NCBI GenBank assembly: GCA_000165425.1
Contig: CT867988.1
Span: 1-64,000 of the forward strand
DNA from: Paramecium tetraurelia
Taxonomy: Eukaryota
Direction: 5' to 3'
DNA: 64,000 nt
Under the pieces are notes generated by a model that saw only the letters and a list, made by a program, of their open reading frames with translations, did not search any database and was not told the origin of the DNA. Made by a program: the position numbers and the translations under genes. Below are positions 1-64,000 of the stretch, one piece after another (the first letter of the stretch is position 1; every line of letters begins with the position of its first letter).

Positions 1-64
1 TATTATAAATATTTAAGCTTGGTGGCAGATAAAAAATAATAATTATTAAATAAATTTATTCATA

Positions 65-851
65 ATGTCAGTTGACTAACAGAGCAATTTAGGGACGAAT
101 TGTATCAAGCATGATTCCAATATATCCACACCATCGAGGAAGAGATGGACTTCTACTGAAGATGATATTTTACATTCAGCCATTGAAAAATACGGAACAA
201 ATTGGTGTTAAGTTGCCCAAAGCTTTTCAAACAGAAACCCAAATTCATGTATTTAAAGGTGGAAAAGGATGAATGGAAAGAATGTAATTATTATCTTTAA
301 CAGAAAGAAGCAAAAACTCTAGAAATGGAGTTTAAAAGAAGACTAATTACTTTCAAAATTAGTAGGGTTGTATGGAAGAAAGTGGAAAAAGATCTCAAAA
401 TACTTTACACCTAAAACCAATAAGTAATGCATGGAGAGATACAACAATTGCCTGAACCCAAATCTCAATAAGAACCCTTTCTCATTAGAAGAAGATTAGA
501 TAATTTATGAAAATTATCTCATCTTTGGTTCAAAATGGTCTAGGATTGCAAAGTGCCTAACTAAAAGAACTGTAATATTAATTGTATTTAGTTCAGCACA
601 ATTAAGTTAAAAATCGATTTTATACTCACATACTTTCTTCACATCTGTAATTAGTAAATCCATACTACACCAAACTACTCCCAGAAAGAGCTAAAGAAAT
701 CCTAATCGAAGTCAGAAAGGAGCATTAATAAAAATTGTTATAAGATAGTTTAAAAGAATAAAAAGCTCATTTGATCTAATCTGCATTTGATGTTGACTCA
801 ATCTAAGTCGAATAGGAAGATGATTATTCTAATCATCATAGATTTGTATGA
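65..851 (+). CDS. Myb-domain transcription factor (three Myb repeats), 2 tiny introns
   Basis: Table-6 translation: RKRWTSTEDDILHSAIEKYGTNWCQVAQ..CIQRW; KWSLKEDQLLSKLVGLYGRKWKKIS..KQCMERYNNCLNP; PFSLEEDQII..FGSKWSRIAK..VKNRF. ATG 65, TGA 849-851. Confidence 0.9.
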
Positions 852-2838
852 TGACAAAAATTAAATATATTTAAAAATAAAAAAAGATATTATATGTTTT
901 AATTAAGTCTGTATAAGAAAAATTGTTCTTATATTTCTCTGATATTGAGGATCAAACTAAAGTGCTTACTAATTTCTAAATTTTTTAGTAGGAACTTGAA
1001 AAAAACGAATAGTACGAACATAACGAATTAATTTATCAAAAATTTATAGCGATATATATAAAAGTAGTCCAAAGTCTCTTATATATATTAGTATTTCATC
1101 TAAATTTTCAATTATTTTTTCGTTTGCAAAACTTTAAGTATACATTTATTTATAAACTATCATTTATATTTGATTTGCTTACTCAAAATTTTGATGTCTT
1201 TATGGAGTTTATTTCTAAAATATTAACTATTTCATAATGACACACTGATATATATTATCAGGATACAAAATGATTTTCAAATTTTGATGATGATGTATTT
1301 TCTCTTTTTATTTTTATTTCCTAATATTAATAATCAGGCAAAGAATTATGAATTAAAATTCATAAAAAAAATAAAGAAAATATATTACAAATATTTTGAA
1401 TCGCTTTTGAATGTATTGGAGTATGTTTTATCAATTGGTTATTCATAATATCTTAAACCAAATTTCTTAATATTGAATGAATTAAGATAACTATTTCATA
1501 TTTGTATAATTTTTTGATTAGATTTAAATATTTTTTAATCTTAATTAATTAATGAAAATTTATATGTATTATAAAATATTGATATTATAATTTTTATTAA
1601 TTATTTTTCAGGTGAGAAAATTAACACCTATCATTTATCAAATGAATATAGTAAAATTACGTCAATCTATTATTGGAACCTGGTTTACACTAATTGCCTA
1701 CAAATCCGTTTTTCTACAATTTTAATCTTAAACTTTTTATTCTCAAAAAGACTTAAAGGATGTATAAGAGATGGCATAAAAAGGTACTATCAAAAACAAT
1801 TCTTCCTATATTAGAAGTGCATCAAATAATAATTATGATGCAAAACATGCCTAAAAAATAGACTTTATTTTAAATAAATTCATAATTAAATTTAGAATCG
1901 TAGAAAACGATATTTTCCTAAAATTATTTTTTCTTCTTTCTTCTTCTAGTGTTTGATTATAAAAAAATTGATAAGATATCAATAAGTGCTAATATTATTT
2001 ACTTAAATTTAGTGATTAATCTCATCATTAAATCTTAACTAGATCTAACATTTATTAACACAATAATAAGATTTCAAAGTCATTGGGAAATCATAAATTT
2101 ATTTCTTGAGGCTCTATTTTATATTCTCTTTTTTCTTCAGTTTAAATCTTAAATATTTTAGGACAAAAATATTCATTTAAATCATCTTTCTGAAGTGGTT
2201 TAATTATTATTGATAGATAGGAGAGTTTTCGTTCATCACAATCAATTGTTTTCTTATAAATCTTCAAAGTTGAGTATTGTCACTGATCAATATTCAAATC
2301 TGATCACATTACATTTTTGAAAATGCTATTTCAGAAAGTTAAGAAAATCAATTAATATGATGTTAAAATTTAATTTTCAATAAGAATGTCCCTAACTCAA
2401 CAAAGCCTGTGTTTATAATGGCGAATAGATTTAAAACTCACATATTCCATTACTATGCTGCTCTTAAATTATTAAATTATGGAATTAAATTTTCAATCAT
2501 CTCTACACATTATAACCTAAATTAATACCCCTCTTTTATTCTGAACAAATATCTTCATCAACACTATAACCGAATAATATAAGAACAAGAAATAATTTGA
2601 TAAAGTATTTTTTGCCAATAACTAAATATTTATTATTCAAATTGGTTTGTCGACATAGAATTTTGAATAGTATTACTACTTTATGCACTAATTAATAGAT
2701 ATTCATCTTTTCATCTTAATCTTACTTAAATTTAAAATAAAGAATTCTGATATAATATAGCCTTCCAGAATGTTTAATTTTAATATTTTAGCAAATAAAT
2801 TTAAGAAATTGAGATAAATTTTTAATTAAGTAATTATT

Positions 2839-4885
2839 ATGGAATTTCAATATATTTTATTAGCACCTGTGGTTTTGCTAGTGGGAATCATAATATATTT
2901 TTTGAAGTCTAAATCAGAATCTAAATAGAACCAACAACCTTAATAAGTTATCAGTGGTGAAGAAAAGAAAATTCAATGTCAAGATCAATTAATTCCAATC
3001 TCAATTTATTTTGGATCTCAATAAGGCACAGCAGCTCGATTTGCCAAATAATTATCTGAAGAAGGAAAAGAACATGGATTTATTACAACAGAGATAGATC
3101 TCAATGAAGTAGAATTTGAGAATGAGATGAAAAAGGGAAAAGTTGGAATCTTTTGCATGGCTACTCATGGGGAGGGAGATCCTACAGACAATGCAAAAAA
3201 ATTCATAAGCTGGTTATAAGAGCCTTAACCATCATTAGTTGGATTTCAATTTGCTGTTTTTGGACTTGGCAATAGACAATACGAACATTACAATAAAATT
3301 GGAAAACTTACTAACAATCTTTTGGAAGGCTAAAAAGGTGTGAGATGCTACTAGTATGGTGAAGGAGATGCCAACAGTACATTAGAAGATGACTTCATAG
3401 ATTGGAAAAAAGACTTGTGGAATGAATTGAAGATTTCTTTAAAGGATTTAATTGATTAAGCAAAAAATTGCTAAGTTTAATAAGAAGTTCAAGAAAATCC
3501 TGAAAGTACTAACGACAACACAAACACTGGATCAACATTCAAACTTGTGGTTAGTAATAGTGAAGAGATTAATTTTGATTAAGCTCTGCAAGGATAATAC
3601 GATTTTCAAACTAAATAGTTTTTAAAAGCAAAATGTAAATATTTATATTATATTTAGATTGCCAAGTTGTTTCAATTTCTTAATTAAGGTAAAATCAAAA
3701 GGATGGTTCAACACTTCAAATCATATTCGATACAGGTAGAGAAGGAATCGAATATAAAACAGCAATGAATTTAGGAGTTTATCCTGAAAATGATGATCAA
3801 CAAATTCTCGAGATTGCAAATTATTTAGGAGAAAATCTTGACACTGTTTATAGTTTGGAATTACTATAATAGAATAATAGAGCAAAGGTTCCTTTTCCTT
3901 CTCCTTTAAGTGTGAGAAAGATTTTGAAGCACTTTGTGGATTTTAATGGTTAGTTAATGAAAAACACATTAACAAAATTGTCAAAGATTTCAAGTAATGA
4001 TGAAAAATTAAAGAACTAATTAATCCAATTAACAACAGAGGAAGGAAAAGCAGGCTTCTAGAACTTAGTTGATAATATGAAAACTACAATCTACTAATTG
4101 ATTAAAGAAAACAATATCAAATTAAATTTAGCATAGTTTATCGAACTTTGTCCAAGAATTAGCCCAAGATTATTCACAATAGCATCATCAAACTTAAAAA
4201 ATCCTTAACATGTTGAAATTGCTGATAGCTTATTAATTGATACACTACCAAATGGAACTGAAAAATTAGGTTTATGTTCATAGTATTTCATAAATGTCCA
4301 AAAGAAACTCTTAGAAGGGGTAAAATATATAGTAATGTTAGGAATGCGTTAGAGTTAGAGTTGATTTCAGAGAATCAAGTTTCAAATTACCAGATGATCC
4401 AAATAAATCCATAATTATGGTAGGACCAGGAACTGGAATAGCTCCATTTATTGGGTTTTTATAAGAAAGAGAAATCTTTTTATAAAGTCAACCTCAAAGA
4501 CAAAATGAATATATTCTATACTTCGGATGTAAACACCAAGATGGAGATTTCATTTATAAAGATTAACTAAGAGAGTTTGAAAGATCAAAAACCATTGATA
4601 GATTTTATACAGCATTCTCAAGGGATCAGGAATAGAAATGTTATGTGTAAGATTTGCTTAAACGCAACTCTGAAGAGTTATATAATTAGATATTAAATGA
4701 TAAGGTTGTCATTTATATATGCGGGTAATTAATAATGTTAATGTAGATCGACAAGCATGGGAAATTCGGTTTAAAATTTGATTAAAGAGATACTAAGTAC
4801 AAATGGTAATTGGACAGAACATGAAGCTGAAGAAAAGATATAAAGTATGGAGAAATAAAAATTACTCATCAAAGAACTATGGTGA
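2839..4885 (+). CDS. NADPH-cytochrome P450 reductase (diflavin reductase)
   Basis: N-terminal TM; FMN domain [45 protein letters not shown] domain [45 protein letters not shown]; ends IKELW-TGA. Confidence 0.93.
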
Positions 4886-4943
4886 TTTAGATTAATTGTA
4901 TAAATAAAAAAATTATTATCAATTTAAAAATATATAAATAACA

Positions 4944-6104
4944 ATGAAAAAAAGATAACTTGAAAGAGATGAGGAGGGCAATTTAGTTATGAATGAGCAA
5001 AATATTATCGAGATATGCGAAAAAGAAGGCTTATATGAGTATCCAGAGTTGAATTCGAAATTATATCTTCATTTTAAAGGTAATTTAGATTTTTAATTTA
5101 AAGCATTCAGAAAAATCGGTGGTTTGGACAATTTCATAAATGTTAAGACTCTCTGGTTAGAGAATAACTTTATCACAAAAATAGAGGGATTAGAAAATCT
5201 ATAATAACTCACACATTTATTCTTATAAAATAATCTAATTTAAAAGATTGAAGGACTGAAAGAAAACTTAGAATTGATTACATTGAATTTATCCCATAAC
5301 TGTATTAAAGTGGTAGAAAATTTGCAGAAGCTCTAAAAGCTATCCAGTTTGGATTTATCAACAAACAAATTCAAATCAGTTTCTGATATTTGGGAATTAG
5401 AACTAAACCAGCAAATATCTAATTTAGACTTATCCAATAACATGCTTGAATTTGAAGGAGAACATGAAGACGATCCATTATTGTTAATATTTAAAAAAAT
5501 GCCAAAATTAAAGTGTCTCTACTTATAGAGAAATAATTACATACGATCAATTCAAAATTACAGAAAAGTATTAATTCTACCTTAATCTAGTATTATCTTG
5601 CCAATTTACCTGAATTAACATATTTAGACACTTAACCTGTATTTCCTAATGAAAGAAGAATAGTGGACGCATGGGGAAAACTGGGAAAAGAAGGAGAATA
5701 AATAGAAAGATAAAGTATCACTTAATATTTATTAAATAGAAATAAAAGAAGAAGAGGATGCTAAGAAGTAGGAATATCGAGATGAGATAAAAAAATAATT
5801 ACCTATTCATTTGTAGAGCAAGATTAATTTCTTCCAAAAAAATATCAACGCTATTGAAACTGAGATATAAGAGATGTAGGCTAGAAAATAAAATCATATT
5901 GAATAAAATAGTCAAGAAATTGAAATTACATTTTTAGATGCCTCTATTGATTAGAAATAATCTCAACTTAATGAAATGAATGAGTTACTTAATAATATGA
6001 AGGTTAGACAAATAAGATAAAACTCACTCACTGAATCATAACTAATTGAATAAAGAGAAGAGTAATAATAAAAAATCCAAATTTAACTTGATGAAATAGA
6101 TTGA
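4944..6104 (+). CDS. DNAAF1: Leucine-rich-repeat dynein assembly factor (DNAAF1/LRRC50/ODA7-like)
   Basis: ICEKEGLYEYPELNSKLYLHFK/AFRKIGGLDNFINVKTLWLENNFITKIEGL, LRR cap NYRK..LTYLDTQPVFPNERRIVDAWGKLGKEGE; matches the family signature as I recall it. Confidence 0.82.
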
Positions 6105-6133
6105 AATGCCTTATGTAATATAAATTAAATTAT

Positions 6134-9100
6134 TCATTCATATATTTTTTAATATTTTTTTGCTAAATCCTTCATTTTTGAATCCTACTTACGAAGCAAT
6201 ATTAATCGATATAGAGCAGAACAAATTCTTTTATTGTCTTATCGCAAATGATATTATTCAAATGTTGAAATTAAATCCTTATTTTACAGACTAAACCATA
6301 TAGAAATGTCTTTAATTTCAGCCAACTATTGTTTAATTCTCATTTGTAAGACATTGCTGGAAATTTATTTTTCTAAAAAGTTTTGTAAAGTCTGAAATTC
6401 TAAGCTAAGCAATTCAAAATATACATCCTAGCTTATATTTTATAATTTGTTAAGATCGAAAATGCTGTAGAATAACACTATAGGAATATTAATATAAGTA
6501 CCATCAAAAAATGAGCCAATAAAAAAATCATAAAATACAGGGAAGTAGTTAACTGGTAGCTTCTAATTGAATATTACAAAAAAATCCTTAATTTCATCTA
6601 TTTATTGAAGCATAGACCATTCTGATTTTTACTAGTAACTCTTTGCATCAGTCATTGATTTTAAATCTTAATGGAGAGGACTAAATAAATTAGGAGAGAC
6701 AATTTCGTTAATAAGAATTTTTGAAATACTTTTGCAAATTGCTTTACCCTTAGTATTGAAATCACTGGTGAGATGATCTAGAGCTTCAAGTTTTAATTAT
6801 TCTTTTAGATGCTAGAATTATTATTACAAGAAATTAAGATTACAAATTCTCATCATCATTTCAATAACAAGGTGTATTTATTGTTATGCTAATTGTTTTT
6901 AATCAAGAGGAATGCTTTATTTACTTTTTACTACTGCAGGAAACCAGGGCGTTACTAAATTTGCTCTTTGTTGAAGATTTTATTCCATCTATTCCAAATA
7001 CATTAATATAGCAGTGTAGAGTATATGTTCCATTTTGCTATTAATTGTTTTTTTGAAAAGATTATCATTCTTAAATTTAACCACTTATTGCAAAGCTTCT
7101 AAGGATTTAAATAAAATCGAACAAAAGTCTTCGATACTTTTAGTTTATGTTTGTTGCATAAGTTCTTTGAAAGACAAACTTTCATCAAGATATTTTTCCT
7201 TAGAAAGCAATGATTATAAAATTTTTAATGTATTTTCTTGAGATTATTGAAACCACATTTCTATTGATCGACCAATAATTTGGATTGCTTTGGAGTTTAG
7301 ATTATTAGGTTAGATTTGATCATCCACTAAGGCTAAAGCGAAACATATGGAAAAAGCACTTAATATATACAATCATTTAATACTTTCCATTTTTATCTTC
7401 AGGAATTAACCCTTTTTAGATGCAGAGCTCAACTTATTGAAGGATTAAGAATATTTCTGACAACGCTCCAGTCATAAAATGAAGGAAAAACAAATTCTAA
7501 TTGTTTTTATTATCAGGTAATAAATGCTATATGCCCTTCTAAAAATAATCAATATACTGTTCTTTTAATTCAAGGCATTCCTTACACATTAAAGATAACA
7601 GAATGGAAACTTAATTAAAAGTTTTTTCAGTTAATTGATTTTACTAAAACTGTTCCCTTTTAATGATCATACTGTAATAATGATGACCTGTTTACTCCAT
7701 GATTTTTAGCATTAAATCGTTTGTATTTTGGCATTCAGTGAACTCAAGCGAAATGCTTGCAACTATATAAAATAAATTCATGAATGCAATTAGGAACGAT
7801 TAATCGCTTGGTAATTAGGACCAAAAACTAGTTGTAAGTCCTAATAAATCTTTATATAATCTATCAGAATTTTTCTATTTCAAAACAAATTGCAACTAGG
7901 ATTAATTAATTACCTTTTCTTTATTTATAATATCCCACAATTACTGGGTTAACTATTATGTAATAACAACAGCGTCTTTGATGTCTAAGTTTTTTATTCT
8001 TAAGGCAGGTTATAAGATTTTTTGATAAACTAAAGAGAGTAAAGTAATGCTGACATGTGCCGGTGACAGTTTTAGTACATCATATGCGAATTAGTATATT
8101 AAAGGAACAAAATCCATATCTATAGTTGTTGCTTATATGATTGCAGATAGAATAAGCTCTAATAAGCATTGATTTAATGGATAAGAGATTTCTTCAACTT
8201 GAGAATCAAAACTTACTTGAGCCATATCTTTTTCGTCTATTATTATCTATTTAAGCAGATTAGTAAAATATTTTTTCTATTGCTCTAATTAGGAATTTTG
8301 GATGTGAAATGCCTATAATAATAAACACTAGACCCAATACTAATTTAAAGTGGAAAACAATAAAAGCTTTTTTAGAATCACATAATGCTTTTCATTATTT
8401 TTTATTTCATTGTATAGTTAGGGTGTTTTGATTACGGTCAAAGCATCTTTGATTAAAGAAATAAATATGGAATTAGTAACAGATGATTCCATGTTTGAAG
8501 TAATGGTAGTTGAAAACTATTCCAATAGTTTCATAGAAGCTAAATTAATTTTGAATTTATTTTTTGTGTGAGTTACAAGAAGTGGCCAATCTTAATTTTA
8601 ACACTTATATCTGAGCATCATTAATAAGGCGAATTAATAAAATTCTTGCTGCTAGAATTCCTTTGCGAGATCCCTAATTGTTAAATAGAAGTTAAATACA
8701 TATTATTTGGGATTTCATTGTTAAATATACCAACTTAATCTTTAATTATAATGGGCAATTATTTAGTATTGCAACAATTAGCATAGTTTTTTCTGATTTC
8801 AAGTAGTTTGTCTTTGTGAGACTATAAGAGATCAGTTTCATTAATGGAGGGCTTTTCAGTTTATTTCGATTATCCTGCTCCTGAGGTATTGAGTGCTTTA
8901 CCACTTTGGTTTACAGATTAGGCTTATAATTAATTTTTTATTCTTTCCAAGGCTTGTTATTCTGGTTGGACTGTATCAAAAAATTGTATTTATAGCATTA
9001 ATTATTTGCTAATAATCTCCGCATGCCTTTTTTAGATGTGAATTGGTACTCTTTTTGTTGGATGTAAAATTTTTTAAAGGAATCAATGATTTTGGCATTT

Positions 9101-9659
9101 TTTTTCTTTTCTGAGATGATGGCAGCTTCAATATTATTCTACATGGCTATGATTGCAGATTAAGAGAATTGATCTATCTACTATTTTTCAACATTTTTTG
9201 CACTCACTAATTAATCTCTTTCTTTTTTTTATTGATCACACTAGAATATGTATAAAGCCTACTTTCTACATTACATTTTCTTTGTTTTGCTTGATTTCTA
9301 GGTAGGTTTAAACAATATCTTATTCTAGTTGATTAACATTTTCTGATAATAGTCCTAGAATGTCACTAATTTTGGATGTGGAGATAATATTTTTATCGAT
9401 GAACTCTTTGATAGTTTTATTTTCAAATTCTCTGCAAGTAACTAATTTTAGGTTTGATTCTACATTCTTTTCTTGTCAATTTTATTAATTATTCTGAGAT
9501 GGATTTCAGAATGCCTTAGTAATCTTTTAAATATGAACTGAATTCTTTTAAGGTGGTCTTTTAGTGGGACATCTGAAGACTCAATTATTGCTTTGTATAC
9601 TATGTCATTAGTTAATATGTTACATCTATTTCTTAATACAATAATTTTTTTGAGCTCAT
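6134..9659 (-). CDS. Large hypothetical protein (N-terminal coiled coil; possibly more than one gene)
   Basis: Long table-6 open stretches on minus strand with GT-AG micro-introns; ATG at 9659 (MSSKKLLYQEID). 3' end and exon structure uncertain; no family confidently recognised. Confidence 0.5.
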
Positions 9660-9687
9660 AATTATATTATTAATATTACCCGTTTTA

Positions 9688-10732
9688 ATGAAGTTTGTTA
9701 TATTTGTTGTAGTTGGTCTTGCTTTGGCAGCTCCACTTTCAGGAGATTTGGCTTAGTTGTCTCTTTTGTAAACACCCAAAGAGGAGGTGTTAGAACAATT
9801 GGGCGATTTGTTGAGCGAATTACGAAAAGAATAAACGATGGATGATACTTAACTTGCTCAAGTAATTATTTAGATATTATTCAGACTAATGCGAAGTTCG
9901 AAGCTGATATATTAATATCCTAATCCTAACTAGAAGCTCAAGTGAACTAATTAAAAGCAACAAACACCTTAATTGGAGATTTGAGCGAAGAAATCTACTC
10001 AATCTCTAAAACCTATGCTAATTTGAATTAACAATTATCAGATTTAGGGGCTAGAGACACCTAATTAAGAGATTCATTAGCAAATGAAGGAGCTGCTTTT
10101 GAAGTAAATACCTCAAATAAAATTTTAGAACGAATCCTCATAAGCAAGAAGATCAATTAATGGTCTTACATAGATCATATCCAAATTGACAGATGCTGTC
10201 TTGTCTCAATAATCATTAATTGAAAAATAAGAAATAGTGAATGTGATGAAATAAGAATTGGGATCAAAGCATCCAATTGCATTATTGGTAGAAGTCACTT
10301 CAAAGTTTGATAAAGCCACAGTCTAAAACATCATCCTTAAGTTGGAACACATTCAATCATAATAAGAATAACAATTGATACAATCAGAACAAAATTGGAC
10401 CGTGTAATAATAGACATATTAAACTCTACTCAATGAAATTTCAGAAGTATCCAAAAAATTGAGTTTTGATGCTTCCACCGCCAAGACTTCAATTGCCAAG
10501 AAATCAAATGAAAAAGTCACTGCAGAAAAAAGAAAGGCTTAACTTGAGACCACCATCCCCTAAACTGAATAAGTGTTGACCAACCTTAAATAATAATAAG
10601 ATTAGTATAATTTGGCATATTCTGCAAGAAAACAAAAGAGGTATATTAGATAAAATTATAAATTAATTTAGAACTTAAGAAGTTGAAACCTTAAAGAGCG
10701 CTTTTGAGTTGCTAGAAAAAAAATTAAGATGA
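9688..10732 (+). CDS. Trichocyst matrix protein / granule lattice protein-like secreted coiled-coil precursor
   Basis: Signal peptide MKFVIFVVVGLALAAP, then VLEQLGDLLSELRKEQTMDD and heptad-rich acidic helices, ~320 aa, architecture typical of Paramecium TMP precursors. Confidence 0.72.
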
Positions 10733-10791
10733 TGGCCATATATATTCAATTTAAATATTATATTGTTATGATCTTGTTGATATAATTATAT

Positions 10792-11643
10792 TCAATTTAA
10801 CATAATGGCCAACAAGATTGATCCATAAAGGATGAATTCTGAGCTAGAATCGGGCTCTTGACAAATTTCGCATTTCTTGGTATCTGGATTCCAAGCATAA
10901 GAATAAAGGGTATAAGCTAAACATTAGGTTTACGTTAAAGTTGTGGTATCTAAATCTGAACATTTGGTTCCATCCCATTTACAAAAAGTAACTTATTTTG
11001 CATCAAGTGAGAAAAATAACATACAAGAACTCTCTGGCAAAATAGAACAACTTAATGGTTTGCAAGTGTCACCCCAGTAGCAGGAATTAGTGTTGCAAAC
11101 ATCTATGCTTGTATAATCAGAACATTGAGTTATTGTTTTGGTTTCACAAGTTTAGGCTGAAACATTCTTCACACATTGTTTACCATCGCTAGTTACAAGC
11201 CAGTTACATTCACTATAAGGTATTTTATCGCAACTTCCGATACTTAAAGCGGATTCTTATGTTCTATCCATACATTTCACAGTTCCAGCTGTTAAATCGA
11301 TTGTGTCGGCATCTACTTAACATTTTATCAATTCATAACAATAATCTCCTTCTGTGGTTTTGTATGAATAATCAGAACATGATGTGAAATCCTCACACTT
11401 ACTAGTTTTGTAATTCCAAATACAGTTAAATGGGTCTGGAACTCCTTGGCAATCATTTTTGCTGAATGATGAGCATGCTTTGTTTGAACATGTCGACCCG
11501 TTAGGATCCCAAGTGCAATAATCGCTTAAGCAATCTGCTTGTTGTAACAGATTCTCGCATGAACACTGATACACACTGCCTAGTTATAAAGTGACTGAAT
11601 TTGCTATGAAGAACAAAGTGAATCCAATTAAATATATCTTCAT
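10792..11643 (-). CDS. Cys-rich surface protein (mini-antigen-like, probable GPI anchor)
   Basis: Signal peptide MKIYLIGFTLFFIANS; periodic Cys/CxW repeats (CSCENL..CTWD..CIWN..CNWL..CYWG..CKWD); hydrophobic C-terminus FILYGSILLAIMLN; intronless. Confidence 0.8.
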
Positions 11644-11873
11644 TATGTTTTTTATGATTTAAATTAAGATTTTTTGGTTTTATCAAAATCAGAATTTATA
11701 GGACAATATACATTAGAAAAACGCAAATTCTAAGTATGATTTTAGAAATTCTTAATAAGAAATACTGGTTCAATTATTCTTCAGTTTGTTTCGATGATTG
11801 TCCAAAATATTCTATTGTGGAGCAAACAATTTTGGTAAATTCGTATATAATTTTATTAATAACATAAATAAGA

Positions 11874-13973
11874 ATGGATAGTAGTCCAAGGTGTCCTTTT
11901 GGATTTTAGACAGAACCAAGCAATGATTCACCGGTGAAGAAAGTTAGTTTTAAGGAATTTCTTATTCAGAGATAGAGTGTTCATAAACCCTCATTACCTA
12001 CAGTTGTCTAACAAAAAAATAGGAGATGGGAAAAACAATTAAGTTCTTTATTGACACCTGAGATCCTTTCCTTCAGACAAGTGCAATCAAATCAGCAAAT
12101 ACCTTTAAATGAAATAGTGAAGGTAGCGAGAATCACTAATACAAAAACTAACTATGAGTACAATTTAATATTATTGTAGTAAAGAACAAGAATTTAAGAA
12201 AACGAAATCTGAATCATTATAAATACCAATGCTCAACATTCCTATGATGCCGACAAATGGATTTTTCAAATTTCAACCCCAACATCGTATGAGAAAAACT
12301 GGAATGTATAGTCTTAGAAATTGTAATGAATAACTAGAATAAATCAACAGAAAATAAAAGTCCAATGTTAACAACTTTTCTCTGCCCTAATTAACGCAGG
12401 AAGAGATTATTACCTAATTTTTCCAAACGAAATTTTAAAAGTCAAATGAAAATGATGTAATTCAGCATTTATAGATAATTTAGGAATTACAACATAAACC
12501 AATTGGATCTAGTGCAAGATTAGATTACGAGGCAAACATTCTTTTCACTAAGATCACTTCCGATAGCATCTTATAGTAAAAATACAAAGGAAGACATATC
12601 AAACATTTAAAAGAAGTTTATCGCAGTTTATTAGGTGTTGGGTACGACAAGGAAATAATGATGGACCCTGGAAGACTAAAAAGCATTCATTCCTAATTAA
12701 ATATAAAAAATGATTAGTTTTTAAGATTTAAATACTTATTCATCAATTAGTTTCTCGAAATGGAAACTCCTTTAGATTTATTTTTTAAAGGTTGTCACAA
12801 AATAGAAAGCTTCAAACCTTTAGTTTTAAATAAGGTATGTAATCAAATTTATTTATAGCCTCTAGATTTCGAAATCTATGGTTAGGATGTAGGAATTTAG
12901 AAAATCACATAATCTATGTATGATAAAATATTCAAAGACTACACTCTTTCTCCATATTTCATATTGATAGACAAGGAAACTCAAGCAAAGAAATTCTCTC
13001 GTTTATTTGCACAATTGATTGATCACACTGACTCTCCCAACTATACTCTAGAGATATTAAGAGAAAGACATATTTAATATAATTTAACTTTAGTTCAGTT
13101 TGCAAATTTTAAATTTTATCTTTCTATGACTTTGCAATAGTAATAAATAGGATTCAAGCATATCAGATAATTGTTGAGAAAAATGGACACTTACAAATAT
13201 GCGATTTTGAACAAGGAGAGTTTGTAAGAAACCATAAATGCCTTTGGATATAGAGAATTTATTGATGGATTGGTGAAGTAATGTTAAACTGAACCAATCT
13301 TATACGAATTATTTAATAAGCGTGGTAAGTATAGATTTACGGCTCATTGTGAAAATATGATACATTTTTTTTTTCGCGATAATGTCAAATCTATAACAAT
13401 TTAAGACATTGAATAAGTGCATAAATGCAATGCAATCATTTAAGAGAAGGTTTTTTCAAAAATTAAAGAACACACCTTTTAGGCTCTAATGAAAATTACA
13501 AAGGATTCTCTCATACTCTCTGATTTTGAAGAAGATTGGGAGGAAATCAAACCATTTATAATGAATAAATCAAAAAATCAAATTGTGAAATAATTGGGAG
13601 GATAAACTTTTATCAATAACCTTGCTTCCACTTTGGCATTTGAAATGCAACAAAGACCTCAATTAAACAAAGTCTTTGAGGTAATTCTTGAAGTCAATTA
13701 TTATTTTTTAGGACAATGATACTTGTGTAGCCTAAAATTTGAAATGCAAACTGAATTTAATGCTTTATGGAATTCATTTTTATAAGAAAACAGAGTTGGA
13801 GGTGCTTCACAAAAGATTAAAAATATCAGAATAAGTTTACTTTGAATTTTAATAAGTAAGAGTCCATTAATATATATAAGGCCACAAAACATGTTCTTGA
13901 AAATTTTCCTAAATTGTCATGGTTAAATAAGGTATTGGAAGACTATAAAAAACATATTGTTTCTGATTTTTGA
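11874..13973 (+). CDS. Multi-domain truncated (2/2) haemoglobin-like protein, four tandem globin units; paralogue A
   Basis: Unit 2: FEIYGQDVGIQKITQSMYDKIFKDYTLSPYFILIDKETQAKKFSRLF..YTLEILRERHIQYNLTLVQFANF fits the group-I trHb pattern. Three further similar-length units with His at the F8-equivalent (KSIH, EQVH, EVLH). Confidence 0.72.
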
Positions 13974-14033
13974 TGATAACTTTACAACATATTTGTTATT
14001 TGATTATAATGAATGTTTTTAATAATTATAATA

Positions 14034-16066
14034 ATGTTTTCTGAGTCAGAACACTCAAAGTCAGTTAAAACTTGTTAATTCAAAGAATTTATAGAACTGT
14101 TGTCAACTGATAGAAAGCCAATCCTGCCAATCTTAAATAAAAGAAAATCTCAGTAAACTCTTGGAAGCATTATACACCATAATAACGAAAGTTCACAACT
14201 AAAAGATATCCAATTAGCCTAGAATATACGACATGTATAAAATAATAATATTATTGAATATGCCTCAAGCTTGTCGTAGTTAAGGTTTGATAGCTATTTA
14301 AACTTAACAATATGACTCAGACATCAATAGTGTCAAATTTAAATAATTTGCAGATAGTCCTTCATATAAAACCTCAAATCATATAGTTTCTTACGAAAAA
14401 AGCAGTTTTAGTTAGCATTTTCGAATAACATCTTAAAGATCAAGTCCACAGTAAAAAAAAGTGAACTTAATAAGAAATCATCAGTTGTTTGTTGATTTAG
14501 TTAAGGGGACGGAGAAAATAAAAAATGATGTAATTTGTCCTCATAGTCCTTAACTCTAGAAGTCGCAACAATAGATCATTTCAGGATATCTGAAAGATTT
14601 GGCAAGGTAAATGTACTATGTAAATAAAATAGAAAAAGGAGAGTCGTTCAAAAACCATAAGGGATTGATGCAAGATTGGATTTTGAGACTGAATTAATTT
14701 ATTCAGCATTGACATAAGATTGCGATTTGGCAAAGAAGTTTTAGAATAAAACAGGAAACCATGTCAAACAAATCTTTAGGAACATATTGGCAACTGGATA
14801 TGATCAATAAATCTATTTAGATTTAAATAGGATAAGGAGTATTCATTTGTGTTTGAACTTAAAGAATTTTCATTTCTTTAGATTTAAATATCATTTCATG
14901 AATAGATTTATGTAAATGGGGATACCAGTCGAATAGTTATTCAAATGTTGTGAGAGAATTGAAAATGTTAGGCCTTATATTTTGAATGAGAAAATGGAGT
15001 ATGACGTATATGGTGGTTAAGATGGTATAGAGTTATGCGCAAATTAAATGTATGCTAAAATCTTTGCTGATATAACGTTGGAATATTACTTTGTGGGAAT
15101 AGATCGAGCAACTCAAGCATCAAAATTTGCGAAATTGTTTTTCCAATTGATTTATCATATGGACTCTCCAAATTATACTAATGAAGTTTTAAGAGAGAGA
15201 CATGTCAAATACGAATTAACAAATGTGTAACTTACTAATTTCAAATTTTATCTCTGTTTAACTCTTTAACAATTAAAAGTTCCCTTTAAATATGCCAGTG
15301 CTTTGCTAAGAAGAATGGATATCTACAAATATGCTATCATAAATAAAAATAGTCTCTAGGATTACGTATGCAATTACGGATACAATTAATTCATAGATTA
15401 ATTTGTAAGAAGTTGTTTGGAAGAGCCTGTGTTATTTGATTTAATCTAAAGAAGGGGGAAGGCTAAATTTACATGTCATTGTGAAAACATATTCCATTAC
15501 TTTTTTCGATACAACGTAAAGGCAATTACTTTAGATGATCTCGAGGAAATTCACTATCACAAAACTATAATTACTGAGAAGATCTTTATGAAGTTGAAGG
15601 AAAAGGCCATGGCTGAAGTAGCGAAACTTACTAACGATCGTATAGTTTTGGAAGACTTTGACGAGGATTGGGATGAAATAAAACCTCTGATTTTGAGTGA
15701 TCCTAGGATGTCCTTTCTCAAAACCAAGGATAGAGATCTCTTGATCAATGAATTGGCATATAATTTGGAGAATGAGTTCTACTCGAGATAACTCAATGTG
15801 ATATATGAGGTATTGTTGCATTAATAGTTTAGACAGAGGAGATCAACATGATGAGGAATATCAAGAGTAAGTTGAACCTGTTGGTGTATACTATCAAATT
15901 TTTTAAGAGGACTGACTTGGAAGTAATTCATAGAAGATTCAGGATCAGTGAAAGTTAGTATTTCGATTTTTAATAAAGCTTTAAATCACTTTTAGATAGG
16001 ATTCCAGAACTTCATTATATACATGGATTATTGGAAGAATATAAAAAATATATTGTTTCGGATTGA
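14034..16066 (+). CDS. Multi-domain truncated haemoglobin-like protein, four tandem globin units; paralogue B
   Basis: Colinear with 11874-13973: YDVYGGQDGIELCANQMYAKIFADITLEYYFVGIDRATQASKF..YTNEVLRERHVKYELT; other units RSIH, EEIH, EVIH; same C-terminus (LEEYKKYIVSD). Confidence 0.72.
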
Positions 16067-16143
16067 TATCTTAATTTATTATTTTTACGATTATATTTTT
16101 TATAGTGTTTAAATTTCATAATTTAAATCATAATAAAATATTA

Positions 16144-16808
16144 ATGAGTGACTAATTTCATTAACTGAGTGATAAATGGACCATCTCTGAGAAGTATACC
16201 TAAAATAAAGATGACGATTACAAAAAGACAATAGCTGAAATATGCTCGATCAGAAGTGTTGAGGAATTTGCATTTATCATGAAATAAACAATCTATTAGA
16301 GTTTAACAGATTTATTCAGCGAGCCATAATAATAAAAATAGTATCAATTCTTGATTCTATGATAGATTCAAAAATTTTAAGAACAATGCTATAGAGACTC
16401 AAATTGAAGCGATCTAATTTTTCAAAAATGGTATTAGCCCTTTGTGGGAAGATCCTGAAAACGAAAAAGGAGGTGACATACAATTTGAGGTTCCTATTGC
16501 CTTAATTGGCATTTACAATCAACTCTACACTGAAATAATACATGAGATTATAGGGTAACAAAAGGAGGAGCTAAGGCATGTAAGATTTGGAATTAATCAA
16601 GGTTAATGGAGTGAGAGTTCTAGATAAAATAAATGCCCCCAAGGGTAATGGAATCAGAATAGAATTGTGGTTGGATATTGATCCTACGGATAAAAACGAG
16701 GAGGTATAAATCCAGATTAAAAAAATTGATGATTGGATTCTTCAATTAGCAGAATTATTTGATATTAGATAACTTAAATTAAAAACTTAATCACACAAGA
16801 AAAAATGA
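16144..16808 (+). CDS. eIF4E-family protein (divergent)
   Basis: HQLSDKWTI..SVEEF..FFKNGISPLWEDPENEKGG..VNGVRV..GIRIELWL..SH; 2 micro-introns. Confidence 0.85.
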
Positions 16809-16881
16809 TATGGGTTATTTTTGCAGGTTAAAATAAATAAACTTATCAAATATTTTTATAATATACTTGTTATTTAGACAA

Positions 16882-17786
16882 TCAATTTATAAAACGACTA
16901 ATTTCAAGAGCCAAATTTACGACATCTTCAATTGGTGGCATATGACCAACACCTGGTCTTATGATGAGTGTGCATTTTTCTTCTCCAATCTCTTTAGCAT
17001 TACCTTCTGCGAAAACCTTAGGTATCACTATATCCAATTCTCCATGATAAATCAACACAGGTCCCTTGATCTGAGAAGCCTTGTTTGCACCTCCAGAACT
17101 TGAAATAGTAATAAAAATTACGAAATGTCGAACTGGTTTAAGGCCCAACAAACATTAGTATATTAGGTTTGTAAAAATGTTTCATCCAATAATTATTTAT
17201 ATTCTTGTTCTTCTGGATATTTGCCACTGTTGAATAATACCTTATCAAAGAACATCTTCATGAATTCTCTGTCCTTATCAGACAATTTTTGTTGTTGTAA
17301 TGCTACTTTGGGATGTTCTTTTACTTACTATTTTGTTTGACATCTGACCTGTCCCTCTTCATCTTCTCTCATTAATGCATAACCACATACACTTCCTGAT
17401 GCTATCAATATGAGTTTTTAATATTTGTTAGGATAATCCACTGCCAATTGCATACCTACAATTCCACCTAAAGACCATCCTGCCAAAAAAACATGCTCTT
17501 GATAGTACTCATCATTCTTATCTGATAATAAGGATTTCAATAAAATATCCACATCGTTAGATAAGTCAGTAATTTGATCTACATTTTAATTACTTTGGGA
17601 TCTTCCAAATCCTCTTAAATCCATACTTATACAACGGATCTTGGAATTGACCTATTGAATTTATTGTATCAATCTTTTCCAATATTTACAAGTTATTAGA
17701 TTTCCATGAATCAAAACTAAAATGTGATCGTAAGCATTGTCGTTGCTGTGAGTATCTTCGTAATATAATTCATTTTTGATATCCAT
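16882..17786 (-). CDS. Alpha/beta-fold hydrolase
   Basis: LVLIHGN, DLRGFGRS, nucleophile elbow GWSLGG, VLIYHGELDIVIP, GVGHMPPIE. Confidence 0.88.
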
Positions 17787-17958
17787 GCTTCTAAAATTTA
17801 TAAAAATATTTATTTAATGAAAATAATATCAGTTATTGGATATAGTTTCTAAAATAATAAACACGTCAATGGCATATAAATTAAGTGAATTATTCATGTT
17901 AAGTTATTTATAAAATATAAAAATATCGATTTGAATACATATTATTATTTTAATTAAA

Positions 17959-19469
17959 ATGATACTCATTGCAATGAGATACTAAAGACCATAGTTTCAT
18001 GCAAGTCAAGTAGTAAAGAATGCTATTCAAAGAAGAAAAGGTATAACAATATCATCTAAACTGAAATTAGACAGAAAGAATGTTATGCAAGAGCATTTGG
18101 AACGACTAGCCGATAAATTAGAATACAAAGCATTCCCATATCATATCACTCATTATGACCCTGCCCATGAAGATTACATTCCTGCTTAGAGACAAGATTA
18201 CAAGTAGAGATTAACAGTCGACACTCACAACATGCTCGTTGATGGAGTGAAGAGAGATGTGACAATGCAAAGATAAGTAGATCAAGCAATCAAGAACTTG
18301 GATAGACCTTATTTAAAGGGTAAATCCGGAGTAACAAAGAACATCACTGGAGGATTGAGAGATTATTTTCCAATTGAAATGCCTTATGCATAGGCAGGCA
18401 ACTTACAAAATGAAGAGTTGGAATATGAGAATGTTTTCAGAAATGAAAAACGATGGATAGCATAAACCATTGCTCCCAGAGAAAGAACAGAGAGTGAAAA
18501 GAGACACGAAAAAGAATTGGAATCAAGGCCAGTTACCAGGAATTACCATCCAGATAAAGGTTCTAAATATGATGTGGAAACACCATATCATTTGAGATTC
18601 CCATATTTAGCAGATAGATTGGGACATCCTGAATTTTTAGCAAATCCATTCTAAAGATTATTTAGATTAGAAAGCGATATGTATCATCCAAGTTACAATG
18701 ATCAACCATTTGTCCAACATCCATCAGCTGATCCTGATCCCACTTTGAACTTCGAAGAAGGAGAAGTGGTTTATGAAAACACAAGATTAAGAGAATGGTT
18801 GAAATTCGTATGGTGGACTGGAACCTTCAGTTTTGCCTGGATTTGCTGGGTGTTGCCATACAATATTGTCTATAAGACCAACTTAATGTTTGATCATTAA
18901 ATCGATGCTTCATTCTATCCTTATCATTTATAATCCATCTACAACATGGATTACATGAGAATCAACGTCTTGGCAGCCACTGCAGCTTCTGCCTATCTTT
19001 GGTATTTCCATCACATGTCCATGAATGATATTGGAAGGAATTATGTCACTAAAGTACAGTACAGCAAAGACAAAGAATTAGTCTTTGTTACTAGAATGGG
19101 CTCATTCGGAGTTGTTAGAGAAGATGTCTTCGAAACTCATCATTTAGAAGTCTTACCCTATTATACCAAATCAGGTGTTTAGAATATGAGACAAAATGTA
19201 AATGATCTATTTTATCTCTTTTAGGATTTAGGCATGTATGAAATCTCTTGCTTGAATAAACAAGAACTTATGTATCTATACAAAGAGGACGCTTTCTGGA
19301 ATCCTAATCTGAAAACCCAATTCCTTAGCAATCATTCCCAATTGATTTCCAAATAATACTTCGGATTAAAAAGGTACAAGTCTCACTCTAACTTAGAAAT
19401 GAGGAACAAGAATACCAAAAAACTCAAACTGTAGGAGAATTGCCATTAAAAGATCTACCAGCTCCATGA
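17959..19469 (+). CDS. Mitochondrial inner-membrane protein, probable orthologue of ciliate-specific complex IV subunit COXTT1
   Basis: Basic N-terminal presequence; DRPYLKGKSGVTKNI, ADRLGHPEFLANPFQRLFRLE, LNFEEGEVVYENTRLREW, 2 TM, VQYSKDKELVFVTR. Resembles the Tetrahymena COXTT1 sequence from memory, not a search. Confidence 0.65.
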
Positions 19470-19566
19470 AGTATATCTATGTTATCAACAGCATTAAAAC
19501 AAAATTTTATTATTCCAATAACTAAAATATTAAATTGTAATATTGATATCATCAATCAATAATTCT

Positions 19567-21667
19567 TCAACCTGAAAAATAGCATTGCTTTAATTCCTCA
19601 TATTAGGCAATGAAATCTTATGCAGTGCCATTCTTGAGAAAAGATTCAATTTGCACTATTGAATTTATTTAATCAGTTTTCAGAAACTTGCAAATTGTCT
19701 TGAAATGATGGGGAATACTTAGTGTATCACAAACTCTTTTGATCAAAATGCACATCATAATTAGCAATTTGATATAAGTATTCTATTTATCCTCTGAAGA
19801 CTCAAAAAGCGACAAAATATTTGTTAAGATATATCTGTATTAACGCTTGATAAACTCAAAATCGTTCAGTTCAGAATTCTAAAATTGATATTAATATAAT
19901 CTTACATCATTCAAATATTATTCAATAAATTTGTATAAGTCCTTTAACAATCCCTCATTCTTGTATTAATCTAGAACTTTCTTTAACTAAACATAATCCT
20001 TCTATAATAATAGACGTTAGTTCACATCAATATCAAATTTTATCTTACTGCTCATCTTTTTATACTCTACTGAATTGATAAATTTTTGCCACTCCTCTAC
20101 TGGTATATAGTATAGATTCTAGCATTTTTCTAAGGAAACTTGATATTCTCTCTTTAATATCAATTCAGCCTTTTTCATTCCGTAAATAGCAATCGAAATT
20201 AAGTAATTATTTTTGCATTATAAATGCGATTGCAATTCTTCTATCAATTTCTCCATCAGAGAAAAACGATACAGATAAAAATATATTTGATTCCAAATCA
20301 AAAGATCTTGAGTAAGATCAGAATTCAGATATGGTAATACTCTTAAGAATTATTCGTTTTCAAGGATAGTCTTCTTTATTTTAATTTCTTCAGTATCCTG
20401 TTTTATTGTTGTGGTCTTCTATGTTCCACTCACTTTGCTAATAATCTATTATTAATTAAGGGATGTGAATTTGTTATAGTCTTCATAATCAGGGGGATTG
20501 AAAGAACCCATACTTTAAGATTAATCTATGGTGCTCTTATCCGATAGCAAATTGTATGATACTTTAATTTGCTAGTCTTTTATCATATTCTATTAATACT
20601 AAGATAATATATTACTGCGAAATCTTAGGTATCTTAAATTTCAAAGATTTCCGGTTCCTCAAATTTTATGATATCATCATATTCTCTTTTTTCAATAATA
20701 TTTTTTGTTAGATTCTTAAATGTATTCTATTTGTAAAACTATTCTTAAAGCGAGTAAAGTTAATTATTTTTAAATTTAGCAAATAGTTGCACATACTCTA
20801 TTCTTTTATTTACATCAATAGATAACATAGATATAACTAAATTCTTCAAGCCATCTGAATATTTTGTTGATGCAATTGCTAAATTGATATCAGTTGAAGC
20901 CTCATTTAAATTTTTCATATTAAATTATGGCAAATCCTTGCCAACCATCAAGTAAAATAGAACTCTTCCTAACAAAAATATATCTATTTTCTCATTATAG
21001 GCCTGATTGTAAATCATTTCTGGAACTTAGAATTCTAAATCAGGGTAAAACCCATATTCCATCAGAACTGAATGCTGATTCTCAATAAACAATATATTGT
21101 TAACATTAAAACATCTACCCAAAATTCCTTTTTAATGAAGAGCAAATAAGGCCATTAGAATGTCCTAGCAGATTTTTAAAATCACCTATTCCTGCAATTA
21201 TTTAAGTTCTGATAAAAGAGTGTATTAATTATATGTCTCAAAGGTATAAAAACCTTACCTTACTTTTTTATTTAATTTTCGTATATATTTAATTTCATTT
21301 TACTACTGCATATCAATTGCAATAAATTCGTCTAAGTGATATTTATTTTAGTATTCCTATTTTAGAATGTAACCAAAATAGCTCTTATCTTGAATTTTGA
21401 CTAAATAAATTAGAAAAGCTGTAGATTAGATGCTTGTTAAATGCTCTGTTTTCATTAATTCTTTGTCAAAATTCATGAAAGTATTCAATTGTAATAAATA
21501 AAATTAAATATTCATGAATCCATTGAATTTCCTTGCTCTTAAATGATTAATATTGAATTTAATAAAAAATACAATTAATCTATCTGTATTTAGAAAACAA
21601 CAGTCTAAAAATAACCTTTAAAAGAAAAACCCACCTCAACCTAACCTTCAAATATGAAAGCTAACAT
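19567..21667 (-). CDS. Protein kinase-like protein (predicted pseudokinase)
   Basis: LFALHQKGILGRCFNVNNILF..LMEYGF..FQVPEMIYNQAYNEKIDIFLLGRVLFYLMVGK: kinase C-lobe with degenerate HRD/DFG. Start uncertain. Confidence 0.65.
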
Positions 21668-22078
21668 ACATATTATTTAGATTAACACTTAATTCTATTT
21701 ATCGATCGTAAATCAATCCTTTATTCGATGCAAAATTCAATCTGTTCCTAAAGCTAATAAGGGGATATGAATTCTTTTGCATCTTTATAATGAATAAGTA
21801 GATATAATTAATCTAAGTTCACTTTTTGTGTTTTCGAAAAAATTCTATTAATTAATCTTAATTCAGTTAAACAAAATAAGTCATTTCTGAATTTGATTAA
21901 TTCTTAAAGAGTAGATTTCAAAAATCTTAATTGAATATGTAAATATATCTAATTAATTTTGAGATAGATTTTTTATTTTTGCTTGATTATAATTAGAAAA
22001 AAACCAAAATTAAAAACATAAACAAATCATTTATTGAACAATCTCTCAGATCTATTTTTTTTTAATTATCTTGGTTAT

Positions 22079-22702
22079 TCATTTTATCTTTTTATTTCTT
22101 CAAATAAATCCTCATCTTTGCCATTTTCACAATAATTGCAATTACAATCAACTGTACAAGTCTTCTATCTAATAAAACATTCGCAATATCTCTTTAGACA
22201 TCTAGTCTTTTTACAATTACATCCCCAAACTTCTTTTGTTTCAAATAATTTCTCTTACGTAACTTTTTTATTTCTATGAGCTTTTTTCTTTATGTATTCA
22301 ACTGCCTCATGTCTTTAATTTAAGTACTCGTCAACATTTTTGCAATCCTCACACTTACATAATTCTACACATGTTTATCCATTGTGAAAGCAAGAACAAT
22401 ACATTTTCAAACAATTGGTTTTAGTACAACTGCATGGTTGCCATTTATTACTCTCTAATTTCGGACTTTCTTCTTTGACTACAATTAAATCTACTTATCT
22501 ATTAATAACTTGATGAAGTTATTCATTGTTCTCTATTGTGGAATTCCTATTCTCATCAAATATATTGTTACAATTTTCTTAACTTCACCATTTTAGGAGA
22601 CTACTTATTTTCTAAATCAATTTCGCTAAACTCAGAACATTTACTCCACAATAATAATAACTTTGGAGGTTTATTCTCTTCTGAGAGTTCGTGATTACTC
22701 AT
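22079..22702 (-). CDS. Tesmin/TSO1-like CXC (CRC) domain protein
   Basis: Two CXC motifs: PCSCTKTNCLKMYCSCFHNGQTCVELCKCEDCKN and GCNCKKTRCLKRYCECFIRQKTCTVDCNCNYCENGK. Confidence 0.9.
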
Positions 22703-22962
22703 ACGTAAGAATTTGAAATTATATTTTTATAAATTAATTTATTAATTATTGAAATAAATATAAAAAATAAATTTTAAGCTTGATCAGTCAATGAACAATA
22801 TAAGTAAAGCTATAAACAAATCTTAAATACTAATTTTTTATTCATTGAGTAGGAATTAACAAATAAATGCTTTTTTATTATAATTAGTTGTGGTTGATTT
22901 TTGATAATTATTGATCAATTTATTATTGAAAATGTGTAAAATTTAAATATACGTTTTATAAA

Positions 22963-23295
22963 TCATTTGTTGTAAACTCCATATAGATCTATGACAGTTG
23001 TTTTAGTAATTTTAAAAGTCTTAATGAAATAATCAAAGGTAAGAAACTACATTTACAAAATTTATTACTCCAAATTCCTTTGTTCTTTCAAACATTATAT
23101 GCTTTGCCTATCCCCATTTCTCCTAAACCTAAGGTTCTTAAAATTTCTTATTGAATTCATCATACTTCTGTTTCACATTATCTGTGATATCTATTACTCT
23201 AATTACTAATTACATTGAGTAGTTTCACTATATGGCTTATGATCTATTGAAGGTGAGATTCTTTAATTGGCTTCTTATGTGCTGTTGTTGCTCAT
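22963..23295 (-). CDS. Small hypothetical protein (~95 aa), tandem copy 1
   Basis: MSNNSTQEANQRISPSIDHKPYSETTQ/YITDNVKQKYDEFNKKFQEPQVQEKWGQAKHIMFERTKEFG/FLTFDYFIKTFKITKTTVIDLYGVYNK; both micro-introns at the same positions as in copy 2. Confidence 0.7.
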
Positions 23296-24277
23296 CTCTG
23301 TAATTTATATAATCTAAAATTAATATTGTTTATAATTGAAGAAAAAGAGCTTTGAATTAAGAAATCTTAGTATTCTGATTAACTCTGTTAATCTTTCATA
23401 AAAACTAAATTACATTTTCGTTTTTATTGAACCCTAAATCGTTTTTACTACGAAATTGCCCTCAAATGTTAAATATTCTCGATTAAATTGTTCTAAATGA
23501 ATCATAATAAGTTAAGAGATACTTAATATTAATTTTTGATCTTATGGACTAAAAAGGGGTCTTTAAATGCTCTTTTGAATAATATTTATACAGAAAACTA
23601 AGCCTTATTAAACGCATTGATAACCAATTTGAGTTTAATACCAACTAATTTTAGAATAAGAATTATCATTATCATTAAAAATCTTATGAAATATTGATCA
23701 AGCCACTTGAATTATTGAATCCAAAGAATTCATTATTTGTTTCATAATTATATTTATATATCATTTTTTTTAAATCTTAACAATATTTAAATGATTTTCT
23801 ATTTTTTTAATTACTGTTTAGATCTAAAATCATTTAATATTTATTCTTCTCATTTTAGACTTTAAATTTAAATTGTTGAATTTCAAGAGATCCTTAATTA
23901 ATTAGAGAAAATAATTTAGGATGAAAATTCTTCAGTTGAGTAGTAATATTGAAAATTAAATTAAATTGATGCAGAGACAGTTACCATACAGTTTCCTCAA
24001 ATGAGGTTATAGTCTCAATACATAAATTTCAAGGAAATTAATAAAAACTGTTAAAATAATTATGATATTCTGTCAGTTTGTTTCTCTTATATCATTTTTG
24101 AATTGAAATTTGCATATATAGTTATTTTTCAATTTAAAGAAATTATTCAATCCTAATTAGAAATAAAAAATTAAATCTGAGTGATAATTATATTTTATAT
24201 AATTAATTGTGGTTCTCATTTTTATAATTTTTTGTATAATTGTAAATTTAAATAATGTTGAACTGAAAATAACAAAT

Positions 24278-24615
24278 TCATTTATGATAAAGTTGATGTA
24301 GATCTGTAAATGTAGTTTTAGTGATTTCAAAAGTCTTAACAAAATAATCTAGCGTAATATACTAAATGAATATTTGTATTTATTACTCCAAATTCTTTTG
24401 TTCTAGTAAAAAGTACATTGGTTACTTATCCCAATTTCTCCTAAACTTAAGGTTCTTGAATTTTCTTATTGATTTCACTATATTTTTGCTTAATATTATC
24501 AGTGATATCTATAATTCTAATTAGTTATATTACATTGAGTGTTTTCGCTATAAGGTTTATGATCGATGGGAGGTAAGATATTTTAATCAACTTATGAGGA
24601 ATTATTTTGGCTCAT
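24278..24615 (-). CDS. Small hypothetical protein (~95 aa), tandem copy 2
   Basis: MSQNNSSQVDQNILPPIDHKPYSENTQ/YITDNIKQKYSEINKKIQEPQVQEKLGQVTNVLFTRTKEFG/YITLDYFVKTFEITKTTFTDLHQLYHK. Confidence 0.7.
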
Positions 24616-24849
24616 CAAATTCAGATATTTTATAAATTTATTAAAATCTAAGTGTTTAAAGAGTAGAATTTAAAATTAAGGATCTTATTCATACTGATTA
24701 TCTCTGATATGGAATCCATAAATGAAACACAATGAGGGTGTACAATTGAGACTATAGATTGGTAATAGGATATAATAATATTATATTATAATAATTTAGG
24801 AGTTGATATATTTGAATTCAAACATAAAATTCAAAATTTAGTTTTATTA

Positions 24850-26229
24850 ATGAATAGGTTGTCTGTCTCTGATTTCGAAATAATTAAAAAGTTAGGCTAA
24901 GGTTCCTTTTCATCTGTGTACAAGGTGAAAAGAAAATCTGATGGTTAAGAATACGCAATGAAAAAAGTTTAAATGTCTGGATTGGCAACAAAGGAACTGA
25001 ATAATGCTCTCAATGAAGTCAGGATTTTAGCTAGTTTGGAAAACCCATATATAATTGGGTATAGAGAAGCTTTTATAAGGGGAGACAATTTGTTTGTAGT
25101 TCTGGAATATGCAGGAGGAGGAGATTTATAACAAAAATTAGAGTATATAAGAAAAAAAGGATAAGGGTTTTATGTAGATGAGGAGTTGATATGGGCGTAT
25201 TCATTCGAGATGCTTTCAGGGTTAAACGAATTACATAGTAAGGGAATTTATCATCGAGACATTAAGTGTGCAAATATATTTTTGACTCAAGATCACAAAC
25301 ACATCAAGTTAGGTGATCTTAATGTAGCAAAGGTTGTTAAAGCAAATTAATTCGCAAATACATATGCTGGGACTCCTTATTATACTAGTCCAGAGGTTTG
25401 GATGGATTAACCATATGATCAAAAATGTGATATCTGGTCTTTAGGATGTGTGATTTATGAGATGGCATAATTGTAACCACCTTTTCTTGCAAATGACTTA
25501 TTCTAATTGCAGAAGAAGATCTCTAAAGGATCATATGAACCAGTGAATCCAAGGTATAGCAAGGAATTGAGTGAATTTATTGCAAAGTGTTTATAAATAG
25601 CATCCAAAAACAGAGCTTCTTGTGAGGAGTTGTTAAACTTAGTTTAGATAAGAAACAGATAGAACTCAGTCTCAATATCTTATAGCAATCAAAAATTACT
25701 AGGAACTATTTGTTTGACAAAAAATTACAAAGAAATACGATTACCTAGACCAAGATATTAAACAGAAATAAATGATTCGAGTGTGGTGATAAGTAAAATT
25801 TAGACATCGAGGGGATATAGGGCAATTTCAAATAACAGATTAGATGATTCAAACAGTCCAGCCAGTAGAAAGTTTAAAATAAAAAATAAATTATCAAATC
25901 ATTAGAACTCTTTGGAAAGGAATAATTCTTAAAATGAATAGTAATCAAAAGAGAATGTTAGATATATTAATAATCTCTATCAATTATAACCGAATAATCA
26001 TTAGCATTATCCGAGTGCTCAAGAGTACAAATAGAACACTGGATCAAGATAGATTACGCCAACACTAAGAAAATAATTGTCTTCTCCTTTAAATTAAAAA
26101 TCTCCTCTAAATCATAAATCTCCTCTAAATTCAGAAAACCAATAGGATAAATAATTGCCAAAATTAAAAACAAAATAACTGATATTTTAAACAAAAGATC
26201 ACTTAAGAAATATAAGAAAATTAATATGA
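24850..26229 (+). CDS. NIMA-related (NEK) Ser/Thr kinase
   Basis: LGQGSFSSVYKVKRKSDGQEYAMKKV..NALNEVRILASL..HRDIKCANIFL..KLGDLNVAK..GTPYYTSPEVW; no introns seen. Confidence 0.92.
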
Positions 26230-26302
26230 TAGTTTTAATTCTATATAAAATGTTATGCCAAAATATAAGCAGGGTTATTTTTTTTCATTAATATAAATAT
26301 CC

Positions 26303-29300
26303 ATGAATAGTCATTATTTCAAAGATCTTGATGAGTATGAACTCGACAATGAAGAATCAATACGTCCTAGATGGAAAGAGACCAGGGAATCAAAGATTGG
26401 AATGGATTCCTAAAATCTTCAACCCTTTCGCAAAGAATTGCTACATGTATAAGATTCAATTATGCTTCCTAAGACTACTAATGATAATTACAAGATGACT
26501 GATGAAAGATTGGAAGCCTTTTATAGAGAAAAAGAAATCATTATTAAAACGTTTGAGAACTAGAAGGTTCCTCCTCCATTTTTAAGTTGGGCCTCTGCTG
26601 GTTTCCCAATTCCAATTTTAGAATCCATAGAATAATTGTAATTTAAGAGTCCAACAATAATTCAATCAGTTGGTATTATAATAAAATTATTATTTAATTT
26701 AAGTTTTTCCAATAATTTTGGCTGGATATGATGTAATAGGGATTGCATAGACAGGTTCAGGAAAGACTATTGCTTATTTATTGCCAGGATTAATTCAAAT
26801 TACAAGCTAGAAAACTGAGGAATTAAACAATACAAAAAAATAAAATGGACCTTAAATGCTAATTTTAGTGCCAACTAGAGAATTGGCTATGCAAATAGAG
26901 TCAGAAATTTAATTATTTACATAAAATTATCGGTTAAAAACACTCTGCATATATGGCGGAATTAATAATAGAAAAAACCAATTTTATAACTTAGGAAGGT
27001 TTCCAAATATTTTAGTGGCTACTCCAGGAAGACTTTTAGATTTTTTAAGGGAAGGAGCAACAACATTAGCCAATGTCAGTTATCTAGTAATAGATGAAGC
27101 AGATAGGCTTTTGGAATTGGGTTTTGAAGATACAATCAGGGAGATAGTGTAGTAAATTAGATTTGATAGGTAAACAGTATTTTTTTCGGCTACCTGGCCC
27201 AAAGCTGTTAAAGACCTAGCATTTGATTTTTGTTAATATAGCCCAATTTATGTCTAAATTGGAAAGTCGAATTTAACAATAAACAAGAATATTGATTAAG
27301 AAATAATTTGTCTATTTCAGAAAGACAAGCTACAAAAACTACTTGATATTCTGGACACCTTGAAAATATCGGACAAAGTTCTCATCTTCTCAGAGTAAAA
27401 GTAGCGATGTGAACAGTTATCTATAAATATGGCTGATAAAGGATATTACACAATAGCATTGCATGGTGATAAAACATAACCTCAGAGAGATGAGATAATG
27501 AAGGCCTTTCGCAGTGGTTACACTCGTTTATTGTGTGCAACTGATTTAGCATCTCGAGGATTAGATGTAACAGATATTACTGTCGTAATTAACTATGATT
27601 TTCCAAAATATTTTGACGATTACATCCATCGAATAGGAAGAACTGGAAGAGGCGAAAAGAAAGGAAAGGCCTTCAGCTTTTTGGCTTATGACAAAGATGA
27701 ACCCAGGATTGCCAAGGAACTCTTGAAATTGGCTCAAGTGGCTAATCTTAAATATGATGACTCTGCATTACAAAATTTTGCAATTGGAATATGTAAGAAT
27801 CTATTATAGTTTAGTCCCTTAAATGCGCAACGATTTCGAGTATAATAGATTTAAGTAATAATAATCAAGAGATAATAATTAAAGGGTTAATTTCTAATTT
27901 TCAAAAAATTCACAAGAGTAATATCATTATGAAAACTAGAAATCTAGGTAAACTTTATGTATTAAATATTTAGATATCCTTAAGACAACAGAGGTTCCTA
28001 AGGAGAAAATAATAATTATTCAAAATATTCCAATATTTAGAAGGAGGATGGCTCAAATGGAGATTCAAATTAGTAATAATATTTAATTATTAATAGCAAT
28101 TTTAGATTTAAGGATAAATTCTAAGATTAATAATACAATAGAGATTAATATTAAGGAAGAAATTAATGGAAAGAGTATGGAAATCAAAAGGATTATCGCT
28201 ATGACAATGACTAACATAGGTCATAAAATTATTATCAAAATGGAGATAGGAAATAATTTTATGGAAAATAGGATAGATTTGATAACAGATAATAAAGATA
28301 GGAATAACCATTTGAATAGAATAAATATAATAATGATCAGAAAGAAAGATATTATGAAACTGGTAGGTAAGAGAGGTAGTTTAGGCAGCAAGGGTAAGAT
28401 TGGTCTTAAAATGGCTAAGATAAATAAGAAAATGGAGAAGATAAATAAACAAATAGATATGATAGACCGAAATGGCAATAATTTTAGGAGAATTAAGATG
28501 GAAATTATCGATAAGATAAATTTGACAGATTTAATAAAAAATAATAATATGATAATCGCTAATATAAGCATCAAGAAGATGATAAAGGTCTTTAGAATGA
28601 TAGATCAGAAAAAGCATATCGGTAATATGATAGACAGGAACCATCAAATCGAGAAAACAGAAGAGTGAATTTTACTGACCAGAATGATGATAGATATGAA
28701 AATAATCAATAATAATATTAATCTAGATTCCCACCTGAGAACAATTCAAATAGATGGGATAATTAAAAAAGTCAAAAGTAATAGGATTATTGGAATAACA
28801 ATAAAAGATAATACCCATATTAATAAAGATTTAATGGAGGTTAAAATAATCCTAGAAGTTTCGATAACTAAGGGGAAGATTTTAAGAATTCTAGATAAGA
28901 AGAATCTAAAAGACAATATACAAATTAAGCTGATGAAGGGAGCGCTTAAGAATGGAAGCCTAAATAGCAAGAGAATAATGATATGATGAAGAACTAAAAG
29001 GATTAGGTTAGAAAACATTAGGTGAGATTTGATGTAGAAGATGATAGATAACATTAATTTAATAATACTTTTAGAATCTAAGAAGAGGATAATAAAAGAA
29101 ATTATAAACAAAGTAGATCTTGTATTCGAGATAGACATGACGATAGTAGGTCTTAGACATTCAGAAATAATGATTCAATAAACCACCATAATTAAAGTTA
29201 AGGAAGGAATTATTTGGATTAAAATGAAAGAAGAAGAAATGAAAATTTTAGAGATACAAGATTTTCTAATAATCAATAGTTTGATTAATATAATAATTCA

Positions 29301-30145
29301 AGAAAACAATATGATAACTAAAATAGAATAAATAGAAATTAAATAGAATAAAATGGCAATGAGGATAATAAATTGAAAACATTTAGAAATACTTAAAGTT
29401 TAGAAAGAAACTAATAAATGCAATTTTATAATTCAAAATAAATTACTAGAAATACTGTTAAAACTGATGATTAATTGAATCTTGATTAGTAGTAAAGATA
29501 AGTATCTAATAATATTTGGAGAAATAGAAATAATGACCTATAACAAAATTAGGAGGGTGCAGTAAATAATTAAGAAATTGATAAACCAATTAAGAATTCA
29601 GATGAGGATAAGGGTTAGAAAATATAATCATAAATTATTTAAAAGCAATAAGAAATGGAAGAGATTAATGAACTTTAAGAATATAATTTTAACTATGATC
29701 CAAATCAATCATCTGATGATGGTGAAATAGAAGATGAATATGATAAAATTGAATAAGAAAACAATTAAATAGATAAATAGCTACCTGACATCTAAAATCA
29801 TAATATTGGTTTACAATCAAAGTCATAAACAAGTGATCAAATTAGAACAGTAATAATTCAAGAACAATAAGATGAAAAAATAGATTAAGTATAAATTGTT
29901 GAGGATGATACTCAATAAATAAAATCTAATATTAATGAAAGGGAATAAGATAATGTAGAAGATGGTTCTGATAATGAATTTGATTTTACGAGATTCAGTA
30001 GGACTATTGAGTAGGAAAATCGATTAAAATTTGAAGATAGTCAGCAGTAAGAATTTTATTTATTTAAAGATAACACACTAATAATAACAGAGCAATAAAA
30101 AATGAAGAAGAAGAAGAAGTAAAAGTAGACCCTAAATAGGAATGA
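26303..30145 (+). CDS. DEAD-box RNA helicase (DDX5/DBP2-like core) with very long low-complexity C-terminal tail
   Basis: AQTGSGKT, LVPTRELA, ATPGRLLDFL, DEADRLL, FFSATWP, LHGDK, ATDLASRGLDV, YIHRIGRTGR; core ends ~27800; N/Q/D/R/Y-rich tail to TGA 30143-30145. Confidence 0.9.
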
Positions 30146-30499
30146 CGAGTACATAGTGATTATTTTTAAAGGATATTATAAATTAATATTACGCTAATTT
30201 TAAACTTTTTACATTAAAGAAGTTTGTGTTGCTTTAAATCTCAATCTTGAAAGAAAATTCCATTGTGATAGTATACTCATAATTACATAATTTGAAATGA
30301 AGTAAGAGCTTAACCAATAAATTGTGATTACACAATTAAGCTCTGAAGACTTAATTCTGAAATAAAATTTCTAATCTCATAATATTAAACATTAGTACAC
30401 AATTAACCTATTAATATTGGTGATTTGTTGATAATTGTTTCATATTTATGCTTCATTATTTGTGGTTTTATAATTAAAAATAATAATTAATATAAATAA

Positions 30500-30837
30500 A
30501 TGACTGAAGGATAATCTGACACGTTTTGGAAATCACTTTATATCTATTTTAATGAAATGGATTTTGAATCTCAATTGTACGTGAAAAAGATATATAAAAT
30601 CATCATCCTAACAGTGGCTGTAATGAAAATTTGCATATCATTAGATAATTTCATTTATTATTGCATTCTTCCTAGAGAGATTTTCTGTATGTGTATACTC
30701 TACAATCGGAGCAAGCGTTCTTTGTATATTAGTATACCCTAAATTTTATAATATATTAGGTGTTAGCACCTGCTTGGCCTATGTGGAAGAAAAATTAACC
30801 TAATTGGTAACAAGCAAATTGGTAAAAACAAAAATGA
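30500..30837 (+). CDS. SPCS1: Signal peptidase complex subunit 1 (SPC12-like)
   Basis: MDFESQ.. two TM segments ..VLAPAWPMWKKNQPNW; 2 micro-introns. Confidence 0.8.
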
Positions 30838-31881
30838 ATTTTATAATATATTATATAATAGTATTGAGTTTTATATTTAAAGAAAGGCAGCTTAATCAAT
30901 TGAAAGTTCAGAATTAGATATATATTATGTTCTATATAAATGATTAAATTTTAGTTGTTTTTTAGAAATAATTATTCCATTAAAATAAATTGAAAAATTT
31001 TAGAAGTTTCAACTATCATTTTTATTCATAAATACCTTCAAAAAAATAATCATTATCATTATTTTGTATCAAAATGGTTAATTGATAATTGCAAATTTAA
31101 TGGATTATCATAAAGAGTTAAAAATGATTTTGCTTGATTGTGTTTTTATCATTTATATAATCGTATTGATTAAAAATCAACGTCTTTATCAAATAGAAAC
31201 AGACAAAAAAAATTAAATTCTGCTAAATGTCAAGAAGAACTAAGAAGAAAGTAGGAAACGCAATCAGCTATACTATAATATAATGACAAGCAAAATAGTA
31301 TCGATAGGTGATTTGGATAGATAAGAAAATCTTGATGGTAATGAATTTCAATAAGAACAGTAGGGATACCCTTGGCTTGTTAACAAAAAAAATTCAATTG
31401 TCAAGCCCCAGAAATGTATTTCCAAAAAATATGTAATTATCTCAGGTGTAAAGTAAAAGTAGGCAATAAAAGCTAAGGAAAATGAATATATTATTTTAAA
31501 TTAAATATTTATATAGTATTTCTTATTAATTTTGAAGTTTTGGGTAGTAGGGTATACAGTTCTGTTGAGAGATTCGTTTTTTATATGGTTTTTGATTTTG
31601 AATTTGAAATCAATTTGACCTTGGAAAGGAGGAGTTTTAAAATAATTAATATAAGTTTCAAAAAGGATTGTAAATAATAGTTTTGACATAGGGATGGTGT
31701 GAATAAAGTGAGGCGCTTATAGAATTTCGATAATTTTATATGAAAATTAATAAAAAATAAAATAATTAACTCTTGGTTTATTTGAATTTGAAATATTTAG
31801 ACAAGAGAAAGTATATCAAAATAAATTTGAATTTTTGGTTGGAGTCTTTAAGTATCAGAGTTGAATAATATATATAAATTA

Positions 31882-34800
31882 ATGATTTTTCAATAACTAA
31901 AAATTACTTTGCCTCCTATTGGTGCTCAAGAAATAGAGAAATCAATATAGAAAAGAATGGGAGACTGCTTAGAGACACAATTAGGATTCGAATACGAGCC
32001 TTTTACTTTTCAATATTTAGAATTACACCCCGATTTGGTTACTATTAAAAATCAAGTATAGAAACTTATAGTTATATATGCAGAAAATCGAACATCATCC
32101 CATTGAAAATTAGAAACATGTATAAACATCATTGGGATGCTTTAGTAAAGAAAACAAGATTCGCATATTCTTATGTGAAAACATCCATGTTTTGCAACGA
32201 TTAGTGATTATAATGGTGATTGTAAATACTATAGCATTTTGTTTATATGACTATTAAATTAGAGATAGCGTTGATAATTTAAGCAGCAGGAACATAGCTT
32301 CGATAATAATTGAAACAATATGCAATGTTTTTTTTGGGATTGAGATAATTATTCAGTGCATTTGCTACGGCGCATTTTTTGGGAAAGGAACATACCTAAG
32401 AAATATTTGGAGTTGCCTAAACTTTCTAACTTTCGTTTGTACATGGTCAATTTATTTTGATTAGTCAATTACATTCATTTAATTGTTAAGAGTTATTCGT
32501 TTATTAAGACTAGTGAGGCTTTTGCAAGAAATTCAATACTTTAGAGAACAAGTTGAAAATTTTTTTTCATGTTTTCTAACAATTCACACGATAATAATTC
32601 CAGTTGTGATTGTAATTTTTGGATTTTCAGTTATTGGACTACATTTGTTAAGAGGAGTTACAGGACGTAGATGTGCCAAAAACGGAATAATTGATTTGAA
32701 CATTAGAAGTCTTTGTGGAGAATGGGAATGTCCAGATGGGTATATTTTAAAACAATATCAAGTTACGAATGTATTGACCAGTTTCACTCTGAAGATTTAA
32801 ATTATTTAGACTTTTATTACGGATACTACCATTTCGATACTATATATGATTCATTTTTAAGTGGATTCATGTTTTTCAATGCTACAGGTTGGTCGCCAAC
32901 GACTTTTTATTTTTGGAAAGCTGTAACACCTCCTGCTACGGCCATCTACTTCATTTTTATGCTGTTTATCTTGTATTTCAATCATTTATACTAGACATTA
33001 TACTTTATCCGATCTATTGTTGGCTACCTTATATGAATCCTTTCTTGTTAGTAGTGCCATAAAAAATAGTATAAAATCCAATAAATCTGAACTATTCACA
33101 TAAAGGAGAAGAACAGTTACTTTAATTAACAATTAAAACAAGGCTTAAATTAATTTTCATAAATTGCACATGATTACCTAAATTTCATCATAAAATAGAG
33201 TCACCTTGGTAGCTCCTGCAGAGATTTTAAGTAATGAAACTTTGAAGGAAAAAAATGAATCTTGTATTATTGCTAGAATTAAACAATTTGATTAACTCCT
33301 TATAATTGCCTCTACGATTGTACTATGCGTAGATCAAGTTGAAAAACGTCACCCAAAAGAATATTATGCAGATATGATAATGAACTTCTTAATAATATTA
33401 TTAACCCTTCTTAAATTGATATTTTTTAAGAAATCAAGGCGAAAATTATACATTATAGTAGATGTAATCCTATCACTTGGTTTAATTATAGTTATTATTT
33501 TGGAGTTTTTGAATTTTCAAAGCAATGTCTTTATCATCATTAAAGCATTTAAAGCATTTAGAGTTATCAAATTAATATACAAATTAGAGTACTTTGGAGT
33601 AATTAGATTGTTGCTTAGATGTCTAATAGAAACCATAATCAAAATTAGACATCTTATAATTTTATGGGTCATTTTTGCATTTCTAATTTCAATTATTGGA
33701 TAAGAATTATTCGCTCATTATGTACAAGGATCATCTGAAATTGAAATACATTTTAATGGGATTGGGAATTCCTTAATGGCTGTATTTAACATCTTTTACG
33801 CAGAAGAATGGCATGTGACAATGTATCAACATGCATTGTATAAGCCAGTATCATCCTTCATCTTTTTTTTAATTGTCTTCTTTTTAAGTCATACTCTTTT
33901 TATGAGGCTATTACGAGCTTTATTCTTAAATGAATTTGGAAAGAAATTAAATGAATTAGATCAGAAATATCCACAAACCGACTATTTATAAAGGGCTTGG
34001 CAGTATATAAAAACATCCTGGTTCTAGTAAGAATCAGCTTAATCTTCTTCTTAGTCTTAGAACGAGGATGATTCAAAAGCCCCTCTTCAAGAGATCAGTC
34101 CAAGTGGAACTTCAATTAAACCAAATATTAGTTAAAGCAAAGGTTAAATTTATAAAAGATTGGTTGAACATAAGTTATTTAGAATTTGCCTTTTGTTAGT
34201 TGTGGCTTTAAGTGCTGTGAAAAGTGCTGTACAAAATCCTCTAACTGATCCTCATAGTCAAGAAAAGGTAATGAATTACATAAGTTTTAGATGATTTTGG
34301 ATGTTATTCAATATGTTACAACAGCAATCTTCATGATTGAACTTGTTCTTAATTGTGTGGCCTATGGGATCATTAAATTCATAAGTTAATCGTTTCTTAA
34401 CATACTGTCTATAATAAATATTATCGTGAATATAATCTCTATAGGATTGGGAAACCCTCCCCTGTTTATTTTGACTCTATTTGATTCTCTCAGGGTGCTT
34501 TCGTTTTTAAAAACCGGTGCGGATTAATACCCTATTTTAAAATAAGCAGTGCAAGCCTTATTTAACGCTTTTACTAAGATGATTTAGTTAGCTCTATTTA
34601 GTCTTCTAATTTTATTAATGTACAGTCTAATTGGAATGCAATTGTTAAATGACGAATTCTATTATTGCAGTCTTCCAGATGGCAATGCATCAAGATTGCA
34701 TTTAAAATCTAAGATTGATTGTTTTGACATCGGAGGGAGTTGGATAAACCAAAATCTAAATTTTGACACTTTATTTGAATCAATAAATCTCTTATTTTGT

Positions 34801-36493
34801 GTTGCAACATCAGAAGAGTGGATTCCTTTGATGACGCCTGCATGGAAAGCTGCCGGGATCGATCAACAACCACATCATGACACCAACAGATATTGGTCGA
34901 TTTATTATTAAATGTTTTTCTTTATTGGAAATACTTTAGTGTTGGGAATGTTTGTCACTTTAGTTGTTGAAACCTACATAAAAACGAGAGAAGAATCACG
35001 TATAGATATTTGTTATATTTATAAATAGAGAATCTACATTTACTGGATGACAAATAAAGGGAATGGTTTCAGATCAAAGAATAAATATTAAATTTAAAGC
35101 CAAAGAAGAAATTTAAGCCTCCCACGATATTTATTTTAAATATCTTCTATAGGTTGAATTAGTTTTTGTAGATTCCATTTTTAATCGTTATATTAAGCAA
35201 CATCATTATATTGAGTTTATACTATGCAAGAATGGGAGCAGAATATGAATAAGCTTTGGACTAAGTCAATTAGATTTTCATCTTTATTCAACTATTTGAA
35301 ATACTAATAACTACAGTATAGGTTACAGATTTCAAGTTTAAAATTTATGAAATTTGTGGAATACTCTTAAGTGTGGTTTCTAGCTTTTTAGACTATCATA
35401 TTCTTCATGTAGTTTCAGTGGCATTCCAAGTTACCAGAATTTACAAGCTAACTTAGCATTTCAAGACAATTTAACATTTGTTCCATGCCATATTTGCAGT
35501 ATTGCCTAATACAGCCTCAATGCTTTTCATTATGCTAGTAGTCCTATATTGTTACACCATTGTCTCTTGTGATTTATTTGCTTATTTGCGTCCTTAAACA
35601 TCAGTCAATGGATTTGATATGCACTTTAGGGATTTCTGGGGTGCACTTATGACTCTAATTAAAGTATCGACAGGAGAGAAGTGGTGGATTGTAATGCAGG
35701 AAACTACATTAGAATAATCGCCAGCTGTAGCTTGCATAAATATTGAATCATATGAAGAATTTCAAGAGATTGGATTTAATGGGTGTGGGTCAAACCTTTC
35801 TTACCCATTTTTTATTTCGTTTATTCTTGTATTCTCACTAATGATTTTGAATCTATTGGTCGCAAACATCATAGGAGCATATGAACAATATCATAAAAGT
35901 GAATAGAGTGCCATATCCAAATATTAATTATTAGATGTGATTGAATTGTGGTCATAGTTTGACGAAGATGGAGAAGGGTTCATAAGTTATAAACTCTTTT
36001 GGAGGTTGTCATCTTAGATAGCTATAATCTTTGGCTTAGAGTAATCAGATTTGTTGGATGTCAATAATAAGAAGAAGTTCTTAAAGGCTTTGAAGATTCC
36101 AATTTATGAATTAGTAGACTCTAATGTCCTTTGCTACAGGTTTCATGATGTGATTGTGAGTTTGACTCGGATTTCTGTTACCATCAAATACGGAGTAGTT
36201 AATTTGGAACCTGTAGATAAGGATATCCATTAAAAGGTCTATGGTAATAAATATTCTCAAGTGGAACCAAAGTTTAGGGAAACAACATTGAATAGCGGAG
36301 ATATGGTATATTTTAACTATTATAATAGGTGTCTATCATCTTTATTTAGCAAAAGTTTAGGGAGTGGAAGCAGAGATCACTTTTAAAAAATACCATTTTT
36401 TTAGGAGGAATAGGAGACTATCGTAGTTTAATCAAAATTAAATCAAAAACACTAAGTGAAAAAATACATTAATAAATGAATAATGAAAATTGA
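31882..36493 (+). CDS. Four-domain voltage-gated cation channel (Cav/Nav superfamily), divergent
   Basis: Four 6-TM repeats; S4 LRVIRLLRLVRLL; P-loops FNATGWS, FYAEEWH, ATSEEWI, STGEKWW; post-DIV EF-hand-like WSQFDEDGEGFI and LKIPI..FHDVI. Confidence 0.88.
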
Positions 36494-37210
36494 AATATGT
36501 ATTATATTCATGTATTCAATGTATTCAAACTATTTATTGGCTAATAATCATTATATTTGTTCTAATAATTTTAAGTTTACTATATGTATGTTGTGCATTT
36601 CATTATGAGTTCTAAATAATAATTGAATAGCCAATCAAAAGTGTAATTTTTTGAATATCAATTAAATTTCTTTAGCAAACACAAATGTCTTTAACAAGAA
36701 TTAATAAATCAAGAATGACCTATCTGATTTTTTGAGATATAGCATAGAAAATCATTGAATCCTACGTACAGATATCTATCTAATTTTTATGATGCCTTAG
36801 TAAAATACTAAGTCTAAAATTAATAAAATGATTTTGAAATAATTCAAACATCTTAAAGCATTTTAAGTAAGAATTAGGAAATTGGTCACCTTTTGGGCAT
36901 AAAATACTTTCAAAATTATAATAGAAAGTGTTAATTAATTACTGAATTAAAACTCAGTTTTGAATTACTACATAAAAATGAATCAGCTATTTAAAACAAT
37001 ATAGTTAATCAACCGGTATCTCATCATTCATTTAATCATAATGATTTCCGTATAGAGTTAACCATTAATTTGCTTCAAGTAAGAGTTAAACGATATAAAT
37101 GATTTTAGATAATATACTGTTTTAATTAGTTTTGTAATTGACATTATATTATATAATGTTATAGAGGTAGGAGAGAACTGAATAGGATTGTAACTAGACA
37201 AAATCCAAGA

Positions 37211-38468
37211 ATGAGCCAATCCTTAATAAAATTAGTATCACTCAAGTATTAAACTATTTTACTAATGCTTAATTCAGGAGGACATTCGATTGATTTTGAA
37301 GGATTTATAACTCAAAGGTTGTCTGAGGATAAGCTGTTGATTGTACCAGAAGAAGTCAGTGCTCAAATTCCTCCAAGAGTAGCCCTGGAAGTTCATACTA
37401 TGTAAAATAAGGTGAAAAAACTCAAATCCATAAAGATGGCCAAATTACCTTCAAAAACCTAGTTCATTTTGGAGCTCAGCGACAATAGTGTTTATAGAGA
37501 ATTGCTGGGGTCTATTGAAGATTTAGAGAGGAATGAATTGAAGAAAGCAAAATCGAGGTTGCTTAAAATTATAGCTAGTTCAAAGGAAGAAATAAAATAG
37601 GCTTAAACTAAAATTGAAGAAAAATAATCGTCAGTAATTTGTATTTAAGCATTTTACTACTTGAGTAAAGTCTAACAATCAGAAGGTCTGATTGAGGAGG
37701 CAATTGCAACATAGAATATGATTTTATAAAATTTTGATATAGCCGATCTACACATTAAAGGATAATTAATGTTGAGTTTGGGAAATCTATATAGAATTCT
37801 GCTGAAATTTCAAGAAGCTGCTAAGAACTTCTATCAAGCCTTGATTTTATATGAGAGACTCAACTGGAAAGTATAATAAGCTGATTGCCTATTACAATTA
37901 GGAATCGTCTATGCACTTCTAAGTAGATAGTTTAATTATTGTTAAGATGATTATGAGCCGGCGAAATTGATTACCTACGAAGCCTTAGAAATCTACAGGG
38001 AAAATATCATAGAGAATAATATTAAGGTTGGGAATGCGTATTACACTTTGGGAAAAATCTTTTATTACTCTAAAGCGTTTGAAGTGGCCACTGAATATCT
38101 ATTAAAGAGTCTAAAAATCCATTCCGATTAGTATTTTATTATCTAAACTTAGTTATCAGAATGAGTACGATTTCAACTTTGTCAAAATCTATAACCTACT
38201 TGGAATCGTATATCAGGTTTAACATCAATTAGATGTAGCCATAGATTACTTCACTTTGGCAGTCAGATGCTATAGAGGATCCTTTGATGCGCAATTAGGA
38301 TAGATCTTAAATAATATAGGAGTAGCGTATCTTGGTTTAAAGGAACTTGAATTGGCAAGTGATTTTTTCAATAATGCTGATTAAGTTTACAGTATTTACT
38401 TTGAGTAAACTAACATCTTAAGAAAAAGAGTCAAACTTAACCTTGAATCTATTAAAGCCCATTAATGA
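37211..38468 (+). CDS. TPR-repeat protein
   Basis: Repeated TPR helices: MLSLGNLYRILLKFQEAAKNFYQALD, CLLQLGIVYAL, AYYTLGKIFYY, IYNLLGIVYQVQHQLDVAIDYF, ILNNIGVAYL. Confidence 0.78.
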
Positions 38469-38494
38469 TTTTAACTTCATTTTATTAATATTGA

Positions 38495-39798
38495 ATGTTT
38501 AATTTAAGAATACTTAAAGGTTTTAGTCATACAATTGAATTAATTTCTGAGCATTATATACAAAAATAAATTGAGAATGTTATCATTAGATATCAATAAA
38601 ATTTCAAAGACATTTACAAATTATCATACACACCAATCGCAGGGCATGCAAAAATAGATGGAACGAAAAAGTATTCTGCAAATAACAGCGAGATTATTTC
38701 AGACCAAACTACAAAAACAACTTACTACTTACCAGTCTAGGGATTGGGTCGTATAAAGGAGCCCCTGATTAAATAATGATATCATGCTTTATGGATCTAT
38801 TATCAGGTGAAGTGATGTGATTGATACAGCAATTAATTACAGATACATGAAATAAGAACGAGTTATTGGAGCTGCACTTTGAGCTTTAAATATCCCTAGA
38901 GACTAGATATTTATCTCTAGTAAAGGAGGATACATCCCTACTGATGGAGACAGAGGTATTTAAGAAGCTTAATTAATAAGAGAACTTATCAATAAAAATC
39001 TGATTACACAAGATGATGTAGTTGGAGCATGTCACTGTATGCACCCTAAGTTTTGGAGGCTTTATTAGATGTAATTGATATATATATATATGCTAATTTT
39101 AGTAAACCTTGAATCATTTAAGACTTGAGACTTTGGATCCTTTGTAATCCAGCTGAAATTCAATAGCCATTTTGGGATATGATAAGTTTTATGATAGACT
39201 AGCAAAGGCTTTTTGAATAATATGAAACAAGCGTTTAGAATGGTAAAATCATAAGATATGGAATGGCTACATGGATTTGTTTTAGAGCAAGACCAGATGA
39301 AGTTAGAATTCATGTTCCTCTAGAGAAGATTGTTGAAATTGCAGAAAAAGTGGGTGGAAAAGATCATCATTTTTGAATATATCTAAATGCCAATTAATGC
39401 CATGATGCCTGAAGTATTTTCATAGGAATGGTAACCATATAAATGAGAGAATACTCAAATCTTCACTGTGACAAGAAAATTAAAAGTTAATCTGGTAATC
39501 TCATCTCCTTTAATGAGTGGTATACTTATGGAAGTTGAATTGCCATCAGAAATATTCAAATGTCAATTCTTAGGAGCTAAACACTTGTAATTTTTAAGAT
39601 CCGTTCCTGCTGAATCCATTAAAAGTATAAATCATCATCTAATTAAATAGCCATTTTCATAGGATAAAAGCAAATCTCCATACAAAATAAAATTTAGAAG
39701 TAATCAGAGTACCTCCCTTAACTGCTGATGAATTTTGGTAAATCTTTTAACCCTAAAAATGGAAATAAGTATCTGATGATGAACTAGATATGTAATGA
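38495..39798 (+). pseudogene. Aldo/keto reductase pseudogene
   Basis: AKR motifs LTSLGIGSYKG, VIDTAINYRYMKQERVIGAAL, IFISSKGGY, CHCMHPKFL, YIQMPINAMMPE remain. In-frame TGA at 38880-38882 and 39444-39446, plus several frameshifts (e.g. extra T near 39374). Confidence 0.8.
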
Positions 39799-39855
39799 AT
39801 AATTTATTGTTGTTATATATAAAATATTGTTATTGTCAGTAACTTATTCTTATTT

Positions 39856-41397
39856 TCAGTACCAACCCTTTTCATCATCTTTTAGTGGTTCCAATTTTAT
39901 ATATTGTGCTTAAATAAGAGTTCCTTCAATGATTGTTGGAATATATGGTAACACTATTTTTTTTTGTTTTAACTCAACCCAATCTATTTCTGAAAACCAC
40001 GGATGCGCTTGAATTTCTTTGAAATCATTCGAGAAACCAATTCTTGTAGAAGAATCCTGCTACAACAATTTAGAAATGAGATCTATGCATTCAATAGATA
40101 TAGGGATTCCTTTTGGGAAATGCAATTCACCTTAGCATATCAATTTGATGGTAACATCTTTGTTTGTGTTATAAAATGGAGATATTCCAATGAGCAATTC
40201 ATAAAGCAATATTCCCATACTGTACCAATCTGACATTCTAGTCAAATCTCCATATTTCAAATATTCTGGAGATGCATATTCGAGAGAAAAGTTGATATTT
40301 TATTATTTTTTAAACTCTTAATACACTCTCAATTTTCCATAGCCAAAATCAGTTAAATAGATATATCCTTATTCATCCACTAAAATATTTTCAGGTTTTA
40401 AATCTCCATAAGTAATCCCCTTTTCATGGACACTCTATAAAGCCATGCCAACCTAGGCTATAATATACTTGGCTTAACTCTCTGTAAAGGTACCAACATT
40501 CTGAAGATGAGCAAAGAGATCTCCTCCTTTCACAAACTTAAATAAAAAGTGAATTAACTCTGTTTGTCTTATGCATAGTTCCAATTATTCAATGAAGGGT
40601 TCTTTTTCATAGCTTTTGAGAAAGAATTCCATTAAATCGACGTCAATATCAGTAGATCTAATTGTTTTCAAGACCAAAACCTTTTAGCGATCAGTTTTCT
40701 AACTTAACAAAAAGATTCTGGTCAAAGAACCATTACTTATGATAGCATTCTTATCATAATCATCTAATTTCACTCTAAATTTCAATTTATCATTTACAAA
40801 GAGCACTGTAATTTTATGATTAAGAGTCAGACTTTTAGTGGGTTGGTTTTGCATGTTAATATATTGCAATTAGAAATCATTAGGGTATAGAAATAGTAAT
40901 TTTGATTTAGGATGTAATGCTACTTATTTTTTAAGGTCGGAGATTTTCTAATGCTAACAAAATGGTTGTAAATCTTCTTAATCAACTAAATATATTTTCA
41001 AACCGTCTTTATTTTTGAGTTTAAGTGCTATGGATAAATAAAATAAAATGATGTCTCTATTCTCATGGGATTTGTAATGATAATCAGTTTCTGAGGGTAC
41101 ATGCAAAATAAATTCAAAACTTGATCTGGAGACAGTAACACCAAAAATATTTTGAATTTATATCTTTCTTTTTATTGTTTTTTTATCAATATTATATAAA
41201 TTTTCACTTGTAATTACAATAGTTCTTTATTATTCCGTATTGCGCTTATTAATTTTTCCCACATTCCTGGATATCAAAATCTATTCAGATTGGCCTGTCT
41301 GCTTTTTAAAGAATTTCTCTGAATCTAAGTTTAGAGGATCTGAGGATTGTATTTTTAACTCATCTAAGAATTGTTTCAAAATTTGTTCTGAGTGCAT
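39856..41397 (-). CDS. AGC-group Ser/Thr kinase with N-terminal myosin-I TH1/PH-like domain
   Basis: N-term GKINKRNTEQQRTIVITSENLYNIDKKTIKRKIQIQNIFGVTVSRSSFEFILHVPSETDY; kinase FVKGGDLFAHL, YGDLKPENIL, LTDFG, YASPE, DWYSMGILLYEL, HPWFSEIDW. Confidence 0.82.
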
Positions 41398-41443
41398 TAA
41401 AAATATTATTTATTTTATTATCGAATTAGATAATATATATTAA

Positions 41444-42920
41444 TCATCTTCTTTAGATTGGACCAGCACTGTATTGTCTCCTCATGCCAGATGGCATACC
41501 AGCAGCTCTATTTTAATTACTCTGCTGAGGGTTTCCTCTTGGAGACTAGGCTCTTGGTGTAACCTACGATTACGGAGGATGGGGATATCTACAATAAAAA
41601 TCAATCCATTACTTTTATTGTCCAAGTAATCTCTATTCTTACTATTGTACTTTATTTTACAATTATTAAGGAGTCTGTGGTTACTGTGGTTTTGGTGGTT
41701 AAGCCATGGGAGGTTTTAATAAAGGAGGTTTATTGATTTATTATTGTTGTTATTATTATTATTGTTATTAACCAGGTTTTGGCATTGGAATTGGCATTGG
41801 TATTGATTGAGGAGGTTTTGATTCTTCTGGTTATTTCTTTACTGGTTAAGGTGTTTAGCTGATATCAGTATTGACTCTGATTCCAGATTACGAACTGGAT
41901 CTTTTGATTTTGTTTTCGTAATTAGCTTTAGGAAGATTGCCCTTCAATTGCTTTAAGTTATAGGGTAATTTGATGGTTTGCAAGAGTTTAGCCACTTTCT
42001 TCCCTCCAACTTCCTCCTCGACAAGCAATGAGCCACTATTTCTTATAACTATGGGGTTTTTTAGAATGGCATCGGAACTGGGTCTGTTACGAGGAACGAC
42101 CTATAACATCAATTTAATGACTTCTGACAAATCCTTGCTATACTTTCCTGGGATTGGATCATAAACACCAGTTTGAATTCTTCTGCTTAAGGATTAGAGA
42201 TCGGCTGCTCTAAATGGTGGTTGTTAGGCTGCTAGTTCGTAGATGATGCAACCAATGGACCAGATATCACAGGGCCAAGAGTACTGTTCTCCTTTCCAAA
42301 CCTCTGGAGATGCATAATCTAATAAAATAAAGGATTTATTATTGTACATGGTGTTCCAGCTTAAGTTCGAGCATTGGCTCCATGTGTAACCTTACTGATA
42401 TTCAGATCACCGATTTTGTATATGTTTCCTTCTGGAGATTTGCCTATAAAGACATTCGCCAATTTTAAATCTCGGTGCAAGATATTGTTGTCATGCAGCA
42501 TTTTGACTCCTATGGTTATTTAAGTCAAGACTCTCCAGATTTCAGTTTCTTCAACTCCACCTTTGAGTTTGCCTTGCTTCAACAAACTATTTAAGTCTCC
42601 CCCAGAAGCAAATTCCATAATTACGTACAGCGTCTTGCCTTCGGAATCAAGAAATGAGTCTTTGAATTCGACGATATATGGAGAGTCAAGTGAGGCCAAT
42701 ATACGAATTTCATTTAAGGCATTCTCTCGCTCTTTATAAGTCTACTGAGATATATTGACTTTTTTCATTGCATAATATTGGCCATCCGATTTCCGTTACA
42801 CCTACATAATCAGGTCGCCCTTACCTTGTAGACCGAGGAAAAGGATCCCTCCCCTAGTTTTTCGAGGACGTTGAAATCTTAAATGGTACTGCCTTATCCT
42901 TATCCCTATTATTATTGCAT
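41444..42920 (-). CDS. NIMA-related (NEK) Ser/Thr kinase with Pro/Gln-rich tail
   Basis: LGEGSFSSVYK/VQRKSDGQYYAMKKV..ENALNEIRILASL..HRDLKLANVF..IGDLNISKV..AGTP..YASPEVW. Confidence 0.92.
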
Positions 42921-42939
42921 TAATAAATTAATAAAATCA

Positions 42940-44048
42940 ATGGAATTAAACTTTATGATATTTCCTATCCCCAAAAACACTTACAGAGAAGGAGATCTCA
43001 AGGTTGCTTTATTTGTCATATCCTCTAGGAACTAATCAAAATTCCATTCTACGAAGACATATTTAAATTATTGCCTACCTCTCCCAAAACCAGAATCTAG
43101 TTTCATAAAATACATCCGTTTAAGCCTCCTGAAGACATTCCCCAAGTATGTGATCTCATCTAAGTCTAGGATGTCAGTACTCAATCCGTCTATGACGATC
43201 AAGTTGACGAATTGCCCACTTAAAGAATACCTCATATCACTTAAACAAAAACCATCTAACCAAAGCCTCCAATCCAAACCAGCAGGTGCGGATTAAGACT
43301 GTCCATCTCCCCTCGTGTCTCTTTTAACAATGAATCCTTGCTTCCCACTCTAACAAATCGGAGTTGTAAATAAATAAAGGAGATCCCGTGCTTATATTTG
43401 AAATCCTACACCATGACCAAAAGAACTATCATATATTTCCATGCCAATTGTGAAGATCTCAAATCCTCCTACAATCTGGTTGACTTCCTCAGACACAATA
43501 TGAGGATGAACATTCTCGCAGTCGAATATCCTGGCTATGGAATTTATCAAGGTGAGCCCTCTGAAGAGGTTATTTTGAAAGACGCCGAATACATCTACAA
43601 GTATATGGCCTTTCATTCCGGCGTAGAGGAATAGAATATTATTTTGATGGGAAGATCCATTGGCACTGGAGTTGCATGTCATGTTGCCTCAATGTTTAGA
43701 CCAGCCACCCTGGTTTTGATCTCTCCCTTCCTATCCTTACAAGAAATTGTTTAGGAGAAGTACCCCATACTAAGGAAAATGCTCAAAGAGAGGTTCACAA
43801 ACAAAGATAAAATACTAAGGGTCAAATGCCCGCTCTACATCCTGCATGGACTCAAAGATTCAATCGTTTCAGTAGAGCAAGCCAAGAAACTGTATGGTAT
43901 TTCTGATTTCTTTAATTCTTTTGTAGACTTGTGCAAGAGTCCATGCTTGATTAGAACACCTCCTGAAATGACTCATACTAGATTTCAATTTGAATAAGAT
44001 TTATCCTTGCCTCTTCTTGGGTTCATGAGATAATTGAATATACTTTGA
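42940..44048 (+). CDS. ABHD17/Bem46-like alpha/beta hydrolase
   Basis: MELNFMIFPIP; IPCLYL..TIIYFHANCEDL..ILAVEYPGYGIYQGEPSEE..ILMGRSIGTG..LISPFLS..LYILHGLKDSIV..MTH. Confidence 0.88.
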
Positions 44049-44095
44049 AACATCCACATATTAATATTACTCCATTTTGTGATATAAATTAAATT

Positions 44096-46022
44096 ATGAT
44101 TCGAATTTAGCAATTGCACACCCAAATTTCAGAAACTGCTGGATCCAAAGGACAACCACTTGAACAAGTATGTTTGATTATGCCATATCTCATATTAGAA
44201 GACATAATACAAACTAGATTGGTTTAAGAACAATGGATGGGGATACAAAGATACAAAATTCATTTTGGAATAGGATGGGGCAGTCAGATTAACAGGGAAT
44301 AAATATAGGTTTTCCAATTAAAAAATGATGAAGTTTAAGGAGTGGGCAGAGGCTAAAGTAGGCATAGATTTAAGTTTGAATTGTGAAGCACAAGTTGAAA
44401 TACCTGCAGATCCCCCTATTATTAATGAATAATTTGTAAATGCCATCTAAGGGTTATTCAATGAAGTCTCATTTAATGATGCTTAGAGAATATTACATTC
44501 TCATGGACACACCATGCAAGAAGTCAAATACTTTATTTCTATTTTAGATTTATGAATTAAGACATGGCAAATTGGCTAGAATTGTAGATTGTGTTATCTA
44601 TATCAGTTCACATGCATAAGCAGAAACACTTGTTAAATTAGCCTAGGAACACAACGTGATGTTGTGCGTATACGGTGGTGGCACTAATGTAACTTGGGCT
44701 CTGCAATGTCCAAAGGAGGAAAGGAGAATGATAGTGTCAGTTGATATGTCAAGAATGAATCACGTTAGATCTGTAGATAGAAAGAATATGACTGCCTTGG
44801 TAGAAGCTGGAATTACAGGCAAAGATCTGGAAAAAGAGTTGTCTCGTTATGGAGTTGTCTGTGGTCATGAACCTGATTCCGTTGAATTCTCTACACTCGG
44901 AGGTTGGATAAGCACTAGAGCCTCAGGCATGAAAAAGAACAGATATGGGAATATCGAAGATATTGTACTTTCTGTTAAAGTGGTAACACCAACTGGGACG
45001 TTATAACAAAGTTTGGATTATCCTAGAGTCAGCAGTGGACCTGATTTGAATTAAATCATTTTGGGATCTGAGGGTACTTTAGGTATTATCACTGAAGCAG
45101 TTATTAAAATTAAAGCTTAACCTGAGGTAATTTTATTAATTTAAATTAAGGTTTGCAAATATGAATCTATTTTATTCCACAATTTTGCTTTGGGCACTGA
45201 ATTTATGTATCGATTATCCAGAAGTAAGGTTTGGCCTGCATCTGTGAGATTAGTTGATAATAATCAGTTCTAATTTGGTATGGCTTTGAAAACTATGCCT
45301 CATAACAAGAGGGAGGAATTCATGGATAAAATCAAGAAGTACTTCGTCACTCAATTCATGTAATTTGATCCAGATTAAATGTGTTTGGTCACTGTAGTTT
45401 TTGAGGGAACTAAATAAGAAATTGAATTCCAAGAGAAGAAAGTGTTTGAGTTAGCTAAATTTTACAAAGGATTTAGAGCAGGGGCTGAAAATGGGGAGAG
45501 AGGATACTTCTTAACTTACATGATAGCATACTTAAGAGATTTCGCTATGTAGTTTTAATTTATAGCTGAATCCTTTGAGACTGCCGTTGGATGGAAAAAT
45601 GTGCCTAGTGTTTGTGAGAATGTAAGATAGACTTGAGTATATTTAGATCCAAAGAAGGATTGTGGAAGAATGTTAAAAAAGAGGAGTGGAGAAGGAACCT
45701 TTCGTTTCTTTTAGAATTTCTCAGGTTTATGATTCTGGAGCTACAATATATGTGTATTTTGGTTTCGGATACAAGGGGATTGAAGATCCTGTGAAGTGTT
45801 ATTCCGAGATTGAAGATGCAGCAAGGGAGGAGATCATGAAAAATGGAGGGTCTATCTCTCATCATCATGGTATTTGTTGGAATTATTAAAATATTAGGTG
45901 TGGGCAAATTGAGGAAGTAATTTATGTAAAGGTAAATTGGAGACACTGGAGTTGAGATTTTGAAGAGAATTAAGTAACAAATCGATCCAAAAAATATATT
46001 TGGGAATCAGAATTTAATATGA
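44096..46022 (+). CDS. AGPS: Alkyl-dihydroxyacetone-phosphate synthase (ether lipid synthesis, FAD-linked)
   Basis: NGWGYKDTKF, HSHGHTMQE, YGGGTNVTWALQCP, GHEPDSVEFSTLGGWISTRASGMKKNRYGNIED, LGSEGTLGII, GGSISHHHG/VGKLRK, IDPKNIFGNQNL. Confidence 0.95.
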
Positions 46023-46119
46023 AAATGATATATCAATGTTTTATATGCATAAAAATATATTTAAAACTAACAGTTAAAGAATTTGAATTCAATTAATTTA
46101 AATATAAATTTTTAAGTCA

Positions 46120-49084
46120 ATGAACAAGTCTGATACTATTCACAATTAGGAAAATATTGATCCAAACATCATTCGTAACTTATCTTCACAGCAAAAGAAG
46201 ATTCCTAGAAGTTCAGGATAAAAAACACCATGGAGTGCAAAGTATCATTCACCTATTATCCTTTAAAGCACTGGAGAAATTAGCCATTCTACCAATGATG
46301 ACATAGAGATATCATGCTTTTAAGTAGGACCAGTCAAAACTACTCAATTATCACCTAATTAAGCCATCGTATGTTAATCTAGATTAGAGTAATATTTGAC
46401 TTCGAATAATGTCCCTGATATACTTTCCTATTTGGATGAATTTGAAGATCTTGATTGGGTCAAGTCCAATTATATTACTCACATTATTGAGATGATAGTG
46501 AAATAAGAGAAGGAATATTTGAAATAGAAGGATTGTTGGATTAACAGCTATATTAACAAGTAAGAATTATCTGCTCACTCGATAAATCATTAAGATGATC
46601 TTTAGTGTGTCATCTAGAATTGGAGCATAAGAAGGCTACTATGCTCTTTATGAAATAGATAACTTGTTAGAATAAATGATATAAAAAGAAGAATTGTAAT
46701 AATATCATTAGATTTAATATTTTCCATTGATATTATATTGCTATGCACATTAATTATTGTATTGGGGTTTAGTGGCAGAATGTTGGGACCTATTGAAATT
46801 TAAGTTAAGCAAAGAGATTAATGAATCAATCAAAGACGAGTTTGAGAAAACAGCACAAAAGATCTGTGACATGCTTTTAAGATAATTAATTGAATTAAGC
46901 AATTCAAACAATCATTGGGGTGAAGATGTTCAATGAAGTTTTGAATGAAGGAGTCATTAATTTGCATCCATCTGATATCTTCTTCAATAAGTTAATTGAC
47001 TATGCCTTCAGAAAACAATAAGTCACAATGGCTGAATTCTTGCTTACCTTCATGAGAGACAATGCTAAGATTCAACCAACAATTGTCACTATTAACACAA
47101 TGATTGACTAGTATTTCAAGAATAATTAGAAGGATAAAGCTTGGAAAACTTTTGAGAATCTGAAACTCACATCTACCAAACCTGACAATTTCACCTATAC
47201 TACTTTAATCAATGGTTTAAAGAATTCTGATAATATGGATCTCAGATTAGCATTCTAATTATTTGAAGAGTATAAGTAATTCAATCAACCTGATTAAATT
47301 ATCTACAATTGTTTATTAGATGCTTGTATAAATGCTGGTGATTTAAATAGAGGATTTTAATTGCTAAATGAGATGAAATAATCATAATCAATTTAATTGG
47401 ATGAAATCACTTATAATACATTGATCAAGGGATGTGGAAGGAAGAAGAGATTAAATGAAGCCATTAGTTTGTTCGAAGAGATGAAATAGATTGGTATCAA
47501 ACCAAATAGAATAAGTTTCAACTCCTTACTTGATTCCTGTGTGAAATGCAATAAGATGAATGTTGCTTGGAGATACTTTGAAGAAATGAGAAAGCAATAT
47601 GGCATCTTCCCAGACAATTTCACTTACAGCATTTTAGTTAATGGCATTAAAACTAATCATTCAAATAGAGATGAATTGCTAAGAGCCATTACCTTATTGG
47701 AATAAATTTAAGAAACTGGACAATTCAAACCAGATGAGATTCTTTATAACTCATTGATTGATGCTTGCGTTAAATTCAATGAGATCTAAAAGGGAATGCA
47801 ATTATTCAAGGAAATGAAGAATAAAATCAATTGAACCATCCTCAGTTACATATGGTATTCTGATTAAGGCTTATTGGTAAAATGAATGATTTGAATGGAG
47901 CTTTCAGAATGTTTGAAGAGATGAAACAAAAGAAAATACCAATCAATGATGTCACATATGGATGTTTGGTAGATGCTTGTGTTAGAAATGATAGATTAGA
48001 TTAAGCACTTTAATTCATTGAATAAATGAAATCTCAAAACCTACCAATCAACACTGTCTTATATACAACGATCATCAAAGGATTTTGTAAGTTGAATTAG
48101 ACTGAAGAGGCTATGAAATATTTCAGTCTAATGAAATAAAATTAAAGAACATATCCAAATCTTATAACTTACAATTCACTCTTAGATGGATTAGTTAAAA
48201 ATGGATTGATGAATTAAGCAGATAAATTATTCCAAGAATTAGTAGAATCAACAATCAAGCCAGATCTAATTACATTTAGTACTCTATTGAAAGGACATTG
48301 CAGAAGAGGCAACATGAAGAGATTGAATGAAACTGTGTAGACTATGCTACACTACCAGATCAATCCTGATGAATCACTATTACAATTGATTCTAGAATCT
48401 TGCTTAAATCAATAATAGTATCACAACGGGGTTCAAATTTATGATTAATTCCAACATCAAATTCCTCAATCAACACAACTATTATTGATCATTATTAGAT
48501 TACATAGTCAAGATAAGCAATTATCATCAGCAATCCCATTGTTAAATAGACTCTATCAATTGTTAGATGAAAGTAGAATATAACACTAGCAATTGGAAAC
48601 CACCATCAATTCCTTATTGATCCATCCACTTGATGAGCAGACTTATCCAATAATCACCAAAATAGTGACTTTAGCATTGAAATCAGATATCAACGTGGAC
48701 AATCTAGATAATCTAGTCTCTGTAGACAATTCAGAGTTAATGCTCTTATTGTAGAATACCAACTAGTTACCATGCACTAAGTTATCACAAATCCTCAATT
48801 AATTGCCAGTTCAAGATTAGTAATTGTGCAGAGCATACATTTCAAAGAACAATAAGAATGATTTGAAAGAACCTTTGAATGAGTAGTTTGGTTAAGTGTT
48901 TTTGTAGTGTAACAGCCATAGCAACAACAATCAGAACAAGAAAACCAAACCATAAGAGAGATCATCCCCGTTTAATAATGAAAACAAGGAGAACGTGTAT
49001 CATCCAAAGAAACAGTATAACAATTATGCCAAAAATGACTTGAATGAGTACTTGAACAACAAGTCATATACCAAGAGAAGATGA
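46120..49084 (+). CDS. Pentatricopeptide-repeat (PPR) protein; two apparent 1-nt insertions at ~47825 and ~47875
   Basis: Many 35-aa repeats: PDNFTYTTLINGL, IIYNCLLDACINAG, ITYNTLIKGCGR, ISFNSLLDSCVK, VTYGCLVDACVRN, VLYTTIIKGFCK, PNLITYNSLLDGL, PDLITFSTLLKGHC. Confidence 0.85.
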
Positions 49085-49105
49085 TTAATTAATTAATATT
49101 ATATA

Positions 49106-50398
49106 ATGAGTAATGATTAACCATTTGAAGATGTCGATCAATTTCTTCATCCCCTTGCCGCTCAATAGGCCATTCCAAATATGTTACAATAGGCTATTAC
49201 GCAAGACTAACTCCTGGCTTAAAATGTTCGATTATTGCAACAATTACATGAACAATAGAGAATGTTAAACCTATAGAGTCTCTTCACTAATAGCATGCTT
49301 ATGAATCCCTTGATCCAATAACAAGTGAATTAGGAGAGTAAGAAAATAAAGAAAGTCAATAAAACAATCAAAACCATTCCATCAACAACAAGTCTTAAGG
49401 ATTGCGCTTAACCAATCTAGGAAATCAAAGGGAATGTTAAAAATGCCTACATAAAGAAAATCACTTCCTTGCTTAGTGTGGAAGGAGACAGGTTGCTTGA
49501 TGAGGACTTACAAGAAGATTTAGATTTAGAGAGTTATTCAGAAATGTAAGATAAAAGCAAATTGGCAGGTCTTTTGGGATCAAATAACGATTTGTTGAAT
49601 AGTGAATCAAAAAATAAAAGATTGAGACAAAGCGCTAAAAATTCCAGGCTTAGAAAAAAGGTTTATTTGAAATTGCTCGAAAAGAAAGTAATTTTATTAT
49701 GTAACTATTTTAGGTTTCTGAATTGGATCAGTAAATTTAGGAATACAAAAAAACTACAAGATAGTCATTCGAATATTTGACACAAATATTGCAATCTCAT
49801 CCTATTTTAAATAGCATGATCATTGGGAATTCGGCAGCCATTGACTAGGTCTTAGAATGTTCAGTGCCTGATCAAGCTTAGTTAGTGTTGGATTCATATT
49901 TAGTAATTAGATCATTCTAATATTGTAGATGAGATATGGTACTTGTGGAATCAAAAGGAGAGATTATGTGAAGTACGCAGTGAAAAATATACAGAAGAAC
50001 TTTCTTAAGGGCAATTATGGACTCCAACTTATGAGTTGGAATTAATAAATTTAAAATTGTAAAGAGTATTGTATTTATCAAATTAGATGACACTGAATTC
50101 AATCAATATGTAGAAATCGTTAAGGATGAGGCTAAACTGGATGACGATAACCTTGTTTATCGTGTTCTGCCTACGATTGATAGAATGCTTAACCATCGCA
50201 AGATGTCTTAATAGTATGAATAAATCTAACTCTAGATTATTACTCAAATTTAATTAGGACATCAAAAACTTAAAATAGAATTAACAAGAGATTGAGGAAA
50301 CAATCAATCAGTTTACATAATCATTACCTCCCATCTAACATTTAGAATTCATCAAACAGGTGGAGAAAATGGGGACTTTTAATCGTTTTAATAAATGA
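49106..50398 (+). CDS. bZIP transcription factor
   Basis: Q-rich N-terminus; basic region KNKRLRQSAKNSRLRKKVYLKLLEKK/VSELDQQIQEY. Confidence 0.8.
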
Positions 50399-50660
50399 TC
50401 AATAATATATTATGTCTTATTCCAAACTTCAAGAAATATCAAAAATATTAAGTAAATTCTGATATCATTTGTTATTTTTTGTATTACTATAGAACATACT
50501 ACTTATATTAATAATATACTATCTCATTATAACAATTATTGTTATAATTAAATGATAATTATATATTCTTCATAATTTCATATAAGAACTATAAAAGAAA
50601 TAATTTAAAAGATGCATTAAATTTTCTCAAATTATTCAAATAATTATAAAATTAATTAAA

Positions 50661-52351
50661 ATGTCTGCAGTGGGAATTCGTGGTGAAAGAGATCAAGGTT
50701 AGGATGTGCGTACAAGTAATGTAACTGCTGTCATGGCAATTGCAAATGTTGTCAAGACAAGTCTTGGACCACAAGGACTTGATAAGATGCTCGTTGATGA
50801 GATTGGAGATGTTGTAATTACAAATGATGGAGCAACCATTCTGAAACAATTGGAAGTTGAACATCCAGCTGCCAAAGTCATTGTAGAGTTGAGTTAATTA
50901 TAAGATAAAGAAGTGGGAGATGGTACCACATCGGTGGTTGTTTTAGCAGCTGAATTACTTCGCCGCGCTAATGAATTAATTAAAATTAAAGTTCATCCCA
51001 CAACAATCATATCCGGATACAAATTAGCAGCCAGACAAGCAGTAAAATACATTCAATCTCATTTGGTACATAAAATCACAGAAGATGACACTGAAATATT
51101 AATAAATGCTGCCAAAACTTCAATGAATAGTAAAGTGATTGGCCCAGAAAGTCACATATTCGCCAAGTTGGCTGTAGATGCAGTTAGATTGGTCAAGACC
51201 TAAGGTTTGGTCTCTGGTAAGGCTAAGTATCCAATTCAATCCATCAACGTTGTAAAAAGCCATGGTTAATCATCAAATTAATCTGAATTAGTAAAGGGAT
51301 ATGTTATTTAATTATAAAGAGCATCATAATAAATGGTAACAAAGGTTAAGAATGCTAAAATTGCCTGTTTGGATATAAATTTGAATAAATTTAAGATGTA
51401 AATGGGAGTTTAAATATTGGTTGATGATCCCAATAATTTAGAGAAAATCAGAAAGAAGGAAATGGATGTTTTGAAAGAGAGAATTCAATTGTTATTATAA
51501 GCAGGAGCTAATGTTATTTTAACTTCAAAGGGAATGGACGATTTGGCTAATAAATATTTAGTAGAAGCAGGAGCTATTGGATTGAGAAGAGTTCCCAAGG
51601 ATCATTTGAGAAGAATTGCCAAAGCTGCAGGTGCTAAGGTAGTCACAACTTTTGCTAACGAGGAAACTGGAGAGTCATTTGATGCATCTTGTTTGGGAGA
51701 GGCAGAGGTAATAGAATGCAATACAATTTTAGGAAGTTTACGAAGAAGCCATTGGAGATAATGATTACATATTTTTCAAGGGAATGAAGAAGGAATAATC
51801 AGCAAGTATCATTGTGAGAGGTGCCAATGAATTGATGACTGATGAAATTGAGAGATCATTACATGACTCTTTATGTGTTGTGAAGAGAACTTTGGAGTCA
51901 GGATCTGTTGTTGCTGGTGGTGGAGCAGTAGAAATGGCATTGAGCATTTATTTGGATGACTATTCAAGAAAATTGGATTCCAATGAGTAGATTGCTATTG
52001 CTGAATTCGCAGAAGCCTTGACTTCAATTCCAAAGATCTTGGCCACAAATGCAGCAAAGGATTCCATTGATTTAATCAGTAAATTGAGGGTTTTACACAG
52101 TAAGTCACAATCATTGGAAGTCGATGAGAAGGGATACAAGTTTAGTGGTTTGGATTTGGTTAAAGGGGAAGTCAGACATAATCTTAGACATGGAGTACTT
52201 GAACCAACAGTTAGTAAAATAAAGGCATTAAAGTAATTATTATTGGTAGTTATTGAATAGATTTGCAACAGAGGCTGCTATAACGATTTTGAGAATTGAT
52301 GATATGATTAAGTTGGAACCAAAGAAGGAGCAAATGCCAGGAAGACATTGA
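50661..52351 (+). CDS. TCP1: Chaperonin CCT/TRiC subunit alpha
   Basis: [82 protein letters not shown]. Confidence 0.96.
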
Positions 52352-52463
52352 GTTGTGAGAGTGATATATAATATACAATATAAGAAATAGAGATAAGATT
52401 TTATGAAATTCTTTTGGGACTGTTTCGATTCCGAATTTCATAAATTTTAACAAATTAATATCT

Positions 52464-54157
52464 ATGTCATCTGACCAATCAGGCGATTAGAAGCCCTTAA
52501 TGCAACCATTTTCGGTCTTGGATCCTGAGGAAAAGAAGGAATCAACCTATAACAGTTCTAAATTCGAAGGGTATGAGTCATTTTATATGAATCCTTTAGT
52601 AAATGTGTCGATCCAAGGTTGATGACATTTTGCATCACTAATTTTGTAATCAATGTTGGTATTTCACAAATCGCTCCTTTTTATCCTGGATTGGCTGCAG
52701 ACAAGGCTGGTCTGACATACTCTTAAATTGGATTGGTGTTTAGTATCAATCCTCTGGGCTCTATTCTGTTTAGTTTTGTTATAGGAAGTTTTATATAAGT
52801 TTGGGGTATAGTTTTTTATTAATTTAGGTCGAAAGAAATGTTTAATGATAGCTCTAGTTGTGCAATCCTCTGTCTAAATCCTTTTCGGATGCCTCAATTT
52901 CATGACAGACAATAAAGCCTTATTCTTTTCAATGTCCCTCATATCCAGATTCTTCTAAGGTATGAGTAGATCTGTCTATTCCACTGTGACATTTGCTTAT
53001 GTACCAATATTTTGGCCTGGAGAATTTTAGAAAAAGTTGGCAATTATGGAAACAATGACTGCGTAAAGATATTTATAAATCTATATAGATTGGGATTGTT
53101 GTTTGGACCTATGATAGGCAGTGTGTTGAACTATGCATTCGGATATTCCATTCCATTTTTCGTTATTGCCATTTTTTTCCTTTGTGCTGAAATTCCTACT
53201 TATACCCAATTACCTCCTGATAGCACTATGAAGAGTTTTGAAAAAAAGAAGAAACTCCCTATTGGAAAAGCATTTACTTCAATCAAAGTCATAGTAACAA
53301 TAATGAATGTCATGTCCATCACTGCAGGTTATACTTACTTCAATCCATTCTTTGTTAATCACATGCAATCCTTCGGACTTTCTGAAAATGTTGCTGCCTT
53401 CATCCTGACAATTCCCGCTATTTTCTATATTGGTATGGTTAACATAATCCCCAAAATTGGAAAGCACGTTAAGAAGACTTTCATGATGTCTTTGGCTTTG
53501 GTGGTATGCTTTAGTGGAAACATGTTGGAAGCTCCATTTTGGGGAGAAGGTAATACACTAGCAAGTGTTATTATTGGGTTGATATTGGTTGGTGTTTCAC
53601 AATCATTCTCAATGATTCCCAGCATTCCACAAATAAGTGAGTTTTTAGCACCTGTTGTGACAGATCCATAATTCAAGTAAAATTTGATATTTATTATTAG
53701 AAATAACTTAACTGATATGGCATCTGCCTTATTTATCATGTCAATGGGTTGTGGCTCTTTGGTAGGCCCATTGTTGGGAGGATCAGTGTATGATGGATTT
53801 GGTGGTAATGTCAACCTCACTGGTTCACCCCCTCAAGAGTTAATAGATTAAGAAAGAGAAGCCTTCAGAGGAGCCATGATTTGCTTAGGATTGTGGTAAT
53901 TAATTGCAGCAACACTGTTCTTCTTCTTTGGAGACGGATACAAAGGTTGGAGTGACTGTTGCAGAACCTTATCAACTGGACAATAACCACCTTAAGATGA
54001 AGGATAACAATTGACTAAACCCTTAAATGATGACACCTCAGATGATGTGATGAGTGACAATGATACGTTGTCTTCAGAAGCATCTGTAGGAAATGATAAT
54101 GATTTGTTACAAGGACCCCCAAAAAAAACAATAACAATAAGAAAAGAAGCTTTATGA
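52464..54157 (+). CDS. MFS transporter (SLC18B1-like)
   Basis: About 12 TM; SQIAPFYPGLA, G/RKKCL motif A, SRFFQGMS, METMTA/LGLLFGPMIGSVL, GSLVGPLLGGSVYDGFG. Confidence 0.87.
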
Positions 54158-54185
54158 ATTTGTACATTTAAAATTATTATATATA

Positions 54186-55428
54186 TCAATTTTTAACTTC
54201 TTCTATAGGCACAACTGATCCGAATCTGGACACTTATTCTTTACCACTTAAAAGATTGTTCAAGAATCTATCTACATTTGCTGAAGTCAATGAACCTCTC
54301 ATCTTTGAGAACAATTATTTCTTTGGACTCAAAGCCAAAACTGAAGGATAACTATTAATAATCATTATAATAAATACCCTGCTCCTGACAATCCAAATTG
54401 TTCTTCCAATTCATATTGATCTCCTGCTTAAGACCAGAAGTGAACCAAGGGCTTGGATTTCAATGGCTTCACAGTCTCTCTATAGGTGTTCAAATATGCA
54501 TCTCTGCATTCTTAATCGCAATCATAGATGTGTGGAACAAACAATAAAACACATATGCCAGTGGATTTCAAACAGTTGTCTGTGAATTATTGTTAGTTGA
54601 CCAATTATTCAAAGAAGAGAGGCTTTAATCTTCTATTAGTTTCTCGAGCATAATTAAGAAGAGTATTGAAGTCTCTGGCTCCATCGAAACTTTCAAAATC
54701 ACCATCTACTTTCTCTCCTGCTCCAAAGAATCTAATGGTTGGGAATCCCTCCACCTTATACTTTCCCTTGGTCTTTGATCCTTCTCCACTGGCATCGATC
54801 TTGGCTACTTTTACTTCACCCTTGAGAGCTGTTGCCAATTTAGCCCACTCTGGTGCCAATTTCTTACTAAAATGATTAAATTTAGATTTGATACCAATGT
54901 CCACACCAAGGAGCATAAAACTCTACAAACCAAGAGTCTTTACTATTGAGAATGGTTTCATCAAGATTGTCGTCTGTCAACACGATTACATCACTTTCAT
55001 CTATCTATGGTTCTGGGGTTTTCTCTCCTTACTTCTTAGGCACTTTACCGACTCGTTTGAAGGCAAACTAAGATTAATTAATATTTTCATCATACATCTC
55101 TGATTTAATCAAAAGCAAAGCTAACAATTTCTTAGGCTTCCCATTCTCCTGGATATTCGATTGCCTATCCATTTGAATAGACTCTTAAGACTGTGCTACT
55201 TCCATTTGAAAGTGCTCCAACATTAATCATTCCCTTCAGAGCTTCAGCAGCCAAAGCAACTTGAGTTCTTTGTTCTGAGCTCAAATTAGAATATTCCACT
55301 ATGACCCAGAAGGTTTTCTAATCTTGCACTTTTGCATTGAAATCATCTTAAGTAAGTTCATGAACATCTGTTCCTGAGAAGTTGGCTATAGACAGAGCAA
55401 TTAGTAATGCAAAGAATATTGCTTTCAT
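54186..55428 (-). CDS. Protein disulfide isomerase A6/P5-like
   Basis: Signal peptide [15 protein letters not shown]; first Trx domain degenerate; second [20 protein letters not shown] (intron inside CGHC), [11 protein letters not shown]5-type C-terminal domain [21 protein letters not shown]. Confidence 0.87.
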
Positions 55429-56141
55429 CAACGTATGATAAAAATATTATTCTAGAAAACTCTTTAAATTTTAAGAATATAAACTAAATGACGTGGTAGT
55501 TAAAATATCTTCTATTTTCATATTCTATAGATCAAATTATCTCTTATAATTAATAAACATTCAAAAATCCTTCAATTACTCTATTCTAACCTCCCATTAG
55601 GTCAATAGGAATTTATAAATGAAATTTTTCATAGAATATTTTGAATTTTATAAAAACAAAAATATAATATACATTAATATTTAATGATTCCTATGAAATT
55701 ATTTAGACCTCTTAGTTCACAAATAAACATTCAAAACTTGCATCTATTATATATATTGTAAGCAAGAATATTTGAATTTCAAAATGAAAACTTTCTGGGT
55801 ACTTGGTTTATTGAAGAACATAAAGATTCAAAATAAAAATTAATATCAGGAGGATTAGAAATTAAGGCTAATCTCTTAAAGATTCTCTCTGCACATAAAT
55901 TTATAAAATTTAATGAAGTTATGTAGAGAATGAATGAATTATGAATTAATAAGAATCTGAAATAATGAATAAAACTGATAAATTAGAGGTTAGATCATAT
56001 ACACATCCATTAAATGTCTATGGAATAATATTTGCAACTTGATTCTTTTTATTTATTTCTTAGAAATGAGTTAAATTATGAAGTTTTCTTAAAAATGAAG
56101 AAATGGCTATTTTTATGATAATAAAATTAATAATTATTATA

Positions 56142-56540
56142 ATGAATTATAGAATTGAAAAGGCTGACTTATATATTAGATAGCATCGAATAATCGAGTT
56201 GTTTGAGGATTTGACTACAGCCATCTCATACGAATAACCAGGAGACATAAAAAAGTTTTTGATTGAATAATTGCAGTTAAAATAGAAATTCGGTTTCAAA
56301 ACAGGTTTATTCAAACCAGAAGAAATTGATAACATTTTCACAGTAAAATGATTTAAGCATTATTACTAATAGCTATTTGATTTAAAATAAGACGGATGGA
56401 TTTCTAAAAAGTAAGCAATTGATGCTTTCAAAGTTATGGCAGCTTCCCAATATCAACTCAAAGATGAGTCTATTTTTCCAGAAAAAGTCACAAAAAAGTA
56501 ATTTGCAGAAATTATCGGAGAACACCTAGGTATAAAATGA
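56142..56540 (+). CDS. EFCAB10: EF-hand protein, EFCAB10-like
   Basis: MNYRIEKADLYIRQHRIIELFEDLTTAISYEQPGDIKKFLIEQL (RIIa/Dpy-30-like D/D helix) ..GLFKPEEIDNIFT/LFDLKQDGWISKKQAIDAF. Confidence 0.72.
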
Positions 56541-56604
56541 TCTATATAAAATAAATATATTTTAAAAACATCTATAAATTAATAAATACGCAAAATTAAT
56601 AGAA

Positions 56605-57568
56605 ATGAAATCCAATCCTATTTTAAGGTCACACAAGGAATAAAATATATACTTTATAAAGTCAATATAGCATCAAAAGTTAATAGGCTTCCAAAAATCT
56701 GGCACTCAATTTGAGTTCTGTGACATAGATCCTCATTGTGCTGACTAATTTTAATGGATTATACAAAGTGATGATTAAAACGAATAAAAATATGAGTTTA
56801 GATTTGGTGAATACGTCTTAATATAAAACCTGGCAAGGAACATACCCATAAACAGCGATAAAGTGCCTCTATTATTGGAATTTTCCAACGGGAGTATTGA
56901 TTCATAAGTATTCAACAAATGCTCAAACAATTTAATAGGAAACTAACCATGTGTGTTAAAAAATAATTTTAACAAACGTTATTTCGACATTGAAAAATTT
57001 TCATCAACCTATACAGAATAACCATGTTATTTTTAAATAATACCAAAGTGTAGTCAAAGAACTTTGTCTATCCCGAGACCAATTTGCAACTAAATATATG
57101 ACTTTTAAATACGAAATTACTTTAAAGGATATTACCTATCTTTTTCTAATTAATTTGAGACTGAAAAAATTTTGGCAATTAAAAATGAATAAACCATACC
57201 CTAAGACAGTTGGAGGATATTCTAAATAGATAATAATGTCTATCAGTTGTATAATCAATCATAAAGATGCTATATTCAGAATTTGTCAATGGACAAATAA
57301 GAGGAAGCCAAATGTTTATATCTATGCTCCAATTAGCCTAAGTATAATTGGAGGATTATATGTAAAATACTGTTTTATTGATTATTTAGGTCCATAAAAA
57401 AAAGAGATAAGTTTTGGGATTCCATTTTTGATTCAAGACATGTCCAGTGGAAGTTTTATTAATGTAGACCTTATAAATCCCAAAGATGATAAGAGCAATG
57501 AGTTTGGGGTGGTCTTAAAGAAGAATATTGATAACACTTCTTTATGGGTGGTGTTTAATATGAAATGA
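56605..57568 (+). CDS. Hypothetical protein (possible beta-trefoil repeats)
   Basis: Open table-6 frame; IYFIKS..DQFQWII, FQIRN..QDSWRIF patterns only weakly suggest ricin-B-like repeats. Confidence 0.45.
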
Positions 57569-57612
57569 TTGATATAAGTAATTTCTTTACTTCTATAATA
57601 AAATTATTAATA

Positions 57613-58981
57613 ATGCATCTCATAGATATCGCTGTTTTCGTTATGATAGTGCTTAGCTTAGTTGGAACTTTGTTTTTCTTAAGAGATCATGCTCCTGGAA
57701 AATAAAATTCAAAAGTTGGATTAGGCTGCTCTAGCTTATTTATATTGTATATCCTTACGAAAACAATAAGTTAGTCAAATTGTATTGAGTATCTTATTCT
57801 ATGTAGTCGTTATCATAGGATTAACTCTACTTATGTTAGGGAAGTTTTATTATACCGCAAAAAATTCCCTCTAATTGTATTTCAATAACCAAAGACTCAA
57901 TTCAGAGGTCTCGGAGCATGGAATCAAAGGTAATGAACCAGATCACGAATTACCAGGTTACCTGCCACCTATTATGTCTGAAAATGAATCACGATGCTCT
58001 AGTTAATAGAGCTAGCAAGAGCATAATAAACCTATTAGAATCAAATAAGGATAATCTTTATAATTTGGGAGACAATAATAGTAGAAAGATATTCAGAAAA
58101 TTGGCTTATAGCTCAGTTTTTTAGGAGACTTTAAACAGTCTAACTTCTAGAAGAGCCAACTTGGACTGAACTCAATTAAACAAAGCTATATGCAAGTTCA
58201 TCCCATTAATTGTAGTGTTTATTTTTAGTATATTAGAAACTGTAAATTTGGTGAGGTACTCGGAAGATGGTGAAAGCAAAATAGGAATTCTGAAAACTAT
58301 TAAATCTATTACTTATGATTTGGCTGAGAAAGAATTAGAGTAGTTACAAAAAGAACCTGTAATTTCAAAAGCCGATTACCCAAAAATTTAGATTTTATAT
58401 GAGAGTAGTTAACCTGAAATTCAAAGTTATAACAATGAATTGTAAAGTAGACAAAGCAAACAAAGCAATACCAATTTACTTTAACAATAAGCCCCTTTTA
58501 AAGATGTTAAAACAGAATAATCAATAATGCCATATCAATAAAAACCTGTTTTCCAGAAGAAAATTAGTTGGATCAAAATATTAAAGCAGCTAATAATTTT
58601 GATGGTCTTTTCTCTTAGCGTTGCTCAATTTCCCCAATAAGATTTAAAGTCTCACATTTTCATGATCATCTATATACTCGGATATACTTTTTATTAGATG
58701 TCGCTTTTTTCATTATTTGTTGCAGAAGGACTGGAAATTACTACTCAATTAAGGGAGATTATTGCATGGTCATTATTAATATTATTGCCTACCTCATTGG
58801 CAATATTAATTATACATTTTCAAATAGATTGTTTTCAATTTATGGCTTGGTTATCTATCTTAATTGCAAGCTAAAAAATAAAATATGCATCAAGGTATCT
58901 ATTTAGATCTATCATCATAGAAATCCTGCTCTCTTCAACCCATTTATAATTATATTATGTTTAAGTGCATTATTTTGCTGA
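57613..58981 (+). CDS. Hypothetical multi-pass membrane protein
   Basis: N-terminal TM cluster (MHLIDIAVFVMIVLSLVGTLFFL), soluble middle region, C-terminal TM cluster; micro-introns; TGA 58979-58981. Confidence 0.6.
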
Positions 58982-59010
58982 TAAATATGAAAACTATAAT
59001 AATTCATTAA

Positions 59011-60054
59011 TCACGAATTTTTAATTCCAATCTCGTCAATCTCTAATCAAAGTTTGTTAAAGCCATGTTTACGGTTGTCTACAATTCTGAAAATTTTTGC
59101 ATAACCGATTTAATGTTATCATTGCTAAGCAATATTACCTACATCAATTTTTAGAGATCTTGATGACTCACACCATTTTATTATTGAGCTGAATTATTTT
59201 GTTGAGTTTGATAATTTTATTAGACTTAAATATTTGGTTGAGTTTGATAGCTTTATTAAACTTAATTGATTTTTTATTTGAATGATTATTAAGCTTAGAT
59301 TTCATTCTAAGAATCATTCTTGTCATCAGATTGAGGAGGAGATGGCTGTTATTGATATTGTTATGCGTAAATGCATTATTATGTATAATTGCACTATTAC
59401 TCTAATAATTGATATTATTCTTGATTGCAAGTGGTTATCCTTGGAGCCAATTCATTTTGTTAAGTTATCTTATAAGGTTCTGGTCGTTTTGGTTGTTCTA
59501 TGTCTTCTTCATCATCTTCACTTTAGAAATTCTCTCGTTGCACAAATACTTAAGGTTTTTATTTATTATTTGACTCCTGCTATTTTTATGTGTTTTATAT
59601 GTTTTATGTGTTTTATATGTATGAACTGTTTTCTTATCCCTTAAACACATTCACCTTTTTCTCTTTTTTTGTTCTCTACAACACTTCATTAAAGATATCG
59701 TTTATCAAGATTAATTTGTGCTCTAAATATTGTTCTGAGAGAAATTAGGCTATATTTATTGACGATTTATAGTTGAATTCTAATTGAAGCATTTTGAACA
59801 CTTATTCTGTGAATCTCAAATCATTTTTGGAATAGAGCTCATATCCTTTATCAACCAAGGCTAACAAACAATCTTAAGCAATAGGTACATTTATAAAAGC
59901 TTGAATTGTATTCAATTAAAATGTAGTGGAGTATTCTCAAAAAAAAAGTTGGGTTGTTATCCTTAACATATTCAAATGCAAATTATTCTTTGTATTCAGC
60001 CTTCTTCATTGTTTTCTTAAAATTTTCATATTAATTTTATAGATCAGAGCTCAT
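59011..60054 (-). CDS. CEP44: Centrosomal protein CEP44-like
   Basis: MSSDLQNQYENFKKTMKKAEY..NPTFFLRILHYILIEYN..GYELYSKNDLRFTEQVFKMLQLEFNYKSSINIAQFLSEQYLEHKL matches the CEP44 N-terminal domain as I recall it; C-terminal coiled coil. Confidence 0.8.
59584..59620. repeat. Short 9/18-bp tandem repeat inside CEP44-like CDS
   Basis: ttttatgtg/ttttatatg units alternating; on minus strand encodes IQNTQNIQNTQ. Confidence 0.7.
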
Positions 60055-60431
60055 TTCAAAATTCAAATTAAAAATATATTAACAAATTTTTATCAATAAT
60101 TTTATGATATTTTTTATTAGCATTTCATCAAAAAATAATAACATCATAAATTTAATCTCTTAGAATTATAGTTAGTCCTTCTGTTTCCAAAAAAAAGAAT
60201 TAACAAAATGATGATAATTTTGTAGCATTTCAATTTACTAAAATTAAAATTTCTAACAAACAGTAATGTTTAAAATTATAACCATTGGTTTAGTCTATCA
60301 AAAGTAAAAATTGCATTTTACAATAAATTTTGAAAGCTATCTCAGTTTTTTTGTTGCATTTTAATACTAATTATCAACTTTATTAAAGGATGACTTATGA
60401 CTTTTATTTATAATGATAAAATACTAAATAA

Positions 60432-60665
60432 ATGGAAAAGAATGAAGGTTTGAAGGAAGAAGAAATAAAAATTGCGAAAGTGACACGCTTAGATAAAACA
60501 GGGTGCCCAATTGTAAGGGGGTAGAAGGGACACAAAATCACATTTTGCGATGAAGTGATAGCTGGGAAACCTATTCATAATATAATTTTCGTCGAATGTT
60601 ACAAACAATTCAATTTGCCTTCAAATGATATGGAAGTTGCTGATGAATGCTGCTTATTAATATGA
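60432..60665 (+). CDS. 77-aa protein with RVxF-like motif and C-terminal CaaX; copy 1
   Basis: MEKNEGLKEEEIKIAKVTRLDKTGCPIVRGQKGHKITFCDEVIAGKPIHNIIFVECYKQFNLPSNDMEVADECCLLI-TGA; one internal TAG, so absent from the ORF track. Confidence 0.78.
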
Positions 60666-60853
60666 AGAACTTTGATTTATTTTATGAGTTTGTTTTCTTT
60701 GAATTCAATTTTAACATTCATTTTAAAGAGTTTTGAAAACATGTCAATGCTGAACATTTCTTTATTGCAGTTGAATCAATCAATATATTGAAGACCTCTT
60801 TTTGATGATTAAAAAGGGTAAATTTATATCCTTGAGAAAAATTATTAACAATT

Positions 60854-61105
60854 ATGGAAAAAGTTTAAAGCCAAACTTATTTAACATCACATACCACCTT
60901 AAGTACAAAAATTTAAAAACTTAACTTCAGAACTGACAAAAGAGGGTTTCCGATTTTGAAAGGATCTAAGTGTCATGGGATAAGTTTTAAGGATTAGATA
61001 AAATAGGGGGAACTGTAGACCGTAATACTAGTAGAGAGTTGGAAATAGCTAAATTATGATAATAAATAAAAGAAATAAGCAACAGAATGCTGTGTGATTT
61101 ATTGA
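60854..61105 (+). CDS. 83-aa protein of the same family; copy 2
   Basis: MEKVQSQTYLTSHTTLSTKIQKLNFRTDKRGFPILKGSKCHGISFKDQIKQGELQTVILVESWKQLNYDNKQKKQATECCVIY-TGA. Confidence 0.78.
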
Positions 61106-61164
61106 TCAGTAATACCAAAAATGAATCCTTATGAAAATCGAGTTATATAGTTATTTGTGTTATA

Positions 61165-63293
61165 TCAATTTATTAACAAAAAATCAGTTTTTTCATCATA
61201 AAGTGCTTCCAATTTATTAATAATTAATTAACTCATAGATTGTTAGGCTTAGTAAATTCTGTCAATTACTGATGTTAGAACATCTGATTGAATTTTTACA
61301 TGATATGGTTAAAATTAATTGATGCATAGATTATTGCATTCTAGAATCAAAACGTCTTCCATAAAAGAGCATTCTATTGCTTTTAGAGGTTGTACAAATT
61401 TCACAATTCCTGATTAAGAGTTTTTTTAAAGGACAGTGTGAATCAAATAACCTGAATTTACATCAAGAATTAAATACTATATATTCTTTAATTATTAATT
61501 ACATTTTATTAATTTGCTAATTGTATCAATTCACAAGCCTAATAAACTTCTATTTCTTTGTTAATTTTGTATAGGTTTTATACTCCCTTTTTCTTATAAT
61601 TTTTAACTGAGCATTTCAATAAAATCCACAAATACACATAGTTAAAATCTGAAAGTTTATTATTATGATTATATGGTTTCAAATCCTCTAATTTTAAGAC
61701 AGGTTGAGAATTTGTAAAGTTATCCCAATCAAAATTTTCTATAATATCCCAATTGACAAATAACCCTTCACTTTATTTTTTGTTTGTAACTTTTAAATTT
61801 TAAATTATAGATACGACCTTATTTTTTAATTGTTAATACAATTGTTTCAACTCATTCAAATCCTCATTGATCGTTAATAGAATTATTAACTCAAGAAGCT
61901 TTTTTGAGTAAACAATTTCCTCTTTTAAATTTATTATCTAATTAGAAATAATCTTTACATTGATAATCTACATTGATGGTATTTAGTAATTATTTTATTT
62001 GGCAACAAACCAGATGGATAAATAGAGATGCAATATTGTGTTGTGTTTTGACTAAATAAATGATATAATAATTACTCTTAGCAGCTCTAAAAATTGATTT
62101 CTATATGGATTAACTATTAAATTGATTTTCTTATTTTTCAATTCTTTCATCTCCGAATTATTCTCCAATTCTTTATAGAATATATGTTAGAATTCTAACT
62201 CAACATTCTTTGTATCATATATCCATTATTACTATTATTTCTCTTCTTTTTAATTCTGAATGGTCTCATCAATAAATATTTAATCTTCACAAAAAAAGGA
62301 CATTATTGAATATACTAAAGGCAATTTCGTAAGGAATAGGTAAATTGTGAATAGTCCTACTTCATATCCAAGTGTAAATGAAGTTTTTCTACCAAGTAAA
62401 AGGCCATCTAAGATTGGCTAAATTAGTTTATCTAAAATTAACTTCTCCAGAAGAGTAGATAGGAACGGGCATTCGGTTAAGAGATCATTAAAAAACATAA
62501 GAACATCTTCAAGTTTATCTAGTTGATCTTGTGAATCTATTTTGAAAGTCCCTAGCATTTATTAGATTTGTAATGTGTATTTATTGTATACTTATTTAAA
62601 AGGCGAAGAGGTTAGATAAAGTTTAAATTAAACCATAATTTTAGTTTAATTAACAATAACTGATTCTGTTTGCTTCCCTTTTTTTGGCTCAGATGACACT
62701 ATGATGAATATTCTACAATATTGTACATTTTGATAAACTGAGAACTATATTTTAGCTGGTGTTCTTAACTAATTCATCTGGATAGTCAATAAACTTCTAA
62801 GCCTACCATAGTAATGGGAAGGTACAATATCGCTAATTGAAATAAAGATAAAAATTTTCTCTATTAATTCTGATAGCAATAGTCTTTAAGAAATTCACAT
62901 AATAATCTACTATTTCTGGATTATTAAAGTCGTAGTTATGGTTAATAAAATCATGCAAAGCTGGGTTGCTTAAGGCATAATTTATATTGAGTGGATTTTA
63001 AAGATTAGTGCTATAATGACACAACAATTTACATAACCATGGATGTCCTTTCAATAATAAAAATAGTTAACTGATGATTAGCAGATTTGAGTTTCTGGTA
63101 AAATAGGCTTAATATATTATGTTCAGCCAAATAACTTAATAATCTTGATAGCATACTCAAATATTTCTTCTTTTTGATGATCTCCAAAAAGAAAGTATTC
63201 AGATAATTCTTCTATGATCTATTTATATTTATGGCTCTTTTCAGGCTTTTGGAGATCTAAGTGCAATTTTTTTACATCTTATATTACTTTCAT
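61165..63293 (-). CDS. CLEC16A/TT9-like FPL-domain protein (endolysosomal trafficking)
   Basis: IIEELSEYFLFGDHQKEEIFE..INYALSNPALHDFINHNYDFNNPEIVDYYVNFLKTIAIRINRENFYLYFNQRYCTFPLLWQAQKFIDYPDELVKNTAKNIVLSL = FPL domain signature. Confidence 0.8.
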
Positions 63294-64000
63294 TAATTAT
63301 AACAAATTTGTATAAATGTATTAATAAAAATCATTAATTTATGGATAATAAAGTTCACCATATTGATTTTGGGAAATAAAAAAAAATTAAAGGCCTTTTT
63401 ATAGCTGTAATTCCCAATGATCTACAATTTTTTTGTCCTTAAAGAATAGTTGAATTTTTATCTCATATTTTTTGCTCTAGTTCATATAAACATAATATTT
63501 GCATAGGTTTAAATGAAAGTCTCAAAAATATTATCGTGAAAGAATTAAATGAGTTTATAAAAGGATCTTGACATACATTACTTTTTCCTAATTTATAACA
63601 ATTTTTATTTATTTAATTGAATGTAAATTAAATGCCAATTTTTCACTACTTTTATGTATTCATTAATTAAAAATCAATTAAATGATTTAAAAAAAGCAAG
63701 TCTAAATTGTAAACAAGAAAATAATATTTGATTTTGTTAAATATTTGTTGTAAGTAATTAACAGGTGAAGCTGTTCATTACTTAGTTTCAATTATCAAAG
63801 TATTATTTAAACATTAAATTGGACATATGATATTAATCAAAGGATTTGCTTACTCATGATACTAAAGAATTTCAACTTTATGATTATAATCTTAATTAAA
63901 TAATTTTTAGAGATAATTACATGTTCAATGCTATTTCATTTATGTTTCCCCTTTCTACTGTCAATCTCACCAATAATAGAATCAAAACCTTAAGAAATTT

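What the first reader, a model, noticed from the sequence alone, without database searches (positions are those of the whole stretch)
11874..16066. Two tandem genes each encoding four chained truncated-haemoglobin domains
Seen: in table 6, both paralogues have a ~200-aa low-complexity N-terminus followed by four ~115-aa units (A: ~12500, 12860, 13215, 13580; B: ~14660, 14995, 15350, 15700). Unit 2 fits group-I 2/2 globins: pre-A Y-G(G), B9-B10 MY, CD1 YF, E7 Q (TQ), F8 His (LRERH), G-helix L-T-x-x-Q-F/L. Units 1, 3 and 4 are divergent but all eight units keep an F8-position His (KSIH/RSIH, RERH/RERH, EQVH/EEIH, EVLH/EVIH), conserved across paralogues while distal residues differ between units. 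Known: the characterised Paramecium/Tetrahymena haemoglobins are single-domain ~120-aa trHbs. Inference: a single-chain multi-haem protein with unit-specific distal pockets (O2/NO/redox sensor or electron wire), which I do not know to be described. The standard-code ORF track hides it.
Basis: partly seen in the sequence, partly recalled or inferred. Interest (0 to 1): 0.82.

Follow-up and report, generated by a model that had tools for sequence, protein, structure and literature searches.

The report
Paramecium four-unit truncated haemoglobin gene pair
Two neighbouring Paramecium genes each encode a protein made of a floppy head followed by four chained, strongly diverged truncated-haemoglobin domains; this is a real but already recognised kind of protein (multi-unit truncated haemoglobin) whose function nobody has yet measured.

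Summary
Under the ciliate code the window (Paramecium tetraurelia macronuclear DNA; gene A equals a deposited 656-aa 'unnamed protein product') carries two tandem, spliced and transcribed paralogues (A 11874-13973, B 14034-16066). Each encodes a ~190-aa disordered N-terminus and four ~115-aa units. All four units are homologous to group I 2/2 (truncated) haemoglobins: a profile built from 90 Pfam-validated units scores 34/53/16/21 bits on A's units (best of 96 controls 3.5), profile-profile probabilities are 98.9/99.3/95.6/98.1 %, unit 2 and unit 3 model as 2/2 globins (Z 17.0 and 13.6), and the only four invariant columns among 27 relatives are the four proximal (F8) histidines. Distal pockets differ by unit and are conserved by position (unit 2 Tyr-B10/Gln-E7/Lys-E10; unit 3 His-E10/Cys-E11). 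[quoted passage not shown] It is a divergent new member of a known kind, with an unexplored conserved Cys-Pro-Phe motif in the N-terminus.

The parts
11874..13973 (+). Gene A (656 aa, = P0001). Exons 11874-12157, 12180-12456, 12484-12834, 12859-13680, 13712-13855, 13881-13973; stop TGA
   Evidence: identical to the deposited protein; introns removed in transcript-like contigs
11874..12486 (+). Gene A N-terminal region (aa 1-188), predicted disordered; Arg-Cys-Pro-Phe at aa 6-9 (nt 11889-11900)
   Evidence: AF2 pLDDT <50 for 1-28, 33-48, 55-165, 179-190; Cys-Pro motif
12487..12867 (+). Gene A unit 1 (aa 189-307; contains intron 12835-12858); F8 His256 codon 12688-12690
   Evidence: 34.2 bits to unit profile; hhalign 98.9%; Atlas model TM 0.72-0.80 to Bac_globin clusters
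12868..13218 (+). Gene A unit 2 (aa 308-424), the canonical unit: Tyr-B10, Phe-CD1, Gln-E7, Lys-E10; F8 His375 codon 13069-13071
   Evidence: 53.4 bits; family profile hits 1dlw at E 7.8e-5; VIA Z 17.0, rmsd 1.8 A, 118 of 121 residues vs 1dly
13219..13569 (+). Gene A unit 3 (aa 425-541): invariant His-E10 (H467, 13345-13347) and Cys-E11 (13348-13350); F8 His492 codon 13420-13422
   Evidence: 15.5 bits; hhalign 95.6%; folded alone pLDDT 88, top PDB match THB4 Z 13.6; column counts
13570..13970 (+). Gene A unit 4 (aa 542-656; contains introns 13681-13711 and 13856-13880); Leu-Gly-Gly pre-A motif; F8 His611 codon 13808-13810
   Evidence: 21.2 bits; hhalign 98.1%; Atlas model TM 0.77-0.82
14034..16066 (+). 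Gene B (653 aa). Exons 14034-14234, 14257-14606, 14633-15809, 15833-16066; stop TGA
   Evidence: transcript-like contigs spanning 14036-16038 and 14045-16061 with 22+26+23 nt left out and 0 other letters; intact frame
14655..14993 (+). Gene B unit 1; F8 His255 codon 14844-14846
   Evidence: 33.2 bits
14994..15347 (+). Gene B unit 2; F8 His374 codon 15201-15203
   Evidence: 40.5 bits
15348..15698 (+). Gene B unit 3 (keeps the His-Cys pair at E10-E11); F8 His491 codon 15552-15554
   Evidence: only 6.8 bits directly; aligned column by column with A's unit 3
15699..16063 (+). Gene B unit 4 (pre-A Gly-Gly lost; contains intron 15810-15832); F8 His609 codon 15929-15931
   Evidence: only 4.6 bits directly, close to the control maximum; assigned by resemblance to A's unit 4, compared by eye, not by a formal alignment

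Best explanation
Two expressed tandem paralogues encode multi-unit group I truncated haemoglobins: a disordered ~190-aa N-terminus followed by four 2/2-globin units joined head to tail (the end of each H helix, x-I/L-L/M-N-K, runs straight into the next pre-A segment, as in canonical multi-unit relatives). SHOWN: gene structure, transcription and splicing; homology of all four units to truncated-haemoglobin domains; 2/2 fold models for units 2 and 3, and by an independent model for units 1 and 4; conservation of the proximal His in every unit; position-specific distal pockets that predate the split of the Paramecium subfamilies. INFERRED: each unit binds one haem b through His F8, giving four haems per chain. 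Unit 2 (Tyr-B10, Gln-E7) is the site that binds and stabilises O2/NO, as in the single-domain Paramecium and Tetrahymena haemoglobins. Unit 3, with an invariant His at E10 (the position that supplies the sixth ligand in known hexacoordinate group I globins), is an endogenously six-coordinate haem better suited to electron transfer or redox sensing than to gas storage. Units 1 and 4 have apolar distal sites. The most likely cellular role is O2/NO redox chemistry (NO-dioxygenase-like scavenging or redox sensing), with the N-terminus as a regulatory or docking region.
For: Gene models and expression. Homology: a profile built from 90 Pfam-validated units hits all 4 units in all 16 family proteins tested (64 of 64 units; P0001 34.2, 53.4, 15.5, 21.2 bits), while the best of 96 reversed or shuffled controls scores 3.5 bits. 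hhalign of unit profiles against the canonical unit profile gives 98.9, 99.3, 95.6, 98.1% over 100-109 columns. Distant Paramecium paralogues get Pfam Bac_globin calls on other units (P0013 at its unit 1, E 1.5e-10; P0052 and P0064 at their unit 4). Fold: unit 2 Z 17.0, rmsd 1.8 A. Unit 3 folded alone has pLDDT 88, and in an unbiased search of 48,161 chains the top four are group I truncated haemoglobins (Z 13.6-10.9) and the other listed rows are globins or globin-like folds. The Atlas's own model gives TM 0.72-0.82 to Bac_globin clusters for units 1 and 4 (leads). Haem ligand: the only invariant columns among 27 sequences are H256, H375, H492, H611. F8 is His in 64 of 64 family units and 89 of 90 canonical units. 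Distal pockets by position: unit 3 E10 His 16 of 16, E11 Cys 12 of 16; unit 2 B10 Tyr 14 of 16, E7 Gln 13 of 16, E10 Lys 13 of 16. Units cluster by position across the Paramecium subfamilies (support 96/92, 100/98, 83/99, 99/92). LysE10 is the sixth ligand in Chlamydomonas THB1, 2 and 4 (PMC7082302 passage). His-E10 ligation in Synechocystis GlbN is recalled, not read here.
Against: No haem-binding data exist and none can be computed here. Pfam alone does not reach its cut-off on gene A (unit 2 14.8 bits against 21; P0001 no family at E<=0.01) and gives nothing for gene B's 317-aa ORF. Gene B's units 3 and 4 score only 6.8 and 4.6 bits with my profile, near the control maximum of 3.5, and its unit 4 has lost the pre-A Gly-Gly. 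Foldseek E-values never reached 0.001 (best 0.014 for the full model and 0.088 for unit 3). Z 13.6 for an all-helical domain is in the range the tool warns can arise from common helical arrangements. Units 1, 3 and 4 lack the polar B10/E7/E11 trio typical of ligand-stabilising group I globins. Units 1 and 4 were not folded alone. The residue-level geometry of the His side chains could not be inspected. The assigned function is by analogy only.
Confidence: 0.6

Rival explanations
1. Only unit 2, perhaps with one other unit, still binds haem. The remaining units are degenerate globin folds kept as scaffolding or as protein-interaction modules, so the protein is functionally a single-haem globin with globin-derived spacers.
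For: Unit 2 is the only unit seen by Pfam or by the PDB sequence search. It is the most conserved unit (71% against 51-66% between A and its paralogue P0005). Units 1, 3 and 4 have lost the Tyr-B10/Gln-E7/Gln-E11 pattern, and some have lost the Gly-Gly hinges. Gene B's units 3 and 4 barely score. PMC7082302 (passage) notes that a natural globin, THB3, lacks His F8, so globin domains can drift from haem ligation.
Against: The proximal His is the one residue never lost in any unit of any paralogue: 64 of 64 units, and the four His are the only invariant columns in 27 sequences. The haem-contact positions F4 (Leu/Ile/Met) and CD1 (mostly Phe/Tyr) and the G-helix aromatic are also kept. Unit 3 additionally keeps an invariant E10 His, which is hard to explain without a haem.
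Confidence: 0.25
2. All four units bind haem, but the protein acts as a cytosolic haem store, buffer or chaperone rather than in O2/NO chemistry. The N-terminal Cys-Pro-Phe motif would sense free haem.
For: Four haem sites per chain are inferred. A Cys-Pro-[Phe/Ile] motif is conserved in the N-terminus of 7 of 8 representatives, and in two of them it uses the only Cys of the region. Cys-Pro dipeptides are the core of haem-regulatory motifs (established knowledge, recalled).
Against: There is no direct evidence. The B-type paralogues, gene B included, lack the motif. Position-specific conservation of differentiated distal pockets suggests specific chemistry at each site rather than plain storage.
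Confidence: 0.1
3. The repeats are not globin-derived, and the resemblance is chance among helical, Lys/Ile/Phe-rich ciliate sequence.
For: Weak or absent Pfam hits on the window's own ORFs. Weak unit-against-unit hhalign with the shallow first alignment (probabilities 0-19%).
Against: as above. The controls score at most 3.5 bits.
Confidence: 0.02

Closest known systems
Single-domain group I truncated haemoglobins of ciliates (P. caudatum Hb, PDB 1dlw; Tetrahymena pyriformis trHb, PDB 3aq5)
   Same: Unit 2 aligns over 89 residues of 1dlw with Tyr-B10, Phe-CD1, Gln-E7 and His-F8 in register. It superposes at Z 15.9 to 16.0, rmsd 2.2-2.4 A.
   Different: The known proteins are ~116-121 aa and have one domain. 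Here four units are chained behind a ~190-aa disordered head, sequence identity is only ~18-20%, and three of the four units have non-canonical distal pockets.
Multi-unit truncated haemoglobins (Hade et al. 2017, IUBMB Life 69:479, seen only as a citation and a one-sentence summary in PMC7475203) and Chlamydomonas THB5 with four consecutive 2/2Hb domains (PMC7082302 passage)
   Same: Several group I 2/2 units lie head to tail in one polypeptide. The family profile finds relatives with 2-16 units in Lacrimia, Perkinsus, Astrephomene, Globomyces and unnamed assemblies. The linker pattern is the same (end of H helix directly into pre-A).
   Different: Canonical relatives have near-identical units that each score ~85-140 bits with the unit profile. 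The Paramecium family's units score 10-63 bits, are differentiated by position, and follow a long N-terminal extension carrying a Cys-Pro motif. I could not read Hade et al., so I cannot say whether these Paramecium proteins are in their list.
Endogenously hexacoordinate group I globins (Chlamydomonas THB1/2/4 with Lys-E10, PMC7082302 passage; Synechocystis GlbN with His-E10, recalled)
   Same: Unit 3 has an invariant His and unit 2 a mostly conserved Lys at the E10 column. THB4 is the best structural match of unit 3 (Z 13.6).
   Different: Coordination here is inferred from an alignment column only. Unit 3 also carries a Cys at E11 (12 of 16) that has no counterpart in those proteins as far as I know.
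Multi-domain 3/3 globins of invertebrates (such as Artemia, Daphnia, Ascaris; recalled, not searched)
   Same: Tandem globin domains in one chain, each with its own haem.
   Different: A different globin lineage (3-on-3 fold). Those are extracellular or oxygen-transport proteins with near-equivalent domains.

Membership tests
Group I truncated haemoglobin domain (Pfam PF01152 Bac_globin) | Sequence match to the family model above its curated cut-off | tested here: inconclusive
   Gene A ORF: 14.8 bits against a cut-off of 21, covering profile positions 3-120 of 121. P0001: none at E<=0.01. Gene B ORF: none. Paralogues P0005 (23.2 bits) and P0009 (24.8 bits) pass at unit 2, P0013 at unit 1, P0052 and P0064 at unit 4. 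My own profile and hhalign are positive for all four units of A.
Group I truncated haemoglobin domain (Pfam PF01152 Bac_globin) | 2-on-2 alpha-helical globin fold | tested here: met
   Unit 2: Z 17.0, rmsd 1.8 A, 118 of 121 residues vs 1dly. Unit 3 alone: Z 13.6, rmsd 3.0 A, 118 residues vs THB4, the top four rows being group I truncated haemoglobins. Units 1 and 4 rest only on the Atlas's own model, TM 0.72-0.82, plus the same helix order in the AF2 model. Units 1 and 4 were not folded alone.
Group I truncated haemoglobin domain (Pfam PF01152 Bac_globin) | Proximal His at F8 | tested here: met
   All 8 units of genes A and B. 64 of 64 units in 16 family proteins. The four His are the only invariant columns in 27 sequences.
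Group I truncated haemoglobin domain (Pfam PF01152 Bac_globin) | Polar distal network (Tyr-B10 with Gln at E7 and/or E11) | tested here: inconclusive
   Met in unit 2 (Tyr-B10 14 of 16, Gln-E7 13 of 16). Not met in units 1, 3 and 4 (B10 Phe/Tyr/Leu, Val/Ile, Glu/Ala; E7 apolar). Canonical units also vary here (B10 Tyr 55 of 90), so this is typical rather than strictly defining.
Group I truncated haemoglobin domain (Pfam PF01152 Bac_globin) | Binds haem b | not testable with these tools
Multi-unit truncated haemoglobins (tandem 2/2 units in one chain) | Two or more truncated-haemoglobin domains head to tail in one polypeptide | tested here: met
   Four units in A and in every family member tested. 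Transcript-like contigs show that each gene is one mRNA.
Haem-regulatory motif (Cys-Pro core) | Cys-Pro dipeptide, usually followed by a hydrophobic residue, in an exposed region | tested here: inconclusive
   Arg-Cys-Pro-Phe at aa 6-9 of A lies in a region of pLDDT <50. Cys-Pro-[Phe/Ile] is present in 7 of 8 representatives; shuffles give at least one Cys-Pro in 2.6-25% of trials per sequence. It is absent from gene B and the B-type paralogues. Haem binding was not tested; the motif definition is recalled.

The most novel reading that the evidence does not exclude
The four units are a division of labour within one chain. A six-coordinate His-E10 (possibly His/Cys-switchable) unit 3 relays electrons to the O2/NO-reactive unit 2, with units 1 and 4 as further redox or gas-binding sites. 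The disordered N-terminus would use its conserved Cys-Pro-Phe motif to sense free haem or redox state. This would be a self-contained multi-haem globin 'wire' and sensor with no characterised counterpart among 2/2 globins.
Probability: 0.12. Interest if true: 0.7.

Novelty: new member of a known kind. Interest (0 to 1): 0.35.

Why it matters
As far as my four literature searches show (the key paper by Hade et al. could not be read), multi-unit truncated haemoglobins are known only from sequence surveys, and no passage I read reports a haem stoichiometry, a spectrum or a cellular role for one. The Paramecium family is a useful test case for three reasons. Its four units have diverged into position-specific pocket types that have been kept since before the subfamilies split. 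Paramecium allows RNAi by feeding. The proteins are currently filed as 'uncharacterized', or under automatic names that a Pfam scan does not support. For annotation, the practical gain is that all four units, not just the marginal unit 2, can be labelled as 2/2 globin domains.

Tried and rejected
Pfam on the window's own ORFs gave only a sub-threshold Bac_globin hit for A unit 2 and nothing for B.

Unit-against-unit hhalign with the shallow 9-sequence alignment was weak (probabilities 0-19%), although five of the six pairs aligned roughly in register. With deeper unit alignments only U1-U2 (97.6%) and U1-U4 (74.3%) were convincing; the other four pairs stayed at 1-13%.

The window's whole genome is not held.

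A search for a GT..AG intron that would restore gene B's frame in its 5' part found no typical one. The transcript-like contigs solved this with a 22-nt GT..TG removal.

The look-up of sequencing runs: no RNA holder listed on record. Expression evidence comes from the laid runs instead.

Foldseek found no match at E<=0.001 for either model, although the top rows were truncated haemoglobins.

VIA on the full model reported only unit 2, so it says nothing on the other units.

The tree did not resolve whether the units of the unnamed P0052/P0062/P0064 group are positional orthologues of the Paramecium units; the deep forks are weak.

Hade et al. 2017 is not held. Earlier findings of this scan: none.

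P0067 (Ig-domain protein, E 2.5e-4) is a false hit on the low-complexity N-terminus.

Complex prediction was not used; it does not test haem binding.
Full report
**What is in the sequence**

The region has about 22-39% G+C and is open only if TAA and TAG are read as Gln. The longest frame of gene A holds 33 such codons. Tiny GTA..TAG introns of 22-31 nt interrupt the frames.

Splicing gene A gives a protein that, once a further 27-nt in-frame intron is removed, is identical to P0001, a 656-aa 'unnamed protein product (macronuclear)' of Paramecium tetraurelia. The window is therefore P. tetraurelia macronuclear DNA, and gene A is annotated but uncharacterised.

Transcript-like contigs from two runs of two different studies cover 11873-13988 and 14036-16038 with 0 other letters. 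They leave out 22, 27, 24, 31 and 25 nt in A and 22, 26 and 23 nt in B. Oligo-dT RNA reads from two further runs cover both genes at low depth (about 0.3-13), all with the first mate on the minus strand.

With those introns, gene B reads as an intact 653-aa protein. It is 46% identical to A over 494 aligned residues and 52% identical to the P. tetraurelia paralogue P0073. Both genes are real, spliced and transcribed.

**Are the four units globin domains?**

Direct Pfam scans barely see anything:
- Bac_globin scores 14.8 bits (cut-off 21) on unit 2 of A, although it covers profile positions 3-120 of 121.
- Nothing is found for B.

A profile of nine family members hits P. caudatum haemoglobin 1dlw at E 7.8e-5 on unit 2, with Tyr20(B10), Phe33(CD1), Gln41(E7) and His68(F8) in register.

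An exhaustive profile search found 65 proteins at E<=0.001. I scanned 37 of them with Pfam:
- 31 carry Bac_globin.
- 24 of those carry 2-12 separate stretches.
- The 6 without Bac_globin are P0001, P0010, P0035, P0041, P0071 and the Ig-domain false hit P0067.

From the best-matching stretch in 20 of these I built a unit profile, expanded it to 90 canonical units, and searched 16 members of the Paramecium-type family plus 96 reversed or shuffled controls.
- Every family protein shows four hits in register (64 of 64 units).
- P0001 scores 34.2, 53.4, 15.5 and 21.2 bits.
- The weakest family unit scores 10.2 bits.
- The best control scores 3.5 bits.

Profile-profile comparison of each unit against the canonical units gives 98.9, 99.3, 95.6 and 98.1% probability over 100-109 columns.

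For the window's gene B the direct scores are 33.2, 40.5, 6.8 and 4.6 bits. Its units 3 and 4 are therefore not established on their own. Unit 3 is assigned through its column-by-column alignment with A. Unit 4 is assigned by resemblance to A's unit 4, seen by eye.

**Fold**

AlphaFold2 on a 27-sequence alignment gives a disordered N-terminus (pLDDT below 50 over most of residues 1-190). Residues 200-656 are confidently helical (block means 65-95) and repeat the same A-B-C-E-F-G-H helix order four times. Each conserved His sits at the end of the F helix.

VIA-align places unit 2 (305-424) on C. eugametos, Tetrahymena and P. caudatum truncated haemoglobins at Z 17.0 to 15.9, rmsd 1.8-2.4 A. That list says nothing on the other units.

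Unit 3 has the weakest sequence evidence, so I folded it alone (pLDDT 88, pTM 0.82). Searched without Foldseek against 48,161 chains, its best matches are:
- THB4 (Z 13.6, rmsd 3.0 A, 118 residues)
- 1dly (Z 12.6)
- 3aq5 (Z 11.7)
- THB11 (Z 10.9)

The remaining listed rows are globins or globin-like folds. Foldseek E-values stayed above 0.001 for both models, and the tool warns that Z below about 13 is common for helical proteins.

Units 1 and 4 were not folded alone. The ESM Atlas's own model of P0001 matches Bac_globin clusters at TM 0.72-0.80 (unit 1) and 0.77-0.82 (unit 4). These are leads rather than tests.

**Haem-related residues**

In a 27-sequence alignment that reaches 15-20% identity to A, the only invariant columns are H256, H375, H492 and H611.

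On the unit profile, whose numbering coincides with P. caudatum Hb, F8 is His in 64 of 64 family units and 89 of 90 canonical units. The distal side is unit-specific and conserved by position:

| Unit | B10 | E7 | E10 | E11 |
|---|---|---|---|---|
| 1 | Tyr/Phe | Leu | mostly Ile/Val | Tyr/Phe |
| 2 | Tyr 14/16 | Gln 13/16 | Lys 13/16 | mostly Phe |
| 3 | Val/Ile | Phe | His 16/16 | Cys 12/16 |
| 4 | Glu/Ala | apolar | mostly Asn | Leu |

A third alignment built for the unit 3 fold again shows the E10 His and the F8 His invariant in 21 sequences.

E10 is the position that supplies the sixth haem ligand (Lys) in Chlamydomonas THB1, 2 and 4 (PMC7082302, passage). That Synechocystis GlbN uses His-E10 is my recollection.

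A unit tree groups the units by position across four Paramecium subfamilies with good support. The four-unit protein, with its differentiated pockets, is therefore older than those subfamilies.

The A-type and B-type paralogues of three species report the same longest-contig lengths: 300,637, 397,014 and 357,388. This suggests, but does not prove, that the tandem A-B arrangement is conserved.

**What it most likely does**

Shown: a chain of four 2/2 globin domains, each keeping the haem-ligating His.

Inferred:
- Four haems b per chain.
- Unit 2 is the O2/NO-reactive site.
- Unit 3 is an endogenously six-coordinate redox site.

The role would be O2/NO redox chemistry, by analogy with characterised group I truncated haemoglobins. 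The main rival is that only unit 2 still binds haem. The invariance of all four His argues against this, but only a haem count can settle it.

**Comparison with what is known, and novelty**

- A 2020 review says multi-unit T globins with multiple 2/2 repeats were identified in silico (Hade et al. 2017) and that T1 multi-unit sequences occur in ciliated parasites (PMC7475203, passage). I could not obtain the 2017 paper itself.
- My own searches found relatives with 2-16 units in Lacrimia, Perkinsus, Astrephomene, Globomyces and unnamed assemblies.

What is particular to the Paramecium family:
- The units are so diverged that Pfam sees at most one of them.
- The pockets are differentiated by position.
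- A long disordered N-terminus carries a conserved Cys-Pro-[Phe/Ile] motif in 7 of 8 representatives. The motif is absent from gene B.

None of the passages I read describes biochemical work on a multi-unit truncated haemoglobin. Subscription papers and supplements that I could not see may hold such data or list these proteins.

**Verdict**

The multi-haem inference is plausible but untested. The novelty claim is rejected. This is a new, unusually divergent member of a known kind, of moderate-to-low interest, and its value lies mainly in being an experimentally tractable case.

Noticed in passing
window 14235-14256 (gene B): The 22 nt left out of gene B's transcript-like contigs in two runs from two studies begin GT but end TG, not AG. 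Their removal is needed to keep the frame. This is either a non-canonical 3' splice site or a strain indel that happens to restore the frame.
   Followed up: partly
window 11889-11900 (gene A aa 6-9) and the N-termini of P0005, P0077, P0079, P0052, P0062, P0064: A conserved Cys-Pro-Phe/Ile motif lies in the disordered N-terminus, at varying distances (28-187 aa) upstream of unit 1. In P0077 and P0052 it uses the only Cys of the region. It resembles the Cys-Pro core of haem-regulatory motifs. It is absent from gene B and the B-type paralogues.
   Followed up: partly
window 16144-16359 (+): The gene just downstream starts with a match to the first 44 positions of eukaryotic initiation factor 4E (Pfam IF4E, E 1.8e-5, 25 bits, below the cut-off of 28.7). 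RNA read depth rises sharply there.
   Followed up: partly
window 10792-11643 (-): The upstream divergent gene encodes a 283-aa Cys-rich protein with hydrophobic N- and C-terminal segments, so it looks like a surface or secreted protein. No Pfam family passes its cut-off.
   Followed up: partly
P0005, P0007, P0073 (paralogues): UniRef-derived names 'HECT domain-containing protein' and 'FHA domain-containing protein' are attached to these paralogues. A Pfam scan of P0005 finds only Bac_globin, so the names look spurious. P0007 and P0073 were not scanned.
   Followed up: partly
window 12491-12511 and 12692-12712: A 613-nt contig present in runs X3 and X7 touches the region only through two 21-nt matches, with unrelated sequence around them. 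It probably derives from a paralogue or from chance; it is not a splice form.
   Followed up: no
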